Assembly: GCA_965246925.1 (NCBI GenBank)
Contig: OZ251994.1
Span: 1,060,557 to 1,124,556 of the forward strand
Direction of reading: 5' to 3'
DNA from: Acetobacteraceae bacterium
Lineage (GTDB): Bacteria; Pseudomonadota; Alphaproteobacteria; Acetobacterales; Acetobacteraceae
Length of the DNA stretch: 64,000 bases
Made by a program: the position numbers and the translations under genes. The notes beneath the pieces were generated by a model. It was not told where the DNA came from. It searched no databases and worked only from the letters and a program-made list of their open reading frames with translations. Below are positions 1 through 64,000 of the stretch, piece after piece; position 1 is the first letter of the stretch, and the number at the start of each line of letters is the position of its first letter.

Positions 1-5
1 CTGCA

Positions 6-1085
6 ATGCCTAGTCTGACGATTGGAAGCAGGGCGCTAATGGGCCTGCGCGGTATCGCAGCCTTGCTTGTGGTGTTCCATCATCTGTACTTGCGTGAACA
101 TCTCGATATACCTTACGTGAACACGCTGGCGATGCGCGGCTACTTGGCCGTGGACTTGTTCTTCGTTTTGAGCGGCTTCGTCATGGCGCTCTCGTATGGC
201 GCTTGGTTTACCGGCCAGTGGCGGCTCCGGGAGTATGCGGAGTTCCTGAAGCGCCGGGTCGCCAGGCTCTGGCCGTTGCACAGCGCGGTCGTGCTTGCCG
301 TCCTCGCCTACGTCACCCTCAACGACCCGGGTAGCCACGCGTTCTGGCCGAAGATGATCGCCAGCAACCTGCTCATGCTTCAAAGCTGGGGCTGGAGCCA
401 GGTGATCGTCCCGCCGAGCTGGTCCGTCAGCACCGAGCTGCTGGCTTACGTGCTATTCCCTGCTTTGGCGGCAATGGCCCTGCACGGGCGGCCCGCCACA
501 GCCTGGGTGACGGCATCGCTCGCCGCGGCGGCGCTGATCGCCTGCATGATGATGGCACCGGACCGGGGTGCGGGGCGGCGCGGCGTGCTGGACATCTACG
601 ATAATTGGAGCCTGCTTCCCGCTGGGCGGTGCGTGGCCGGCTTCACCTTTGGCTTGCTCGCCTTCCGCGCGCTGGCGACGCCGTGGATACTGTCGCTCGC
701 GCGCCGGCCCCTTTCCGCCCTCGTCACTGTGCTGGTGGTCACGGTGGCACTCATGGGCGGCGCGCCCGATCTGGCGGCCTATGCAGTATTTCCCATTCTG
801 ATCGTCACGATATTTGCCGGTGACGGTCAGGTGCAACGGGCCCTGTCTGCACCACCGCTGTATCAAACCGGCGTGCTGTCCTTTGCCATCTACCTCGTGC
901 ACTACCCAGTCCTTGAGTTTCTACTGCGCCAGGCCGGCACGCGCACTTCGGTTTTAGTGCCCCTTTTCTTGCTCTGCACAGCCGCCGCCGCCGCCGCCGC
1001 CCATTGGTGGATCGAGCTGCCTGGTCAGCGGATGCTGCGCCGGCTCCGTACTCCGTTCGGGCTGTCCCGCGCCGGAGCGAACTAG
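6..1085 (+). CDS. Acyltransferase family 3 (OafA/NolL-like membrane O-acyltransferase)
   Basis: 359-aa polytopic membrane ORF. N-terminal GLRGIAALLVVFHHL and DLFFVLSGFV motifs are typical of acyltransferase_3. Poly-Ala run near the C-terminus is encoded by (GCC)7. Confidence 0.8.
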   Translation: MPSLTIGSRALMGLRGIAALLVVFHHLYLREHLDIPYVNTLAMRGYLAVDLFFVLSGFVMALSYGAWFTGQWRLREYAEFLKRRVARLWPLHSAVVLAVLAYVTLNDPGSHAFWPKMIASNLLMLQSWGWSQVIVPPSWSVSTELLAYVLFPALAAMALHGRPATAWVTASLAAAALIACMMMAPDRGAGRRGVLDIYDNWSLLPAGRCVAGFTFGLLAFRALATPWILSLARRPLSALVTVLVVTVALMGGAPDLAAYAVFPILIVTIFAGDGQVQRALSAPPLYQTGVLSFAIYLVHYPVLEFLLRQAGTRTSVLVPLFLLCTAAAAAAAHWWIELPGQRMLRRLRTPFGLSRAGAN

Positions 1086-1186
1086 CCCTGCAAGGTCCGG
1101 TCCACCATTGAGCCTGCGAGACGGCAGAGACTCACCTGCAGCAATGGACGACTTTCGCTTCCCTCCGTCCCGGGCCTGTCCGAAGC

Positions 1187-2359
1187 CTACCCCGAACTCA
1201 GTTCCTGCTCCACCAGCGTGGCCCAAAACGCCGCGCCGAGCGGAAGGACATCGTCATTGAACTCATACCGGGAATTGTGGGCGGACACGGCGAACCGGTC
1301 CCCGTCCCGCATGCCGATCCGCACGAAACAGCCCGGCACGCGCTGCGCCATGTAGGAGAAATCCTCACCGCCCATGCGCGGCACCGCCTGCGTCACCACC
1401 CGGCCCGCGCCCAGCACGCGCTCGGCCGCCAGCACCGCGCGGGCGGTGACGGCGGCATGGTTGATCACGCTGGGATAGCCGCGCTCATATCGCAGTTCGG
1501 CCACCGCACCATGCGCCTGGGCGGTCAGCCGCACGATCTCGTCCATCCGCCGCTCCGTCTCGTCCCGCACGACGGCGTCCAGGGTGCGGACGGTGCCATG
1601 CAGCACGGCCGTCTCCGGGATCACGTTGCCCGCGCTGCCCGCATGGAACTCGCAGATGCTCAGCACCGCGCTCTCGAGCGGATCGGTGCCGCGGGCGACG
1701 ATGGTCTGCAGCGCCAGCACGATATGCGAGCCGATGACCACCGGGTCGATCGCGCGGTGCGGACGGGCCGCGTGGCCGCCCCGGCCGTGGATGTGCACCC
1801 AGAAATCATCCGCCGCCGCGTTCACCTGCCCGACCGTCGCCTGCATCGTGCCGGCCGGCAGCTCGGTATCGTTATGTGCGCCGAACACCTGGTCGCACGG
1901 GAAGCGGTAGAACAGGCCCTCCTCCACCATCACCCGCCCGCCGCCGCCATCCTCCTCGGCCGGCTGGAAGATGAAATGCACCGTGCCGTCGAAATGACGC
2001 GTCTCCGCCAGGTACCGCGCCGCGCCCAGCAGCATGGTGGTGTGCCCGTCATGCCCGCAGGCATGCATCCGGCCCGGCACCACCGAGCGGTAGGGCACGT
2101 CCAGCTCCTCCTGCATCGGCAGGCAGTCCATGTCCGCGCGCAGGCCGATCGCACGCGCCGAGGTGCCGGCGCGGAGCGTGCCCACGAGCCCCGTGCCGGC
2201 GATGCCCCGCGTCACCTCGATCCCCCAGGACTCCAACTTGTCCGCCACGATCTGGCTGGTGCGGTGCTCCTGGAAGGCGAGCTCCGGATGCGCATGCAGG
2301 TCGTGCCGCCAGGCGGTGAGGTCGGGGGCCAGCATGGCGATGCGGTTCTGGACGGGCAC
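1187..2359 (-). CDS. M20D-family amidohydrolase (hippurate hydrolase / N-acyl-amino-acid amidohydrolase-like)
   Basis: 390 aa. HAHPELAFQEHRTS and MHACGHDGH metal-ligand motifs and overall length fit the M20D family. Confidence 0.85.
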   Translation of the reverse strand: MPVQNRIAMLAPDLTAWRHDLHAHPELAFQEHRTSQIVADKLESWGIEVTRGIAGTGLVGTLRAGTSARAIGLRADMDCLPMQEELDVPYRSVVPGRMHACGHDGHTTMLLGAARYLAETRHFDGTVHFIFQPAEEDGGGGRVMVEEGLFYRFPCDQVFGAHNDTELPAGTMQATVGQVNAAADDFWVHIHGRGGHAARPHRAIDPVVIGSHIVLALQTIVARGTDPLESAVLSICEFHAGSAGNVIPETAVLHGTVRTLDAVVRDETERRMDEIVRLTAQAHGAVAELRYERGYPSVINHAAVTARAVLAAERVLGAGRVVTQAVPRMGGEDFSYMAQRVPGCFVRIGMRDGDRFAVSAHNSRYEFNDDVLPLGAAFWATLVEQELSSG

Positions 2360-2415
2360 GGGGCGCTCCTATACGGGACGGCGCAGTTGATCACGCGGGC
2401 CGGGGACTGAACAGG

Positions 2416-3027
2416 ATGTTGAAGGGCGCCGGCACCGCCGCCTTGCTGGCCGGGACGGCCGGGTATGTGAACGCGGTGGCCTATCTCGGCCTGCACGCCT
2501 TCGTGGCGCCCATGACCGGCACGGTGATCGCCGCCGGCTTCGCCCTGGCGGACGCCGATTGGACCGAGGCCGGGCACGGGTTGCTGGTCGCCGCCGCTTT
2601 CACCCTAGGCGTGATCCTGGCCCGGCTGCTCCGCCGCTTGGGCCGCGGCCCGGCGCCCTGCTGGCTGTTGTCGGCCGCGCTGCTAGCCGCCTCCGCGTTC
2701 CGCCCGCTGGACGGTTTGGTGTCGCTTATCCCGATCGCCGCCGCGGTCGGTTGCCTGAACGGGTCCGAGACGCGGTTCGGCACCGTGGTGCTCAACACCA
2801 CCTTCATCACTGGCAACTTGGAGCGCATCGGCGAGGCCCTGGCCGACCGGGGCTTCAAGGGCCGCCGCGCACAGCTGACGATGATCGCCTGCATCCTCCT
2901 GGCCTATCTGGCCGGCGCCACGGCCGGCGCCCGGGCGGCGCACGTCCTGACCTGGCCCCTCCTGGTGCCGGCCGCGGTGCTGTTAGCGGCAGGAATGGTC
3001 ACAACCTTGCGGCTTCGTCCGAACTGA
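2416..3027 (+). CDS. YoaK/DUF1275 family membrane protein
   Basis: 203-aa hydrophobic ORF with GYVNAVAYLGL...APMTGT, resembling the DUF1275 N-terminal signature. Confidence 0.7.
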   Translation: MLKGAGTAALLAGTAGYVNAVAYLGLHAFVAPMTGTVIAAGFALADADWTEAGHGLLVAAAFTLGVILARLLRRLGRGPAPCWLLSAALLAASAFRPLDGLVSLIPIAAAVGCLNGSETRFGTVVLNTTFITGNLERIGEALADRGFKGRRAQLTMIACILLAYLAGATAGARAAHVLTWPLLVPAAVLLAAGMVTTLRLRPN

Positions 3028-3058
3028 GCCAGTCTCAGCCGGCTGAAACGGGGGGCGC

Positions 3059-3850
3059 ATGAGCCTGAATGCCTTGAAGCGCGGGCCGTTGCCGCAGGAC
3101 GTCGCGTCTGCCTACCAAGTACTGGACGGCATGACCGGCTCGCGCGCCGCCACATTGGACCTGATTAACGATCTGCGCTGGCCGGGACTTGCGATGTCGG
3201 GCGCAGGAGCCCTACGCCGCCGTCCCATCCGCTTCGCCCAGGCCGCGACCGGCACGATGAGCGATGTTCTGCCAACCTTCCGGGGCCTGACGATCCCCAA
3301 GGGCGCCGTACTTATAGAAGGCGTCATCGTGACGGCCGCGATCGTGTTGACGGAGATCGACAACGCGCGAGAACGAGCCGCAGTCAATGAGGTGATCCAG
3401 CGCTACGGGCTCAATCGTAGTTTGGCCGCCGACATGCTGGCCGCCCGCGCTTACGTATGGACCGTTAATTATGGCCCCTGGAAGAACTGGGCAATCCCCT
3501 ACTCCGGTCCGGCCAATACGCAGGCAGCCGAAAGCGTCATGCGGTATGAGCAGTCGCACCCGGGAACGGTGGGTTTAGCGGTTTCGGGCCGAAGCCGCGA
3601 AGCTGACGACGTTCTAACAGTGCTTCTAGAGGACGCGGTGCCAGGAATTACCTGTAATGGAGCCGCTCGAGCGCACCTCAGCCGTCAACCCGGCACTAAG
3701 CACATCATCGTCCAGGGCACGAGCAATCCTCGGGTTGCAAGCAATGCAGCTATGGGTAGCACACCATTTAATACCGTTCGGCGTCGTTGCGTCGCTCTCT
3801 GTTCCCGTACAACAAGCGATTGCGATTTCCGGTTGGGAAATGGACTCTGA
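3059..3850 (+). CDS. Hypothetical protein, probably the N-terminal part of the downstream AHH toxin (frame conflict)
   Basis: ATG at 3059 follows a G-rich SD. No domain recognised. The last ~65 codons overlap the AHH ORF in another frame and look non-protein-like (RRRCVALCSRTTSDCDF), so the true reading frame probably leaves this ORF between ~3630 and ~3740. Confidence 0.45.
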   Translation: MSLNALKRGPLPQDVASAYQVLDGMTGSRAATLDLINDLRWPGLAMSGAGALRRRPIRFAQAATGTMSDVLPTFRGLTIPKGAVLIEGVIVTAAIVLTEIDNARERAAVNEVIQRYGLNRSLAADMLAARAYVWTVNYGPWKNWAIPYSGPANTQAAESVMRYEQSHPGTVGLAVSGRSREADDVLTVLLEDAVPGITCNGAARAHLSRQPGTKHIIVQGTSNPRVASNAAMGSTPFNTVRRRCVALCSRTTSDCDFRLGNGL

Positions 3851-4094
3851 TGAAAACCTGATTGCACTGCCGGCAAATCAACAGGCTTGGCTTAACCAGC
3901 CATACCGCCCTCGCCGGCCATTTCAGTTGGGACCTCATCCCGTTTATGACGTTCTCACCCGCAATTCCTTGGCTCCCGTGATCGCGGCGGCCGGAATCCT
4001 GCCTGGCCCGGCTCTTCGCCCTCTACTGCGTGCAACAGAGACATCAATGCGAAGGCTAATTGAAAGCGGGACCCTTAACCCGCGACTACGATGA
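3657..4094 (+). CDS. AHH-family (HNH/EndoVII-fold) nuclease toxin domain protein
   Basis: WVAHHLIPF ... DENLIALP ... LGPHPVYD occur in the order expected for the AHH toxin nuclease signature. This frame is open only from 3630 (stops at 3615 and 3627). The stop overlaps the next gene's start. Confidence 0.7.
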   Translation: MEPLERTSAVNPALSTSSSRARAILGLQAMQLWVAHHLIPFGVVASLSVPVQQAIAISGWEMDSDENLIALPANQQAWLNQPYRPRRPFQLGPHPVYDVLTRNSLAPVIAAAGILPGPALRPLLRATETSMRRLIESGTLNPRLR

Positions 4095-4798
4095 GCGGAT
4101 CGAAACTTTGGGAGGTGCTTCCTCCCACTACAGCAATCCCGACTCTCTCGCGCGTGTTCGATGTTGATAGCGAAGGTCATGCGGCTGTTGACCTGCTCAA
4201 CTATGACGACCTTCTCTTAAACTGGTTCCAGGTCGAGAACGGAATTCCGGATCATGAGACTTGGGATCAAGAGACTATGAGATTTCGCACTGACCCTACC
4301 CACATTTTGCAGGTGCAAGACCCCGATTTTGATCTAGACTATTTTTCGATCCGAAATACCTACGCATCTGCCCATCTGCGAGAGGTTTTTGCGCTCGGAC
4401 CTGATCAGGTTATGTATCACGAGATCGATACTAGACATTGTGCAGCGAAGGCAAAGGCAAAGGACTATCAGACCTTCCTTCCTCGGATCGTAGCGAACCC
4501 ATTTGACCCTTCAAGGATGCCAGGGCGCGTGCGTTCAGTTAGGCAAGAGAACGGCTCGCTAAAAGATGAATGGATGCTGGAGCCGCTTACTATCGATACG
4601 AGCGTCTCGCCTTTCTACTTCAGGCCGGACTTCATCCCCCCTGCACCGCTGTTCCGAACGATAGTTTTCGGCTTCGTGCTGGCAACAGAGGAGTTCGCCG
4701 ACCGTGTGACCCGTGCTGGAGTGACCGGCATCGGTTTCCGGGAAGTCGAAGGCGAGCGTGCCTCAAAGGAAGTTACCTACCGCGAGCCTTTGCCATGA
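4091..4798 (+). CDS. Putative cognate immunity protein (Imm11/DUF1629-like)
   Basis: ATGA start/stop overlap with the AHH ORF (4091-4094). Acidic 235-aa cytoplasmic protein. The C-terminal LFRTIVFGFVLATEEFADRVTRAGVTGIGFREV resembles the conserved tail of Imm11/DUF1629 proteins (recalled, not searched). Confidence 0.55.
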   Translation: MSGSKLWEVLPPTTAIPTLSRVFDVDSEGHAAVDLLNYDDLLLNWFQVENGIPDHETWDQETMRFRTDPTHILQVQDPDFDLDYFSIRNTYASAHLREVFALGPDQVMYHEIDTRHCAAKAKAKDYQTFLPRIVANPFDPSRMPGRVRSVRQENGSLKDEWMLEPLTIDTSVSPFYFRPDFIPPAPLFRTIVFGFVLATEEFADRVTRAGVTGIGFREVEGERASKEVTYREPLP

Positions 4799-4811
4799 GA
4801 ATCGGACGGCA

Positions 4812-5408
4812 ATGACAGTATTAAGGAAATTAAAACTGGGCGCTCGGCCGTGGCCTGTACGTCTTGCCGCGGTCATGGCATTTGCCTTCTATACACATTC
4901 AGGCTCTGCGGCCGAGGCCGTTGACCCTATACTGGCCGTAACCGGTGGTTGTAGTCCGAAATACAGCCGCTACGTGACCGCGATCAATCACCACATGCAG
5001 AGTGCGATAGAAACGCCTCTCGTTTGTAATCGGGCGGTCGTCACTCAATCGCCTGATGGACGCGTCACCTTCCGGTTCAAGAACAGCGGCGCTCAGGACC
5101 GTAACGTGGCAGCCTTCGTGGGGTTCGGGCCTACCGGCTTCCGGTTGAATGCCGTCGAGGAGGGAGTGATCTTGCTTGACATCGATCAGTTCACCTTGCC
5201 GGATACCGAAACCTTCTCGCCAGCAGGATTCGGCAACTGCAAACTGACCTTCGGCGGCGGCCAATTGCTTGATCTCTGGTGTGCGGCGAAGCTGCTCGAA
5301 GGCACGCTGATCAGATCGATGACTGTCACATTCGACATCGTCCCCGGCGCGTCCGACGTCCCGCCAGCCGCGGGAGCGCCCCGCGTCCCGATCAAAGGAC
5401 ATCCGTAG
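4812..5408 (+). CDS. Secreted hypothetical protein
   Basis: The internal ATG at 4812 gives MTVLRKLKLGARPWPVRLAAVMAFAFYTHSGSAAEA, a plausible Sec signal peptide. Four Cys in the mature part. No family recognised. Confidence 0.5.
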   Translation: MTVLRKLKLGARPWPVRLAAVMAFAFYTHSGSAAEAVDPILAVTGGCSPKYSRYVTAINHHMQSAIETPLVCNRAVVTQSPDGRVTFRFKNSGAQDRNVAAFVGFGPTGFRLNAVEEGVILLDIDQFTLPDTETFSPAGFGNCKLTFGGGQLLDLWCAAKLLEGTLIRSMTVTFDIVPGASDVPPAAGAPRVPIKGHP

Positions 5409-5438
5409 GGCGGATCAGCGCAGCGCCATCCGCCCTAC
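5405..5438. repeat. REP-like palindromic element / hairpin between convergent genes
   Basis: GTAGGGCGGAT-cagcgcagcgcc-ATCCGCCCTAC forms an 11-bp perfect stem. It shares the ...GCGCCATCC(R)CC core with the elements at 13401-13483. Confidence 0.5.
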
Positions 5439-5448
5439 CCTGGACGGG

Positions 5449-5943
5449 TCAGAAGCTGCCGATGAAATCCCGCTTGCCCACGTCGACGCCATTATGCCGC
5501 AGGATGGCGTAGGCTGCCGTCGCGTGGAAATGCAGGTTCGGCAGCACGAAATGCAGCAGATACGCTTGGCCCTTGAAGTGCATCTCCTGCCCGGCGATCT
5601 TCAGCACGATCTCACGCTCTTCCGACCCATCGATCTGCGCCGGCGTCAGCGTCTTGATGAAATCGATCGTGCTGGCCAGCCGCGCCTTCAGCTCCGGGAT
5701 CGTCGTCTCGGTGTCGGCGTGCTTCGGCGCCTCCACCCCCGCCAGCCGCGCGCAACCGCCCTTGGCGAAGTCCGCCGCGATCTGCACCTGGCGCTGGCAC
5801 GCGAACATCGTGGGATACAGCCGGGCGGTGAGCAGGATGGCCGGGTCGAATTTATGCGTCTCCGCATGCGCCGCCGCCTTGTCCAGCACGCCCTGCAGCG
5901 CACCCAGCACCTGCAGACAGGACGGCACGGCAACCTGGAACAT
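5449..5943 (-). CDS. DUF1993 domain-containing protein
   Basis: MFQVAVPSCLQVLGALQGVLDKAAAHAE... matches the usual DUF1993 N-terminus. ATG at 5943 is preferred over the TTG at 5952, which overlaps the argG stop. Confidence 0.75.
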   Translation of the reverse strand: MFQVAVPSCLQVLGALQGVLDKAAAHAETHKFDPAILLTARLYPTMFACQRQVQIAADFAKGGCARLAGVEAPKHADTETTIPELKARLASTIDFIKTLTPAQIDGSEEREIVLKIAGQEMHFKGQAYLLHFVLPNLHFHATAAYAILRHNGVDVGKRDFIGSF

Positions 5944-5948
5944 GGAAA

Positions 5949-7175
5949 TCAAAGCGAACCCCCCTTACGGCCGATCGCAGCGCCCAAACGGAGGCGCAGC
6001 GCATTCAGCTTGATGAAACCCTGCGCGTCGAACTGGTCATACGCGCCCTGATCGTCCTCGAACGTGACGGTCTTGCTCGAATAAAGGCTATGCGGGCTGT
6101 CCCGCCCGACGCAGCTCACGTTACCCTTATACAGCTTCATGCGCACCTCCCCGGTGACGCTCGCCTGGCTCGCGTCGATCGCAGCCTGCAGCATCCGGCG
6201 CTCCGGGCTGAACCAGAACCCGTTATAGATCAGCGCGGCGTAGCGCGGCATCAGATCGTCCTTCAAATGCGCCGCCTCCCGGTCCAGGGTGATGCTCTCG
6301 ATCGCCCGGTGCGCCGCGAGCCAGATCGTGCCGCCCGGCGTCTCATACACGCCGCGGGACTTCATCCCGACGTAGCGGTTCTCCACCAAATCCAGCCGGC
6401 CGATGCCGTTATCATGGCCGAGCTGGTTCAGCGTCGAGAGCAGAGACGCCGGGCTGAGCCGGACGCCGTCGATGGACACGGGGTCCCCCTGCTCGAACCC
6501 CACGCGGATCACCGTCGCGCGGTCCGGCGCGTCCTCGGGCCGGATGGTGCGCTGATACACGAACTCGGGCGCCTCTTCGGCCGGGTCCTCGAGCACCTTG
6601 CCCTCGCTCGAGCTGTGCAGGAGGTTGGCGTCCACGCTGAACGGCGCCTCCCCCATCTTGTCGCGGCTGACGGGGATCTGGTTCTGCTCGGCGAATTCCA
6701 GCAGGCGGGTGCGGCTGGTGAGGTCCCATTCGCGCCAGGGCGAGATCACCTTGATATCGGGGCGGAGCGCGTAATAGGCGATCTCGAACCGGACCTGGTC
6801 GTTGCCCTTGCCGGTGGCCCCGTGCGCCACGGCGTCCGCACCCACCATCTCGGCGATCTCGATCTGCCGCTGAGCAATCAAGGGCCGGGCGATGCTGGTG
6901 CCCAGTAAGTATTGGCCTTCATACACGGTGTTGGCGCGGAACATCGGGAAGACGAAGTCGCGCACGAAGGTCTCACGCAGGTCATCGACGAAGATCTCCT
7001 TCACGCCGAACATCTCGGCCTTGCGCCGCGCCGGCTCCAGTTCTTCGCCCTGACCGAGGTCGGCGGTGAACGTCACGACCTCGCACTGGTAGTTGGTCTG
7101 CAGCCACCGGAGGATCACGCTGGTATCGAGCCCGCCGGAATACGCCAGCACGACCTTCTTCACGTCCTTCTGCAT
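5949..7175 (-). CDS. argG: Argininosuccinate synthase
   Basis: 408 aa. [18 protein letters not shown]-binding motif and full-length similarity to type-I ArgG. Confidence 0.97.
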
Positions 7176-7313
7176 TACGCTCTCTCTCGTTCCGGGGGTG
7201 GGCTAGCACGGGCCCCTGCAAAAATCATCCCATCCCCGCCCGGACGGGGGGCGGCGGCTGTCACGAAACCTTCGCCCGACCGCGGCGCCGCTCCCTTGTA
7301 GGGTCGTCCCGTT

Positions 7314-8615
7314 ATGATGGGGATGACGATGAACGGACCGGCACGGATTACGGCGATCTTGCTTACGCTCGCGGCCACACCGGCGCTGGCGGATCAGACC
7401 GCACTCGGCCCCTGGAATGCCGAGGCCGCGAGGCTCGCCGGCGGCTCCGCGCTCGTCACCTCCGCCATGGCGTATATCCGCGCCACCGCCGCCACCCTGC
7501 ATGATCCCGTGATCAAGCGGGAGACCGAGGACGCGGTGTTCAACGCCGACACCTGCGTCCGCAGCCGCGCCAGCCTCACCGCGGAACGGAAGCAGCAGAT
7601 CGTGGCGCAGCTGGTGAGCGAGGGGCTGATCGACGAGACCGAGGCCGGGCGGATCCCCGGTGGCCTGGTCGCCGGCGTGTTCCCGGGCCTGCGCGAAGAC
7701 GGCTCCGCCTGCCCCAAACTGCCGCAGCCCTACGGCAGCGCGCCGGGCAGCGTGTTCGGCGGCCATCATTCCGAGCCCGGCGGCCTGCCGATGCACGTCG
7801 CCGTCAACATGACCAGCGGCATGCACCTGGCCGACACCTATCGCCAGGTGTACGGCATGCTGGACGGGCGCGGCCTGCCGGTGGTGCAGGCGGGCGGCAC
7901 GCCGGATCCCGACCTGTTCATCGACCAGGACATCGCGGCCGGCACGCCCATCTGGCATGACTGGGCCAAGACGATGGTGTTCCAATGGAACGCCGACGGC
8001 TCCGAATACATCGAGATGAACTTCGGCGGTAACGGCAAGACCGACGCCTGGGGCGCCGCGGGCAGCACCAAGACCGGCGGCCACCACCTGATCGGCATCG
8101 CCGAGGGCATGGCGCGCGGCATGCCCCCCGCCTTCCTGATCGCCCACGCCTCCGCCCACGCCGCCCCCACCGCGGGTAACGAGTTCAGCGTGGTGAACTG
8201 GATCCGCACCGCCGGGATCATGACCGGGATCGACCCGGTGGAGCGCGGCTACCTGATCAAGGACGCCATCGGCCGCCTCCGCCTCGCCCCCGTCCGCCAG
8301 CTCGGCTCCATCAACGTCCTGGCCAGCCTGCCGAACCAGTCCAACCTGCTGTACGAGTATGTGCTGCAGAACCTGTCCGATGCGGACTTCACCTATACCG
8401 GCCCGGCGGTCGTTCAAAGCGAGCTGATCCTTCGCACCCTCGCCCCGAAGTTCGGCTACGACCCGGCGGACGCCACCCGCTACAACACCCAATACCGCAA
8501 CCCCACCCTCACCCACCTCTCGGCCGAACGCGTCTTCATTCTCTACGCCAACGGCGGCATCGCCCGCGTGGAAGCGGAGCTGGCTAAGCTAAAAACGGCC
8601 GGACTTCTGCAATGA
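7314..8615 (+). CDS. Secreted hypothetical protein (possible metal-dependent hydrolase)
   Basis: Signal peptide ARITAILLTLAATPALA. His-rich motifs GGHHSEPGGLPMH, IWHDWAK and GGHHLIG. No family assigned with confidence. Confidence 0.6.
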   Translation: MMGMTMNGPARITAILLTLAATPALADQTALGPWNAEAARLAGGSALVTSAMAYIRATAATLHDPVIKRETEDAVFNADTCVRSRASLTAERKQQIVAQLVSEGLIDETEAGRIPGGLVAGVFPGLREDGSACPKLPQPYGSAPGSVFGGHHSEPGGLPMHVAVNMTSGMHLADTYRQVYGMLDGRGLPVVQAGGTPDPDLFIDQDIAAGTPIWHDWAKTMVFQWNADGSEYIEMNFGGNGKTDAWGAAGSTKTGGHHLIGIAEGMARGMPPAFLIAHASAHAAPTAGNEFSVVNWIRTAGIMTGIDPVERGYLIKDAIGRLRLAPVRQLGSINVLASLPNQSNLLYEYVLQNLSDADFTYTGPAVVQSELILRTLAPKFGYDPADATRYNTQYRNPTLTHLSAERVFILYANGGIARVEAELAKLKTAGLLQ

Positions 8616-8725
8616 CTTTGGCGTCAGTGCGTCTCGAGCCCAGCCCCAAATTTGCCGGTCCTGGGCGTTTCGCAGGACGGCACAGCAGGATCATCCGACA
8701 ACTCAAAGGTTAAGCTCTGGGACCC

Positions 8726-9640
8726 CTATACCCGGGCCCGCCAGTCTTCCAGCACGTCTCGCAACGTGGTTTCCCATAGGATGGCGGGTGACCAGCCCAG
8801 TAGCTCGCGGGCACGCCTCGCGTTGCCGGTGGCGGTGGGGATGTCCGTGGGGCGGATGCGGGTGGCGTCGGTTCGGATGTCGGGCTCGATGCCGGCGAGC
8901 GCGATGAGGGTGGCCAGGATGTCGCCCACGCGGCGCGGCACGCCCGAAGCGAGGTTCAGCACGGTGCCGGGCGCCAAGTTGGCGGCGAGGCAGGCGGCGT
9001 AACCGGCGCAGACGTCCCGCACGTCGAGGAAATCCCGGAACGGAGTGAGGGAGCCCACGTGCAGCACCGGCTCCTGCTGGCCGGCGGCGATGCGCGCGAC
9101 CTGCCGGGCGAAGGCGGGGACGACGAAGGCGTCGGACTGGCCGGGGCCGGTGTGGTTGAAGGGGCGGACGCGGATGGCGCGCAGGCCCTCGGCCGCCATG
9201 GCGCCCAGCGCGAGGTCGGCGGCGGCCTTGGTAGCGGCATAGGTGTTGAGCGGGGCCAGGGCCGCATCCTCGTCCAGCGCCTGTCCGGTGCGGAAAGTGG
9301 CGCCGTAGAGGTCCGCCGTGCTGGCGAATAGCAGGGTGCAGGCGGGCGCGGCTGCCAGTACGGCGCGGGCGAGGTTCAAGGTACCGTGCAGATTGACGCG
9401 CCAGGCCTGGTCCGGATCGGCGCGGGCGTCCTGGATGGCGGCGATGGCGGCCAGATGCACCACCGCGTCCGGACGCACCGCCGCGATCTCGGCCTGCAGC
9501 GCCGCCGGGTCGGTGACGTCGGCGGCAAGGCCCGCCAGGTCGGCCCCTGGATAGGCGGTGCGCAGCGCCGGCATCAGGTGCCCGCCCACGAAACCCGCGG
9601 CGCCGGTGACCAGAATGCGCTGCGGCATCGTGGGCAGCAT
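8726..9640 (-). CDS. rmd: GDP-4-dehydro-6-deoxy-D-mannose reductase (GDP-D-rhamnose synthesis)
   Basis: 304-aa SDR. ILVTGAAGFVGGHL Rossmann motif and VRPFNHTGPGQSDAFVVPAFARQVARI are very like Pseudomonas Rmd as recalled. Lies immediately downstream of gmd. Confidence 0.8.
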   Translation of the reverse strand: MLPTMPQRILVTGAAGFVGGHLMPALRTAYPGADLAGLAADVTDPAALQAEIAAVRPDAVVHLAAIAAIQDARADPDQAWRVNLHGTLNLARAVLAAAPACTLLFASTADLYGATFRTGQALDEDAALAPLNTYAATKAAADLALGAMAAEGLRAIRVRPFNHTGPGQSDAFVVPAFARQVARIAAGQQEPVLHVGSLTPFRDFLDVRDVCAGYAACLAANLAPGTVLNLASGVPRRVGDILATLIALAGIEPDIRTDATRIRPTDIPTATGNARRARELLGWSPAILWETTLRDVLEDWRARV

Positions 9641-9646
9641 GGGGTG

Positions 9647-11124
<1,478 letters not shown>

Positions 11125-11184
11125 AGCACTTACCGACCAGGCGGAATCGCCTGGACGGTAGTAGTGCCCGCCAAACTTGAAAAA

Positions 11185-11235
11185 CTAGAGCCCAAGCCGA
11201 CCCACTTCGGTCGGATTGGGCTCTAGCCTTTTTCC
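11185..11235. terminator. Bidirectional rho-independent terminator
   Basis: CTAGAGCCCAAGCCGACC-CACTTC-GGTCGGATTGGGCTCTAG is a long hairpin flanked by GAAAAA on one side and CCTTTTT on the other. It sits between convergent genes and contains the stop codon of the minus-strand gene. Confidence 0.6.
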
Positions 11236-12335
11236 GGCTCGGCCGCGTTGATCAGCGTCGGCGGCTTGATGGGCGGCAGGTCCCGCACCTGGTCCGGCAG
11301 CGGCGCGCGAAGGCGGCGATACGGTGGCAGGCTCTGCGCCCGTCCGGTCAGCAACGCCTGCTCGATGGCCAGGATGACCCGGACATCCAGCAACCCCTCC
11401 TCACCATCCGGCTCCGGGTCGAGCCCGTTCAGGATGCAGTCCGAGAAATAATGCGTCTCACCGCCGAACTGGTCGGTGGCGGGAAAGTCGCTCTTGGTCT
11501 TGCTGCTACCGACACGAAGTTGTTGCGCGAGCGCGCCGCGGAGCGTGAACCCCGGGTTCACCAGCAGATCGGCGTCCGTGCCGACGACGCGGTATTCGTT
11601 GATGGCATTCAAGCCATAGGCCACGGTGAACTGCGCCATCCGGTCCCCGGGAAAGCGGAGCATGACGCTGACGGTATCATCGAAATCCCAGCCCTGCGTG
11701 CGCAGGCCCCAAGCCATTACCTCCACCGGCTCGGCGGCGAACAGCATGCGGGCGGCGTTGATGGGGTAGGGCCCCATATCAGCCACCGGCCCAGCCCAGA
11801 AGCCATGCTGCGCCCGGTGATTGCTGTCGGACACGTGCTGCGTGAACGTGGAGGTGAACAGCCGGGCGTGGCCCAGATGCTGGCCCCGCACGAGGCGCAG
11901 CGCTTCGAGCGTCGCAGGCTCGAAGTGCAAGCGATAGGCGATCATCAGCTTGGCGCCGGTCTTGTCCGCCGCGGCCTGGATGGCCTTGCAATCCGCCTCG
12001 CTCACCTCCATCGGCTTTTCCAACAGAACATGCAGCCCGGCCTCGAGCGCGGGCACGGCGAACTCGCGGTGGCGCCAGTTGGGGGTGGCGATATAGACGG
12101 CGTCGAACCCGCCGCTGTCGATCGCGGCCTGCCAGGCGTCGTAGTGATATAGACGCTGGATGCCATAGCGGCGTCCGAGTGCCTCGGCCTTGTCGCTGTC
12201 GCTGGTGACTAGCGCGGTCATCTCGGAATTGCCGGTGTGGTCAACGCCGGGCATGAAGGCGGCTTGGCTGATCCAGCCGGCACCGACCACGGCGTAGCGC
12301 ACTTTCCGGCCCTCGACCTTTACTGCCATCATCAC
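11223..12335 (-). CDS. Gfo/Idh/MocA family oxidoreductase
   Basis: VRYAVVGAGWISQ Rossmann motif, EKP motif (LLEKPM), 370 aa. Confidence 0.85.
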   Translation of the reverse strand: MMMAVKVEGRKVRYAVVGAGWISQAAFMPGVDHTGNSEMTALVTSDSDKAEALGRRYGIQRLYHYDAWQAAIDSGGFDAVYIATPNWRHREFAVPALEAGLHVLLEKPMEVSEADCKAIQAAADKTGAKLMIAYRLHFEPATLEALRLVRGQHLGHARLFTSTFTQHVSDSNHRAQHGFWAGPVADMGPYPINAARMLFAAEPVEVMAWGLRTQGWDFDDTVSVMLRFPGDRMAQFTVAYGLNAINEYRVVGTDADLLVNPGFTLRGALAQQLRVGSSKTKSDFPATDQFGGETHYFSDCILNGLDPEPDGEEGLLDVRVILAIEQALLTGRAQSLPPYRRLRAPLPDQVRDLPPIKPPTLINAAEPEKG

Positions 12336-12380
12336 ACTCCCTTGCCGGGACAGGAGCGCACGGGGCGCGGCCGGGTTGCG

Positions 12381-12827
12381 TTACGGCATGATGTCGGGTG
12401 CGGCGCAGGACGCTGGAATAAGGGCGTCGGCGTCGAGACGGCCGGCTTTGTAGTCCTCCAGCCGGGCGCGGAAAGCGCGGTAGGCATCGGTAGCCTGCTG
12501 CGCGCGGCAGGTCATGCTCATGCCGTCGAGCTGGAGAGGCAGGCCTCCGATGCGCTCGACGGTTTGCTCCCGCCACTCGCGCGCATAGGCGGCCTGGGCG
12601 CGGGTGCGCTGCGCGTAGGCCGTGCGGGCGGATGCGGAAAACGGGCACGTGGCGAAGCGGGCGGCCAGCGCCTGACGGAACATACGCCCGGCCAGCGCGT
12701 CCCCGCAGGCGTCGAACTGGTATAGCGAGAGGGCATAGGCGTGCTCGAACGCTTCCGGATTATCGAGCGTGGGTTCCGCCCAGGCGGGTCCGGCGCAGAG
12801 CAGCGCGGCGAGGGCGAGGCGCCTCAT
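12381..12827 (-). CDS. Periplasmic hypothetical protein
   Basis: Signal peptide MRRLALAALLCAGPAWA. The start overlaps the cytochrome c stop (ATGA). No family recognised. Confidence 0.5.
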   Translation of the reverse strand: MRRLALAALLCAGPAWAEPTLDNPEAFEHAYALSLYQFDACGDALAGRMFRQALAARFATCPFSASARTAYAQRTRAQAAYAREWREQTVERIGGLPLQLDGMSMTCRAQQATDAYRAFRARLEDYKAGRLDADALIPASCAAPDIMP

Positions 12828-13393
12828 GGATAGGCCGCCAGGAATTCGGCGAGGGCGCCGATATCGGTGTCGGACAGGCCGGAAGCGGCCTCGGACATGG
12901 CGGCCACGCCCACGCTGGGCCGGGCGCCGCTGCGGTAGTCGATGAGGGCTTTCACCAGGTAGTCCTTCTGCTGGTGGGCGACGGCGGGGGCGGCGCGGTT
13001 CCCGGCGAAATTGTCGGTATGGCAGGACGAGCAGCGATGCTGGGCGGCGATCTCGGCGCCGGATTGCTGCAGCGCCGGGTCGGTAGCGGGATGCGGTGAG
13101 GGGGGAGTCAGAGTGGCGTAGTAAGCGCCGATGTTGCGGACGTCCTCATCGGTCAGGCCGGCAGCGAGCGGACCCATGATCTCGTTTACCCGGCGTCCGG
13201 AGCGGAAGAACACCAATTGCCATTGCAGGAAGTTGTCCTTCTGCCCGGCGAGCGACGGTATGGAGGAGACGGCAGAGATGCCTTGCGCGCCATGGCAGGC
13301 CTTGCAGGTTTGTGCCCGGGCCTCACCGGCGGCCGGGTCCGCGGCGTAGGCGGGCGCGGCCAATACTAGGAAGACGACAGCCGCAAGCCGCAT
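12824..13393 (-). CDS. Dihaem c-type cytochrome (c4-like)
   Basis: Signal peptide plus two CxxCH motifs (CKACH, CSSCH). Confidence 0.85.
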   Translation of the reverse strand: MRLAAVVFLVLAAPAYAADPAAGEARAQTCKACHGAQGISAVSSIPSLAGQKDNFLQWQLVFFRSGRRVNEIMGPLAAGLTDEDVRNIGAYYATLTPPSPHPATDPALQQSGAEIAAQHRCSSCHTDNFAGNRAAPAVAHQQKDYLVKALIDYRSGARPSVGVAAMSEAASGLSDTDIGALAEFLAAYP

Positions 13394-13400
13394 AGGACCC

Positions 13401-13483
13401 CCAAGAACGGTAGGTGGACAAGCGTAGCGCCATCCACCTCTTTAAAGGGCGACCGCCGTAGGGTGGATGGCGCCACGCTTACC
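13401..13483. repeat. Pair of inverted REP-like elements (BIME-like)
   Basis: Arm 13410-13428 (AAGCGTAGCGCCATCCACC) is the reverse complement of 13452-13470 with one mismatch. A second hairpin pairs 13446-13456 with 13473-13483 (CCGTAGGGTGG/CCACCCTACGG). The two foldings are mutually exclusive. Confidence 0.5.
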
Positions 13484-13501
13484 CACCCTACGGAAGAAGT
13501 G

Positions 13502-14767
13502 TTACTTACTATAGCTGATCCGATAGATCGCCCCGGCCCAGTCATCCGCAATCAAGATCGAGCCGTCTTTGGCCTGAATGATGTCCGCCGGGCGACCGCT
13601 ATAGTCCTGATCGCCGGTCAGCCAACCCTGGGCGAATACCTCCTGCCGGGCATTCTTGCCGTCCGCATCGACCACGACCCGCTCGATCCGGGCACCCTGA
13701 TATTTGTGCCGGTTCCAGGACCCGTGCTCGGCCACGAAGATATTGTTCTTATACTCGGCCGGGAACATGTCGCCGGTGTAGAACTTCATGCCCAGCGGCG
13801 CGACGTGCGCGCCAAGGTTCACGACCGGGGGCGTGAACTCACTGCATTTATGTCCGCGGGCGAACTTGGGGTCCGGCAGGTCACCCTGGTGGCAATAGGG
13901 ATAGCCGAAATGCTCGCCGATCTTGGTGATGTGGTTCAGCTTGTCGCTGGGAATGTCGTCGCTCATCCAGTCCCGCGCGTTCTCGGTAAACCAATACTCG
14001 CCCGTACGCGGATCGATATCGCCGCCCACGCTGTTGCGCACACCGAGCGCCACGATTTCCGCCAGGCCCGTCTTGGGATCCACCCGGCGGATCTGCGACA
14101 GGCTCGTGGGGGCGATGCCGACGTTGAACGGGGGGCCAAACGGCAAATACATTTCACCGGAGGTCTTGTCCGTCACGATGTATTTCCAGCCATGCGCCAC
14201 ATAGGACGGCATGTCGTCATAGGCGACGACCGGGGCCGGCATGTGATCCAGATTGGCTTCCGGGTTGTCATAGCGCAGCAGCTTGTCGATCGCGACCACG
14301 TACAACGATCCGTCCCGCACCGCGAGACCGGTGGGCATATTGAGGCCCTTCAGAATGGTCTTCACACTCTTAGTGCCGTCGGTGCCCGTTGTCACAGCAT
14401 AGACGTTGGTGGCGTTATACGAGCCCACGAACAGGGTGCCGTTGTCACCCCACGCCATCTGCCGCGCCTCGGGTAAGCCGGAGGCATAAACCTCGATCTT
14501 GAAGCCGGCGGGAAGGGTGATCTTCTTGAGATTGTCCTGCAGCTCCGCCAATGGCGTGGGGGTGGCGGGTCCAGAGGGCGGGGCGAGGCCCTTCATGCTT
14601 TCGGTTTCGTCACCAAGGAACCAATCCGGCGGCGGCTTCTGCCAGAAGCTGGGCTTGCTGCTGTCATAGCTTTTCAGGTCTGCGGCATGCGCCGCGGTGA
14701 CACAGAACCCGGCGATCGCCAGGGAGGCGAGCGCGGTGGTCGAACGCGCCAGGAGTATCGTTTTCAC
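13502..14767 (-). CDS. PQQ-dependent sugar dehydrogenase (sorbosone dehydrogenase family)
   Basis: Beta-propeller-type sequence with GEHFGYPYCHQG and RNSVGGDIDPRTGEYWFTENARD motifs. GTG at 14767 behind GGAG gives a signal peptide (VKTILLARSTTALASLAIAGFCVTAAHA). The ORF could extend to 14809. Confidence 0.8.
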   Translation of the reverse strand: MKTILLARSTTALASLAIAGFCVTAAHAADLKSYDSSKPSFWQKPPPDWFLGDETESMKGLAPPSGPATPTPLAELQDNLKKITLPAGFKIEVYASGLPEARQMAWGDNGTLFVGSYNATNVYAVTTGTDGTKSVKTILKGLNMPTGLAVRDGSLYVVAIDKLLRYDNPEANLDHMPAPVVAYDDMPSYVAHGWKYIVTDKTSGEMYLPFGPPFNVGIAPTSLSQIRRVDPKTGLAEIVALGVRNSVGGDIDPRTGEYWFTENARDWMSDDIPSDKLNHITKIGEHFGYPYCHQGDLPDPKFARGHKCSEFTPPVVNLGAHVAPLGMKFYTGDMFPAEYKNNIFVAEHGSWNRHKYQGARIERVVVDADGKNARQEVFAQGWLTGDQDYSGRPADIIQAKDGSILIADDWAGAIYRISYSK

Positions 14768-14941
14768 GATGTTGGGCTCCGCTTCCTCGATGCGCGGCTT
14801 GATTGCCACGTCCCGGTTAACGGATCATGGGCCCGGTTGTATTGCAACACTAACTCACGCCACCGCCGTTATTTTTCGGGTGAGGGTTGCGTTCCTTGGC
14901 GCGAGGGCCATTTCGATTCGCGACCGCTCCTTTGTTTCCGC

Positions 14942-15166
14942 CTAGGATTTTGCAGAATGTTTGGGGGCTGCCGGGCCGTGGCGGCCGGAGGGGCGGGTGC
15001 CGCCGTCGGGTGGGCCTTGGTGGGCGCCGCTGTCGTTCTTGCCCTTCTGCTGCGCCTTCTCCTTGGCGTCGTGATGGTGCGTCTCTGGCTTGTCGGCATT
15101 CTGCTTGCTGCTGCCCGGTCCGCCTACGGTGCGGTCGGCGTGTTCGGTCTTGGTGTTCGTCATCAT
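14942..15166 (-). CDS. Small hydrophilic low-complexity protein
   Basis: An AGGAGG SD lies 5 nt upstream of ATGATG (MMTNTKTEHADR...). Lys/His/Gly-rich, 74 aa. Four other ORFs overlap here, so coding status is uncertain. Confidence 0.45.
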   Translation of the reverse strand: MMTNTKTEHADRTVGGPGSSKQNADKPETHHHDAKEKAQQKGKNDSGAHQGPPDGGTRPSGRHGPAAPKHSAKS

Positions 15167-15216
15167 CGGTCCTCCTGCGGGCACAACGCCTCAGACCGCA
15201 TCCGGATTGGCGGCCA

Positions 15217-15513
15217 TCACTCGTTGAAGTAAGCATCGATATCGCGTCGGCCGTCGAGCACGTTGATGATCTCTATGGTGCCCTCTTTGTATGTGAACAA
15301 AATAACATAGCCTTTGTATGCCCAACTTCGCATGTTTGGTAGCAATTCCGCCCTAGAGCGCCCCAGCGTTCCAGGAAGGGTTGCAATATTCTGGCATTGC
15401 TGACGGAGCTCGTTGGTGAAAGTAACGGCCCGGGTCGGATTATCGCGACCGATATACTCTAAGATTGCCTCGAGATCAGCGCTGGCAGCCTCCCGAAACA
15501 GAAGGTTACGCAT
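15217..15513 (-). CDS. parE: Type II toxin, ParE/RelE family
   Basis: 98 aa. The FREAASADLEAILEYIGRDNPTRA ... YVILFTY pattern is typical of ParE. Overlaps the upstream antitoxin by 8 nt. Confidence 0.85.
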   Translation of the reverse strand: MRNLLFREAASADLEAILEYIGRDNPTRAVTFTNELRQQCQNIATLPGTLGRSRAELLPNMRSWAYKGYVILFTYKEGTIEIINVLDGRRDIDAYFNE

Positions 15514-15757
15514 CCCTGCTCAAGCCGAGCGCCAGCGCACGCCTTTCGAGCCTGCGGCCAACCTCCTCATCACTGATGGATGGACGGGGATCGTTGATGG
15601 ATGCTAGCAGCGTCGCCCGCAACGCCTCCAGCTTCGCCTCCCGTTCCTGCACGAGCCGCAAGCCTTCGCGGACGACTTCGCTGGCGGAGGCGTAGCGGCC
15701 GCTCTTGACGGCAGCCTCGACAAATCCCTCTAGACCGTCGCCAATCGATACGTTCAT
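15506..15757 (-). CDS. parD: Type II antitoxin, ParD family (ribbon-helix-helix)
   Basis: 83 aa. GRYASASEVVREGLRLVQERE is the ParD/CopG-type RHH signature. Confidence 0.8.
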   Translation of the reverse strand: MNVSIGDGLEGFVEAAVKSGRYASASEVVREGLRLVQEREAKLEALRATLLASINDPRPSISDEEVGRRLERRALALGLSRDA

Positions 15758-15840
15758 GAATGCCCTCCAAGCCTTGCAACCTTCTTATAACAAAGAATGC
15801 ACGATCTTTGTCATCCGATTTTGCCCAAAGGAGACCGGAC

Positions 15841-17040
15841 ATGCCTGAGGCCTTCATCTGCGACGCCATCCGCACCCCCATCGGACGCTACGCCGGCGCA
15901 TTGAAGGACGTCCGGGCCGATGATCTTGCGGCAAACCCCATCCGGGCCCTCATCGCCCGCAATCCGGGCGTGGATTGGGAGCAGCTGGACGACACCATCA
16001 TGGGCTGCGCCAATCAGGCCGGAGAGGATAACCGCAACGTGGCGCGAATGGCGACGCTTCTGGCCGGCCTTCCCCTCACCGTGCCCGGCGCCACCGTCAA
16101 CCGGCTCTGCGGCTCCGGCCTCGACGCCATCGGCACCGCCGCTCGTGCCATCCGCGCCGGCGAGGCCCATCTCATGCTCGCCGGCGGCGTGGAGAGCATG
16201 ACCCGCGCCCCGTTCGTCATGGCGAAATCGACCGAGGCCTTCGCCCGGCAGGCCGAGATCCACGACACCACCATCGGCTGGCGCTTCGTGAACGGCCTCA
16301 TGAAGACCATGTACGGCACCGACAGCATGCCTGAAACCGGCGAGAACGTGGCCGAGCAGTTCCAGATCACCCGCGCCGCCCAGGACGCGTTCGCGCTGCG
16401 CAGCCAAGAGAAATGCGCCGCCGCTCAAGCATCCGGCTACCTCGCCGCCGAGATCGCCCCCGTCACCATCAAGGGCCGCCGCGGCGACACGGTGGTGGAC
16501 CGGGACGAACATCCCCGCGAAACGACGCTGGAGGCCCTGGCCGCGCTCAAGACGCCGTTCCGCACGCCGGGCACGGTGACGGCCGGGAACGCGTCGGGCG
16601 TGAATGACGGCGCGGCCATGCTGATCCTCGCCAGCGAAGACGCCGCCCGGCGCCACGGCCTCACGCCCCGCGCCCGGGTGGTCGGCATGGCGACGGCCGG
16701 GGTGGCGCCGCGCATCATGGGCGTGGGCCCGGTGCCCGCCGTGCAGAAGCTGCTGGCCCAGACCGGCCTCACGCTGGGCGAGGTCGACGTCATCGAGCTG
16801 AACGAGGCCTTCGCCGCCCAGGCGCTGGCCGTGTTGCGGCAGCTCGGCGTGGCCGACGACGACCCGCGCGTGAACCCGCACGGCGGGGCGATCGCGCTGG
16901 GCCACCCGCTCGGCGCATCCGGCGCCCGCCTCGCCATGACGGCGGTGCACGCGCTCCAAACCACCGGCGGCCGCCGCGCCATTATCACGATGTGCATCGG
17001 CGTCGGTCAGGGCATCGCAGCGTTGGTGGAGCGGGTCTAA
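15841..17040 (+). CDS. pcaF: 3-oxoadipyl-CoA / acetyl-CoA C-acyltransferase (thiolase)
   Basis: MPEAFICDAIRTPIGRYAGALKDVRADDLAA is typical of PcaF/PaaJ. NRLCGSGL active-site Cys and C-terminal CIGVGQG are present. AAGGAG SD precedes ATG 15841. PcaF versus PaaJ cannot be resolved here. Confidence 0.9.
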   Translation: MPEAFICDAIRTPIGRYAGALKDVRADDLAANPIRALIARNPGVDWEQLDDTIMGCANQAGEDNRNVARMATLLAGLPLTVPGATVNRLCGSGLDAIGTAARAIRAGEAHLMLAGGVESMTRAPFVMAKSTEAFARQAEIHDTTIGWRFVNGLMKTMYGTDSMPETGENVAEQFQITRAAQDAFALRSQEKCAAAQASGYLAAEIAPVTIKGRRGDTVVDRDEHPRETTLEALAALKTPFRTPGTVTAGNASGVNDGAAMLILASEDAARRHGLTPRARVVGMATAGVAPRIMGVGPVPAVQKLLAQTGLTLGEVDVIELNEAFAAQALAVLRQLGVADDDPRVNPHGGAIALGHPLGASGARLAMTAVHALQTTGGRRAIITMCIGVGQGIAALVERV

Positions 17041-20000
17041 ACCGCAAACGCAACCCGCCCCTCCGCCTGTCCGAACGCCACGAAATGCAGCAGCGGATCC
17101 ACTCCAGCCGCCCGGATGTCAGCGTAGGCGGCGAGGTATTTGCTGGTGCTGAATTGCGCCGACGGATCGCGGCCTTCTCGCCAGCCGTTGGCCTCGTAGT
17201 GCAGCAGCGGATCGATGTGCGCGGCCGCCACGTCCGGGTTGTGGCTTAGGTAATAAGCCGTGTTGAAATACGCGTCCGGGTTCAGCCCGCGCTGCCAGCC
17301 CACCGCATCGTAGCTCGCCGCCGCCTGCTGCTGCGCCGCCACGCCGGTCGGAATGAGGGTGGCACCCAACTGGGGGTCGTAATACGCCGCCTGCACCAGC
17401 GGATCCGCCGCGGCGGACGGGCCAGACAGGAACGCGGCGCGGCCCTCGTTCTGGCCGCTTTGCACGTAATGCAATAGCGGATCGATCCCCGCCGCCGCCA
17501 CGTCCGGATTGGCGGCGAAGTATTTGGCGTCGGAGAACAGAAGGCTCGGGTCCCGCGCCTCCCGCCAGCCATTCGCCTCGAAATGCAGCAGCGGATCGAT
17601 ATGGGCGGCGGCGATGTCCGGGTTCTGGGTCAGATAGAAATTCGTGTCGAACAGCGCGTCGGGATTGCGCCCCTCCATCCACCCGCTGCTGAGGTAGTGC
17701 GTCGCCGCGTCCACTCCGGCCGCCTTCACGTCCGGGTTGTGCGCGTAATAATACGCTGCATCCACCAGCGGATCGGTCAGCGTGCCGACCGCGAACGCCG
17801 CCCGCCCCTCGGCCTTGCCGCTCTGCACATAATGCAACAACGGATCGATCCCCGCCGCCTTCACATCCGGGTTGGCGGCCAGGTAGTCGCTGGTGCTGAA
17901 CGAAGCCGACGGATCACGCCCGGCCTGCCAGCCGCCATTCTCGAAATCCTGCAGCGGGTTCACGCCGGGGGTGATGGGATTGTGCGCCAGGTAGTAGCCG
18001 GTGCTGAACAGGGCGCTGGGATCCCGGCCTTCCTTCCAGCCCAGGGTGACGTAGTGCTGGTAGGGGTCGATGCCGGCGGCGGCGATGTCCGGGTTGTGTG
18101 CGAGGTAGTACACCGGGTCGAACAATGGATCGCCCGCCACCAGCTTCTGCCCGCCCGCGCCATCGGCGACCAGGGTGACGCTGACGCCGGGGGCGAGGCC
18201 GGCCAGCGTCTCCGTCCCCACGACCGAGGCGCCCTGGCGCACCGTGATGACGCTGCCGGCCAGTGAAGCCGCGAGCCCGGCGCCGAAATCCAGCGCGTCC
18301 CCGATCGCGAAGCCGGTGACCTGTCCATTGCCGGCCAGCGCATTGACTCTGATGACCGAGTTCAACCCGCTGAACTGCAGCGTCTGCCCGCCCAATCCGC
18401 CCAGCACCAGCGTGCCGCCGTTGGCGCCCAAGGTGCCGGTGCCGCTCACGCTATCGACCGACAAGGTGCCGCCCGTGGCGGTAACGGCGCCATTGACTCG
18501 CACGGACGCGTGCACCGTGCCGGCGCCACCAAGGGTCGCGCCCTGGTCCACAGTCAGCAGCCCTGCCGTCCCGGCGCTGGCGCCGATCACGCCGGTGCCC
18601 GTCCCATCGACCGTCAATGACGACCCGGCGAAGCTGGACAGGTTGGCCGCCCGGAACAGGCCGCCGGACATGACGGAGAGCGTGCCCGTGCCGCCCGCCG
18701 CCAGCCCCGATCCGGGATTGCCGCCGCCCAGCACGGCGAGCCCCGCCGCATTCAACATAGACCCGGCGCCGGATACGGTCACGGTGCCCACGCCCCCGGC
18801 CAACGAGCCGACATTCAGCGCCGATTCCGTGTCGGCATACGCGGCGCCGGAGGTGACGGTTCCGCCCGCCAGCACCGACAGCGTGCCGGTCCCGGCGCGC
18901 CCGACCGACAGCCAGTCTCCACTGGTGGTGAGGGATGAGCCGGCGCCGGTCACAGTGACGGTGCCGCTGGTGCCGGCATCGTTGCCCAGCACCGCGCCGG
19001 GCGTGGCCAGCACGTGCAATCCGCCCGCCTTTAGCGTGCCGCCGCCCTGGATGGTGACGGTGCCGGTGCCGCCGGGCCGGTCGACGCCGGAACCAACGAG
19101 CAGCTGTGCGTCCACCAGGACACGGCCCGCCGTGTCCACCGTGACGGAGCCGGAGGTGCCGCGCCGCCCTACGTCTAGATTGCCGAGGGTGTGCAGCATC
19201 GCGCCATTGCTGACCCGCGCCGTGCCCGTTCCGCCGAACAGCAGCGGGCTGTTGGGCATACCGTTTGCGCCCAGCGTGGGGGTGCCGTCGCCGATGGTGA
19301 CGGCGTATTCCAAGGCCGTGCCGCCGGCCCCCTGCCCGCCCGTGAAGGTGCCTCCCTGATCCACGATCAGCGTCCCTGTCCCGGCACGCCCGACGAAAAC
19401 GTAGCCTGACGCCGTATAGCTGGAACCCATGCCCGAAACCGTCAGCAACCCGGCGGCGCCGGCAGTTCGCCCGATGGCCAGCGCCGCGTTGACCGCGCTA
19501 TCGGCCGACGACGACCTAACCGTCCCCCCGCCCGACACCGTCGCGCTGCCGGTGCCGCTATAGCCGATCGCCACGCCGTTGGCACCGGAATCGAGGGTCG
19601 CGCCCGCGCCGTTGACCGTAAGGATCCCAGACGTACTGGCTGAGTTTCCCACCACGACATAGTATTTGCTGGTGTCACCGGCCGCAGTGAGCGCGACGTT
19701 GCCGCCATCCTGCACGCTCAGGCTCCCGGCGCCGTTCGGGTTGGTGGTGCCGCTTCCCAGGAAGAGCTGGCCGCCGAGATTAAGCCGGCTGCCGACGCCG
19801 GCCACCAGCACGGAACCGCTATCGCCTTGATTGCCCGCCACCAGCGTGTTTTCCAGCGTCGCTACCCCGCCCAGCAACACGCTGAAGCTGCCGGAGCCGC
19901 CAAACGCGGCAACACCGTTGATGGTGCCGCCCGCGCCGATAGTGTTCTGGTCCGTGGCCACGACGGAGGTCTGCGTCAGGACGCCGGCGTTGCTGACCGT

Positions 20001-20696
20001 GACCGATCCGGACGCGCCCGACGCCCGCCCGGCGTAGAAGCCGCCGCTCAGCAGGAGCTTACCGCCATTGACCGCGACCGACCCGGTCCCGCCCCGCCCG
20101 ACGGCGAGCGCCGCAACGCCGCCATTGGTTGGATCGGGCGTGCCCAGCCGCGCCGTGCCGCCTGCCAGCACGGAGAGGGTGCCGTTGCCAGTGTTCCCGA
20201 CCGCGGCCGCGTTGCCGTTAAGATCCAATAACGATCCCGTGCCCAGCACGGTGACTGAGCCAGTGGAGTTGGTGGAGCCGATGGCCAGGATGTAGTTCTG
20301 GTTCTGGGCCGCGATAGTGGTGTTGAACACGCCGCCCGCGCCGATGTTCAGCGTGCCGAGGCTCGTGCCATTGCCCGCGGCATTGCCCACCAGCGCCGTC
20401 CCGCCCGTCAGCGTCAGGGTGCCGCCGCTTACGACGTTGAGCAGGGTCTGTATGGTAAAGCCGCCGGCCGAAAGCTGACCGGGCCCGAACGTCCACGCCG
20501 TGCTCGGCCCGGCCAGGAACTGCGCCTGCGCGACGGTGGCGGTGCCGGTGATGGCCGCGCCTGACGTGGCAGAGAACTGCGCCGTGTCGGCGATGCCGGG
20601 CACGGTGGTCTCGGGCGATTCAGGAGTGGTGAGATTGGTCCAATCGGCCGCAAGAGCCAGGTCCGTCCGCACGCTGGTGAACTTATAGACGGCCAT
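17037..20696 (-). CDS. Large repeat protein: beta-helix-like Gly/Thr/Ala-rich N-terminal ~855 aa plus nine C-terminal ~37-aa repeats
   Basis: 1219-aa ORF. Periodic segments such as GSVTVxGxGSxLxxxG...GTLSVLAGG. The C-terminus carries repeated YLxxNPDVAAAGIDPLLHYxxxGWxEGRDPS units. No N-terminal signal peptide and no C-terminal beta-barrel. Confidence 0.8.
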   Translation of the reverse strand: MAVYKFTSVRTDLALAADWTNLTTPESPETTVPGIADTAQFSATSGAAITGTATVAQAQFLAGPSTAWTFGPGQLSAGGFTIQTLLNVVSGGTLTLTGGTALVGNAAGNGTSLGTLNIGAGGVFNTTIAAQNQNYILAIGSTNSTGSVTVLGTGSLLDLNGNAAAVGNTGNGTLSVLAGGTARLGTPDPTNGGVAALAVGRGGTGSVAVNGGKLLLSGGFYAGRASGASGSVTVSNAGVLTQTSVVATDQNTIGAGGTINGVAAFGGSGSFSVLLGGVATLENTLVAGNQGDSGSVLVAGVGSRLNLGGQLFLGSGTTNPNGAGSLSVQDGGNVALTAAGDTSKYYVVVGNSASTSGILTVNGAGATLDSGANGVAIGYSGTGSATVSGGGTVRSSSADSAVNAALAIGRTAGAAGLLTVSGMGSSYTASGYVFVGRAGTGTLIVDQGGTFTGGQGAGGTALEYAVTIGDGTPTLGANGMPNSPLLFGGTGTARVSNGAMLHTLGNLDVGRRGTSGSVTVDTAGRVLVDAQLLVGSGVDRPGGTGTVTIQGGGTLKAGGLHVLATPGAVLGNDAGTSGTVTVTGAGSSLTTSGDWLSVGRAGTGTLSVLAGGTVTSGAAYADTESALNVGSLAGGVGTVTVSGAGSMLNAAGLAVLGGGNPGSGLAAGGTGTLSVMSGGLFRAANLSSFAGSSLTVDGTGTGVIGASAGTAGLLTVDQGATLGGAGTVHASVRVNGAVTATGGTLSVDSVSGTGTLGANGGTLVLGGLGGQTLQFSGLNSVIRVNALAGNGQVTGFAIGDALDFGAGLAASLAGSVITVRQGASVVGTETLAGLAPGVSVTLVADGAGGQKLVAGDPLFDPVYYLAHNPDIAAAGIDPYQHYVTLGWKEGRDPSALFSTGYYLAHNPITPGVNPLQDFENGGWQAGRDPSASFSTSDYLAANPDVKAAGIDPLLHYVQSGKAEGRAAFAVGTLTDPLVDAAYYYAHNPDVKAAGVDAATHYLSSGWMEGRNPDALFDTNFYLTQNPDIAAAHIDPLLHFEANGWREARDPSLLFSDAKYFAANPDVAAAGIDPLLHYVQSGQNEGRAAFLSGPSAAADPLVQAAYYDPQLGATLIPTGVAAQQQAAASYDAVGWQRGLNPDAYFNTAYYLSHNPDVAAAHIDPLLHYEANGWREGRDPSAQFSTSKYLAAYADIRAAGVDPLLHFVAFGQAEGRVAFAV
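17040..18131 (-). repeat. Coding tandem repeats: 3 x (3 x ~37 aa) module
   Basis: The last 364 aa form three ~120-aa super-repeats, each made of three NPD(V/I)AAAG(I/V)DPLLH(Y/F)...G(W)xEGR units. The third unit of each set ends in (A/N)EGR(A/V)AF. Confidence 0.75.
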
Positions 20697-20905
20697 GAGC
20701 CAACCTCGGATGATGCGATGTCATAACAAATAGCGGCTGTTTCGCGAAGTGCAAGCTACTTTGTTGTTGGGTGGCTCATGCGTGTGCATGACGGAATGCG
20801 GCGGACATTCACCCCACGATTGCGAGCCCGCTGAAGCGAGTAAGCCAGGGCCTCAAAAGGATAGCTTCGGCCAGCGCCCTCGCGATGGTGGGGGTGTGAT
20901 GGCGT

Positions 20906-22498
20906 CTATCCGGCCACGACATCCAGCACTGTGGTGGCTGGCGCCGTGTTGCCGCGCCAGGCGACGTGCTGATCGGGCCTGATCAGGGCGTAGCGGGCCT
21001 GATACAGCGAGGGCAGCCGCTCATCGTGCAGCACGAAGACCGTGAGCGGAAGGCCGCGCGTTTGAGCCGCAGCCTGGAACGGCGCAACGTCCGGTCCTGC
21101 TTCCCCGAGCACCAGTAGGGTGAATCCTGTGCCGAAATGGTCATACAGCGACGACCCGTCCTGTAGCCACGCGTGCGGTGCCAGGCAGCCCGGCGTGGCG
21201 GAGGGCACATAATGCACCGGGTCCTCCGGCGGCGCGTCCGTGCCGTCCGGGATCAGCAGCGGGGAGCCGGCGTAGTGGGCGCCAAGGACGATGCCGAGCG
21301 TGTCGAACTCGCGCCGTTTGGTGCGCCGGATGATCTCGCCCACCTCTTGGCGGACCTCGTCGCCCTCGGGCCCGTCCACCTCAAGCCCTGGCCGCACCAG
21401 CTGGTTGCCGAGCGTGTTGTAGTTGATCTTCGCCTCCGCGATCACCCGCTCGTGCACCGGACGCCGCTCCTGCTGGTAGGAGGGCAGCAGCGCCGGGCCG
21501 CCCCAGCCCTGTAGCGTGGCGGCGAGCTTCCAGCCCAGATCGACCGCGTCGCCGATGCCCATGTTCATCCCGAAGCCGCCGAACGGCGGATGCAGGTGGC
21601 AGGCGTCGCCGGCCAGGAACACGCGGCCCCGGCTATAGATATCGGCGATCTTGCTCTGCGCCACCCAGGGGTCGGTCCGCACGATCTCGATCCCGAGGTC
21701 CGGGAACCCTGTGCCGCGGCGGATCAGCGCGACCGGGTCCACCGTCGCCGGGTCCACGTCATGCGGCAGCTTGGTCGCCATGAAGAACCACAGCCCGTGC
21801 ATGTCCATGGGGCCCAGCAAAGCCGGCACGTCCTGGTTGACCAGCCAATACATGATGGCCTCGGCGTGGGTGTGCCGGGTGGGCAGGTCCGGGGCGCGGA
21901 AGATGATGCTGTAGTTCTTCAGCGCCGGAGTCTCGCCCTCGAGCAGGGCGCCGATGGCATCCCGCACGAAGCTCCGCCCGCCATCGGCCCCCACCAGATA
22001 CCGGCTGCGCAGCGTGTGGGTCAGGCCGGTGGCGAGGGTGCGGATGGTGCTGGTGACTCCCTCCGCGTCCTGTTCCACGCCGCAGATCTCGTCGCCGAAC
22101 TGGATGCTGACGCCGGGCAGGGAGAGGGCGTGCTGGCGCAAGACGTCCTCCAGCGTGTATTGCGGCACCCACTGGCTCTCCTCGGAAAACAGCTCGTTCC
22201 GCTCCCGCCGTCCGTGCATGCCGTTCTCGAACCGCGCCAGCTCGTGCCCGTTCATGCGGGTCGCGAATAGGACGTTGGGTGGGTAATCCGGATGGATGGG
22301 TGAGGCCTGGCGCAGCGTGTCCGCGATGCCCCAGCGGCGCAGGTGCTCCCGGGTGCGGACGTTGGTGGTCTTGGCGCGCGGGCTGTATCCCACGCGGTCA
22401 TTGCGTTCGATCACCGTGCACGGCACGCCGCGGTGGCCCAGTTCGATGGCGAGCGACAGCCCGACCGGCCCGGCGCCGGCGATCAGCACGGCAACCAT
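20906..22498 (-). CDS. FAD-dependent aromatic-ring monooxygenase (PheA/TfdB-like)
   Basis: VLIAGAGPVGLSLAIEL GxGxxG motif, GRVFLAGDACHLHPPFGGFGMN FAD motif, 530 aa. Confidence 0.85.
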   Translation of the reverse strand: MVAVLIAGAGPVGLSLAIELGHRGVPCTVIERNDRVGYSPRAKTTNVRTREHLRRWGIADTLRQASPIHPDYPPNVLFATRMNGHELARFENGMHGRRERNELFSEESQWVPQYTLEDVLRQHALSLPGVSIQFGDEICGVEQDAEGVTSTIRTLATGLTHTLRSRYLVGADGGRSFVRDAIGALLEGETPALKNYSIIFRAPDLPTRHTHAEAIMYWLVNQDVPALLGPMDMHGLWFFMATKLPHDVDPATVDPVALIRRGTGFPDLGIEIVRTDPWVAQSKIADIYSRGRVFLAGDACHLHPPFGGFGMNMGIGDAVDLGWKLAATLQGWGGPALLPSYQQERRPVHERVIAEAKINYNTLGNQLVRPGLEVDGPEGDEVRQEVGEIIRRTKRREFDTLGIVLGAHYAGSPLLIPDGTDAPPEDPVHYVPSATPGCLAPHAWLQDGSSLYDHFGTGFTLLVLGEAGPDVAPFQAAAQTRGLPLTVFVLHDERLPSLYQARYALIRPDQHVAWRGNTAPATTVLDVVAG

Positions 22499-22499
22499 A

Positions 22500-23699
22500 T
22501 CAGTGCCGGGCCGGCGGCATCATGAAGGTGAGCAGCACGATCACCAGCGCCGCCGCCGCGAACAGCAGCGCGCCGGGCTGATAGCTGCCGAACCGCTCAT
22601 AGGCGGCGCTGGCCAGCACCGGGCCGGTGCCGGTGCCGATCAGGAATACGCCGAATGCCAGGCCATAGAGCCTCCCGAACACGGCACCACCGAAATACCG
22701 CCGGACGAAGAAGGCGGTAAAATCCACCTCCGCCCCCACCACGGCTCCTAGCAAGGCCGCGATCAGGTAGCCGGCGCCCGGAAAATCGCCATAGGCCATC
22801 AGCAGGAACGCGCCCAGCGCCAGCGTGGCGACGGCGGCCACCACGGTGGGCGGATGCACCCGGTCCAGCACCCAGCCAATCCCGCCCCGGCCCAGTATGG
22901 CCGCAATCCCGGTCAGCCCGGCGATCCCGGCCGCATCCTGCGGTGAGAACCCGCGCCCGATCATGACCGGCACGATGCTCGTCAGCGCGCCGATCGAGGT
23001 GATGCCCAGCAGCAGGAAGATCACGCACATCAGCACGAAGGCCCGGCTGGTGATCAGCGGCCATAGCGGCGTCCGCAGCGTGCCCGGCACCAGCCGCGCC
23101 ACCGGCCCGGTCCCGCGTGTGGCGATCAGCGCGGCGGGCAGGGTGCAAACGAGCGTCAGCAGCCCCAACGCCGCATACGCCTCGCGCCAGCCAAAATCGG
23201 CCATCAGCCGCCCGGTGAGCGGCGGCAGGATCGCGGCGCCGATCCCCACCCCCATGAGCGCCAGCCCCAGCGCCAGCCCCAGATGCCGGTCGAACCGCCG
23301 CACCAGGACCGCCAAATAGCCGATCGGCGACGCCCCGCCCGCCAGGAACGAGATGGCCGCGAACGTCAGATAATATTGCGGCAAGCTGTTCAGTAACGCG
23401 AGCGACGCGACCAGCGCCGAGATGCACAGCACCGAGGACACGATCACCGGACGCGGCCCGAACCGATCGATCAGCAGCCCCCACACCGGCGCGGACACGG
23501 CAAAGGTGTATTGCGACACGGCCAGCGCCCCGGCCAACTGCGTCCGGCTCCAGCCGAACTCCGTCACGAGCGGGCGGACGAAAACGCCGAAGGTATAGAG
23601 CAGAAGGGTTCCGAGCGAGAAAACCAGCCCCACGGTACACGCGGCGACGATCCCCCAGCCCCGGTCCATCGCGGCGTCATCCACAAGCGGAGCCTGCAT
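22500..23699 (-). CDS. MFS transporter
   Basis: About 12 hydrophobic segments. The start is uncertain (ATG 23699 or 23669). The stop abuts the monooxygenase start. Confidence 0.8.
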   Translation of the reverse strand: MQAPLVDDAAMDRGWGIVAACTVGLVFSLGTLLLYTFGVFVRPLVTEFGWSRTQLAGALAVSQYTFAVSAPVWGLLIDRFGPRPVIVSSVLCISALVASLALLNSLPQYYLTFAAISFLAGGASPIGYLAVLVRRFDRHLGLALGLALMGVGIGAAILPPLTGRLMADFGWREAYAALGLLTLVCTLPAALIATRGTGPVARLVPGTLRTPLWPLITSRAFVLMCVIFLLLGITSIGALTSIVPVMIGRGFSPQDAAGIAGLTGIAAILGRGGIGWVLDRVHPPTVVAAVATLALGAFLLMAYGDFPGAGYLIAALLGAVVGAEVDFTAFFVRRYFGGAVFGRLYGLAFGVFLIGTGTGPVLASAAYERFGSYQPGALLFAAAALVIVLLTFMMPPARH

Positions 23700-23826
23700 T
23701 GATTGCGACGACACCGTCCAAGCCTCCCTTTTATTGACGAAGACCATGCGGGAGTGTGGCACGACCGGAAAGATGGAAGGATGCGCTGACCGATGCCGGA
23801 ACCGCATCGCCCCGGCCGCACAAGGC

Positions 23827-24717
23827 TCACGCGATTCGAGTGCGGCGGAGCAGGTCGAGAAAAAAGTTGGCCGCCGGGGTTAGCACCAGGTCCGCCCGCT
23901 TGATCACCACGATCGGCGGAGCCTCCAGCTCTTCGTGCACCTTGATCGTGGACAGCATACCGCGCGCCAGCGGGAACTCGCTCCATTGCACCGGCACCAT
24001 GGACAGGAAGTCGGTGTTCAGCAGGCATGTGAGCAACGTCAGCGCCGATTGGCTGCGCAGCGCGACTCGCGGGCGCGGAAGGCCATGCTGGACGAAGACG
24101 GCGGTGATCTCCTCCTCGTCGGCCAGGGTGATGGAGTTGGTGGCCCAGCTCGCCCCGGCCAGTTGCGCTAGCGTCGTAGAGCCAGCCAACGGATGGCCGG
24201 TCCGGCACAATACGGTCCGGCGGTTGGGGCTCAGCACCTCCCGCTCCAACTCCGGTGCTACGCGGGGGCCGGGGTCCACGCCCAAGTAGAAATCGACGCT
24301 GCCATCGCGGAGGCCGGGTTCGAGCGTGGGGTAGAACCCCTCGACGATATGCAGCTTGGCCTTCGGATAACGGCGCGCGAACGGGCGAAGGGCGGAGGGC
24401 AAATAGGCGAGGTGCGCGGCGATCGACAGGCCGGCCGTCACAGTCCCGGTGGTGGCGCCGCCGAGCTGGTCCACCTCGTCCCGGGCGCGGCGCATCTCGT
24501 TCACGATGGAGGCAGCCCGGCGGACGAACAGCTCACCCAGCGGCGTCGCGACCACGCCGCGCGCCCGGCGCTCGAACAGGGACGCGCCTAGCTCGCGCTC
24601 CAGCTCCGCCAGATTCCGCGTCAGCGCCGGCTGGCTGGTGCCTAGCGCGCGCGCCGCCGCCCGGATGCTGCCCTGCCCGGCGATCGCGACCACGTCCCGC
24701 AGATGGCTGAGCTTCAT
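23827..24717 (-). CDS. LysR-family transcriptional regulator
   Basis: MKLSHLRDVVAIAGQGSIRAAARALGTSQPALTRNLAELE is the LysR HTH. The start was moved to ATG 24717. Confidence 0.9.
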   Translation of the reverse strand: MKLSHLRDVVAIAGQGSIRAAARALGTSQPALTRNLAELERELGASLFERRARGVVATPLGELFVRRAASIVNEMRRARDEVDQLGGATTGTVTAGLSIAAHLAYLPSALRPFARRYPKAKLHIVEGFYPTLEPGLRDGSVDFYLGVDPGPRVAPELEREVLSPNRRTVLCRTGHPLAGSTTLAQLAGASWATNSITLADEEEITAVFVQHGLPRPRVALRSQSALTLLTCLLNTDFLSMVPVQWSEFPLARGMLSTIKVHEELEAPPIVVIKRADLVLTPAANFFLDLLRRTRIA

Positions 24718-24727
24718 GCCCCGGAGG

Positions 24728-26230
24728 TTAGGAGATCCAGCGCCGCCGGGCCAGGGCCGAGCCGTCGATGAATTCGAAACCGCCACCGCTGTTCAGGGTA
24801 TGGAGGCGGCGGCCGGGCCAGAGCGGGCCGGCGGTCAGCACGGTTTCGACCTGCTGCGCGAACCCATCCTCGTCCAGCCGGTCCACCCGGGCGATGCCGA
24901 GCGCGGCGCCGTAGCCCTGGCTGCAGTCCTGCACCGGGCGCAGCAGCACGCCGTCCCGCACCACCATACGCCCGGCCGGGCGGGCGGAGGCGATATCGAT
25001 CAGCACCGGATTGCCGGCGTGCGCCACCCAAGGGCCGCGGAAATCGTCCGCATACCAAAGGTGCAACGTGTCGGAGTAGGCGCCGCCGTCGCGTACGGTG
25101 GCGAACATCCACCAGCGCCCGCCATGCTGGGTCAGGGTAGCGTCACTGGCGATGACGTCTTGCACGAGCGTGGCTTCCCGCACCCAGCCACCCGGGAAGG
25201 CGGTGGCGCGGAATAGGTCAATCTGCCCAGCGGCACAGCTTTCGGGGATCATCCACATCTCGCCATCGGCGGGGAACACGAACGGGTAAGAGAGGTGCCC
25301 CGGCTGCTCGAGCACCATCTCCGGGCGGCCTTCCGGGCCGTTCTGGCCCATAACCACGGCCGAGATCACGCCTTTACCGGCCCGGTGCGGAAATTCTTCG
25401 AGGAACAGGGTGGTGCGGCCGTCATGCTCGACCGGAAAAGGGTCGGCATAGAAGCGGCGGCCGTCATCCGGCAGAGTGTGCCAGCCCGTGTCCGGATGCC
25501 GGCGCAGGTCGAACAGGTCTGGCCCGTCCAGCCTACGCCAGCCGACCTGCCAGTGGGGTGAGTCGAACCAGAGCCGGTAGCCTTGGCGCAGCACTTTGGA
25601 AACGGCACGCCGGGCGGCTGTCCGCGCGGGTGTGGCGGCTTGCCGGCCCGCGCCCGATCCAGGCACGGGCGGGGTGCGGGCGGTGCCGTCCAGCGCCGAG
25701 AGAATCAGGGTCACGGCCCGCGCCTGGTAATCCTTTAGCGCCGCCTGCACCGTGCCGCCGTATTCGGTGCCGAGCCGGCCCGCGGCGATGACCTGCTCAC
25801 CCTCACGGAGGACCGCGACGGGTGGCTGCCCGGTTAGCAGCATATCCAGGAGTCCCGAGAGGCCCGGGCGGCCATCCTCCCCATCGAGCCCCCGCCCGAA
25901 GGTGAGCCGCCATACCCGGCCCGGCCCTAGTGCTGGATCTCCGCACAAATCGATCGCAAGGTCCGGCGGGCTGGAAAGCTTCTGTAGGTATGGACTGAGA
26001 TCGGCTTTGGACGAACCTGCCGATCCGTCCAGGGCCGCATCGAAGCGGAGCAGCCACCCGGCCTGCCGTGATAGGCGGCCAGCGCCCGGGCTGATATCTG
26101 CCGTGACCGAAGTGTCGGGACGTTTAGCAAGACGTTGCAGCAGGTCCAGGTGCCAGAGTTCGGCATGGGGACCGTCGAGACGGACGGTGAGACGCACGGG
26201 TGAAATCCTCGAAGTAACGAAATGGCTCAA
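24728..26230 (-). CDS. Hypothetical protein of polysaccharide loci (C-terminal GH43-like / glucosamine-inositolphosphorylceramide-transferase-like domain suspected)
   Basis: 500 aa. The C-terminal half (YADPFPVEHDGRTTLFLEEF ... GGRWWMFAT ... LHLWYADDFRGPW) recalls a conserved bacterial family seen next to EPS genes. Assignment is from memory only. Confidence 0.6.
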   Translation of the reverse strand: MSHFVTSRISPVRLTVRLDGPHAELWHLDLLQRLAKRPDTSVTADISPGAGRLSRQAGWLLRFDAALDGSAGSSKADLSPYLQKLSSPPDLAIDLCGDPALGPGRVWRLTFGRGLDGEDGRPGLSGLLDMLLTGQPPVAVLREGEQVIAAGRLGTEYGGTVQAALKDYQARAVTLILSALDGTARTPPVPGSGAGRQAATPARTAARRAVSKVLRQGYRLWFDSPHWQVGWRRLDGPDLFDLRRHPDTGWHTLPDDGRRFYADPFPVEHDGRTTLFLEEFPHRAGKGVISAVVMGQNGPEGRPEMVLEQPGHLSYPFVFPADGEMWMIPESCAAGQIDLFRATAFPGGWVREATLVQDVIASDATLTQHGGRWWMFATVRDGGAYSDTLHLWYADDFRGPWVAHAGNPVLIDIASARPAGRMVVRDGVLLRPVQDCSQGYGAALGIARVDRLDEDGFAQQVETVLTAGPLWPGRRLHTLNSGGGFEFIDGSALARRRWIS

Positions 26231-26286
26231 GCGCGTGCAGGTATGTCACGCAAACATACATTTTATGTTAACGTAAGCCAATTAAG
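26231..26286. promoter_or_regulatory. A+T-rich divergent promoter region
   Basis: CATACATTTTATGTTAACGTAAGCCAATTAAG lies between divergent genes in an otherwise G+C-rich context. No specific boxes are claimed. Confidence 0.4.
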
Positions 26287-28497
26287 ATGGAACTTGGCAA
26301 CTTGGACCCTTCAATGAGACAGCTGGTTTCCGCATCGTCCCCTTCCGGGGACCTCACGCTTTCGGCGTTGTCGCAAGGGTTTGCGCAGCCGGAGGGGACG
26401 GCGTCGGCCGGAGATCTATGGCGCATTCTGTGGCGCCGCCGCTTGTCGATCGGCGCGGTGACCTTGCTGCTGTTGGGGCTAACGCTCGCCTACTGCCTGC
26501 TGGCGCCACCGCTTTATACGTCGTCGTCCGAGCTGCTGATCGATCCGCGGGACCGCGTCGTCGTGGTGAACGATATCAATCCATCGACGGTCGCCCCGGA
26601 TGGCGGCATCACGCAGATCGAAAGCCAGGCACGGGTTATCGAATCATCGAGCGTCCTTCTGCGTGCCATTCAGCAGACCCACCTCACGGAAGACACCGAT
26701 TTCAACGGGGACGGTAAATGGGACCGCTTCGTGGAGATGATCAATCTCGGCCCGGCGAAGCCGCGGACGGAGGAGTCGGTTCTGGAGACGACGCTGGGCA
26801 GCTTGAAACGGCGGCTGTCGGTGAAACGGGCGGATAAAGTCTTTGTGATCGAGGTGATCATCAGCGCGCGGACGGCGGAGAAATCGGCGCGGCTGGCAAA
26901 TGCGATCGCCGAGGCCTACCTGGCGGACCTAGGGGCGGCGCGGGCGCAGTCTGGGGAGCGCGCGGCAAACGCGCTAGCGGCCAAGCTCGAGGCGCAGCAC
27001 GCGCGGGTGGACGAGGCGGAGAACGCCATCCAGGATTACAAACAGGAAAACGGCATCGTCACCGCGAGCGGGCAATTGCTGGGCGATCAGAAGCTGATCG
27101 AACTCAGCACCATGCTGACATCGGCGCAGAGCCGTAGTTCGGGCTTGCGGGCCAAGATCGATCAGGTGGACCAGGTCAGGCGATCCCAGGGCGCGGCCGA
27201 CGCAACGGCGGAGGCACTGCAATCCCCGGTGATCGGCAAGCTGCGTGAGCAGGAATCTGGCTTAGTGCAACAGAAGGCCGATCTGGAAGCGCGGCTGGGG
27301 CCCAATCATCCCGCGCTGGCCAACAACCGCGCTCAGCTGAATGACGTCCGCCGGCTGATCGGTGCCGAACTCACGCGTATCGCGACCTCGACCCGGGCGG
27401 ATTATGAACGGGCACTCAGCGATGAGCGGTTGCTGTCGGGCCAGATTCAACGGATTCAGAACTCGGCCAACGCCGTAAACCAGGCGATGGTCGGGCTGCG
27501 GGCGCTGGAGCGGGATTTGGACGCCCGGCGAAGCGTCTATACCGCTTTCCTGGTCCGCTCGCAGGAGATCCGGGAGCAGGCCGGAATCGACACGAGCAAT
27601 GCCCGGGTCATCACGCGGGCCATGCCGCCGTCTAAAAAGAGCTGGCCGTTGACGGGCATCCTGCTCGCGGGTGCCTTGGGCAGCGGGCTTGGGCTAGGGG
27701 GCGGACTGGCGCTCATACGGGAATATGCCCGGCCGACGCTGCTGGGGCCGCGGCAGGTGGAGCAGGCGGCTGGCGCGCGGGTGGTGGCGGTCTTGCCGGG
27801 ACGGGCGGGAAAGCACGCCGCCGGGGCGCTTCCGGCATTGCAGCGCACCGCGGATATACCCGGGCCGGGGGAGGACCGGGCGATCGGCAGCCTCGGCCTG
27901 GCGCTGCGCCGCATGCTGGATTTGCACGAGAGTGCGGAAGAACAGGTGGCGGTCCAAACCTTGGTCATCACGTCCGGCGCGGGTGACCTCAGCTCACGGC
28001 GCCGGGTCTGCACCCTGTTTGCGGCGGCCGCAGCCCGGCGGGGCGACCGGGTGCTGCTGGTGGAGGCCGGCCAGATCGGCACCGTGTTCAGCCAGGAGCC
28101 GGGGTTGATGGATGTGTTGCGCGGAGACCAGAAATTGGCGGCAGCGGTGCAACGGCCGGCTTCGTCCGGTCCCGCCCGTCTTGGTCCCGGACGCGCCTCG
28201 CAGCAGGACGGGACGACGCTTCAGGATCTGAGCCTCGGGCGGCGGGGTCAGCGGGAGAACGCCGCCTGGCGCATGCTGGTCGAGGCGCGAAACCTGTTCG
28301 ACCTCGTGATCATCGACGGCGGTGTTCTCACGGATAACCTGGCCGTGGCGCCCTTGCTTTCGGCGGCCAACGAAGTGGTGTTCGTCGCCCATTTGGCGCG
28401 GACGACGCTGCACGATCTGCGGGTGCTGGCGGACGCGGCCATGATTATGGGGCACCCGCTTTCGGCCGCGGTGCTGATCGATGACCGGATTGGCTAG
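26287..28497 (+). CDS. GumC/Wzz-type polysaccharide co-polymerase with degenerate C-terminal BY-kinase-like domain
   Basis: N-terminal TM, a long coiled-coil periplasmic region, a second TM (WPLTGILLAGALGSGLGLGGGLALI), then a P-loop-NTPase-like domain lacking GK(S/T). Confidence 0.8.
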   Translation: MELGNLDPSMRQLVSASSPSGDLTLSALSQGFAQPEGTASAGDLWRILWRRRLSIGAVTLLLLGLTLAYCLLAPPLYTSSSELLIDPRDRVVVVNDINPSTVAPDGGITQIESQARVIESSSVLLRAIQQTHLTEDTDFNGDGKWDRFVEMINLGPAKPRTEESVLETTLGSLKRRLSVKRADKVFVIEVIISARTAEKSARLANAIAEAYLADLGAARAQSGERAANALAAKLEAQHARVDEAENAIQDYKQENGIVTASGQLLGDQKLIELSTMLTSAQSRSSGLRAKIDQVDQVRRSQGAADATAEALQSPVIGKLREQESGLVQQKADLEARLGPNHPALANNRAQLNDVRRLIGAELTRIATSTRADYERALSDERLLSGQIQRIQNSANAVNQAMVGLRALERDLDARRSVYTAFLVRSQEIREQAGIDTSNARVITRAMPPSKKSWPLTGILLAGALGSGLGLGGGLALIREYARPTLLGPRQVEQAAGARVVAVLPGRAGKHAAGALPALQRTADIPGPGEDRAIGSLGLALRRMLDLHESAEEQVAVQTLVITSGAGDLSSRRRVCTLFAAAAARRGDRVLLVEAGQIGTVFSQEPGLMDVLRGDQKLAAAVQRPASSGPARLGPGRASQQDGTTLQDLSLGRRGQRENAAWRMLVEARNLFDLVIIDGGVLTDNLAVAPLLSAANEVVFVAHLARTTLHDLRVLADAAMIMGHPLSAAVLIDDRIG

Positions 28498-29857
28498 CCC
28501 GGCCGGCCGGCCAACCGGGGCCGCGTTCGGCCTCCTGATGCTGCTGATCACGTTCGTCGTGATCGGCGTGTCCGGCGGCATGCTCTGGCTGGTTGGCTAC
28601 AACTACGACGGGCTGACGGGCGGCGTGGTGACGAAGCTTCATCCATCCACCTTTCTCATTTTCGCCGCCTTCCTGTTCCGCGCCGTGAGCGCGGGAAATC
28701 CCGTGCGCTACGCGGTAGAAGGGGCCTGGTCGAGGCCGGGCAGTTTCTTTCTGATACTGGCCGCGCTGGTGATGTTCATCCAGATCGTAGCCCGCGCCGG
28801 CACCGGCATCGCCGGCACGATCGACACCTTCATGCCGGCCGCGCTGCTGCTGATCTTGATGGCGGATGTGGATGACCGGACGGCGGGGCGGATGGAGAAC
28901 CTGCTACATGTGCTCATGTTCATCAACGCCGTGCTGGCGCTGGTGGAGTTCGGCGGCCATGTGCGGATTTTCCCCTACCGGCTGGACGGGAAAGTGTTCC
29001 CGCTCGAGACGCGGTCCGCCGGTCTGCAAGGGCATCCGCTGATGGGAGCGGCCATCACCGCTTGCTATAGTTTGGGCCTTGTGAACGGCGCCCGGTCTCT
29101 GCCGGGCTGGTTCCGATTGGCGATGCTCGCGCTACAAGGCGCCGCGCTCATCACCTTCGGCGGACGGGCGGCGACGGTCATGACCCTCGCAATGATGGCC
29201 GTGTTCTTCGCCGGTGAAACGCACCGGCTGTTCCGCGCGGGCGCGGTCCCGATATTGGGAGCAGCATTTGCCTTGTTCGTCGCTGCGATCGTGCCGGCCG
29301 TGGCAGGGATCCTGATCGAGCGTGGCTTCTTCGATGCCTTGCTGATGCGGTTCGTTCGGGATGGCGGCAGCGCCAACGCGCGTGTCGAAATGTTCAGCCT
29401 CTTCGGGTCCATTCCGTTTCGGGACCTGCTGGTGGGGCCCGATACTGGCTTGGTCGAGAGCTTACGCCGGGTCAGCGGCCTGGAATGGGGAATCGAGCAG
29501 CCGATCGTGAACACACTGCTGCATCAGGGCGTAATGATTACGCTACTCATGACAGCCGCCATGGCCGGCTTCCTCACGGAGGTCGGACGGCGGGCTGGCC
29601 ACGGGGTTTGGCTGCCGATGCTCACGTTTGTGATCGTAATGCAAACGTCAGAAAGCGTTTCGAGCAAGACGACGATGCTGACCAAGTTCACGCTAATGAT
29701 GATGTTGCTATACCGGCCCCGGGCTCACCCGGCGGTGCGGAGGCCGAGCGCCTCGATCATGGCGGGGTCGAGCGCGCGGGTAGTGTCGTCCATGAGGCCC
29801 ATGCCGTCGAATAGGTTCCAGAAGGCCCACCCGAACCCGAAACCCTCTGCCATCTGA
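28481..29857 (+). CDS. O-antigen ligase/Wzy-like polysaccharide polymerase
   Basis: Polytopic membrane protein with RSAGLQGHPLMGAAIT, resembling the Wzy_C R-x-x-G-x-x-x-H-P-N loop. The last ~45 codons overlap the convergent GH5 gene and look non-native. Confidence 0.6.
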   Translation: MTGLASPAGRPTGAAFGLLMLLITFVVIGVSGGMLWLVGYNYDGLTGGVVTKLHPSTFLIFAAFLFRAVSAGNPVRYAVEGAWSRPGSFFLILAALVMFIQIVARAGTGIAGTIDTFMPAALLLILMADVDDRTAGRMENLLHVLMFINAVLALVEFGGHVRIFPYRLDGKVFPLETRSAGLQGHPLMGAAITACYSLGLVNGARSLPGWFRLAMLALQGAALITFGGRAATVMTLAMMAVFFAGETHRLFRAGAVPILGAAFALFVAAIVPAVAGILIERGFFDALLMRFVRDGGSANARVEMFSLFGSIPFRDLLVGPDTGLVESLRRVSGLEWGIEQPIVNTLLHQGVMITLLMTAAMAGFLTEVGRRAGHGVWLPMLTFVIVMQTSESVSSKTTMLTKFTLMMMLLYRPRAHPAVRRPSASIMAGSSARVVSSMRPMPSNRFQKAHPNPKPSAI

Positions 29858-30948
29858 CGGACATCACGCACGTAGCGCGCCCGGTCTGGGGCGGGGGCGG
29901 CGGTATAGCGCTGATCGGTGCGGAGCGCGCCGAACTCCCCCATGACGAGCCGGGCGGAGGGTATGCCGTGCTTTGTGCCCCAGTCCGCGACCGCGCCCAG
30001 ATATTGCCTCAGAAAGGGGCGGTCCGGTTGCGCGGCGAAATAGACGCCCAGGACTTTCTCGGTTTCCTGCATGGCCGCGCGCCGCTCATCTGCACTTGTG
30101 CCGTGATCTTCGCTCATGCGGCGGCGGACCGAGGCCAGCGTTTGCTGCAACGACCCGGCGGAGGCTGGCCAGGGCACATTATTCAGCGCGCGATACACCG
30201 GCTCCCGCATCCAGGGCGCGCCCTGATGGCTAAACAAATAGGGCTCGTAGAAGTGGAAGGCATAGAGCAACGGCTCGAGCGGATGAAGTGGGGCCGGGTC
30301 TAGAGCGACAAGGCCGCTGGGCATGCTGCCGCAGGCGCCGGTAGCAACCAATGTCAGGCCTGGCGCGGCCCGGCGAGCGGTGGATAGTAACTGTATTTGC
30401 AGTCCGGCCCACTCCGCCGATACGCAGGCCTGCGGCGGTTCGTTCACCGGTTCCAGCGCCACGCGGGCAAGGTCAAGGCGGCCCAGTCTGGCCGCGAAAG
30501 CCTCAACCAACAGGAGGTAGGGGTTCAGAGCCGGGGCGGTATGCGCCGAATACATTCTGTCCGGCGTCCAATGATGGGTAGCCCCATTGCCGTGTAGGTT
30601 GACGATCACCGACAATCGTTCGGAAAGCGCGGACTGAACGGCCTCCATGACGTCCTGCAGCAACGCGCCACGCTTGGCTTCATCAAAGGCAAGGAATGGC
30701 CCGGGATCGACGGGGATGCGGATAAAGTCAAAGCCGGCCTGGCGCAGTCTCCGCAAATCTGCCCTGCCCGGCACGGCGCGCTGCGCCTGCCAGGGAGGCC
30801 AAGGGTAGTCTGTCCGGGGTGCCGGATATTCACGGGTGAGCGAGAACCACGGCCAGGTATTCACCCCGCGGCGGAAAGACGATCCCGTCGGTGCAGTTAG
30901 CGGCGCCGCGGCCAAGAGTTGGGCCGCGCGCCGCCGGGTTAGTCTCAA
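29725..30948 (-). CDS. Glycoside hydrolase family 5 (endoglucanase-like), exported
   Basis: Tat-like RRRAAQLL signal. GFDFIRIPV, NLHG, EPVNEP (acid/base), FHFYEP, MGEFG (nucleophile). Confidence 0.8.
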   Translation of the reverse strand: MRLTRRRAAQLLAAAPLTAPTGSSFRRGVNTWPWFSLTREYPAPRTDYPWPPWQAQRAVPGRADLRRLRQAGFDFIRIPVDPGPFLAFDEAKRGALLQDVMEAVQSALSERLSVIVNLHGNGATHHWTPDRMYSAHTAPALNPYLLLVEAFAARLGRLDLARVALEPVNEPPQACVSAEWAGLQIQLLSTARRAAPGLTLVATGACGSMPSGLVALDPAPLHPLEPLLYAFHFYEPYLFSHQGAPWMREPVYRALNNVPWPASAGSLQQTLASVRRRMSEDHGTSADERRAAMQETEKVLGVYFAAQPDRPFLRQYLGAVADWGTKHGIPSARLVMGEFGALRTDQRYTAAPAPDRARYVRDVRQMAEGFGFGWAFWNLFDGMGLMDDTTRALDPAMIEALGLRTAG

Positions 30949-32117
30949 CCCACTTCCTGCCCGACCAGGGCGGATGCACGCGTCCGGCCCTCAATGAGCG
31001 ATAGGCCTAAAAGCTCGGCCGCCTCCGTCTCATACGCGGCGAGCACGTCGTCCCACACGAACTCTTCCCGGGCCCGGCGGCGGGCGGCGCTTTGGGCATC
31101 GGCGATAAAAGCGTCATCCTCGATGGCGCGCACCATGCAGGCCTCACACTGTGCTGCAGTGTCGAAATAGGCTCCAGCGTCGCCCGCGGTCCAACGGTTG
31201 AACGGGTTGTCATGGGCGATGACGGCGTTCCCGGCCCAGAGCGCTTCCACGAGGGACGGGTTGGTCCCCCCTACCATATGGCCATGGAGGTAGGCCCGCG
31301 CGTGGAACCGTATCGCGCTCACGGCCGTGGCGTCATAGATGGCGCCCGGAAAAACCACCTCGTCGCTCGCAGCCTCCATCACTTGGCGATGGTATGCGCG
31401 TTCCATGTCCAGCGTGCCGACCACGACGAGCTTGCATCCCCGCTTCTCCTTGGAGAACGCTTCGACGAAGGCGGCGATATTATTGTCCGGCTCGATCCGG
31501 GCAATGGAGAGCAAGTAGTTGCCAGGCTCGAGTCCTAAATCCCACACTGGTCCGGTTCCAGCCTGAGTGACCGGGTGGCCACCATAGGGAATCATGCGGA
31601 TGGCGTCCCGCCCGCGGCGGGTGGCGACGTGCTTTGCAATGGCAGGATGATCTGCAATGAGGCGGTGAGAGGTCCAGGCGGCAATCCATTCGTTCACCCA
31701 GAACCAGCTTCGCGCGGCCATGCCCCATTTCGGGCGCTTCCACTCGATACCGTCCATGTTCGTCATCACCTTACGGCCATACAACCGAAGGTAGGGCAGG
31801 AACGCGGCACCATTATAACCAAGCACCAGGCATACGCCAGGGCGCCGCGCCGCGTCTTTGACGCAATGCCAGTCAAACTCCAGCGTAGCACGAGGGCCGG
31901 AGGAGCTGACGCTGACGTGCCGCCGCTCGATCCCGCGCCAGCGGTCAGACACGATCCGGTCCACGACGATAGGGACTTCGGACTGACAGTAAACGGTCAC
32001 ATCCCAGCCGCGTGATACCAAAAACAGCGCAAGCTTCTCGGCAAACGTCTCAAATCCGCCATGCGAGGCCGGTATCCCCCGCGTGCCCAAGATCTGAATG
32101 GCAGCCCGAAACTTCAC
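30945..32117 (-). CDS. Glycosyltransferase (DUF1972 N-terminal domain + GT1/GT4 C-terminal domain)
   Basis: ILGTRGIPASHGGFETFAEKLALFLVSRGWDVTVYC is the DUF1972 signature. The C-terminal region is GT-B-like. Confidence 0.8.
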   Translation of the reverse strand: MKFRAAIQILGTRGIPASHGGFETFAEKLALFLVSRGWDVTVYCQSEVPIVVDRIVSDRWRGIERRHVSVSSSGPRATLEFDWHCVKDAARRPGVCLVLGYNGAAFLPYLRLYGRKVMTNMDGIEWKRPKWGMAARSWFWVNEWIAAWTSHRLIADHPAIAKHVATRRGRDAIRMIPYGGHPVTQAGTGPVWDLGLEPGNYLLSIARIEPDNNIAAFVEAFSKEKRGCKLVVVGTLDMERAYHRQVMEAASDEVVFPGAIYDATAVSAIRFHARAYLHGHMVGGTNPSLVEALWAGNAVIAHDNPFNRWTAGDAGAYFDTAAQCEACMVRAIEDDAFIADAQSAARRRAREEFVWDDVLAAYETEAAELLGLSLIEGRTRASALVGQEVG

Positions 32118-32279
32118 GATGATGTCCCAATCAGCTCAGGTTAATAATAATCTCTTAAACTAGACGGAAGTAAGCGAGTTTTATTACAGCGATGGTTGAG
32201 TAATATGAGACATTACCACCAGGGCTATGTCTTGCGCAAGCCCTATGGCATAGCACGCGGGATTTAACGGATTTGTCCG
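32118..32279. promoter_or_regulatory. A+T-rich divergent promoter region between the two glycosyltransferase genes
   Basis: TTAATAATAATCTCTTAAACTAGAC... is the most A+T-rich intergenic segment of the EPS locus. No boxes are claimed. Confidence 0.4.
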
Positions 32280-33386
32280 ATGCGCATCGCCTGCGTCCAC
32301 CAAGGGTATGAACTGTACGGTTCAGATCGCTGTTTTGCTGAAAGCGTGGCGGCGCTGCGAGTTGCCTACCCAGCGGCCGAAATCGACGTCGTGCTGCCCC
32401 GGCCGGGTCCGCTGGCAACTTATCTGGGCCCGACCGCCACGCGCATCCTGTTCGAGCGGCTATGGATCCTACGGCGGCGTGACCTCAAAACCTTGATGAC
32501 CATCGGGCTCCTCAGGCTTCCAGCCGCATTGATGCGCGCCGCACGGCGCTGCCGAAGTTATAACCTAGTTTACATCAACACGTCCGTCGTCACCGATCAC
32601 ATCCTAGCCGCGCGGATCGCCCCATCCCGCGTCTTGCTGCACGTGCACGAAATCCCCGAGGGCCTCACGCTTACCATCCTGCGCAGCTTGGTGCGGTGGA
32701 GCCACGCGCAGATCATCTTCAACTCGCATGCGACCGAAGCGGCCTTCGCCTTACCCACTCGAGCCCGGGCACAGGTCATCTACAATGGCATCACCGGGCC
32801 GCAGGCGGCTGAGCCGTCCGGCTATGACGGCACTCGTCCGCTCCGGCTGCTGCTCCTGGGACGCATCAACCGGATCAAGGGTCAAGAGGTTTTGCTCGAG
32901 GCAATGGCCGCCCTGCCCGATGCTACCCGTGCACGGATCGAGGTCAGGATGGTCGGTAACGCTTTCGAGAGCCCGGACAGCGAAGCGGCCCTGCATGCGC
33001 TGAAAGACCGCCTCAACCTCTCCAGCACGGTGTCGATCGAGCCGTTCGCCGAAGACACCGCCCCGCTTTACCGCTGGGCCGATTGGGTGATCGTGCCGTC
33101 CCGCCGTCCGGAATCGTTAGGCCGGGTCGCGATCGAGGCGATGGCGTATGCGCGTCCGGTGCTGGCCTCTGCGATCGGCGGGTTGAAGGAGGTCGTGCTG
33201 GACGGGCAGACCGGGTGGCTCATTCCGCCAGACCGCGCCGACGCGTTGGCCGAGCGGCTGCAGCATATCATCGGGGAGCCGGCGTCGTGGCAGGGCTTCG
33301 CCGCCGCGGCCCGCCAGCGCTACCTCGAATTGTTCAGCGACCAGGCTGCCGCGCAGGCGTTGGCCACGCTTGTCCGGGCCATGTAG
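32280..33386 (+). CDS. Glycosyltransferase family 4 (GT-B)
   Basis: RINRIKGQEVLLEA..., VPSRRPESLGRVAIEAMAYARPVLASAIGGLKEVV (E-x7-E region). Confidence 0.85.
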   Translation: MRIACVHQGYELYGSDRCFAESVAALRVAYPAAEIDVVLPRPGPLATYLGPTATRILFERLWILRRRDLKTLMTIGLLRLPAALMRAARRCRSYNLVYINTSVVTDHILAARIAPSRVLLHVHEIPEGLTLTILRSLVRWSHAQIIFNSHATEAAFALPTRARAQVIYNGITGPQAAEPSGYDGTRPLRLLLLGRINRIKGQEVLLEAMAALPDATRARIEVRMVGNAFESPDSEAALHALKDRLNLSSTVSIEPFAEDTAPLYRWADWVIVPSRRPESLGRVAIEAMAYARPVLASAIGGLKEVVLDGQTGWLIPPDRADALAERLQHIIGEPASWQGFAAAARQRYLELFSDQAAAQALATLVRAM

Positions 33387-33396
33387 TGCCGCACGC

Positions 33397-34677
33397 ATGA
33401 TCACCCTGATCCGTCACGTCGCCCGCCGCATGATCATCGTCGTGAGCGGCGAGGCCGCGCAGAGCGGGGTGCACTTCGTGTTGAACCTCGGCCTGCTGCA
33501 CCGGCTGCCGCCGCGCGAGTATGGCGTGTTCGCGCTGGTGATGGTGATGGGCGGGCTGGGCCTTACGTACGTCCGGTCGCTTACGGCCATGCCGGCCAGC
33601 ATCTGGATCGGGCGCAGCCGGACCATAAGGGAGGCGGACGCTTACGATGTGACGTTCGGGTCCGCGGCGCTCATCCTGTCCGCCATGATCGCGGTCATCG
33701 TCGTCCTGATCCTGCACGGCTGGGGCGAAAGCGGTGCTGCACTCGGAGGTTTCTTCGTCGGCTTCTGGTCCCTACGCAGTCATATGCGCACCGCGACGTT
33801 CGCCCGGGGGGAGATCATGCCGGTCGCGGTCAGCGACGCGGTCTTCACCATATGCGGCCTCGGCCTATCCATCGTGGTCTTGGCCTGGGACGAAGGGCAA
33901 CTGCAGAAGGACGTGTTCGCGCTGCTGAGCCTGGCGAACGTCCTGGGTATCGGCGCCCTGATCGTCGCCCGGGGCAATCCCGTGCGGATCAGCCTGGGCC
34001 GCAGCGTCCGGCGCCGCTATCTAGGGCTTTGGCGTCCGCTGAGCTGGTCCGGCGTCGGCATCACCACCACGAACCTCCAAGGGCAGGGACTGGCCCTGGT
34101 CGTGGCGGCCTTGGCGGGCCCGGCAGGCTATGCGCCGATCGCGGCCAGCGTGGTATTGTTCGTGCCGGTGCGCATCTTTTCGGCGGCGCTGGTCAACATC
34201 GTCCAAGCCCAGCTCTCCGCCGTCGTGGGACGGGGGGAATGGGCCCGGGTGTGGCAACAGGCGCTAACGTGGACCGCGGTTCTGGGCGGCGTCAGCCTGT
34301 TATACGGTGCGGCCGTCGTCACATCGTTGCCGTTGCTGCATCTGCAAATCTTCAATGACGCCCCGGTTTGGATCGTCGGTTCGTTCGCTTGGGCAATTTC
34401 GTGCGCGACCATGCTGTACGTCATGCCGCGCATCATCCTAGAGGCGGTCGGTGCATTGCGGATGATCGCCTTCATCTCGGCAATTAGCGCCGTCATCGGC
34501 ATCTCAACGGTTGCGGGACTGTTGCTCGTTTCAACCCCAGCCTGGTCGATGGCAGGTGGTTTGTTGTCCGAGTTGACAGTTTTGATCGGTTCTTGGCTGG
34601 CGCTGCATCGTTGGAAGGATCAAAGACGTGTCCCAGCAGGCCTCGGGTGGACGGGGCTGCCGCGGAGAGTGCCTTGA
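33397..34677 (+). CDS. Polysaccharide flippase-like membrane protein (Wzx/MOP-like)
   Basis: About 12 predicted TM segments in an EPS locus. ATG 33397 lies 10 nt after the upstream stop. Family assignment is by context and topology only. Confidence 0.55.
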   Translation: MITLIRHVARRMIIVVSGEAAQSGVHFVLNLGLLHRLPPREYGVFALVMVMGGLGLTYVRSLTAMPASIWIGRSRTIREADAYDVTFGSAALILSAMIAVIVVLILHGWGESGAALGGFFVGFWSLRSHMRTATFARGEIMPVAVSDAVFTICGLGLSIVVLAWDEGQLQKDVFALLSLANVLGIGALIVARGNPVRISLGRSVRRRYLGLWRPLSWSGVGITTTNLQGQGLALVVAALAGPAGYAPIAASVVLFVPVRIFSAALVNIVQAQLSAVVGRGEWARVWQQALTWTAVLGGVSLLYGAAVVTSLPLLHLQIFNDAPVWIVGSFAWAISCATMLYVMPRIILEAVGALRMIAFISAISAVIGISTVAGLLLVSTPAWSMAGGLLSELTVLIGSWLALHRWKDQRRVPAGLGWTGLPRRVP

Positions 34678-34680
34678 TGG

Positions 34681-35832
34681 GTGGACTGGATGGTTGAAGG
34701 GGCCGCGATGTCGACGAACCTTTCAGCATCGGGCGTCGTTGGGGTGCGGGGGTTGCAGCGATGCGACATTCCGCAGGTGTGCGAGCTGTTCGTCCGCACG
34801 TTCCGTAAGAAAGCCACAGGCCGTCCAGAGGGGCTCGCGACGGCGCTGACCGATACGTTTCTGGACGCGCCCGGCGTCATCCCGGGCGCCGGTTCGCTCG
34901 TGCACGTGGACGCCGGCGGGCTGATCAACGGCTTCTACGGCATCATCAATCTAACGCTCCGCCTCCGTGAACGGACGCTGCGGCTGGGCCTATTGTGCTC
35001 CTACATGGCCGATAGCCCGGCCGATAACCCGACGATCGGCGTCAAGTTGATGCGCAAGGCGCTCCAGCTGCCGCTCGATCTCATCTTTACCGACACGGCC
35101 AACAGCACCTCGCTCGACATCGGCCGCGCGCTCCGCGCCGTCACCCTTCCGCTGCAGAGTATGGAATGGGCCAAGATCCTGCGCCCGGCCGGGACGGCGG
35201 CGTTCATGGTGGGGCGGCGCTGGCCAGTGCTGCGCGATGTAACGCCGCCGGTGGGCCGCACGCTGGACATCGTGGCCAAGGGTGTTGCCAGCTTGAAGGT
35301 GAACACGCGCAACCTGACCGGCGTCACGGACCAAGCGATCCCGTTAGCCGATTTCGTGGATGGCGCCCCGGCCCTCCTGGACCAGGCCGCCCTGCGGCCA
35401 GGCTGGGACCGGCAGGAACTGACATGGCTGATCACCCAGGCCGGGCTCAAGACCAAGAATGGACCGCTGCATATCCGTGAGGTGCTGGATCGTAACGGGC
35501 GCCGGGCCGGGCTGTATCTGATCTACCTGCGGCCCGGCGGCGTAGCGGCCTCGCTCCAGACCTTGGCCCGGGAAGGCAAGGAGGAGATCGTCGTGGCCAG
35601 CATGCTGCGCTTTGCGCATGAGTCGGGCGTGGTGGCCGTCAAGGGTGCGGCATCGCAATGCGTCGTGCTAGGCTTGATGCATCAAGAAGGCACGTTCTAC
35701 CGCACGACCATGGCCGCCCAGGCCTGGACCGCCGACCCGGAGATCGCCGCGGCGCTACGGGCCGGCAACGTCGTGCTCGGCGGCCTCACCGGGGAGACCT
35801 GGACGCGCATCTATTCGGACGTGTTCGAGTAG
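34681..35832 (+). CDS. GNAT-like acyltransferase (two-domain)
   Basis: N-terminal segment with an acetyltransferase-like pattern (IPQVCELFVRTF ... LINGFYGIINL ... IGVKLMRKAL). Alternative starts at 34690 and 34708. Confidence 0.45.
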   Translation: MDWMVEGAAMSTNLSASGVVGVRGLQRCDIPQVCELFVRTFRKKATGRPEGLATALTDTFLDAPGVIPGAGSLVHVDAGGLINGFYGIINLTLRLRERTLRLGLLCSYMADSPADNPTIGVKLMRKALQLPLDLIFTDTANSTSLDIGRALRAVTLPLQSMEWAKILRPAGTAAFMVGRRWPVLRDVTPPVGRTLDIVAKGVASLKVNTRNLTGVTDQAIPLADFVDGAPALLDQAALRPGWDRQELTWLITQAGLKTKNGPLHIREVLDRNGRRAGLYLIYLRPGGVAASLQTLAREGKEEIVVASMLRFAHESGVVAVKGAASQCVVLGLMHQEGTFYRTTMAAQAWTADPEIAAALRAGNVVLGGLTGETWTRIYSDVFE

Positions 35833-35837
35833 CGGCC

Positions 35838-36704
35838 TCACGAGCCGAACATCGTCCGCTCGGAATACGCCATGTCACCCGGACGCGGGCGGTGGGGGCC
35901 CCGGAAGAATTTAGGCTTGTTGGGGCGATACACCCCGGCTAGGCCCGGCACCTCCGCGTCCGCGTCCATGGCCACCAACAGAAACCCGCGCGCCGCCAAA
36001 GCACGGCCCAGTGGCCCCGCGAACCGCGCGACCTCGGCCACATCCCGGCAATAGGCCAGCATCGCCAGCCCAACCAGGCCATATTTCCGGCGCGGAGCGA
36101 ACACGAAAGGCGTGTGCCGCCCGGCGTCGATCCCCACCAGGCTGACGCAGCCATCTCCGGCATGGTCGGCGAGCAACTGCCGCTCCGCCTCCGACAGGCC
36201 CGGCGACGGCAGATCCGGGCGGTAGCGCACGGCCCGCAGCGGCCCCAACCGCTGGCGCAAAAGCGGCACCGCCACGAACTGCCCCTGGCAATACCGGGCA
36301 TAGCCCTGCGCCTCCAGGATGGGAAAGGTATGCGGGACGGCGGTGAGGTTCACATACGTCGCCTCCCGGTGCCGCAACGCGCGGGTCACCAGCAGCGCGG
36401 CGTAGGGCTGATACGCGGGGCGGACGTGCCAGCTCGATACGCTGCAGCGCACGACGGGCTCTGGGCCGGTTTCGAGACAGGTGAAGATCAGCAGCAACAC
36501 GCCTACCACGTCCGCGCCGTGCTCCAGCAGATAGCCGAAGCGTGGAAAGCCGTCCGGCGCCGGGTGGCGGGCCAGGCGGGCGAGCGCCCGGTCCCAAAAC
36601 GCGCGCCGGCGCTGGCTGCGGAACCCTTCCGTCAGAAGGGCCGCAACCCCGGGCAGATCCGCCTCCTCGACCATCCGGCACCGCAACGAGGGCTGGGCCG
36701 CCAT
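35838..36704 (-). CDS. GNAT-like acyltransferase
   Basis: MVEEADLPGVAALLTEGF ... GYLLEHGADVVGVLLLIF ... SSWHVRPAYQPYAALLV is a GNAT-fold pattern. The start was moved to ATG 36704, 7 nt after the upstream stop. Confidence 0.5.
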   Translation of the reverse strand: MAAQPSLRCRMVEEADLPGVAALLTEGFRSQRRRAFWDRALARLARHPAPDGFPRFGYLLEHGADVVGVLLLIFTCLETGPEPVVRCSVSSWHVRPAYQPYAALLVTRALRHREATYVNLTAVPHTFPILEAQGYARYCQGQFVAVPLLRQRLGPLRAVRYRPDLPSPGLSEAERQLLADHAGDGCVSLVGIDAGRHTPFVFAPRRKYGLVGLAMLAYCRDVAEVARFAGPLGRALAARGFLLVAMDADAEVPGLAGVYRPNKPKFFRGPHRPRPGDMAYSERTMFGS

Positions 36705-36711
36705 CACCCGG

Positions 36712-37576
36712 CTACGACAGCCTGAGGCGTGGCAGGAAGTCCATGACGATGCGGTTGAATAGGAAAGGCTGCTCCAAATGGGCCATGTGTCCGGTGCCGG
36801 GCATCTCGGCATAGCGGGCGCCGGGGATGCGGCTGGCCATGCGCTCCATGCCGGCCGGCGGCGCACTGTCGTCTTTCGCGCCGGATAGGACCAGGACCGG
36901 AACGGTGATGTGCGGCAGGACGTCCCGCTGATCGAAGCCTGGCATGGCGTGCAGGCTGTCGCGGTAGGTGCTGGACGGGCGTCTGGCTGATGAGATCGGC
37001 CGCGAGCGCAACCCCGGACGGGTCCGCGCCATCCGCCACCATGGACGCCACCATAGCCGGCGCCAACTCCGCCAAACTGTGCCCTGCGTCGAGCGGAGCA
37101 AGGCGGTCTTGCAGGAACTCCGCCGCCCAGGCCGGGTCGCGGGAGCCGAAAACCGCGCTGGTTTGCGACAGCACTGCCGCCCGCGCGCCGTGCTTGGCGT
37201 GCGCCAAAAGCGTAAGCAGCACCATCCCGCCAAGGCTATGCCCCACCAGGATAGGCCGGTCCAGCGCCAAGGCCTGAATGAACCCGGCGAGCGCCGCTGC
37301 CAGCGCGTCCATGGTCACCAGCGGTAGCGGGGATGAGCCGCCATAGCCCGGCATGTTCCAGGCCAGCGCCCGGTAACCGGCGCCGCCGAAGAAGCTCAGC
37401 TGCGGCTCGAACTGCCCGGCGCCGGCGCCTAGGCCGTGTAGGAACAGGATGGGCGTGCCATCGGCCGGCCCGTGCTCGAGGTAGGTGATGCCGCCCGCGG
37501 TCGGCGCCTGCTCCGTCTCCTGCTGCGTCTGCTGGTGATCGGGCTCGGCGATGGCGATGCAGCGCTCGGTGGTCAT
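36712..37576 (-). pseudogene. Alpha/beta hydrolase (enol-lactonase-like) interrupted by a frameshift near 36975-36990
   Basis: N-terminal ~195 aa (ILFLHGLGAGAGQF, GHSLGG nucleophile elbow) are in one frame. The expected C-terminus (VPVLVLSGAKDD ... GTGHMAHLEQP catalytic His) is in the 36712..37233 frame. Confidence 0.7.
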
Positions 37577-38709
37577 GGCAATAGACGGTAGGCGCCGGCG
37601 CGGATCTCTACCATCACCTGGCTGCCCGCGTCGGCGCCGCTATGGTCGGCGGGGCTGAGGTTGAACACCGCCTCGGCCCCGGCCAGGCCCTGTGCACGCT
37701 CCATCCCGTCCCGGAGCGCGGCGCGGAACGGTGCGGTGCCGGGCGCGCCGGCCTGCAGTGCCGCGGGCACGGCCTGGGCCATCAGCAGCCAGCCGTCCCA
37801 CAGCGTCGCGCCGAACAGGCTCCGGCTGCCCGGCCCCTGCGCGGCCTCGTAGGCGTGGACGTAGGCGAGTGCCGGGGCCTTCACCGGATGCCCGTCCGCC
37901 AGCTGTTCGGCCACCAGCACCGGCACGCTGCTGAACATGACCCCGTCCAGCGCCCGCCCGCCCACGCGCAGCGCGTCCGGCCCGGCGATGCCCATGACGG
38001 TGTAGATCGGCCCGGCATAGCCCCGCGCCCGCAATTCCAGGATGGGCGTCGTGGCCGGCGTGGCGCTGGCGGCGACGAAGATCGCATCCGGCCGCGCCTG
38101 GAGCAGCCGCAGCACCTGCGGCGTCACGCTGGCGTCGCCCGGCGCATACCGCACTTCGGCGACGGTCTGTATGCCGCGCTCGGCCGCCTGCGCCGTCAGG
38201 GCGTTGATGTAACCGTCGCCCAGCGCAGTGCTGAAGCCGATCTGCCCTAGGGTACGCTGGCCCGCCGCCACCATCCGCTCCACGATCTGCACCGTCGCCA
38301 CGCGCTCGCCGGGGATCAGCTTGAACGCCCAGCGGCGGCTCCCCTCCATCGGCTCGATCACGGCGGACGAGCCCGATAGGCTCACCATCGGCACCCCCGC
38401 CTCCGCCACCGTGCCCAGGATCGCGACCGAGTTGGGCGTGTTGCTGGGGCCGAGGATGGCGTCGACATGCTCCTCCTCGATCAGCTTCTTGGTCACCCGC
38501 ACCGCCTGCGCCGGGTCACTGCCGTCATCGAGCACGACGAACCGCACGGCCTGCCCGCCCACCTCACGCGGCAGCAGCTCGACCGTCCGCGCCTCGGGTA
38601 TCCCCAGCCCGGCGCTAGGCCCCGTCAGCGACAAGACGGCCCCCACGGTAATCTCGGCCCGGGCCGTGACGGTGAGCAGCAGGAGGGCGATGAGGGTGCG
38701 CATGGGCAT
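37573..38709 (-). CDS. ABC transporter substrate-binding protein (LivJ / branched-chain amino-acid family)
   Basis: Signal peptide MRTLIALLLLTVTARA, ITVGAVLSLTGPSAGLG motif. The stop overlaps the hydrolase start (ATGA). Confidence 0.85.
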   Translation of the reverse strand: MPMRTLIALLLLTVTARAEITVGAVLSLTGPSAGLGIPEARTVELLPREVGGQAVRFVVLDDGSDPAQAVRVTKKLIEEEHVDAILGPSNTPNSVAILGTVAEAGVPMVSLSGSSAVIEPMEGSRRWAFKLIPGERVATVQIVERMVAAGQRTLGQIGFSTALGDGYINALTAQAAERGIQTVAEVRYAPGDASVTPQVLRLLQARPDAIFVAASATPATTPILELRARGYAGPIYTVMGIAGPDALRVGGRALDGVMFSSVPVLVAEQLADGHPVKAPALAYVHAYEAAQGPGSRSLFGATLWDGWLLMAQAVPAALQAGAPGTAPFRAALRDGMERAQGLAGAEAVFNLSPADHSGADAGSQVMVEIRAGAYRLLP

Positions 38710-39085
38710 GCAATGCCAGGGAGCGGGCGGGGTGGGAAGGCCGCTTTTCATTTCTGATACCCCGCTTCAAGGCTTCTAGAACCGTCCCGCCCAAAATCTC
38801 GGCTTCGAACACGCCGCTACAAGCGCGCGGGATGCGCCCCGTCTTGCCAGCCACCAGCCCCTCGCCCGCCGGACCAGCCCTGTCCGGCAAACGAACCCTG
38901 GCGGACACTGCGCCGGGCGTAGACCTTGCGTCCTGCAAAACAATTGGGCAGCGTTGGTTAGTTCGCTCGATCCCGTCAGGGAAATATGAAAACCGCCCGC
39001 TTTCCCGGATAGCAAGTCCCAGGCTGGAAGGCGGGGGCCAAAAGTGGCGAGCGAAGTGGCAAGAACAGCTTTGGGAGAGATCTTG

Positions 39086-39724
39086 ATGTACGATTGGCAG
39101 CATTGGTCCCTCGTCCTGGGTGCCGCGCTGGCCCTCAACATTTCGCCGGGGCCGGACGCCCTGTTCATCCTGTCGCGGACGCTCGCCCACGGGCGCCGTG
39201 TCGGCCTTGCATGCAGCCTCGGGGTATGCACGGGTGCTCTCGTTCATGTCTGCGCCGCAGCCGTTGGCGTCTCCGCCCTCCTTGCCACATCGGCCCTGGC
39301 CTTTGCCGTGGTGAAGTGGGTCGGCGCAGCCTACCTCGTCTATCTTGGCATCCGGACCGTGCTTTTCGCCCATCGGGAAGCCCTTCTGGACGGCACGGCC
39401 TCCTCCACCCACCTCACCTTTGGAACCGCCTTCCGGCAAGGAGTCGCGGTGGACGTGCTCAACCCGAAAGTGGCCGTGTTCTTTATGGCGTTCCTGCCGC
39501 AGTTCATCGTGCCCGAGCTGGGTCACTTTCCAGGGCAACTCGTTTTCAACGGATTAACCGTCATTGCGGTCGGGCTTGCCTGGAGTTGCCTCCTCGTGCT
39601 GGTTGCCGGAGGCCTCACGAGTGTCCTCCAGCAGCGACCCGCGGTTGGAATATGGGTGAGGCGTGCTGTGGGTGGCGTCTTGGTAGGCTTGGGGATCAGG
39701 CTGGCACTGCTTGAGCGGGCTTGA
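39086..39724 (+). CDS. LysE/RhtB family amino-acid exporter
   Basis: LALNISPGPDALFILSRTLAHGRR is the LysE signature. ATG 39086 is preceded by GGGAGAG. Confidence 0.85.
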   Translation: MYDWQHWSLVLGAALALNISPGPDALFILSRTLAHGRRVGLACSLGVCTGALVHVCAAAVGVSALLATSALAFAVVKWVGAAYLVYLGIRTVLFAHREALLDGTASSTHLTFGTAFRQGVAVDVLNPKVAVFFMAFLPQFIVPELGHFPGQLVFNGLTVIAVGLAWSCLLVLVAGGLTSVLQQRPAVGIWVRRAVGGVLVGLGIRLALLERA

Positions 39725-39943
39725 CCCACTGTGGTGTGCCATGGGGCCCGGCGTACTGACGCCAGCGCCCCGAACCAGGACCTGATCCCGCTCCCCTGAC
39801 CAGCTATTCAGTGCCTACGCGGCCTTGCCGCAGCCCAAGCCGTTCCCGTCCGGTTTCAAGATAACCTGGCAGCGAAGCCTAGGGCTAGATTCACCCCCGC
39901 ACATCCCTCTAGGGTGCGCCTCCATCATCCAAGGCTGCCCGGC

Positions 39944-40882
39944 ATGCTGAATATTGCGGTCCAGATGGACCCGATCGAGAGCGTCAATATCGATGGGGAC
40001 AGCACCTTCGCCCTCATGATCGAGGCGCAGCGGCGCGGGCACCGCATGTGGCATTACGAGGTGCGCGACATGTCGCTGCTCGGCACCGCCCTCACCGCCG
40101 TGGCCCGTCCGGTGACGGTGCAGCGGGTGCGCAACGATCACTACAAGTTCGGCGAGGCCGCCACCCACGACCTCGGCACCATGGACGTGATCCTCATGCG
40201 GCAGGACCCGCCATTCGACATGGCCTACATCACCGCCACCCACATGCTGGAGCACATACAGCCCAAGACCCTGGTGGTGAACGACCCCGCGCAGGTGCGG
40301 AACGCGCCCGAAAAGCTGCTGGTCACGCACTTCCCCGGCCTCATGCCCCCCACCCTCATCACCTGGGACGCCGCCGCCATCCGCGCCTTCCGGGCCGAGC
40401 ACCGGGACATCATCGTCAAACCCCTGTTCGGCAACGGCGGCGCCGGGGTGTTCCGCATCAAGCCGGATGACGAAAACCTCGCCAGCCTCCTGGAAATGCA
40501 CTTCGCCCGCTCGCGTGAACCCTTGATGATCCAGCGCTACGAGCCGGCGGTCCGCCAGGGCGACAAGCGCATCATCCTGATCGACGGTGAGCCGCGCGGC
40601 GCCGTGAACCGCGTGCCCGCCGCGGGCGAAGCACGCAGCAACATGCACGTCGGCGGACGGCCCGAACGGTCGGAACTCACGCGGCGCGAGCGGGACATCT
40701 GCGCCCAGATCGGCCCATACCTGCGGAACAACGGCCTGATCTTCGTCGGCATCGACGTGATCGGTGACTACCTGACCGAGATCAACGTCACCTCCCCCAC
40801 CGGCCTGCAGGAGATCGCGCGGTTTGACGGCACGGACCTGGCGGCGGAGATTTGGGACGTGATCGAGAGGAAGCGCGCATGA
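39944..40882 (+). CDS. gshB: Glutathione synthetase
   Basis: [33 protein letters not shown] is the canonical GshB N-terminus, followed by an ATP-grasp C-terminal region. Confidence 0.95.
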
Positions 40883-42615
40883 TCCGCCACGCCCTAGCCC
40901 TGGCCATGCTCACCGGCACCGCCCACGCCGTCTCCGCCCCGGCCGTGGAGGCCGGGCAGGGCATGGTCGTGACCTCGCAACGTCTGGCGTCCGAAGCCGG
41001 GGTCGCCATCCTGGCCCGGGGCGGCAACGCCGTCGATGCCGCGGTCGCGGTCGGCTACGCGCTGGCGGTCGTGAACCCCTGCTGCGGCAACATCGGCGGC
41101 GGCGGCTTCATGGTGCTCCATCTCGCGGACGGGCGCGACCGCTTCCTCAATTTTCGGGAGACCGCGCCCGCCGCAGCCACCGCGGACATGTACCTGGACC
41201 CCACCGGCAAGCCCGTGCCGGATAGCAGCCTGTATGGCGCCAGGGCGGCAGGGGTGCCGGGCACGGTGGCCGGGCTGGAGCTGGCGCGCGCGACCTACGG
41301 CACGCTGGACCGCGCCACCCTGATGGAGCCGGCCATTCGCCTCGCGCGGGACGGCTTCGTGCTGACCCGGGGCGATACCGACATCCTGGACGCCAAGGCC
41401 GACCGGTTCCGCAAGGCGCCCAGCGTCGCCCGCATCTTCCTCCGCCCGGACGGCAGCACCTTCGTGCCCGGGGACCGCCTGACCCAGCCGGACCTCGCCC
41501 GCACCCTGCAATCCATCGCCGATACCGGCGCGGACGCGTTCTACAAAGGTCATGTGCCCGAGGCGGTGGAGGCCGCGTCCCGCGCCGAGGGCGGTATCCT
41601 GACCGCCGCCGACTTCGCGTCCTACAAGGCCGTGGATACCGAGCCGCTGCGGTGCGGCTACCGCGGCACCGTGGTCATCTCGTCCCCACCGCCCTCCTCG
41701 GGCGGAACCACGCTATGCGAGATCCTGCAGGTGCTGGAGGGCTATGACCTGCCCGGCCTCGGCTTCCACTCTGCCCAATCCGTCCATCTGCTGACGGAGG
41801 CGATGCGGCACGCCTATCTGGACCGCAACACCTACCTCGGTGACCCCGCCTTCGTGCGCAATCCGGTCGAGCGGCTGCTGTCCCCGGGCTACGCCGCCAG
41901 CATCCGGGCGCAGATCACGGACCGCGCCACCCCGTCCAAGGACCTCCGCCCCGGTGTCGCGCCGCACGAGATGCCGGAGACGACGCATTACAGCATCGTG
42001 GACGCCGCCGGTAACGCCGTCAGCACGACCTACACCATAAACGGCAGCTTCGGCGCCGTCAGCATCGCCGGCGACACCGGGTTCCTGCTGAACAACGAGA
42101 TGGACGATTTCACCATTAAGACCGGCGTGCCAAACCTCTACGGCCTGGTGCAGGGCCAGGCCAACTCCATCGCGCCGGGCAAGCGTCCGCTCTCCAGCAT
42201 GGCCCCCACGGTCGTGACCCGGGACGGCAAGACCATCCTCGTCACCGGCTCCCCCGGCGGCAGCCGCATCATCACCATCACCCTGCAGAGCATCCTCAAC
42301 GTCCTGGACCACGGCATGGCCCCGCAGGAGGCCGTGGACGCCCCGCGCATCCACCACCAATGGCTGCCGGACACGCTGTACGCCGAACCCTTCGCCCTAT
42401 CCCCGGACACGCAGGCGATGCTGCGCCAGATGGGCTACACCATCACCGAACAGGTGCCCTGGGGCGCGGCGGAACTGGTAGCGGTCGGGCAGAAACGGAC
42501 CGAGACGCTGGGCCAGGCCGCCAACGACAGCGCCCTGTCCGGGCAAATGCGCCCGGGTCTGCTATACGGCGCCAACGACGACCGCCGCCCAGCGGGGGCG
42601 GCGGTCGGCCGCTAA
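40879..42615 (+). CDS. ggt: Gamma-glutamyltransferase
   Basis: Signal peptide. The TTHYSIVD autoprocessing Thr site and GSPGGSRII motif are present. The ATG overlaps the gshB stop (ATGA). Confidence 0.95.
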
Positions 42616-42646
42616 CATGAAACTCTCTGATCAGGCTAGATAACCC

Positions 42647-43390
42647 ATGCCAGCACACTACCCAGACCTCGCCGGAAAGATCGTCCTCGTCACCGGGGGT
42701 GCCACCGGCATCGGGGAGGCCATCGTCCGGCGCTTCGCCGCGCAGGGGTCCAAGGTTGCGTTCCTGGATATCAACGACGCCGCCGGGCAGGCGCTCGCGG
42801 CGGAAACAGGGGCGCGTTATGGGCACGCCGATCTCACCGATATCCCTGCGCTGCGGCAGGCCGTCGGCACCGTCGCGGAGGCGCTTGGCCCCATCCAGAT
42901 CCTGGTCAACAACGCCGCACATGATGAGCGGCACCGGACGGAGGACGTGACGCCCGAGTACTGGGACGGGCGCATCGCCGTGAACCTTCGGCACCAGTTC
43001 TTCACCGCGCAGGCCGTGCTGCCCGGTATGCAGAAGGCGGGCGGCGGGGCGATCGTGAACTTCGGCAGCACCTCCTGGATGGTCGGCCAGGGCGGCATGG
43101 CGGCCTACACCGCGAGCAAGAGCGCCGTGCTGGGCCTTACCCGCTCACTCGCGCGGGATTACGGGCCGGACAACATCCGCGTGAACGCCATCGCACCGGG
43201 CTGGATCATGACGGAGCGGCAAAAGACGCTGTGGCTGACCCTGGAGGGCGAGGCCGAGCTGATGCAGCGCCAATGCCTGAAGCGGCATCTTCTGCCGGAC
43301 GAGGTCGCGGCGCTGACGTTGTTCTTATCGTCGAGCGACGCCTCGGCCTGCACCAACCAGCACTACATCGTGGATGGCGGCTGGGTCTGA
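42647..43390 (+). CDS. SDR-family oxidoreductase (FabG-like)
   Basis: VTGGATGIGEAI cofactor motif, YTASKSAV catalytic YxxxK, 247 aa. Confidence 0.9.
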   Translation: MPAHYPDLAGKIVLVTGGATGIGEAIVRRFAAQGSKVAFLDINDAAGQALAAETGARYGHADLTDIPALRQAVGTVAEALGPIQILVNNAAHDERHRTEDVTPEYWDGRIAVNLRHQFFTAQAVLPGMQKAGGGAIVNFGSTSWMVGQGGMAAYTASKSAVLGLTRSLARDYGPDNIRVNAIAPGWIMTERQKTLWLTLEGEAELMQRQCLKRHLLPDEVAALTLFLSSSDASACTNQHYIVDGGWV

Positions 43391-43409
43391 CCACCGCCCG
43401 CCCATCACA

Positions 43410-44072
43410 TCACATCCGCTGGCGCGCCCGGCCCAGCAGCAGCAGGCTGGCGCTTAGCACGAGGATGGACGCAGGCTCCGGCACCGCTGTGCCGGCCAGC
43501 GTGATGTTGCCCAGCACGAAATCACCATCCGGCGCCGAGGCGGCGGTGCCGGTGATGCGGACCGAAGTGATCGGGGTCGTGGACATCGCCGCCAAGATGG
43601 CCGGGGCGGCGCCGTTATCCGCCAGGCTCGAGGCGGTGATGGTGCCCAGCAGCGCCGCGCCGCCGAACGCCTGCAGGCTGAAGGTGTACAGCTGCGTCGT
43701 GTCGAAATCGTCGGCGCTGATGCTGAAACCCGTGACGGGCTGGGCGAAGGTGATGGTGGTTGCCCCGCCCGGCGCGCAGCTGCCCAGCCCCGTAAACCCG
43801 CACTGGGCGATCAGCTGCGTGTTGTTGGCGAAGTTGCTGTCAAGGTAGCTGGTGTTGGCCTGGTTCCGCTCGAGCACATTGCCCGCGCTCGTGCTGAAGG
43901 TCGCGGCGGGATACACGGCAGGCATCGTATAGACCGTGCCCACCGCGTCGTTGAACGTGAACGGGGTGGCGTCCGGCAGCGTGGTGACCTGCATGAACGC
44001 GGCATGGGCGGAGGACAGGCCCAGCATCGTGGCCACGCCGGCCAGGGTCAGGGTGCGGAAGTTGCTCATCAT
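43410..44072 (-). CDS. PEP-CTERM sorting-domain protein
   Basis: Signal peptide. The C-terminal VPEPASILVLSASLLLLGRARQRM has the PEP motif, a TM segment and a basic tail. Confidence 0.8.
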   Translation of the reverse strand: MMSNFRTLTLAGVATMLGLSSAHAAFMQVTTLPDATPFTFNDAVGTVYTMPAVYPAATFSTSAGNVLERNQANTSYLDSNFANNTQLIAQCGFTGLGSCAPGGATTITFAQPVTGFSISADDFDTTQLYTFSLQAFGGAALLGTITASSLADNGAAPAILAAMSTTPITSVRITGTAASAPDGDFVLGNITLAGTAVPEPASILVLSASLLLLGRARQRM

Positions 44073-44078
44073 CGGTTC

Positions 44079-46235
44079 CTAGTTCTTGGTCTGGCTCGGG
44101 CGAGCGAAGAAGTCGGCAGGAGGCGGATTGCTGAGGCCCAGCTGCGTATCGAGCGGTGTGATGCCCAGCGCGGTGCAGCCCGCGCCGTTATAGTGCGGCA
44201 GCGTCAGGACCGTCGTCATGTCGATCATGGCGTAGCTGGCCGGCAGCGGCGCCGCGGTGCCGAGTAGGCGGGCCGGGTCGAATGCGCTCAGCAACGCGCC
44301 CTGACCCGGCGTCGGGTTCTGCACGCCGTCATGCGGCCCCAGCTGGGTCTGCGTCACGCCCGCGGTCGCGAACCGTGCCGCCTGCCCCGCCACCTTGGCC
44401 GTCGCCTCGTCCGGCAAATCCGCCAGCGGGTTCAAGCCGAAGACCGAGTTCACGAGGCCGATGACCGAGTTGTGGTCACCCTCCTCATGGCTCACCACGT
44501 GGGCGCGGGCGAAGGGGGAGATCACGATCATCGGGATGCGCGGACCGCGGCTGAGCGGCAGGCCCGCCGGGTCATAGGACAGGATACGCGGTGGCACGTG
44601 ATCGTAGTCGCCCTCGCTCTCGTCATACGTGATGACGATGGCGCTCTGGCTCCAATACGGGCTGGCGGCGATGGCGTTGATCTGGCTCGCGACCGCCGCC
44701 TCGCTGATCTGGCTGTCGGAATAGGCCGGGTGGTCGTCGTCACCCAGGAAGTTGGCCGAAACGTAGGCCGCGTCCGCCGCCGGGGTGACCGCACCGAAGC
44801 CGGTGGCGTTGGCCGTGTTGGGCACGAGGCCCTGGATGTTGTCGTACCCGCCGCGCACGTAGAACACGCCGCCCGATGGCGGCAGCGCCTGGTTCTGGAC
44901 ATCGGCGAAGAAGTCGCCCAGCCCGTGCTGGTTCGCGGCCTCGGCCGGGTTGTTCGTCACGTAGCCGAAATACTGCGGGCCGTTGTGATGGCCGATGTAG
45001 CTGGAGTGCGGGGTCGATGCGATGCCGTTGGCCGCCGGCAGGTTCGGCTCCGCATTGTATCCGTTCTGGTACCAGCCCCATTTATAGCCGGGCGTGTTCT
45101 TGGTCATGATGGCCTGCAGGTCGCTCTGCACATCGGCCAGGTCGGCGCCGGGGTTGGTGTCGGTCGCGGTCATCTGCATCACCGTCCGGCCCGCCAAGGT
45201 GAGCGGCAGGCTGGCGAAGGTGAGGTTCGGCGCCACGTTGCTGGCCGCGCCGAACTCGTTCTTGCGCTGCGGCGTGCCCGTGGCTGCGCCGGTGTTAGCC
45301 GTTGCGACCAGATTGGTCGGCTGGCTCGGGTTGCCGGAATACTCCACCGTGCCGGCACCCGGTAGCCCAGGGATCGGGTCGTTCACGATCGGCACCGCGA
45401 TCGAGCCGAAGGTCGTCGCGGACGTCGTTTCCGGGTGCTTCACCCACTGCGTCTCGCCCGCCTGCCCGGCGATCATCGCGATCGCGTTCGGCGTGGACGG
45501 GCCGACCGTGGTCTGGAAGATGTTGTCGAACAAGGTGAACCGGTTGGCATAGTTCCACAGGAATGGGATAGTATCGCAATCGACATACCCCATCGCGAGC
45601 TGCCCCCACTGCTTGGACGCAAGCGTGGGCGCGGCCGGGATCTGTGCCGCCGTGGGGTTGATCGGGGAGCCGGGGAACCGCTTGGCCTGCTCGTTCAGCG
45701 CGAAGCGGTCCATCAGCGGCGTGCCAGTGCCGCCCGGCAGGTTCATCTTGGCGGCCATGCGGGTGTGGCTATGGTCCACGTCATCGAGGTCGGACGCGTT
45801 CTGCGCCGTGCCCATCCGGAACGGAGCGATCGTGCCCGCCGTCCCATCCGTGTTGTATAGCACCTGCGTGTTGCTACGCGCGGCCGGGGTGCGGAGCCGG
45901 GGCGTGGCGGACGCATCCGCATACAGGCCGTTGGCGCCCGGGAAGGTGCCGAAATAATGGTCGAAGGAGCGGTTCTCGCTGAATAGCACGAACACGTATT
46001 TGACCCGGTGCCGCAAGAGGCTGATCAGCTGCGCGTTGCTGAGGTTGGTGTCGGACGCAGGGTCGCGGAACACGCCCTGGATGGCCGGGCTAAAGCCGGA
46101 CGCGGCCGTCAGCGGCTGGGCCGTCACCACAGGCGTCGAGGCCGTCAGCGCATAGGCGGGGGCCGCCAGCATCGGCTGCAACAGGGAGGCGGCCGCGATC
46201 CAAGCCGTAGTTGACTTCAACAGCATCCGTCGCAT
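44079..46235 (-). CDS. Phosphoesterase family protein (phospholipase C / AcpA acid phosphatase family), exported
   Basis: VKYVFVLFSENRSFDHYFGTFPGANG is the hallmark of the PLC/AcpA phosphoesterase family. 718 aa with a signal peptide. Confidence 0.85.
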   Translation of the reverse strand: MRRMLLKSTTAWIAAASLLQPMLAAPAYALTASTPVVTAQPLTAASGFSPAIQGVFRDPASDTNLSNAQLISLLRHRVKYVFVLFSENRSFDHYFGTFPGANGLYADASATPRLRTPAARSNTQVLYNTDGTAGTIAPFRMGTAQNASDLDDVDHSHTRMAAKMNLPGGTGTPLMDRFALNEQAKRFPGSPINPTAAQIPAAPTLASKQWGQLAMGYVDCDTIPFLWNYANRFTLFDNIFQTTVGPSTPNAIAMIAGQAGETQWVKHPETTSATTFGSIAVPIVNDPIPGLPGAGTVEYSGNPSQPTNLVATANTGAATGTPQRKNEFGAASNVAPNLTFASLPLTLAGRTVMQMTATDTNPGADLADVQSDLQAIMTKNTPGYKWGWYQNGYNAEPNLPAANGIASTPHSSYIGHHNGPQYFGYVTNNPAEAANQHGLGDFFADVQNQALPPSGGVFYVRGGYDNIQGLVPNTANATGFGAVTPAADAAYVSANFLGDDDHPAYSDSQISEAAVASQINAIAASPYWSQSAIVITYDESEGDYDHVPPRILSYDPAGLPLSRGPRIPMIVISPFARAHVVSHEEGDHNSVIGLVNSVFGLNPLADLPDEATAKVAGQAARFATAGVTQTQLGPHDGVQNPTPGQGALLSAFDPARLLGTAAPLPASYAMIDMTTVLTLPHYNGAGCTALGITPLDTQLGLSNPPPADFFARPSQTKN

Positions 46236-46319
46236 CGGTGGGCTCCTTGATTTAGCTGCCGCAATCTCGCCAGGACCGGCTTCGGCGACAATGCAAATTG
46301 CATGTTTCTATTGTGACAC

Positions 46320-47273
46320 TTATTCGACCGACGGGGCGGTCATGGTCCCACCCTGCTGCCAGCCGGCGTTCAGGCCCGGCGGCAGGCCGAGCGGGGAGCC
46401 CTCCCCCAGGGTCCGGCGCATCATGGCGGCAAAACCGCCCTGCGCCGCGATCCTCGTCTGCCAGTCCCGGTCGAGGCCGAGCCAGGACCCGGCCACCGGT
46501 AGCGGGCTCCCATCGCCCGCCAGCACGGTATCGACCGACCACGTGACCACCTGGCTCCAAGGGCCGTCCGCCGGGGTCACGGCCATGATGGATGCGGCGG
46601 ATAATGGTTCGTCCAGAATACGGGCCGGATGCCCGCCCTGTCCGGCACCGAGCCTCAGCGCGGCCAAGGCCGTCTCCTCGCCCACCACCGCCGGGCAGCG
46701 GCCCGCGGCGAAGGCGTCCATCATCTCCTCCAGCTCCATCCAGCCGGAGAAGTTGACGGTCCATTGGTGCCTCACGGCATAGGCGTTGAGCGCACGCTCC
46801 GCAGTGGTGCCCGGCTCGGCGCATACCATCGTATGGCCGACCTCGCCTATGGCATGGATCGGGCTCGCGTCCGGGACCATAAGGCGGGTCGTGAGCTGAT
46901 ACACGGTGGGACCGGTGAGCACCGCGCCGAACAGCTCGTTGGCAAACAGCTCGGTCGTGGTCAGGAACGCGACATCATCCGCACCGGTGCCGATCCGCCG
47001 GAAGTCGCGGCCTAGGGCGTAGCCGGTGAACTCGATCTTGCCGGGGTCGCCCAGCACGGCGGCGGCGATCGCGCGGCACAGCTCCACGTGCAAGCCATAC
47101 CAGCTGTGATCGGTGGCCGGAAACGCGAGGCCGGGGCGGATGGCGCTGCCGCACCGCAAGACACCGGCCTGCATCACCCGCGCCAGCGTTGGCTCCTGCT
47201 CCGCGGCCTGGGCATGCCAACAGCGCGTTGCAGACATCATCAGCATCAGCAAGAACAAGGTGATCCGGCGCAT
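46320..47273 (-). CDS. Amino-acid ABC transporter substrate-binding protein (family 3, AapJ-like)
   Basis: Signal peptide and SBP_bac_3-like pattern (LRCGS ... PGLAF ... GLHVELCRAIAAAVLGDP). AAGGAG SD lies 5 nt upstream of ATG 47273. Confidence 0.7.
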   Translation of the reverse strand: MRRITLFLLMLMMSATRCWHAQAAEQEPTLARVMQAGVLRCGSAIRPGLAFPATDHSWYGLHVELCRAIAAAVLGDPGKIEFTGYALGRDFRRIGTGADDVAFLTTTELFANELFGAVLTGPTVYQLTTRLMVPDASPIHAIGEVGHTMVCAEPGTTAERALNAYAVRHQWTVNFSGWMELEEMMDAFAAGRCPAVVGEETALAALRLGAGQGGHPARILDEPLSAASIMAVTPADGPWSQVVTWSVDTVLAGDGSPLPVAGSWLGLDRDWQTRIAAQGGFAAMMRRTLGEGSPLGLPPGLNAGWQQGGTMTAPSVE

Positions 47274-47284
47274 TGGCGCTCCTT

Positions 47285-47323
47285 TGGTGCTAACGGATGG
47301 TGCTAACGGGTGATGCTAACGGG
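47285..47323. repeat. 13-bp tandem repeat x3
   Basis: TGGTGCTAACGGA / TGGTGCTAACGGG / TGATGCTAACGGG. It lies immediately upstream (minus strand) of the SD of the 46320..47273 gene and covers the stop of the 47316..47891 gene. Confidence 0.85.
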
Positions 47324-47891
47324 CAGAAATCTGCGGCGGGCCGGGGTTGCCCGCGCGGAGCGACGCCACGCTCGGGACGGCCGCGAAGATGGCCGGATTG
47401 ACCGGGATGGGCGCCATCGCGTCGAAGCTCGGCCGCACTGTGCGCATGCCCTGCGCTCCCTCGAGCGTCACCTGCCCTGGCCTAATGTCCCGGACCGTCA
47501 TTCCCGCAATCACCGCACCCTCTTGCACCAGCAGCGGCTTGCCAGCCGGTCCGGCAAAGATGGCGCGGCGGACCGCACCATCGATCAGTACGCCCGTCAG
47601 GCGTGGTAACGGCAGGGCAACGGCGGCAGGTGCGGCGGCCACGACGGCCGGTGCGGGCGGCCGCCGGGCAGGCGAGAACAGCGGACGATCCAGCATCGCC
47701 GCCTGCCACTCGGCAACAGGAGCCGGACGCCCGGGCCGGGCTGCCACGTCCGGGATCACCGCGGCCGGCAAGGGCTGCTCCCTTGTATCTGCCGGCCCGC
47801 TAGGGTCGCGCAGCTCTAGGGCAAGGCCGCCCGCCAGCAAGGCCGCAAGCGCGGCCAGCACGGTAAGGCGGACGGGAGGCTGAGCCAGCAT
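47316..47891 (-). CDS. Single-pass membrane protein, GspC/PilP-like C-terminal segment
   Basis: N-terminal TM, Pro/Ala-rich linker, then LTGVLIDGAVRRAIFAG...PLLVQEGAVIAGMTVRDIRPGQVTL, a pattern seen in GspC-HR/PilP-type domains. Weak assignment. Confidence 0.5.
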   Translation of the reverse strand: MLAQPPVRLTVLAALAALLAGGLALELRDPSGPADTREQPLPAAVIPDVAARPGRPAPVAEWQAAMLDRPLFSPARRPPAPAVVAAAPAAVALPLPRLTGVLIDGAVRRAIFAGPAGKPLLVQEGAVIAGMTVRDIRPGQVTLEGAQGMRTVRPSFDAMAPIPVNPAIFAAVPSVASLRAGNPGPPQISAR

Positions 47892-47960
47892 GATGACGTC
47901 CTACGACGAAGCCTCTTCCGGGTAAGCCGCAGTTCCATGACAAATCGTGAAACCGTCATA

Positions 47961-47990
47961 CACAGGTGAACCGTGCCCGGATAACCTGTG
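47961..47990. promoter_or_regulatory. Inverted repeat (candidate operator) upstream of the metallophosphoesterase-SPFH-ATPase genes
   Basis: CACAGGT-N16-ACCTGTG, embedded among three GTGAA(A)CCG direct repeats at 47947, 47966 and 48005. Confidence 0.25.
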
Positions 47991-48015
47991 CACCTCATTT
48001 CGTGGTGAACCGGCA

Positions 48016-49467
48016 ATGGCGCGTGTAGTATTGGGCTTTGGCAGTGCGGCAATGGCCTGCATTCTCGTAACCGCCCCGGCCCGGGCGGACGTGATCAACC
48101 AATGGGTTCAGTTCGCGCCCGATAATACGGTCCTGCTTCGCGCGATCGAATCTCTGCCCGCCAATGGCTGCCCGGCCGCTACGGTGGACGGCGCCTCCGT
48201 CACGCTGTCCCCCCGCGGTGACGTTACCACCCCGGCCACGGCGCCCCTCACATCCTATCCGGTCCTCATGTGCGAAAGCGCGCCGCTGCCGGCCTTCGGC
48301 CATAGCTCGGCCAGCGTCGCGGGTGTTCCGCTCAAGATGCCGGTGGCCAACCCGCGCCGCATCATGTTCATCGGCGACACGGGCTGCCGCGTCGCCGCCA
48401 CGCTGACCGGCACGCAGAATTGCAATGACCCGGCGCAGTTCCCGCTCAACTTCCTGGCCAACTACGCCGCCACGTTCCAGCCGGACCTCATCGTCCACAC
48501 CGGTGACTTCTTCTACCGCGAGCAGCCGTGCCCCACCGGCTTCACCGGATGCGCCGGGACCCCCGCTTTCGACAACTGGGACTCCTGGTATGCCGACTGG
48601 TTCGGCCCGGCGAAAAGCCTGATCCAGGCCGCCCCGCTCGCACTGTCCCGCGGCAATCACGAAAGCTGCAACCGCGGCGCCCGCGGCTGGTTCCGCCTGT
48701 TGGACGTGCACGCCTACGACGCCAATGCGGTGAACTGCACCGGACCCTACACGCCCATGGCGGGCGCGCCCGGCGCCAAGGGACCGCTCACCCCTTATGA
48801 CTACACCCCGCCCTATACCGTAAATGCGGGCCAGGTCACTCTGCTGATGTTCGACTCGAGTGACAGCAATACCAGCGCGGTCGATACCACGACCCTTTCG
48901 ACCGACGGACGGACGGTGAAGCAGATCTATACCGCGCAGCTGACTGCCGCACTGGCCCCGCTATCGGGCGCCAACGTATTCTATGTGACGCACAAGCCCA
49001 CCTATGATATCCGCCCAGCCAAGGTGAACGGCAACCTGGCGGGAGGCGACTATACGCAGCAATCCGTGTTCGAAGGCATAAGCCCCGGCGGCGTGCCCGC
49101 CCCGATCAAGCTATTGGTCTCCGGCCATGATCACCAGTTCCAGATGGTCAATTTCGGCGCCAACTATGCGCCGCAGCTAGTGGTGGGCAACTCGGGCACG
49201 CTGCTGGACAACAACTCCGGCGCGCAGCCGCAGGCGTTCACGCCGGACGTCACTGGCACCAACAACGGCGCCACCTACGCCCTGCCCGGCGTCGCGCTGA
49301 CCGCCACCACGACCATCCGCGCTACCGCGGACCGTTCCGAATACGGCTTCACGGTGATGGACGCCATCAACAATGGCTATGTGGCGAACGTGTATAACCT
49401 CGCCTCCAACAAGCTCGCCCGCTGCGTCATGACGCTGTATCCGCGCAGCATGGCCTGCACCCCCTAG
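48016..49467 (+). CDS. Secreted calcineurin-like metallophosphoesterase
   Basis: Signal peptide MARVVLGFGSAAMACILVTAPARA. Metallophosphoesterase motifs IGDTG, GDFFY, GNHE and GHDHQF occur in order. Confidence 0.8.
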   Translation: MARVVLGFGSAAMACILVTAPARADVINQWVQFAPDNTVLLRAIESLPANGCPAATVDGASVTLSPRGDVTTPATAPLTSYPVLMCESAPLPAFGHSSASVAGVPLKMPVANPRRIMFIGDTGCRVAATLTGTQNCNDPAQFPLNFLANYAATFQPDLIVHTGDFFYREQPCPTGFTGCAGTPAFDNWDSWYADWFGPAKSLIQAAPLALSRGNHESCNRGARGWFRLLDVHAYDANAVNCTGPYTPMAGAPGAKGPLTPYDYTPPYTVNAGQVTLLMFDSSDSNTSAVDTTTLSTDGRTVKQIYTAQLTAALAPLSGANVFYVTHKPTYDIRPAKVNGNLAGGDYTQQSVFEGISPGGVPAPIKLLVSGHDHQFQMVNFGANYAPQLVVGNSGTLLDNNSGAQPQAFTPDVTGTNNGATYALPGVALTATTTIRATADRSEYGFTVMDAINNGYVANVYNLASNKLARCVMTLYPRSMACTP

Positions 49468-49469
49468 CA

Positions 49470-51311
49470 GTGAACGCCGTCCACCCAGTCATCGCAGAGG
49501 AAAACACGGTCACAACCCCGTCCTGGCCCAATACGGCCGGGACGGTCCGGCTGTTGCGCCGCCTGCTGACACTCTACCTCCTGGCCGCATCAGCGCTGAT
49601 AGCCGCAGGGTTGACGATGCATCCGCTGGCGGCCGAGGCGCGGCAGTCAGGCCTGCTCGGCGTGGCGGTCGCCGGGCTGACCCTGGCCGCCGCAGGCCTT
49701 GCCGCATGCTTGATCATGGCCCAGGCCCGGCACCGCGCCGGGACGTTCGATCCGGACGCGCTTTCCGCATTGGGCCGTATGGCGCGGCGTCCGCAGGGCG
49801 TGGTGATCCCTGTGCTCACCGGCCTCGCCATGGCAGCAGCCTGGGCCGGGCGGGCGCACGCGCCGGACCTATATGCCCAAGCGGCGCTGCTGGGCGGCGG
49901 CATGATCGTGCTCACCTTCCCGCTGCTGGTGGCCGAGCGGATGGTGGCCGGCCTATCGCCGCTGGCCTTACCCGAAGCGCCTTCGCTACAGGCGCTGATG
50001 TTCGTCCCCGTGCTGACTTGGCCGCTCGCGGGGACCCTGCATATCCTGGGCTCGCTCGGCCTGCCTTGGGCGGGCGGACTGATGGCGGTGCCGGCGCTGA
50101 TCACCGGCGTAGCCGCGCTCGAACTCATGGTCCGCTCCTTGGCGGTATGGTTCATGCTGCCGCCCAGCCCGCTGCTGGCCCGGGCCGCCATCGCCAGCCT
50201 GTCCGCCGCGCTGCTGCAGCCCGGACGGCTGGCCGGGTCCGGACTGGCATCCCCGGTGCAGACCCATCTCGGTATCGACTTCTCGCGCAGCTGGGCGCTG
50301 CGCTATCTCAGCGGCGCGGTTCTGCCGGTGGCGGCGCTGGTGGCGCTGCTGGCCTGGGGCCTGACCGGCGTGGCGTTGGTGCCGCTGGACCGCCGGGCGG
50401 TGTATGAACGGCTGGGCGTGCCGGCGTCCATCTGGCAGCCTGGCCTGCACGCGGGCCTGCCGTGGCCGCTCGGCCAGGCGCGGATAGTGGAGATGGGCGT
50501 CGTCCACGCCGTACCGCTCGGCGCCAGCCTGCCCGGCGCGGCCGGCCCCGCCGAGGCGTTCGCGCCGGAGGGAGCCGACCGGCTTTGGGACCAGCCGCAC
50601 CCCGGCGAAATCGCCCTCCTGACTGCAAGCCAGGGCAGCACCGGTGAGCAGGGGTTCCAGAGCGTGAACGTGGACCTCACGGTCCTGTACCGCTTCGCAC
50701 TGGATGATCATGGCGCGCTCGAAGCGGCCTATGCGCAGAACGATCCGGACCAGCTCGTCCGTTCCGAAGCCAGCCGGCTCCTGGTGCAGCTCTGCGCCGG
50801 GCGCACGCTCGACAGCCTGCTAGGCGAAGACCGCGCCAGCGTCGCCGGCGGCGTAGGCCTGGCGCTCGGCCAGGAGCTGGAACGGCTCGGCAGCGGCATC
50901 GAGCTGTTGGGCATCGAGATCGAGGCGATCCACCCGCCCGCCAGCGCCGCCAGCGCCTATCACGCGGTTCAGGCCGCCGGCATCGTCGCCAGCACGGCGA
51001 TCGCGACCGAGGCCGGGCGCGCCCAAGCCGCCGCCAGCCTATCCCGCCAACAGGCCGCCACCCTTATGGACGAAGCACGCGCTAGCGGGGCCGAAGCCGT
51101 GGGCGCGGCGGAAGTCGGCTTGCGGCAGTTCACCGCCGACCACGCCGCCGATAGCGAGGCGTTCCGGCTGGAGCGCACCCTTGCCAACCTGTCATCCGCC
51201 CTGCCCCGCATGCCCCTGATCATCATCGATCACCGGCTGCAGGGTGCGTCCGCCCCCGTCATCGACCTCCGCCCCGGTAACGCCCCCTCCGGCGCCCCGG
51301 CGGACGAGTAG
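49470..51311 (+). CDS. SPFH/Band-7 (HflK-like) protein fused to a ~310-aa polytopic N-terminal membrane domain
   Basis: GTG start 2 nt after the upstream stop. Multiple TM segments, then an SPFH pattern (RRAVYERLGVPASIWQPGLHAGLPWP ... GIELLGIEIEAIHPP). Confidence 0.75.
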   Translation: MNAVHPVIAEENTVTTPSWPNTAGTVRLLRRLLTLYLLAASALIAAGLTMHPLAAEARQSGLLGVAVAGLTLAAAGLAACLIMAQARHRAGTFDPDALSALGRMARRPQGVVIPVLTGLAMAAAWAGRAHAPDLYAQAALLGGGMIVLTFPLLVAERMVAGLSPLALPEAPSLQALMFVPVLTWPLAGTLHILGSLGLPWAGGLMAVPALITGVAALELMVRSLAVWFMLPPSPLLARAAIASLSAALLQPGRLAGSGLASPVQTHLGIDFSRSWALRYLSGAVLPVAALVALLAWGLTGVALVPLDRRAVYERLGVPASIWQPGLHAGLPWPLGQARIVEMGVVHAVPLGASLPGAAGPAEAFAPEGADRLWDQPHPGEIALLTASQGSTGEQGFQSVNVDLTVLYRFALDDHGALEAAYAQNDPDQLVRSEASRLLVQLCAGRTLDSLLGEDRASVAGGVGLALGQELERLGSGIELLGIEIEAIHPPASAASAYHAVQAAGIVASTAIATEAGRAQAAASLSRQQAATLMDEARASGAEAVGAAEVGLRQFTADHAADSEAFRLERTLANLSSALPRMPLIIIDHRLQGASAPVIDLRPGNAPSGAPADE

Positions 51312-51317
51312 AGAACC

Positions 51318-52346
51318 ATGCACCTGCACAACCACGATCACGCCCATCACGACCACGGCCATCACGGACACGGCCATCACGGACACGGCCACGATGGCCC
51401 GGCGCCGGGCAGGACGCGGGTCTTCCTGCGCTTCCTGGGTGCCGGCCTCGTTCTGGCCGCGGCAGTGTTCGCCTCCTGCTCGGTCATCGTGCCCGCCGGG
51501 CAGGCGGTGGTGGTGACGCGGTTCGGGGACCTCAGCCGCGTCCTAGTGTCTCCCGGCCTCGCCTGGAAATGGCCCGCGCCAGCCGAGACGGGCATTTCGG
51601 TCGATCTTCGCCTCCGCACCACCTCCACCGGCCTGCAGGACGTCGGCACCAAGGACGGGCTCCGCATCCTGGTGCAAGCCTTCGTCGCCTGGCAGGTCCC
51701 GGCCGACCCCGGCGCCATCCGCACCTACCTCCGCGCCGTGCGCGAGCCGGACGAGGCGGCGCGCCAGCTGCGGAGCCTCACCGGCGCCGCCCTGCAGGTG
51801 ACCGCCAGCGGGTTCGACTTGCAGGATCTGGTCGATACCGACACCGGACGCCAGCGCCTACCGGCGTTCGAATCCCGCCTCCTGGAACAAATCCAGCGCC
51901 AAGCCGCGGAAGTGTATGGCGTCAAGATCGTGCAAGCCGGGATCGAACGCCTGAGCCTGCCGGACGCCACCCTCGCCGCCACCGTGTCCCGCATGCGGGC
52001 CGAGCGGGAGACGGCCGCCGCCGCCCGCACGGCGGAGGGGCTGCGCGCCGCCGCCGAACTCCGCTCCCGCGCCACCAGCGAGTCCCGCATCCTGGTCGCC
52101 CACGCCCGGACGGAGGCGGCCGGGATCGAGGCCGCCTCCCGCCAGCAAGCCGCCGCCATCCAGTCCCACGCCTACGCGATCGATCCGGAGCTGTATGCCA
52201 TGCTCCGCTCCCTCGATACGCTCGGTAGCGTCGTCGGCCCCAACACGCGCATGGTGCTCCGTACGGACTCGGCGCCGTTCAACATGCTCATCGGGCCGCC
52301 CCGCACCACCCCGGCCATCGGCGCTGCGACCGCGAGCGCGCCGTGA
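51318..52346 (+). CDS. SPFH/Band-7 (HflC-like) protein with His-rich N-terminus
   Basis: MHLHNHDHAHHDHGHHGHGHHGHGHDG, then a TM segment, then an SPFH pattern (GQAVVVTRFGDLSRVLVSPGLAWKWP ... VKIVQAGIERLSLP). Confidence 0.8.
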   Translation: MHLHNHDHAHHDHGHHGHGHHGHGHDGPAPGRTRVFLRFLGAGLVLAAAVFASCSVIVPAGQAVVVTRFGDLSRVLVSPGLAWKWPAPAETGISVDLRLRTTSTGLQDVGTKDGLRILVQAFVAWQVPADPGAIRTYLRAVREPDEAARQLRSLTGAALQVTASGFDLQDLVDTDTGRQRLPAFESRLLEQIQRQAAEVYGVKIVQAGIERLSLPDATLAATVSRMRAERETAAAARTAEGLRAAAELRSRATSESRILVAHARTEAAGIEAASRQQAAAIQSHAYAIDPELYAMLRSLDTLGSVVGPNTRMVLRTDSAPFNMLIGPPRTTPAIGAATASAP

Positions 52347-53377
52347 ACCCGGGTGGCGAGAACTCGAATGGTGAACCGGCGGGCCCTATCGTCCAGGCCA
52401 TCACCACCGCCTTCCGCGCCGTATGGGCGGCTGTGTTCCTGCTTGCGGCCGGCTGGGCCGCCTCGAGCTGGCGGCAAGTCCCGGCGGACAGCCAGGCCGT
52501 GATGCTGCGGTTCGGCCGGGTCGTGGGGGTGCAGCAGGCCGGGCTCGCCCTATCCTGGCCGCGCCCCATCGGCGGCATGGCATTGGTGCCGGGCCGGGCG
52601 CGCCAGCTCACGCTACGCACCCAGGCCACCGCCCGGCGGGAGGGGCTATCCGACCTGTTCACCCAGGCCTCGGGCGCCGAACTGCCCGACGGCGCCGGCA
52701 GCTATCTCACGGGTGACGGCAGCGTCGTACTGCTATCGGCCGACATGACCTATCAGGTGACGGATGCGGAGCACTATTACCTCGCTCAGGATCACGTGCC
52801 CCCGGCACTGCAGCGCGTGTTCCAGGCCAGCGCCATCGCCATCCTCGCCCGGCTCGACCTGGATGACGTCCTGGTCGCCCGCCCGGACCGGCAGACGCCG
52901 GAGCAAGCCGCGGCGGCGGAAGACCGGCGGCGCGGGCTGCGCGATGCCATCCTGGCCGAGATGAACCACCGGCTGGCGCCCCTGTCCCTGGGTGTCGAAA
53001 TCAGCCGGCTCGACCTCGACCCGGCGCTTCCGCCCGCCGCGAAGATCGCTTTCGACGGGGTGCTGGTATCGGTGCAACTGGCCGAGCAAGCGATTGCCGC
53101 AGCGCGGACCGAGGCGCTGCGTATCGCCCAGGCCGCCGGCCGGGAGCAGGACCGGCTCATGGACGCCGCCCGGGCCGGCGCCGCCGAGCGGGTGAGCGAA
53201 GCCTCACGCCAGACCGCCCCTATCCTGGCGCTAGAGGCCGGCATGACCGCCGCCACCCGGCCCGCGATCCTCGATCACGCCTACCGCGACGGGCTCGCGG
53301 CGTTCATGCCAAGGGTGGGCCGGGTCATGGCCGTCGATGCCCAGGGCACCCGCATCCTGTTGCCCGGCGCGCCATGA
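52343..53377 (+). CDS. SPFH/Band-7 (HflK-like) protein
   Basis: 4-nt overlap with the upstream gene. A TM segment, then QAVMLRFGRVVGVQQAGLALSWPRP ... LGVEISRLDLDPALPP. Confidence 0.75.
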   Translation: MNPGGENSNGEPAGPIVQAITTAFRAVWAAVFLLAAGWAASSWRQVPADSQAVMLRFGRVVGVQQAGLALSWPRPIGGMALVPGRARQLTLRTQATARREGLSDLFTQASGAELPDGAGSYLTGDGSVVLLSADMTYQVTDAEHYYLAQDHVPPALQRVFQASAIAILARLDLDDVLVARPDRQTPEQAAAAEDRRRGLRDAILAEMNHRLAPLSLGVEISRLDLDPALPPAAKIAFDGVLVSVQLAEQAIAAARTEALRIAQAAGREQDRLMDAARAGAAERVSEASRQTAPILALEAGMTAATRPAILDHAYRDGLAAFMPRVGRVMAVDAQGTRILLPGAP

Positions 53378-53469
53378 GCGCGCCCCTTCAAGTTATGGCC
53401 GCGCCATGAGCGCGCCCCTTCAAGTTACGGCCGCGCCATGAGCGCGCCCCTTCACGTCACGGCCACGCC
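53374..53469 (+). repeat. 32-bp tandem repeat x3 (plus a partial fourth copy forming the ATPase start)
   Basis: ATGAGCGCGCCCCTTCAAGTTA(T/C)GGCCGCGCC at 53374, 53406 and 53438 (the third copy has 4 substitutions). Each copy reproduces the CCATGA stop/start junction. Confidence 0.9.
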
Positions 53470-55353
53470 TTGAGCGCGTCCGCCTCCATCGCCGCGCCGC
53501 TGCTAGCCTGGCGGGAGCGGGGGGCGCTCGCGGTGCAGCTCACGCTCGCGCTGCTGGCCGCCGGGCTGCTGATCCTGGCCGTGCTGTGGCAGGCGCTGGT
53601 GCCGGAGGGGCGCGCCCTGTCCGACCTCGTCGCCGGCGGCGCGGCGCTGCTGGTGGCCGTCCCGGTCATCACTGCCGCCTGGGACAGCCTCCGCCACCCC
53701 AGCCTCCATGGCGTCACCGACCGGCTGATCAGCATCGCGCTGGTGGCCGCCTGGGCCAGCGGCGACCTCATGACCGCCGCCGTTCTGCCGATCATCATGA
53801 TCCTGGGCCACGTGCTGGAGGAGCGCAGCCTGCTCGGCTCCCGCGAAGCCATCCGCGCGCTGGGCCGGCTCGCGCAGACCGAAGCGCGGCGGATCGGCCC
53901 GGACGGCGCCGTCACGCCCGTCGCCACCAAGGAGCTGCGCCTAGGTGACCGCGTGCTGCTGCTGGCCGGTGACCAGCTGCCGGCGGACGGCATCATCCGG
54001 GACGGAGAGGCCAGCCTCGACATGGCCTCCCTGACCGGGGAGAGCGTGCCGGTGGACGTGGGCGTGGGTTACGCCGCGCTGGCCGGCTCTATCAACACCA
54101 ACGGACGGCTCGAGCTCGAGGTGACGCGCCTGGGCGCGGACACGACGCTGGGCAAGATCATCGCCCTCATGCGCGATGCGGAGCGGGCCAAGCCGCCCGT
54201 GTCCCGCCTGCTGGAGCGGTATGCCGGGCACTATATGGCGCTGGTGCTGCTGATCGCGGCCGGCACGTGGTTCGCCACCAATGACACCGCCGCGGCGCTG
54301 GCGGTCCTAGTCGCGTCCTGCCCCTGCGCGCTGGTGCTGGCAGCACCCGCCACCTCCATCGCCGCCATCGCCGTCGCGGCCCGGCTGGGCATCCTGATCA
54401 AGGGCTCCGCCTTTCTCGAGCAACTGGCCGAGGTCACCTCCGTGGTGTTCGACAAGACCGGCACGCTCACCACCGGTGAGCTGACGTTGCTCACCTTCGA
54501 GCCGGCGCCCGGCACCGATGCGGAATGGGCGCTCCCGCTCGCGGCGGCGCTGGGCGCAGCCAGCAACCATCCCGTCAGCCGCGCCGCCGCCCGCGCCGGG
54601 TCCGGCTGGCGTCCGCATCTGGACAACATTCATGAGGCCAGCGGCTTCGGCGTGAGCGCCACGGTCGATGGCGTTGGCGCCTCCATGGGCCGCCCGGAGA
54701 TGTTCGCCGATCTGGACCCTGGCCCGCCGCCCGCCCATGACGGCCCGATCGCCGGGCTGGGCTTTGGCGGCCGCTTCCTGGGCTGGCTGCTATTCGCCGA
54801 CCGCCCCCGCCCGGAATCCCGCGCCGCCATCCTGGAGCTGCGCGCCTTGGGACTCGACCGGCAGGTCCTGCTGACCGGGGACCGCGCGGCAGTGGCGGAG
54901 CGCGTGGGCGCCGAACTCGGCATCGCCGACATCTGCGCCCAAGCCTTGCCGCAGCAGAAGATGGCCCGCGTCCTGCAAGAGATCGCGTCCGGCTATAAGC
55001 CCATGGTGGTCGGCGACGGCATCAACGACTCGCTGGCGCTGAAGGTGGGCGCGGTGGGCGTGGCCATGGGCGCGCAGGGCACGGACGTGGCCCTGGCCTC
55101 GGCCGACCTGGTGCTCATGACGAGCGACCTGCGCCGGCTCGCGACCTGTATCCGCCTGAGCCGCCGCTGCCGCCGCACCATTCATGTGAACGTCGCCGTG
55201 GGGCTCGGCTGGACCGGGGTATTGATCGCGCTGGCGGCGTTCGGCGCTTTGGGGGCGGAGGGCGCAATCATCGCCGCCCTGCTGCACAACCTCAGCACCT
55301 TCATCGGCCTCGGCAATGCCGGGCGGCTGCTGCTGTTCGATGAGCCGCTTTGA
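53470..55353 (+). CDS. P1B-type (heavy-metal) P-type ATPase lacking an N-terminal metal-binding domain
   Basis: TGES, CPC (ASCPCALVLAAP), DKTGTLT, SNHP and GDGINDS are all present. 627 aa, beginning directly in membrane segments. TTG start at 53470. Confidence 0.9.
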   Translation: MSASASIAAPLLAWRERGALAVQLTLALLAAGLLILAVLWQALVPEGRALSDLVAGGAALLVAVPVITAAWDSLRHPSLHGVTDRLISIALVAAWASGDLMTAAVLPIIMILGHVLEERSLLGSREAIRALGRLAQTEARRIGPDGAVTPVATKELRLGDRVLLLAGDQLPADGIIRDGEASLDMASLTGESVPVDVGVGYAALAGSINTNGRLELEVTRLGADTTLGKIIALMRDAERAKPPVSRLLERYAGHYMALVLLIAAGTWFATNDTAAALAVLVASCPCALVLAAPATSIAAIAVAARLGILIKGSAFLEQLAEVTSVVFDKTGTLTTGELTLLTFEPAPGTDAEWALPLAAALGAASNHPVSRAAARAGSGWRPHLDNIHEASGFGVSATVDGVGASMGRPEMFADLDPGPPPAHDGPIAGLGFGGRFLGWLLFADRPRPESRAAILELRALGLDRQVLLTGDRAAVAERVGAELGIADICAQALPQQKMARVLQEIASGYKPMVVGDGINDSLALKVGAVGVAMGAQGTDVALASADLVLMTSDLRRLATCIRLSRRCRRTIHVNVAVGLGWTGVLIALAAFGALGAEGAIIAALLHNLSTFIGLGNAGRLLLFDEPL

Positions 55354-55417
55354 CGCATAAACGTCGCAAACAAGGCCGTCCCATTCTGCTAGCGTTTCCG
55401 AAATCGGAGACATCGAC

Positions 55418-56086
55418 ATGAAATTCTGGACTATCCCTGCGCTTGCCCTCCTGCTCGCAGCGGCCCCAGCCGCGGCTACGACCCTCACCAGCAGCCTCTC
55501 GGCATTCCAGGCCGGCGCGGGCGCGGTGACCGTGACCCGGCTCACGGGCCTGTATGACCCCACGGCGCTGATCCTGCCGGTGGTGAGCAGCGTTCCATTG
55601 AGCGGCGGCGGCAGCCTGGCCGTGAACCAATCGGTGCAGATCGTGCAGACCCCGGCGGGCGGCGGCGGCTTCCCCTACACTCTGACGGACGGTTTCAACG
55701 GTGACCTGCTGATCCCGGTGGATGCCAGCGGCAACCAGCTGACGTCGGAGACCATCAACACCGCCGGGCTCAGCGGATTGGGGATCGAGGTCGCGCCGTT
55801 CTCCAGCAGCTTGGGTGGCCCCTACACCATCACGATCACGGGCTCGAACGGCCAGACGCTATCCACGGCCGCCCCCGGCGGCAGCTTCGCCACCGGCGCC
55901 ACCGCCCCGGTCTTCCTAGGCTTCTTCGGCGGCGGCGTGAGCACGATCACCATCAGCACCACCGACCCGAACGGCTTCGCCTTCGGCAATATCCGCACCC
56001 CGGCGCCCGTCCCCGAGCCCGCCTCCCTAGCCCTACTCGCCGCCGGCACGCTCGCCCTCTACACCGCCCGCCGCCGTTACCTCTGA
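55418..56086 (+). CDS. PEP-CTERM sorting-domain protein
   Basis: Signal peptide MKFWTIPALALLLAAAPAAA. C-terminal VPEPASLALLAAGTLALYTARRRYL. Confidence 0.8.
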   Translation: MKFWTIPALALLLAAAPAAATTLTSSLSAFQAGAGAVTVTRLTGLYDPTALILPVVSSVPLSGGGSLAVNQSVQIVQTPAGGGGFPYTLTDGFNGDLLIPVDASGNQLTSETINTAGLSGLGIEVAPFSSSLGGPYTITITGSNGQTLSTAAPGGSFATGATAPVFLGFFGGGVSTITISTTDPNGFAFGNIRTPAPVPEPASLALLAAGTLALYTARRRYL

Positions 56087-56190
56087 AACCTGCATGACCT
56101 GCAGCGCCTTCACAGCAATGTCAGGTCGTTACACGTTGCCGCCTATTCCTGGCTGTGCCTCTATCGCGGGCCGACACAGAAGGCTTCGCC

Positions 56191-56616
56191 ATGCACCGCG
56201 CCGCGCAACTGTCTTGCTTCGTGCTGATCGCGGTCCTGCCAGCCGCGTGTCACCGGGCGCCCCCGCCCCAGGCCTACCCGGTGGCCCAGCCCGCACCGGT
56301 CCAGCGCTATGACGCGGCGGTGGCCGTAGGGACGGCGCAGTTCCGCGGCAGCTTCGCCGGCGGCAGGGCGGACATGACCGTGACCGCGCTCAGCAACGGC
56401 ACCGCGCAATACGTGCTGACCGGCAATGGCGGACGCCGGTGCAATTACCAGGTGAACGGCACCGGGCCCGCCACGCCCGGGCCATTCGTGCTGGACAACT
56501 TCGCCCAGATGACGCCGACATCGTCCGGCTGGGCCTTCGCCGAGATCATCCGCCCCGGTGGCTTCGCCAGTCAGCCGCAATGCACGTTCCAAGGCTTCCT
56601 GCAGCGGACCCGGTAA
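56191..56616 (+). CDS. Putative lipoprotein
   Basis: MHRAAQLSCFVLIAVLPAAC is lipobox-like (LPAAC). GAAGG SD precedes ATG 56191. No family recognised. Confidence 0.5.
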   Translation: MHRAAQLSCFVLIAVLPAACHRAPPPQAYPVAQPAPVQRYDAAVAVGTAQFRGSFAGGRADMTVTALSNGTAQYVLTGNGGRRCNYQVNGTGPATPGPFVLDNFAQMTPTSSGWAFAEIIRPGGFASQPQCTFQGFLQRTR

Positions 56617-57361
56617 GCGCGCTGCACGCCGCGATCACCCGTAGCGCCATCACCGACCCGGCCGCCTCGCCCTTCTCGAAATCGTCGCCGTCCTGCTGGC
56701 CCATGGTGTTGGTGACATGGGCCATGCAGATCACCGGCAGGCCCTTCGCGGCCGCCAAGGCATACAGCGCCGCCGCCTCCATCTCGACCGCCAGCGCCCC
56801 TTGGCCGGCGGCGTAGGCGATCGCCGCCTCCGTCTCCCGGTACGGCGCGTCCGTGGTCCAGCTGGTACCGCGGCGGATGCCGGGCAGCGCCGCCTCCACC
56901 CGGTCCAGCAACGCCGGATCCGGCGCGTCGATCGCCGGGCTGGGCGGGACGTAATGCGCGCTGGTCCCCTCATCCCGCAGCGCCCGGTCGATCAGCACGA
57001 TGGCCGGCAGCGGCCCGAGCTCGCCGATCTGGCCGGCCGACGTGATGCTCAGCAACAGGCGGCAGCCCGACGCGAACAGCTGCTCGGCCACCAGCACCGC
57101 GAACGATGCCCCGACCGCGCAGCCCAACACCCCCACCGCGGTCCCGTCCGGCAGCGTGAACTCGGTCAGCTCCGTGTGATAGCACGCCCAGCCCGCATGA
57201 AGCCGGCCCTGCCCCGTCCGGTGCAGGTGGCGCACCAGGTCGCCATCCGGGTCCAGCACGCAGAACGCGGGCACGTCCAGCGCCGGCAGGCCCTTCTGCC
57301 GCCGGGCTTCGCGCAGCAGATGGCCGGGCTGAAAGACGGACGGCGCGGCGTAGTCCTTCAG
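56546..57361 (-). CDS. PNP/UDP-family nucleoside phosphorylase-like protein
   Basis: [19 protein letters not shown] ... [11 protein letters not shown] ... [30 protein letters not shown] is the PNP_UDP_1 pattern. The start is unresolved: CTG 57361 overlaps the selD stop (CTGA), ATG 57526 would overlap selD by 169 nt, and internal GTGs are possible. Confidence 0.65.
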
Positions 57362-58416
57362 AGCGCGACCTCGATCCCGGACCCCGCCTGCATGGTGCCG
57401 ATCACAGCCGCCTGGTCGAAGCCCGCGCTCTGCACATGCGCCAGCACGGCGTCCGCGCCCCCTGGCGTCACCGCGATCAGCAGTCCGCCGCTGGTCTGCG
57501 GATCGCACAGCAAACCGCGCTGCCAATCCGCCATACCCGGCGCCGACACGTCCACGCCGTAGCTGGTCCAGTTGCGCGCCGCCGCCCCCGTGCCCACGCC
57601 GTCCTGCGCCAGCGCCGCGGCGCCCGGCAGGATCGGCATGTCCGGCATACGCAGCGTGGCCGACAGACCAGCCCCCCGCGCCATCTCCAGCGCATGGCCC
57701 AGCAGGCCGAAGCCGGTCACGTCCGTCATGGCGTGCACGCCCGGCATGGCGGCGATGGCGGTCCCCACGCTGTTCAGCCGGGTCATGCTGCCGATCATGG
57801 TGCGGTAATCGGCGTCACCGATACGCTCCTGCTTCAACGCCGCGCTGAACACGCCGACGCCCAGGCCCTTCGTCAGGATCAGCACGTCGCCCGCCCGCGC
57901 ATGGCTGTTCCGCTGCACCCGGTCCGGATGCACGGTACCGAGGGCCACCAGCCCATAGATCGGCTCCGCACTATCAATGGAGTGGCCGCCGGCGATCGGG
58001 ATGTTGGCCGCCTTGCACACCGCGGCACCGCCGGCCAGGATCAGCCCCACATCCGCCGTGCTGATCTTACCCAGCGGCATGCCCAGCAGCGCCAGCGCCA
58101 TGATCGGCGTCCCGCCCATGGCGTAGATGTCGGACAGCGCGTTGGTGGCGGCGATGCGCCCGAACTCGTAGGGGTCGTCCACGATCGGCGTGAAGAAATC
58201 CGTGGTGGCCACCAACGCCAGCTCGTCCGTAAGCCGGTACACCGCCGCATCGTCCGCGGTCTCACTGCCGACCAGCAGGTTGGGGAACGCCGCCGCGGCC
58301 GGCATGTTGGCCAGCAACTCCTGCAGCACCGCCGGCGCCAGCTTACACCCACACCCCCCGCCATGCGCGAGCGACGTGAGGCGTGCCGAAATCTGATCCA
58401 CGGGTGGGTGCTCCAT
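57358..58416 (-). CDS. selD: Selenide, water dikinase (selenophosphate synthetase), Cys-type
   Basis: [14 protein letters not shown] glycine-rich active-site loop with Cys (not Sec), and an AIR-synthase-like fold pattern. ATG 58416 is preferred. Confidence 0.9.
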
Positions 58417-58501
58417 TGCTGACCCGGCGGACGCTAGCACGGGCGCGGCCCAAGCCCCATACGCCATGGGGGGGACCGCACGCGCGGATCGTGCGGGGCT
58501 C

Positions 58502-60441
58502 CTACGGCTGGAACGACACCAGCACCGCCCCTTCCTCCACCTGGTCCTCCACCCCGTAATGCACCGCTTCCACCACCCCGTCCGCCGGGCAGGTGATGCG
58601 CATCTGCGTCTTCATCGCCTCCAGCACCATCAGCACCGCGCCCCGCTCCACCGCCTGACCCGGCGTCGCCGAGACGCTCACGATGCGGGCGGGCATGGGC
58701 GCGCGCAGGCTGCCAGCCGCCTCCGCGCTGGCCGCCGGCGGGGCGAGCGGGTCCTGCAGCATGACCGTATAGGAGCGGCCACGATACGTGACATGGATGG
58801 CATCGCCATTCCGGATGACCGGCACCGCCGACTTCACCCCATCCAGCGAAACGTGATCGGCCTCCCGCTGTGGGCCCAGCAGGCCGATGCCCTCCAGCAG
58901 CGTGCCGCCCGGCGCGGAGGTGGCGCGGATCGCGTGTTTCTGGAAATGCACCATGCGATGCCCGCCCCCGCCGAGCCGCCAGGACCGCATCGTGGACCAC
59001 GGCGAATACGGGTCGCCCGGCACCACCCGCGGCGGCTCGTCCAGCACGCACTGCGCCGCCGCCGCCAGGACCTCGGGCGGCGGCGGGCCGGCGGGCGGCA
59101 ACAGCGCGTCCCAGTGCCCGGCGATGAACCCCGTCTCGACCTGCCCGGCGGCAAAGGCCGGGTGGGTCACGATGGCGTGCAGAAAGGCGATGTTGCTGCT
59201 GATCCCCACCACGGCGCAGGCCTCGAGCGCGCCCGCCATCCGCGCCAGCGCCGCCGGGCGGTCATGATCCCACACGATCAGCTTGGCGATCATGGGGTCG
59301 TAATGGCGCGAAATGGCGTCCCCGCTCCGCACGCCGGTGTCGATCCGCACGTGCGGTCCGGGGGCGGGGGTCCGGAAATGAGCGATGGTGCCGATACTCG
59401 GCAAAAAATCCCGCTCCGGATCCTCGGCATACAGCCGCGCCTCGATCGCGTGACCGGTGATCCCGGGATGCAGCTCCGGCAGGGGCTGCCCGGCGGCGAC
59501 GCGGAGCTGCCATTCGACCAGGTCCTGGCCGGTGATCATCTCCGTCACCGGATGCTCCACCTGCAGCCGCGTGTTCATCTCCATGAAATAGAACGCGTCG
59601 CCCTCGGCGATGAACTCGACCGTCCCCGCGCCCACATAGCCCACGGCGCGGGCCGCCGCGCACCCGGCCTCCCCCATCGCCCGCCGCCGCTCGGGCGTGA
59701 GGCCCGGGGCCGGCGCCTCCTCCAGCACCTTCTGATGCCGGCGCTGGATCGAGCAATCCCGCTCGAACAGGCTGACCATGTTGCCGTGGGTGTCGCCGAA
59801 CACCTGGATCTCGATGTGGCGCGGATGGGTCAGGTAGCGCTCCACCAGCACCTGGTCGTCGCCGAACGAGGACCGCGCCTCACCCTGCGCCAGGCCCAGC
59901 GCCGCCTCGAACCCGGCGGCGTCCTGCACGATCCGCATCCCCTTACCGCCCCCGCCGGCGGAGGCCTTGATGATCACCGGGTAGCCGATCTGATCGGCCG
60001 CACCGCGCAGGGTATCGAGCGACTGGTCCGTTCCGTGGTAGCCGGGCACCAGCGGCACGCCGGACGACGCCATCAGCGCCTTGGCCGCCGATTTGCTGCC
60101 CATGGCGCGGATGGCCGCGGGCGGCGGGCCGATGAACACCACGCCAGCGGCGGCGCAGGCCTCCGCGAACTCGGCATTCTCACTGAGGAAGCCATAGCCC
60201 GGATGGATCGCCTCCGCCCCGGCGCGCCGGGCGACGTCCAGGATGACGTCCCCGCGCAGGTAGCTCTCGCGCGCCGGCGCCGGGCCGATCGAATAGGCCG
60301 CGTCCGCCATCGCCACGTGCCGGCTGCCGGCGTCGGCCTCGGAATAGACCGCGACCGTGCGGATGCCCATGCGCGCCGCCGTCAGCATGACCCGGCAGGC
60401 GATCTCGCCCCGGTTGGCGATCAGGATGGCGCGGAACATCG

Positions 60442-60445
<4 letters not shown>
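58502..60445 (-). CDS. mccA: Methylcrotonyl-CoA carboxylase alpha subunit (biotin carboxylase + BCCP)
   Basis: [20 protein letters not shown]-grasp motifs, C-terminal EAMKTQ (biotinyl-Lys MKT/M). Paired with an MCCase-type beta subunit. Confidence 0.85.
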
Positions 60446-62046
<1,601 letters not shown>

Positions 62047-62079
62047 AGGCTACTCCCGAGTGGCCCCGGAGTTAACGGC

Positions 62080-63318
62080 CTAACCCCTGCCTGAGACAAG
62101 GGGGGCCAGCCGCGCCTGCACCGCCGCAGCCGCCCGCCGGGCGATGCCGGACTGCCCGGCCCAGCGCGGCCATCCCTGGATCGCGTCCCTGACCTGGGCG
62201 TCGACCGCCACCGCCACCCCGCGCGGGATCGACGCCGCCACCGCCGCCCGGGCGAAGTGCTCCGCCCCTGGCGCCCGGCCCTCCCCGGCCACCGCCAGGT
62301 TATGCTGACCTCCCGGACCGTCCGACAGCGTGAGGTCATAGGCCGGGGACAACCGCCACACGCCGTCCCGGCCCATGATGAAGGCGTGGTTCTTCGCGTG
62401 GTCGTCCCGGTTATGCGCCAGCACGTTGAACACCATGCGCCGGTACGCCTCCGTCACATGCGCCACGTCCCGCGTCAGCAGCCGCGTGACCTTCAGCAGG
62501 TCGGTATAATCGAGCGACGGCAGGCGGAAATCGGCGTGCAGCAAGCCTGCCAGCGTATGCACATGAATGCGGCCAGCCGGCCCCCGGTCAAACCGGCGCA
62601 CGGCAAAATACGCATCCCGCCCCGGCAACAACCGCGTCTCCGGCATGGTGATTCCCGCCGCCCGGGCCATGAGAGCGTAGGCATGCTCGACCCGCCCGGC
62701 GTGCCGGCCGTCCGCGCGGGATGGAAGCTTTACCAGCCAAGCCTCACCCTCGTCCTCCCCGGTATCGGCCCGCATGGCGCCGGTCACCGGGTCAAGCGTC
62801 ATGAGCAATTTCGGCCGCGCCCCGGCCGAGCCGCCGTTTGCGCGTAACAAGGCATCCAGCCCCGCCGCCGCCCGCCCGGCTTCGAGCGCCCGGGCCTCCC
62901 GCGCATACCAGTCGAGGTCATCTGGCGCTTCGCCCGAGGCTAGCACCCGCTCCGGCAGGAAAGTCAGCGCGCCCATCCCGCGCGATCCAACGAAGGCGAG
63001 ACGGTCCAGCGGTGAGAGCGCCCCCGGTTCTCCGCCGGCCGCCGCCACGCTGCGATCGACCAGCAGCCTACCCCACCCATCCGGCAGGCTATCGGCGAAC
63101 AAGCCATGCAGCCCTTCGAAAGGGGTGGGCGGGCCCATGATCAAACCGGGCCGCAGCCTGAGCCGGAACGGGGACAGATCCAGTCCGCGCGCCAGGAACG
63201 CCGGATCCAGCTCGAACGCCGCGACCCGGTCCCGCTCCGACCATGCCAGCGTGCCGGCCGGAATGACCTCGCCTTCCAAATCGAGGCCGACGGCCAGCCG
63301 GGTCACAATGGGGCGCAT
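62080..63318 (-). CDS. hipA: Type II toxin HipA-family serine/threonine kinase
   Basis: N-terminal coupling domain and C-terminal RRMVFNVLAHNRDDHAKNHAF catalytic motif. 412 aa. Confidence 0.9.
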   Translation of the reverse strand: MRPIVTRLAVGLDLEGEVIPAGTLAWSERDRVAAFELDPAFLARGLDLSPFRLRLRPGLIMGPPTPFEGLHGLFADSLPDGWGRLLVDRSVAAAGGEPGALSPLDRLAFVGSRGMGALTFLPERVLASGEAPDDLDWYAREARALEAGRAAAGLDALLRANGGSAGARPKLLMTLDPVTGAMRADTGEDEGEAWLVKLPSRADGRHAGRVEHAYALMARAAGITMPETRLLPGRDAYFAVRRFDRGPAGRIHVHTLAGLLHADFRLPSLDYTDLLKVTRLLTRDVAHVTEAYRRMVFNVLAHNRDDHAKNHAFIMGRDGVWRLSPAYDLTLSDGPGGQHNLAVAGEGRAPGAEHFARAAVAASIPRGVAVAVDAQVRDAIQGWPRWAGQSGIARRAAAAVQARLAPLVSGRG

Positions 63319-63319
63319 G

Positions 63320-63613
63320 TCAGCCTGAAGCTCGCTGCCGCTGGCGGGGTGTTAGGAGATCCTCGATGCGCTGCGGTGCCGGGCTAGGGATCAGATCGGC
63401 GAACACATCCTCGAGCCCGAGCGTCCAGGCCACCAGCAACAGGTGCTCGATCGACCCGCGTCCCCCGGCTTCGAGCCGCTTGACCGTGGGCACCGACACC
63501 CCCGCCCGCCTGGCCAGCTCCCGCTGGCTCACATTCTGCGCCAGCCGATGCTCCTTGAGACGCTGCCCAATCGCCAGCGCCGCCTCGTGCGGAGAGATCA
63601 GAACCTTTCCCAT
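63320..63613 (-). CDS. hipB: HTH (Xre-type) antitoxin/regulator HipB
   Basis: LKEHRLAQNVSQRELARRAGVSVPTVKRLEAG is an Xre HTH. The stop lies 1 nt before the hipA start. Confidence 0.8.
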   Translation of the reverse strand: MGKVLISPHEAALAIGQRLKEHRLAQNVSQRELARRAGVSVPTVKRLEAGGRGSIEHLLLVAWTLGLEDVFADLIPSPAPQRIEDLLTPRQRQRASG

Positions 63614-63785
63614 GGTGCCAGATATGGCCTTTAAGGGATCACATTGCGACTCTTACTACCAAAGCTCATGACAGAAGACGCTTTCGCCCGGACAGGTGAT
63701 CTCGTAGGGCGCTCATTCCTAGTCTAAGGGAGCTCAAACCCGTTCAGGCTGAATTGGCTTCTGAAATGATCAGGTAAGAAAGAAT

Positions 63786-64000
63786 CTAGGCGGCTTGCTG
63801 GGTGAAAACCATGAGTTTGTTGCCGTCGGGGTCGCGGAAGTAGGTGCGGTAGAGGTCGCCGGGATCACTCCTACGGTTACCCGGTCCGCCTTCGTCTGTG
63901 GCGCCCAGTTCAAGTGCCTTCGCATATGCCGCCCGGACCCCGTCGCGCGAGGAGACGACCAGGGCAATCATGCTGCCATTGCCCACGGTCGCTGGCTGGC
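63786..64000 (-). CDS. VOC/glyoxalase-family protein (5' end beyond the window)
   Basis: The C-terminal YFRDPDGNKLMVF motif is typical of VOC proteins. The ORF stays open to the window edge. Confidence 0.6.
   Translation of the reverse strand, partial: QPATVGNGSMIALVVSSRDGVRAAYAKALELGATDEGGPGNRRSDPGDLYRTYFRDPDGNKLMVFTQQAA

What the first reader, a model, noticed from the sequence alone, without database searches (positions are those of the whole stretch)
53374..53472. 32-bp x3 tandem repeat makes a chain of three ATGA-coupled 11-codon mini-ORFs in front of the ATPase
The repeat unit duplicates the stop/start junction of the last SPFH gene (..GCGCCATGA..).

As read from the sequence:
- The SPFH3 stop TGA (53375-53377) overlaps ATG 53374 of mini-ORF 1 (MSAPLQVMAAP).
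- Its TGA overlaps the ATG of mini-ORF 2 (MSAPLQVTAAP).
- That TGA overlaps the ATG of mini-ORF 3 (MSAPLHVTATP).
- That TGA overlaps the TTG start of the ATPase (MSASASIA...).

Each unit is 32 bp, so the frame steps by -1 each time. This could be a recent slipped-strand or unequal-crossover expansion (a variable-number repeat that weakens coupling of the pump to the SPFH genes). It could instead be a termination-reinitiation relay that tunes ATPase dosage. The weak TTG start on the ATPase fits dependence on reinitiation.
Basis: seen in the sequence. Interest (0 to 1): 0.6.

Follow-up and report, generated by a model that had tools for sequence, protein, structure and literature searches.

The report
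Duplicated stop/start junction before metal pump
The overlapping stop/start signal (ATGA) between a membrane-scaffold gene and a heavy-metal pump gene has been copied in tandem, leaving three tiny 11-codon reading frames chained stop-over-start in front of the pump; this is a real, recurrent mutation at this junction and resembles the mycobacterial MIRU repeats, and its effect on pump expression is untested.

Summary
A 32-bp unit occurs three times plus a diverged fourth copy at 53368-53498. It produces ATGA at 53374, 53406 and 53438 and TTGA at 53470, so three 11-codon ORFs are chained between the third SPFH gene and a P1B-type heavy-metal ATPase. It is not an assembly artefact: contigs from two independent sequencing runs span it without a difference, and no k-mer of 29 bases or more repeats within it.

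Across 161 related loci the single NTGA overlap is the conserved state (125 of 139 analysable junctions). The array is therefore a lineage-private tandem duplication of the junction plus the first ~10 ATPase codons.

Comparable 3n-1 duplications arose independently in other lineages, with units of 17, 29/30, 35 and 44 nt. Two strains 98.4% identical differ by one perfect 17-nt copy. No frame-breaking variant was seen, but a microhomology null shows a mutational bias towards 3n-1, so selection is not proven.

None of the four starts has a Shine-Dalgarno-like motif, and no promoter-like site lies nearby. Serial termination-reinitiation is therefore the most likely route to the ATPase, probably at reduced yield. 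Adaptive dosage tuning is unsupported. The closest known analogue is the mycobacterial MIRU repeat.

The parts
52343..53377 (+). SPFH3 gene: third SPFH/Band-7 (HflK-like) gene of the operon, 344 aa, with stop TGA at 53375-53377
   Evidence: ORF list; Pfam Band_7 E=2.3e-14; weak HflK similarity, below cut-off
53368..53463 (+). Three near-identical 32-bp tandem units (53368-53399, 53400-53431, 53432-53463), consensus CGCGCCATGAGCGCGCCCCTTCAAGTTACGGC
   Evidence: TRF; pattern search with shuffles
53464..53492 (+). Fourth, diverged 29-nt copy (CACGCC TTGAGCGCG TCCGCCTCCATC GC) that carries the ATPase start
   Evidence: Read from the sequence; gapped alignment to the unit gives 25 matched columns of 34
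53493..53498 (+). Terminal CGCGCC direct repeat, the same hexamer that begins every unit; likely the microhomology that mediated slippage
   Evidence: Read from the sequence; its role is inferred
53374..53409 (+). Mini-ORF 1, MSAPLQVMAAP; its ATG overlaps the SPFH3 TGA and its TGA overlaps the next ATG
53406..53441 (+). Mini-ORF 2, MSAPLQVTAAP
53438..53473 (+). Mini-ORF 3, MSAPLHVTATP; its TGA overlaps the ATPase TTG
53470..55353 (+). P1B-type heavy-metal P-type ATPase, 627 aa, TTG start, no N-terminal metal-binding domain; contains TGES, CPC, DKTGT and GDGIND motifs
   Evidence: Translation; Pfam E1-E2_ATPase and Hydrolase; TIGR01525 491 bits and TIGR01512 453 bits, both above cut-off
47947..52346 (+). 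Upstream part of the same tightly packed operon: metallophosphoesterase (47947-49467), SPFH1 (49470-51311) and SPFH2 (51318-52346, which overlaps SPFH3 by GTGA)
   Evidence: the same gene order is found in L081

Best explanation
The array is a lineage-specific tandem duplication of the conserved SPFH3-stop/ATPase-start ATGA junction together with the first ~10 codons of the ATPase. It probably arose by replication slippage or unequal exchange between short GC-rich direct repeats (GGC(C)GCGCC / CGCGCC).

The unit is 32 nt (3n-1) and carries the ATGA. Each copy is therefore automatically a self-contained 11-codon ORF whose TGA overlaps the next start.

In this operon family the ATPase is normally translated by ribosomes that finish SPFH3 and restart at the -4 overlap. 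Here the same ribosomes must terminate and reinitiate four times (ATGA, ATGA, ATGA, TTGA) to reach the ATPase. The likely result is that the pump is still made, but at a lower ratio to the SPFH proteins. The 11-residue peptides are by-products.

What is shown: the structure of the array, that it is real, its origin from the junction, and that such duplications recur in relatives. What is inferred: the reinitiation relay and the lowered yield.
For: - The array and its frames are confirmed, and two independent runs carry it unchanged.
- A single NTGA overlap is found in 125 of 139 analysable junctions of the same operon in Acetobacteraceae, Rhizomicrobium, Stellaceae and Solimonas. The starts are ATG 109, GTG 12, TTG 3 and CTG 1. 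ATPase N-termini almost always begin MSA, i.e. ATGAGCGC.
- The closest relative, L081 (87% aa identity), has one ATGA junction.
- The unit is found nowhere else in the window or in the related loci.
- Independent junction duplications that keep the chain: L089 compared with L085 (98.4% nt identity, one perfect extra 17-nt copy); L087 (2 copies); L004 (4 copies); L048 (five extra units of 30, 30, 30, 29 and 29 nt ahead of the ATPase's own copy); L104 (35 nt; its 93-94% identical relative L017 is single-copy); and L022 and L027 (44 and 131 nt, differing by 87 = 3x29 nt).
- No out-of-frame (3n+1) variant was found.
- No GGAG-, GAGG-, AGGA- or GGGA-type motif precedes any of the four window starts, whereas 60 of 118 relatives have one. 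There is no promoter-like or terminator-like site in 52800-53700 and no unusual RNA structure (z = -0.65).
- The ATPase ORF is intact with all catalytic motifs.
- Established knowledge: NTGA overlaps give termination-reinitiation coupling in bacteria (PMC6728339). A short ORF coupled at -4 can deliver ribosomes to a downstream gene, as proposed for MIRUs (PMC12548453).
Against: - There are no expression data of any kind: no RNA run holds the locus and there is no ribosome profiling.
- Reinitiation efficiency per step is unknown. Four steps ending on TTG could leave the ATPase nearly silent.
- The 3n-1 rule is not clean evidence of selection. Microhomology pairs around single-copy junctions already favour 3n-1 over 3n+1 by 62-81%. 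With about six independent events, all being 3n-1 has p of roughly 0.06-0.28.
- Copy 4 differs strongly in its middle from copies 1-3, so the history involves more than one step and cannot be reconstructed.
- An in-frame GTG at 53533, preceded by GGGAGCGGGGGG, could serve as an independent start.
Confidence: 0.6

Rival explanations
1. The array is a neutral or mildly deleterious slippage mutation that has effectively switched the ATPase off (incipient pseudogenisation). The chain of mini-ORFs is an automatic by-product of a 3n-1 unit and carries few or no ribosomes to the TTG.
For: - The ATG has changed to TTG at the real ATPase start, and there is no SD-like motif.
- The array is private to one lineage.
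- Differences between the mini-ORFs are 3 non-synonymous to 2 synonymous, so the peptides are not conserved.
- Mutational bias alone explains most of the 3n-1 pattern.
Against: - The ATPase ORF is intact over 627 codons with all motifs.
- In L004 and L048 the duplicated copies have decayed, so they are old, yet the ATPase ORFs (642 and 666 codons) and the unbroken chain persist.
- TTG, GTG or CTG starts are tolerated at single-copy overlapped junctions in 16 of 125 relatives.
Confidence: 0.25
2. The array is an adaptive translational rheostat: copy number of the coupled mini-ORF unit is selected to set the pump-to-scaffold ratio.
For: - Junction duplications recur in at least six lineages, none of them frame-breaking.
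- L022 and L027 keep both overlaps although their mini-ORFs differ in length by 87 nt.
- Copy number differs between close relatives in the 17-nt clade: 1, 1, 2, 2 and 4.
Against: - The microhomology null predicts most events to be 3n-1 anyway.
- Only about 6% of junctions carry any insertion.
- No phenotype or expression data exist.
- Both samples that hold this strain have the same copy number.
Confidence: 0.12
3. The ATPase is translated independently of the array by de novo initiation, at TTG 53470 or at the in-frame GTG 53533, which follows a G-rich SD-like stretch (GGGAGCGGGGGG, 53513-53524). On this view the mini-ORFs are irrelevant.
For: GTG 53533 is in frame, 63 nt after 53470, and has a G-rich stretch 8-15 nt upstream (sequence). 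Some relatives have uncoupled junctions with their own SD, for example L155.
Against: - A start at 53533 would remove the LLAWRERGALA segment that aligns in nearly all relatives.
- The Val codon is not conserved there.
- The conserved start in 125 relatives is the overlapped NTGA.
Confidence: 0.1
4. The array is an assembly artefact: a single-copy junction that was expanded, or a longer array that was collapsed.
For: None found. Repeats in general are prone to such errors.
Against: Two runs from two samples give contigs that span the array with 0 differences. No repeated k-mer of 29 bases or more occurs inside the array. The copies differ by diagnostic substitutions.
Confidence: 0.02

Closest known systems
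NTGA (-4 nt) stop/start overlaps with translational coupling by termination-reinitiation (Huber et al. 2019, PMC6728339; review PMC12548453)
   Same: Co-directional operon genes share ATGA, and the overlap is conserved in orthologous operons. Each step of the window's chain is an ordinary -4 overlap.
   Different: Here four overlaps are chained through three 11-codon ORFs created by duplication of the junction itself. Dependence on upstream translation has not been measured.
Mycobacterial interspersed repetitive units (MIRUs; Supply et al. 1997 as summarised in PMC12548453; unit sizes and VNTR typing are from my own knowledge)
   Same: Tandemly repeated short units sit at gene junctions inside operons. 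Each unit contains a small ORF coupled at -4 nt to the neighbouring gene, so the insertion barely disturbs expression. Copy number varies between strains; among this operon's relatives it does so in the 17-nt clade.
   Different: MIRUs are a dispersed, apparently mobile family at many loci in Mycobacterium. The window's unit is a local copy of the native junction and the ATPase 5' end. It is unique in the window and in both metagenome assemblies, it is 32 bp, and the host is an Acetobacteraceae-like alphaproteobacterium.
Contingency loci / phase-variable simple-sequence repeats
   Same: Slippage-prone tandem repeat at the 5' end of a gene.
   Different: The unit carries its own start and stop, so gaining or losing copies never shifts the ATPase frame. 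The array can act at most as a rheostat, not an on/off switch.
Ribosome-delivering upstream short ORFs (uORF coupling; PMC12548453)
   Same: Short ORFs whose only likely role is to hand ribosomes to the next start.
   Different: These ORFs lie in the middle of an operon, are fed by an upstream long gene, and come in a series of three.

Membership tests
NTGA-overlap translationally coupled gene pair (termination-reinitiation) | Co-directional ORFs whose stop and start share NTGA | tested here: met
   ATGA at 53374, 53406 and 53438; TTGA at 53470
NTGA-overlap translationally coupled gene pair (termination-reinitiation) | The overlap is conserved in orthologous gene pairs | tested here: met
   125 of 139 analysable SPFH3-ATPase junctions are direct NTGA overlaps, and 8 more are NTGA chains
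NTGA-overlap translationally coupled gene pair (termination-reinitiation) | Translation of the downstream gene depends on translation of the upstream gene | not testable with these tools
   Needs premature-stop reporter constructs or ribosome profiling; no RNA run holds the locus
MIRU-like repeat | Tandem short units at an intra-operon gene junction, each with an ORF overlapping its neighbours' stop and start | tested here: met
MIRU-like repeat | Dispersed family present at many loci of the genome | tested here: not met
   The unit is found only at 53368-53463 in the window, even allowing up to 6 mismatches. In both metagenome assemblies the only contig laid on 53381-53454 is the spanning contig: depth there equals that contig's depth. 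The rest of the genome was not read directly.
MIRU-like repeat | Copy number varies between strains (VNTR) | tested here: inconclusive
   For the window's array, two samples both have 3 copies, from contigs only. For the analogous 17-nt junction repeat in relatives, copy number is 1, 1, 2, 2 and 4.
Phase-variable contingency locus | A change in repeat number shifts the reading frame or promoter spacing of the gene | tested here: not met
   Each 32-nt unit contains its own ATG and TGA, so the ATPase frame and start are independent of copy number (sequence logic)
Leader-peptide attenuator | A short ORF upstream of a terminator/antiterminator at the 5' end of an operon | tested here: not met
   No terminator-like site in 52800-53700; RNA fold z = -0.65; the array lies between the 4th and 5th genes of the operon
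P1B heavy-metal P-type ATPase (the downstream gene) | E1-E2 and HAD domains, DKTGT phosphorylation site, and a CPC motif in the transmembrane metal site | tested here: met
   Pfam; TIGR01525 and TIGR01512 above cut-off; FDKTGTLT and SCPCALV are in the translation

The most novel reading that the evidence does not exclude
The SPFH3/ATPase junction of this operon family may be an evolvable translational rheostat. Recurrent 3n-1 duplications of the ATGA junction would build relays of stop-over-start mini-ORFs. Selection would keep these relays unbroken and would use their number to set how many metal pumps are made per SPFH scaffold. That would be an endogenous, non-mobile counterpart of MIRUs.
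Probability: 0.12. Interest if true: 0.6.

Novelty: new variant of a known kind. Interest (0 to 1): 0.35.

Why it matters
If the relay works, this locus and its natural allelic series in relatives (0, 1, 3 or 5 mini-ORFs; ATG, TTG or CTG starts) form a ready-made test set. It could show how efficiently bacterial ribosomes reinitiate through successive -4 overlaps without a Shine-Dalgarno sequence, a quantity the coupling literature says is still poorly measured (PMC6728339).

It also shows that MIRU-like architectures can arise by simple slippage of a native ATGA junction, without any mobile element.

For annotation, the practical lesson is that the 96 nt between SPFH3 and the ATPase are not an intergenic spacer, and that the TTG start is the homologue of the conserved overlapped ATG.

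Tried and rejected
- **A hairpin presenting AUGA in its loop (GGCGCGC-CAUGA-GCGCGCC).** Folding of 53340-53520 is no better than shuffles (z = -0.65), and junction contexts in relatives show no consistent stem. Dropped.
- **An internal promoter or terminator between SPFH3 and the ATPase.** None found.
- **A 3n-1 rule as proof of selection.** This looked attractive: all events are 2 mod 3. However, a null built from microhomology pairs at 118 single-copy junctions gives 62-81% 3n-1 among the out-of-frame classes. The argument is weakened and kept only as a suggestion.
- **The unit as a more 'ancestral' ATPase N-terminus than copy 4.** The unit shares CCC-NTT-CAA with L081, but the unit and copy 4 align to L081 equally well (scores 50 and 52). 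Not resolvable.
- **Searching for relatives with SPFH3 in genome contigs.** Found nothing. The ATPase query worked.
- **Exact-protein look-ups of the window's own SPFH3 and ATPase, to find other strains.** Nothing on record. Only two runs hold the locus, so copy-number polymorphism of this array could not be assessed.
- **Literature on an SPFH plus P1B-ATPase operon, or on junction-duplication relays.** Nothing specific found.
- **Programmed -1 frameshifting from a mini-ORF into the ATPase frame.** No aligned slippery heptamer was seen by eye. Not pursued.
Full report

Yes. Tandem Repeats Finder reports one array at 53368-53478 with period 32, 3.5 copies, 93% matches and no indels. The consensus is CGCGCCATGAGCGCGCCCCTTCAAGTTACGGC. 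It matches at 53368, 53400 and 53432 with 1, 0 and 2 mismatches and nowhere else in the window. None of 100 dinucleotide-preserving shuffles gave a match.

- SPFH3 (52343-53377) stops at TGA 53375-53377.
- ATG 53374 opens MSAPLQVMAAP, and its TGA overlaps ATG 53406.
- ATG 53406 opens MSAPLQVTAAP, and its TGA overlaps ATG 53438.
- ATG 53438 opens MSAPLHVTATP, and its TGA (53471-53473) overlaps TTG 53470.
- TTG 53470 is the first possible start of the 627-codon ATPase ORF. That frame is open only from 53410 and has no other ATG, GTG, TTG or CTG before 53470.

I add one point. A fourth, diverged 29-nt copy (53464-53492) forms the ATPase's own 5' end. It is followed by the hexamer CGCGCC (53493-53498), the same hexamer that begins every unit.

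**2. Is it an assembly artefact?**

No, as far as contigs can show. Two public runs from two samples of one study hold the locus. In each, one contig spans the whole array with 0 substitutions and 0 gaps. No other contig lies on the array, so the unit is not dispersed elsewhere in those assemblies. No k-mer of 29 bases or more is repeated inside the array, so a k=31 assembly cannot collapse or expand it.

**3. What are the flanking genes?**

The operon reads as follows:
- metallophosphoesterase (47947-49467)
- SPFH1 (49470-51311)
- SPFH2 (51318-52346)
- SPFH3 (52343-53377, overlapping SPFH2 by GTGA)
- the array
- a P1B heavy-metal P-type ATPase (53470-55353)
- a PEP-CTERM protein (55418-56086)

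The ATPase scores above the cut-offs of TIGR01525 and TIGR01512. It has TGES, CPC, DKTGT and GDGIND motifs and no N-terminal metal-binding domain.

**4. What do relatives show?**

ATPase homologues of 57-87% identity are common in Acetobacteraceae MAGs. They also occur in Rhizomicrobium, Stellaceae and Solimonas. Their N-termini almost always begin MSA, which corresponds to ATGAGCGC.

I fetched 161 loci (80 from genomes, 80 from metagenomes, and the closest relative L081) and traced every junction mechanically. Of 139 analysable junctions:
- 125 have the SPFH3 TGA directly overlapping the ATPase start. The starts are ATG 109, GTG 12, TTG 3 and CTG 1.
- 8 have an NTGA chain through one or more mini-ORFs.
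- 6 are uncoupled (TAG-C-ATG, or a spacer of 45-150 nt).

One further locus, L045, has a frame-shifted SPFH3 and was excluded. The closest relative, L081 (87% aa identity, about 80% nt identity in the flanks), has the same gene order and a single ATGA.

The single -4 overlap is therefore the ancestral and strongly conserved state. The window's array is derived and private: the unit is absent from 1.45 Mb of related loci.

**5. How did it arise?**

Each unit is the junction (…CGCGCC ATGA GCGCG…) plus about 10 ATPase codons, ending in GCCGCGCC. The SPFH3 end (GGCGCGCC) and the sequence after copy 4 (GCCGCGCC GCTG…) supply direct repeats of 6-9 nt spaced one unit apart. That is the classic substrate for replication slippage or unequal exchange.

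Copies 1-3 differ by only 1-2 substitutions, so they are recent. Copy 4 keeps the first 9 and last 8 nt but is rearranged in the middle, with a net length change of -3 nt. At least two steps are therefore needed. The order of those steps cannot be recovered, because the unit and copy 4 align to L081 equally well.

The change that makes the ATPase start TTG (CCA to CCT) is synonymous in mini-ORF 3.

**6. The same thing happens elsewhere.**

Independent junction duplications occur in other lineages of this operon:
- L089 carries a perfect extra 17-nt copy (ATGAGCGCGACAACCCT) relative to L085. The two are 98.4% identical in the flanks.
- L087 has 2 copies. Its 93-96% identical relative L088 has one, with a CTGA junction.
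- L004 has 4 copies (CTGA, CTGA, CTGA, ATGA).
- L048 has five extra units of 30, 30, 30, 29 and 29 nt ahead of the ATPase's own copy. The older units have fused into one 40-codon ORF. Its 86-88% identical relative L039 is single-copy.
- L104 has one extra 35-nt unit. Its 93-94% identical relative L017 is single-copy.
- L022 and L027 share a homologous mini-ORF of 44 and 131 nt. The difference is 87 = 3x29 nt.
- L157 has a REP/MITE-like palindromic insertion of 125 nt that is still one open ORF with overlaps at both ends.

All of these lengths are 3n-1, and in every case the chain to the ATPase is unbroken. An in-frame (3n) duplication also exists: L093/P0037, MSASVAD-MSALEAP. No 3n+1 case was found.

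**7. Does this prove selection for a relay?**

No. SPFH3 and the ATPase are read one base out of phase, and codon-periodic GC-rich sequence favours phase-matched microhomology. Slippage should therefore be biased towards 3n-1.

I tested this on 118 distinct single-copy junctions. Among microhomology pairs able to duplicate the ATGA, 3n-1 outnumbers 3n+1 by 123:74 for matches of at least 6 nt, 40:17 for at least 7 nt and 13:3 for at least 8 nt. With about six independent events, the chance that all are 3n-1 is roughly 0.06-0.28. The pattern is suggestive but not decisive.

Two further observations point the same way and are equally weak. Decayed arrays persist next to intact ATPase genes in L004 and L048. 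The mini-ORFs of L022 and L027 differ by a whole number of codons.

**8. How does it most likely work?**

None of the four window starts has a GGAG-, GAGG-, AGGA- or GGGA-type motif in positions -18 to -4, whereas 60 of 118 relatives have one. There is no promoter-like or terminator-like site in 52800-53700. The RNA folds no better than shuffled sequence (z = -0.65).

Overlapped NTGA pairs in bacteria are coupled by termination-reinitiation, and the contribution of an SD varies from case to case (PMC6728339). Short ORFs coupled at -4 nt can deliver ribosomes to the next gene (PMC12548453).

The most economical reading is therefore as follows. Ribosomes finishing SPFH3 restart at 53374, translate 11 codons, restart at 53406, then at 53438, and finally at TTG 53470. 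Each step presumably loses some ribosomes, so the ATPase:SPFH ratio should be lower than in single-junction relatives. The peptides show 3 non-synonymous and 2 synonymous differences, so there is no sign that they are selected.

This relay is inferred, not shown. The main rival is that the pump is essentially silenced. A smaller one is independent initiation, for example at the in-frame GTG 53533 behind GGGAGCGGGGGG.

**9. Comparison with known systems.**

Each step of the chain is an ordinary -4 overlap. The whole array resembles mycobacterial MIRUs most closely: tandem units at operon junctions whose internal ORF is coupled at -4 nt, so that insertion hardly disturbs expression (PMC12548453, citing Supply et al. 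1997).

It fails the MIRU criterion of being a dispersed, mobile family. It is a local copy of the native junction. It is not a phase-variation switch, because copy-number change cannot shift the ATPase frame. It is not a leader-peptide attenuator either.

I found no paper describing junction-duplication relays or an SPFH plus P1B-ATPase operon, but the library searched is not exhaustive.

**10. Verdict.**

The reinitiation relay is plausible but untested, and adaptive tuning is unsupported. This is a new variant of a known kind: an endogenous, MIRU-like chain of coupled mini-ORFs. Interest is moderate to low for the single locus. It is somewhat higher for the natural allelic series in the operon family, which would make reinitiation efficiency directly measurable.

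Noticed in passing
window 51318-51400 (repeat 51333-51391): The SPFH2 N-terminus is strongly His-rich (MHLHNHDHAHHDHGHHGHGHHGHGHDG). It is partly encoded by a 15-nt x3.9 tandem repeat. Relatives carry similar His-codon repeats at the same position (e.g. L030 3665-3722, L032 1060-1119). The ATPase lacks an N-terminal metal-binding domain, so the His-rich SPFH protein may be its metal-binding partner.
   Followed up: partly
window 47947-56086; L001-L161: The operon metallophosphoesterase - three SPFH/HflK-like genes - P1B heavy-metal ATPase - PEP-CTERM protein is conserved across Acetobacteraceae, Rhizomicrobium, Stellaceae and Solimonas, with tight overlaps between genes. This suggests an SPFH scaffold or cage that works with a metal pump. 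No paper on it was found.
   Followed up: partly
L157 2877-3001: A REP/MITE-like palindromic element (…CCCGGGAGAGGGCCGGGGTGAGGGCG…CGCCCTCACCC…CCCTCTCCC…) is inserted exactly at the ATGA junction. It remains a single open 42-codon ORF with ATGA and GTGA overlaps at its ends.
   Followed up: no
L088 2953; L004 5902, 5919 and 5936: CTG stands in place of ATG at overlapped junction starts (CTGA). In L088 it is the only candidate start of an otherwise intact 642-codon ATPase. This hints that reinitiation at this junction tolerates non-canonical starts.
   Followed up: no
L045 4800-5900: SPFH3 is frame-shifted (ORFs 4800-5498 and 5356-7875) although the ATGA junction sequence is present at 5899. The cause is either a pseudogene or a long-read homopolymer error.
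   Followed up: partly
L093 2956-2997; L079 5967-6007: There are in-frame slippage products inside the ATPase N-terminal coding region: a 21-nt duplication giving MSASVAD-MSALEAP, and a 13-nt x3 repeat (39 nt in total). The 5' end of this ATPase gene is a general slippage hot spot.
   Followed up: partly
window 47285-47322: A 13-nt x2.9 tandem repeat (TGGTGCTAACGGA) lies upstream of the operon's first gene.
   Followed up: no
window 53513-53535: An in-frame GTG at 53533 is preceded by GGGAGCGGGGGG. It is a possible alternative, SD-assisted internal start for the ATPase. The Val codon is not conserved in relatives.
   Followed up: partly
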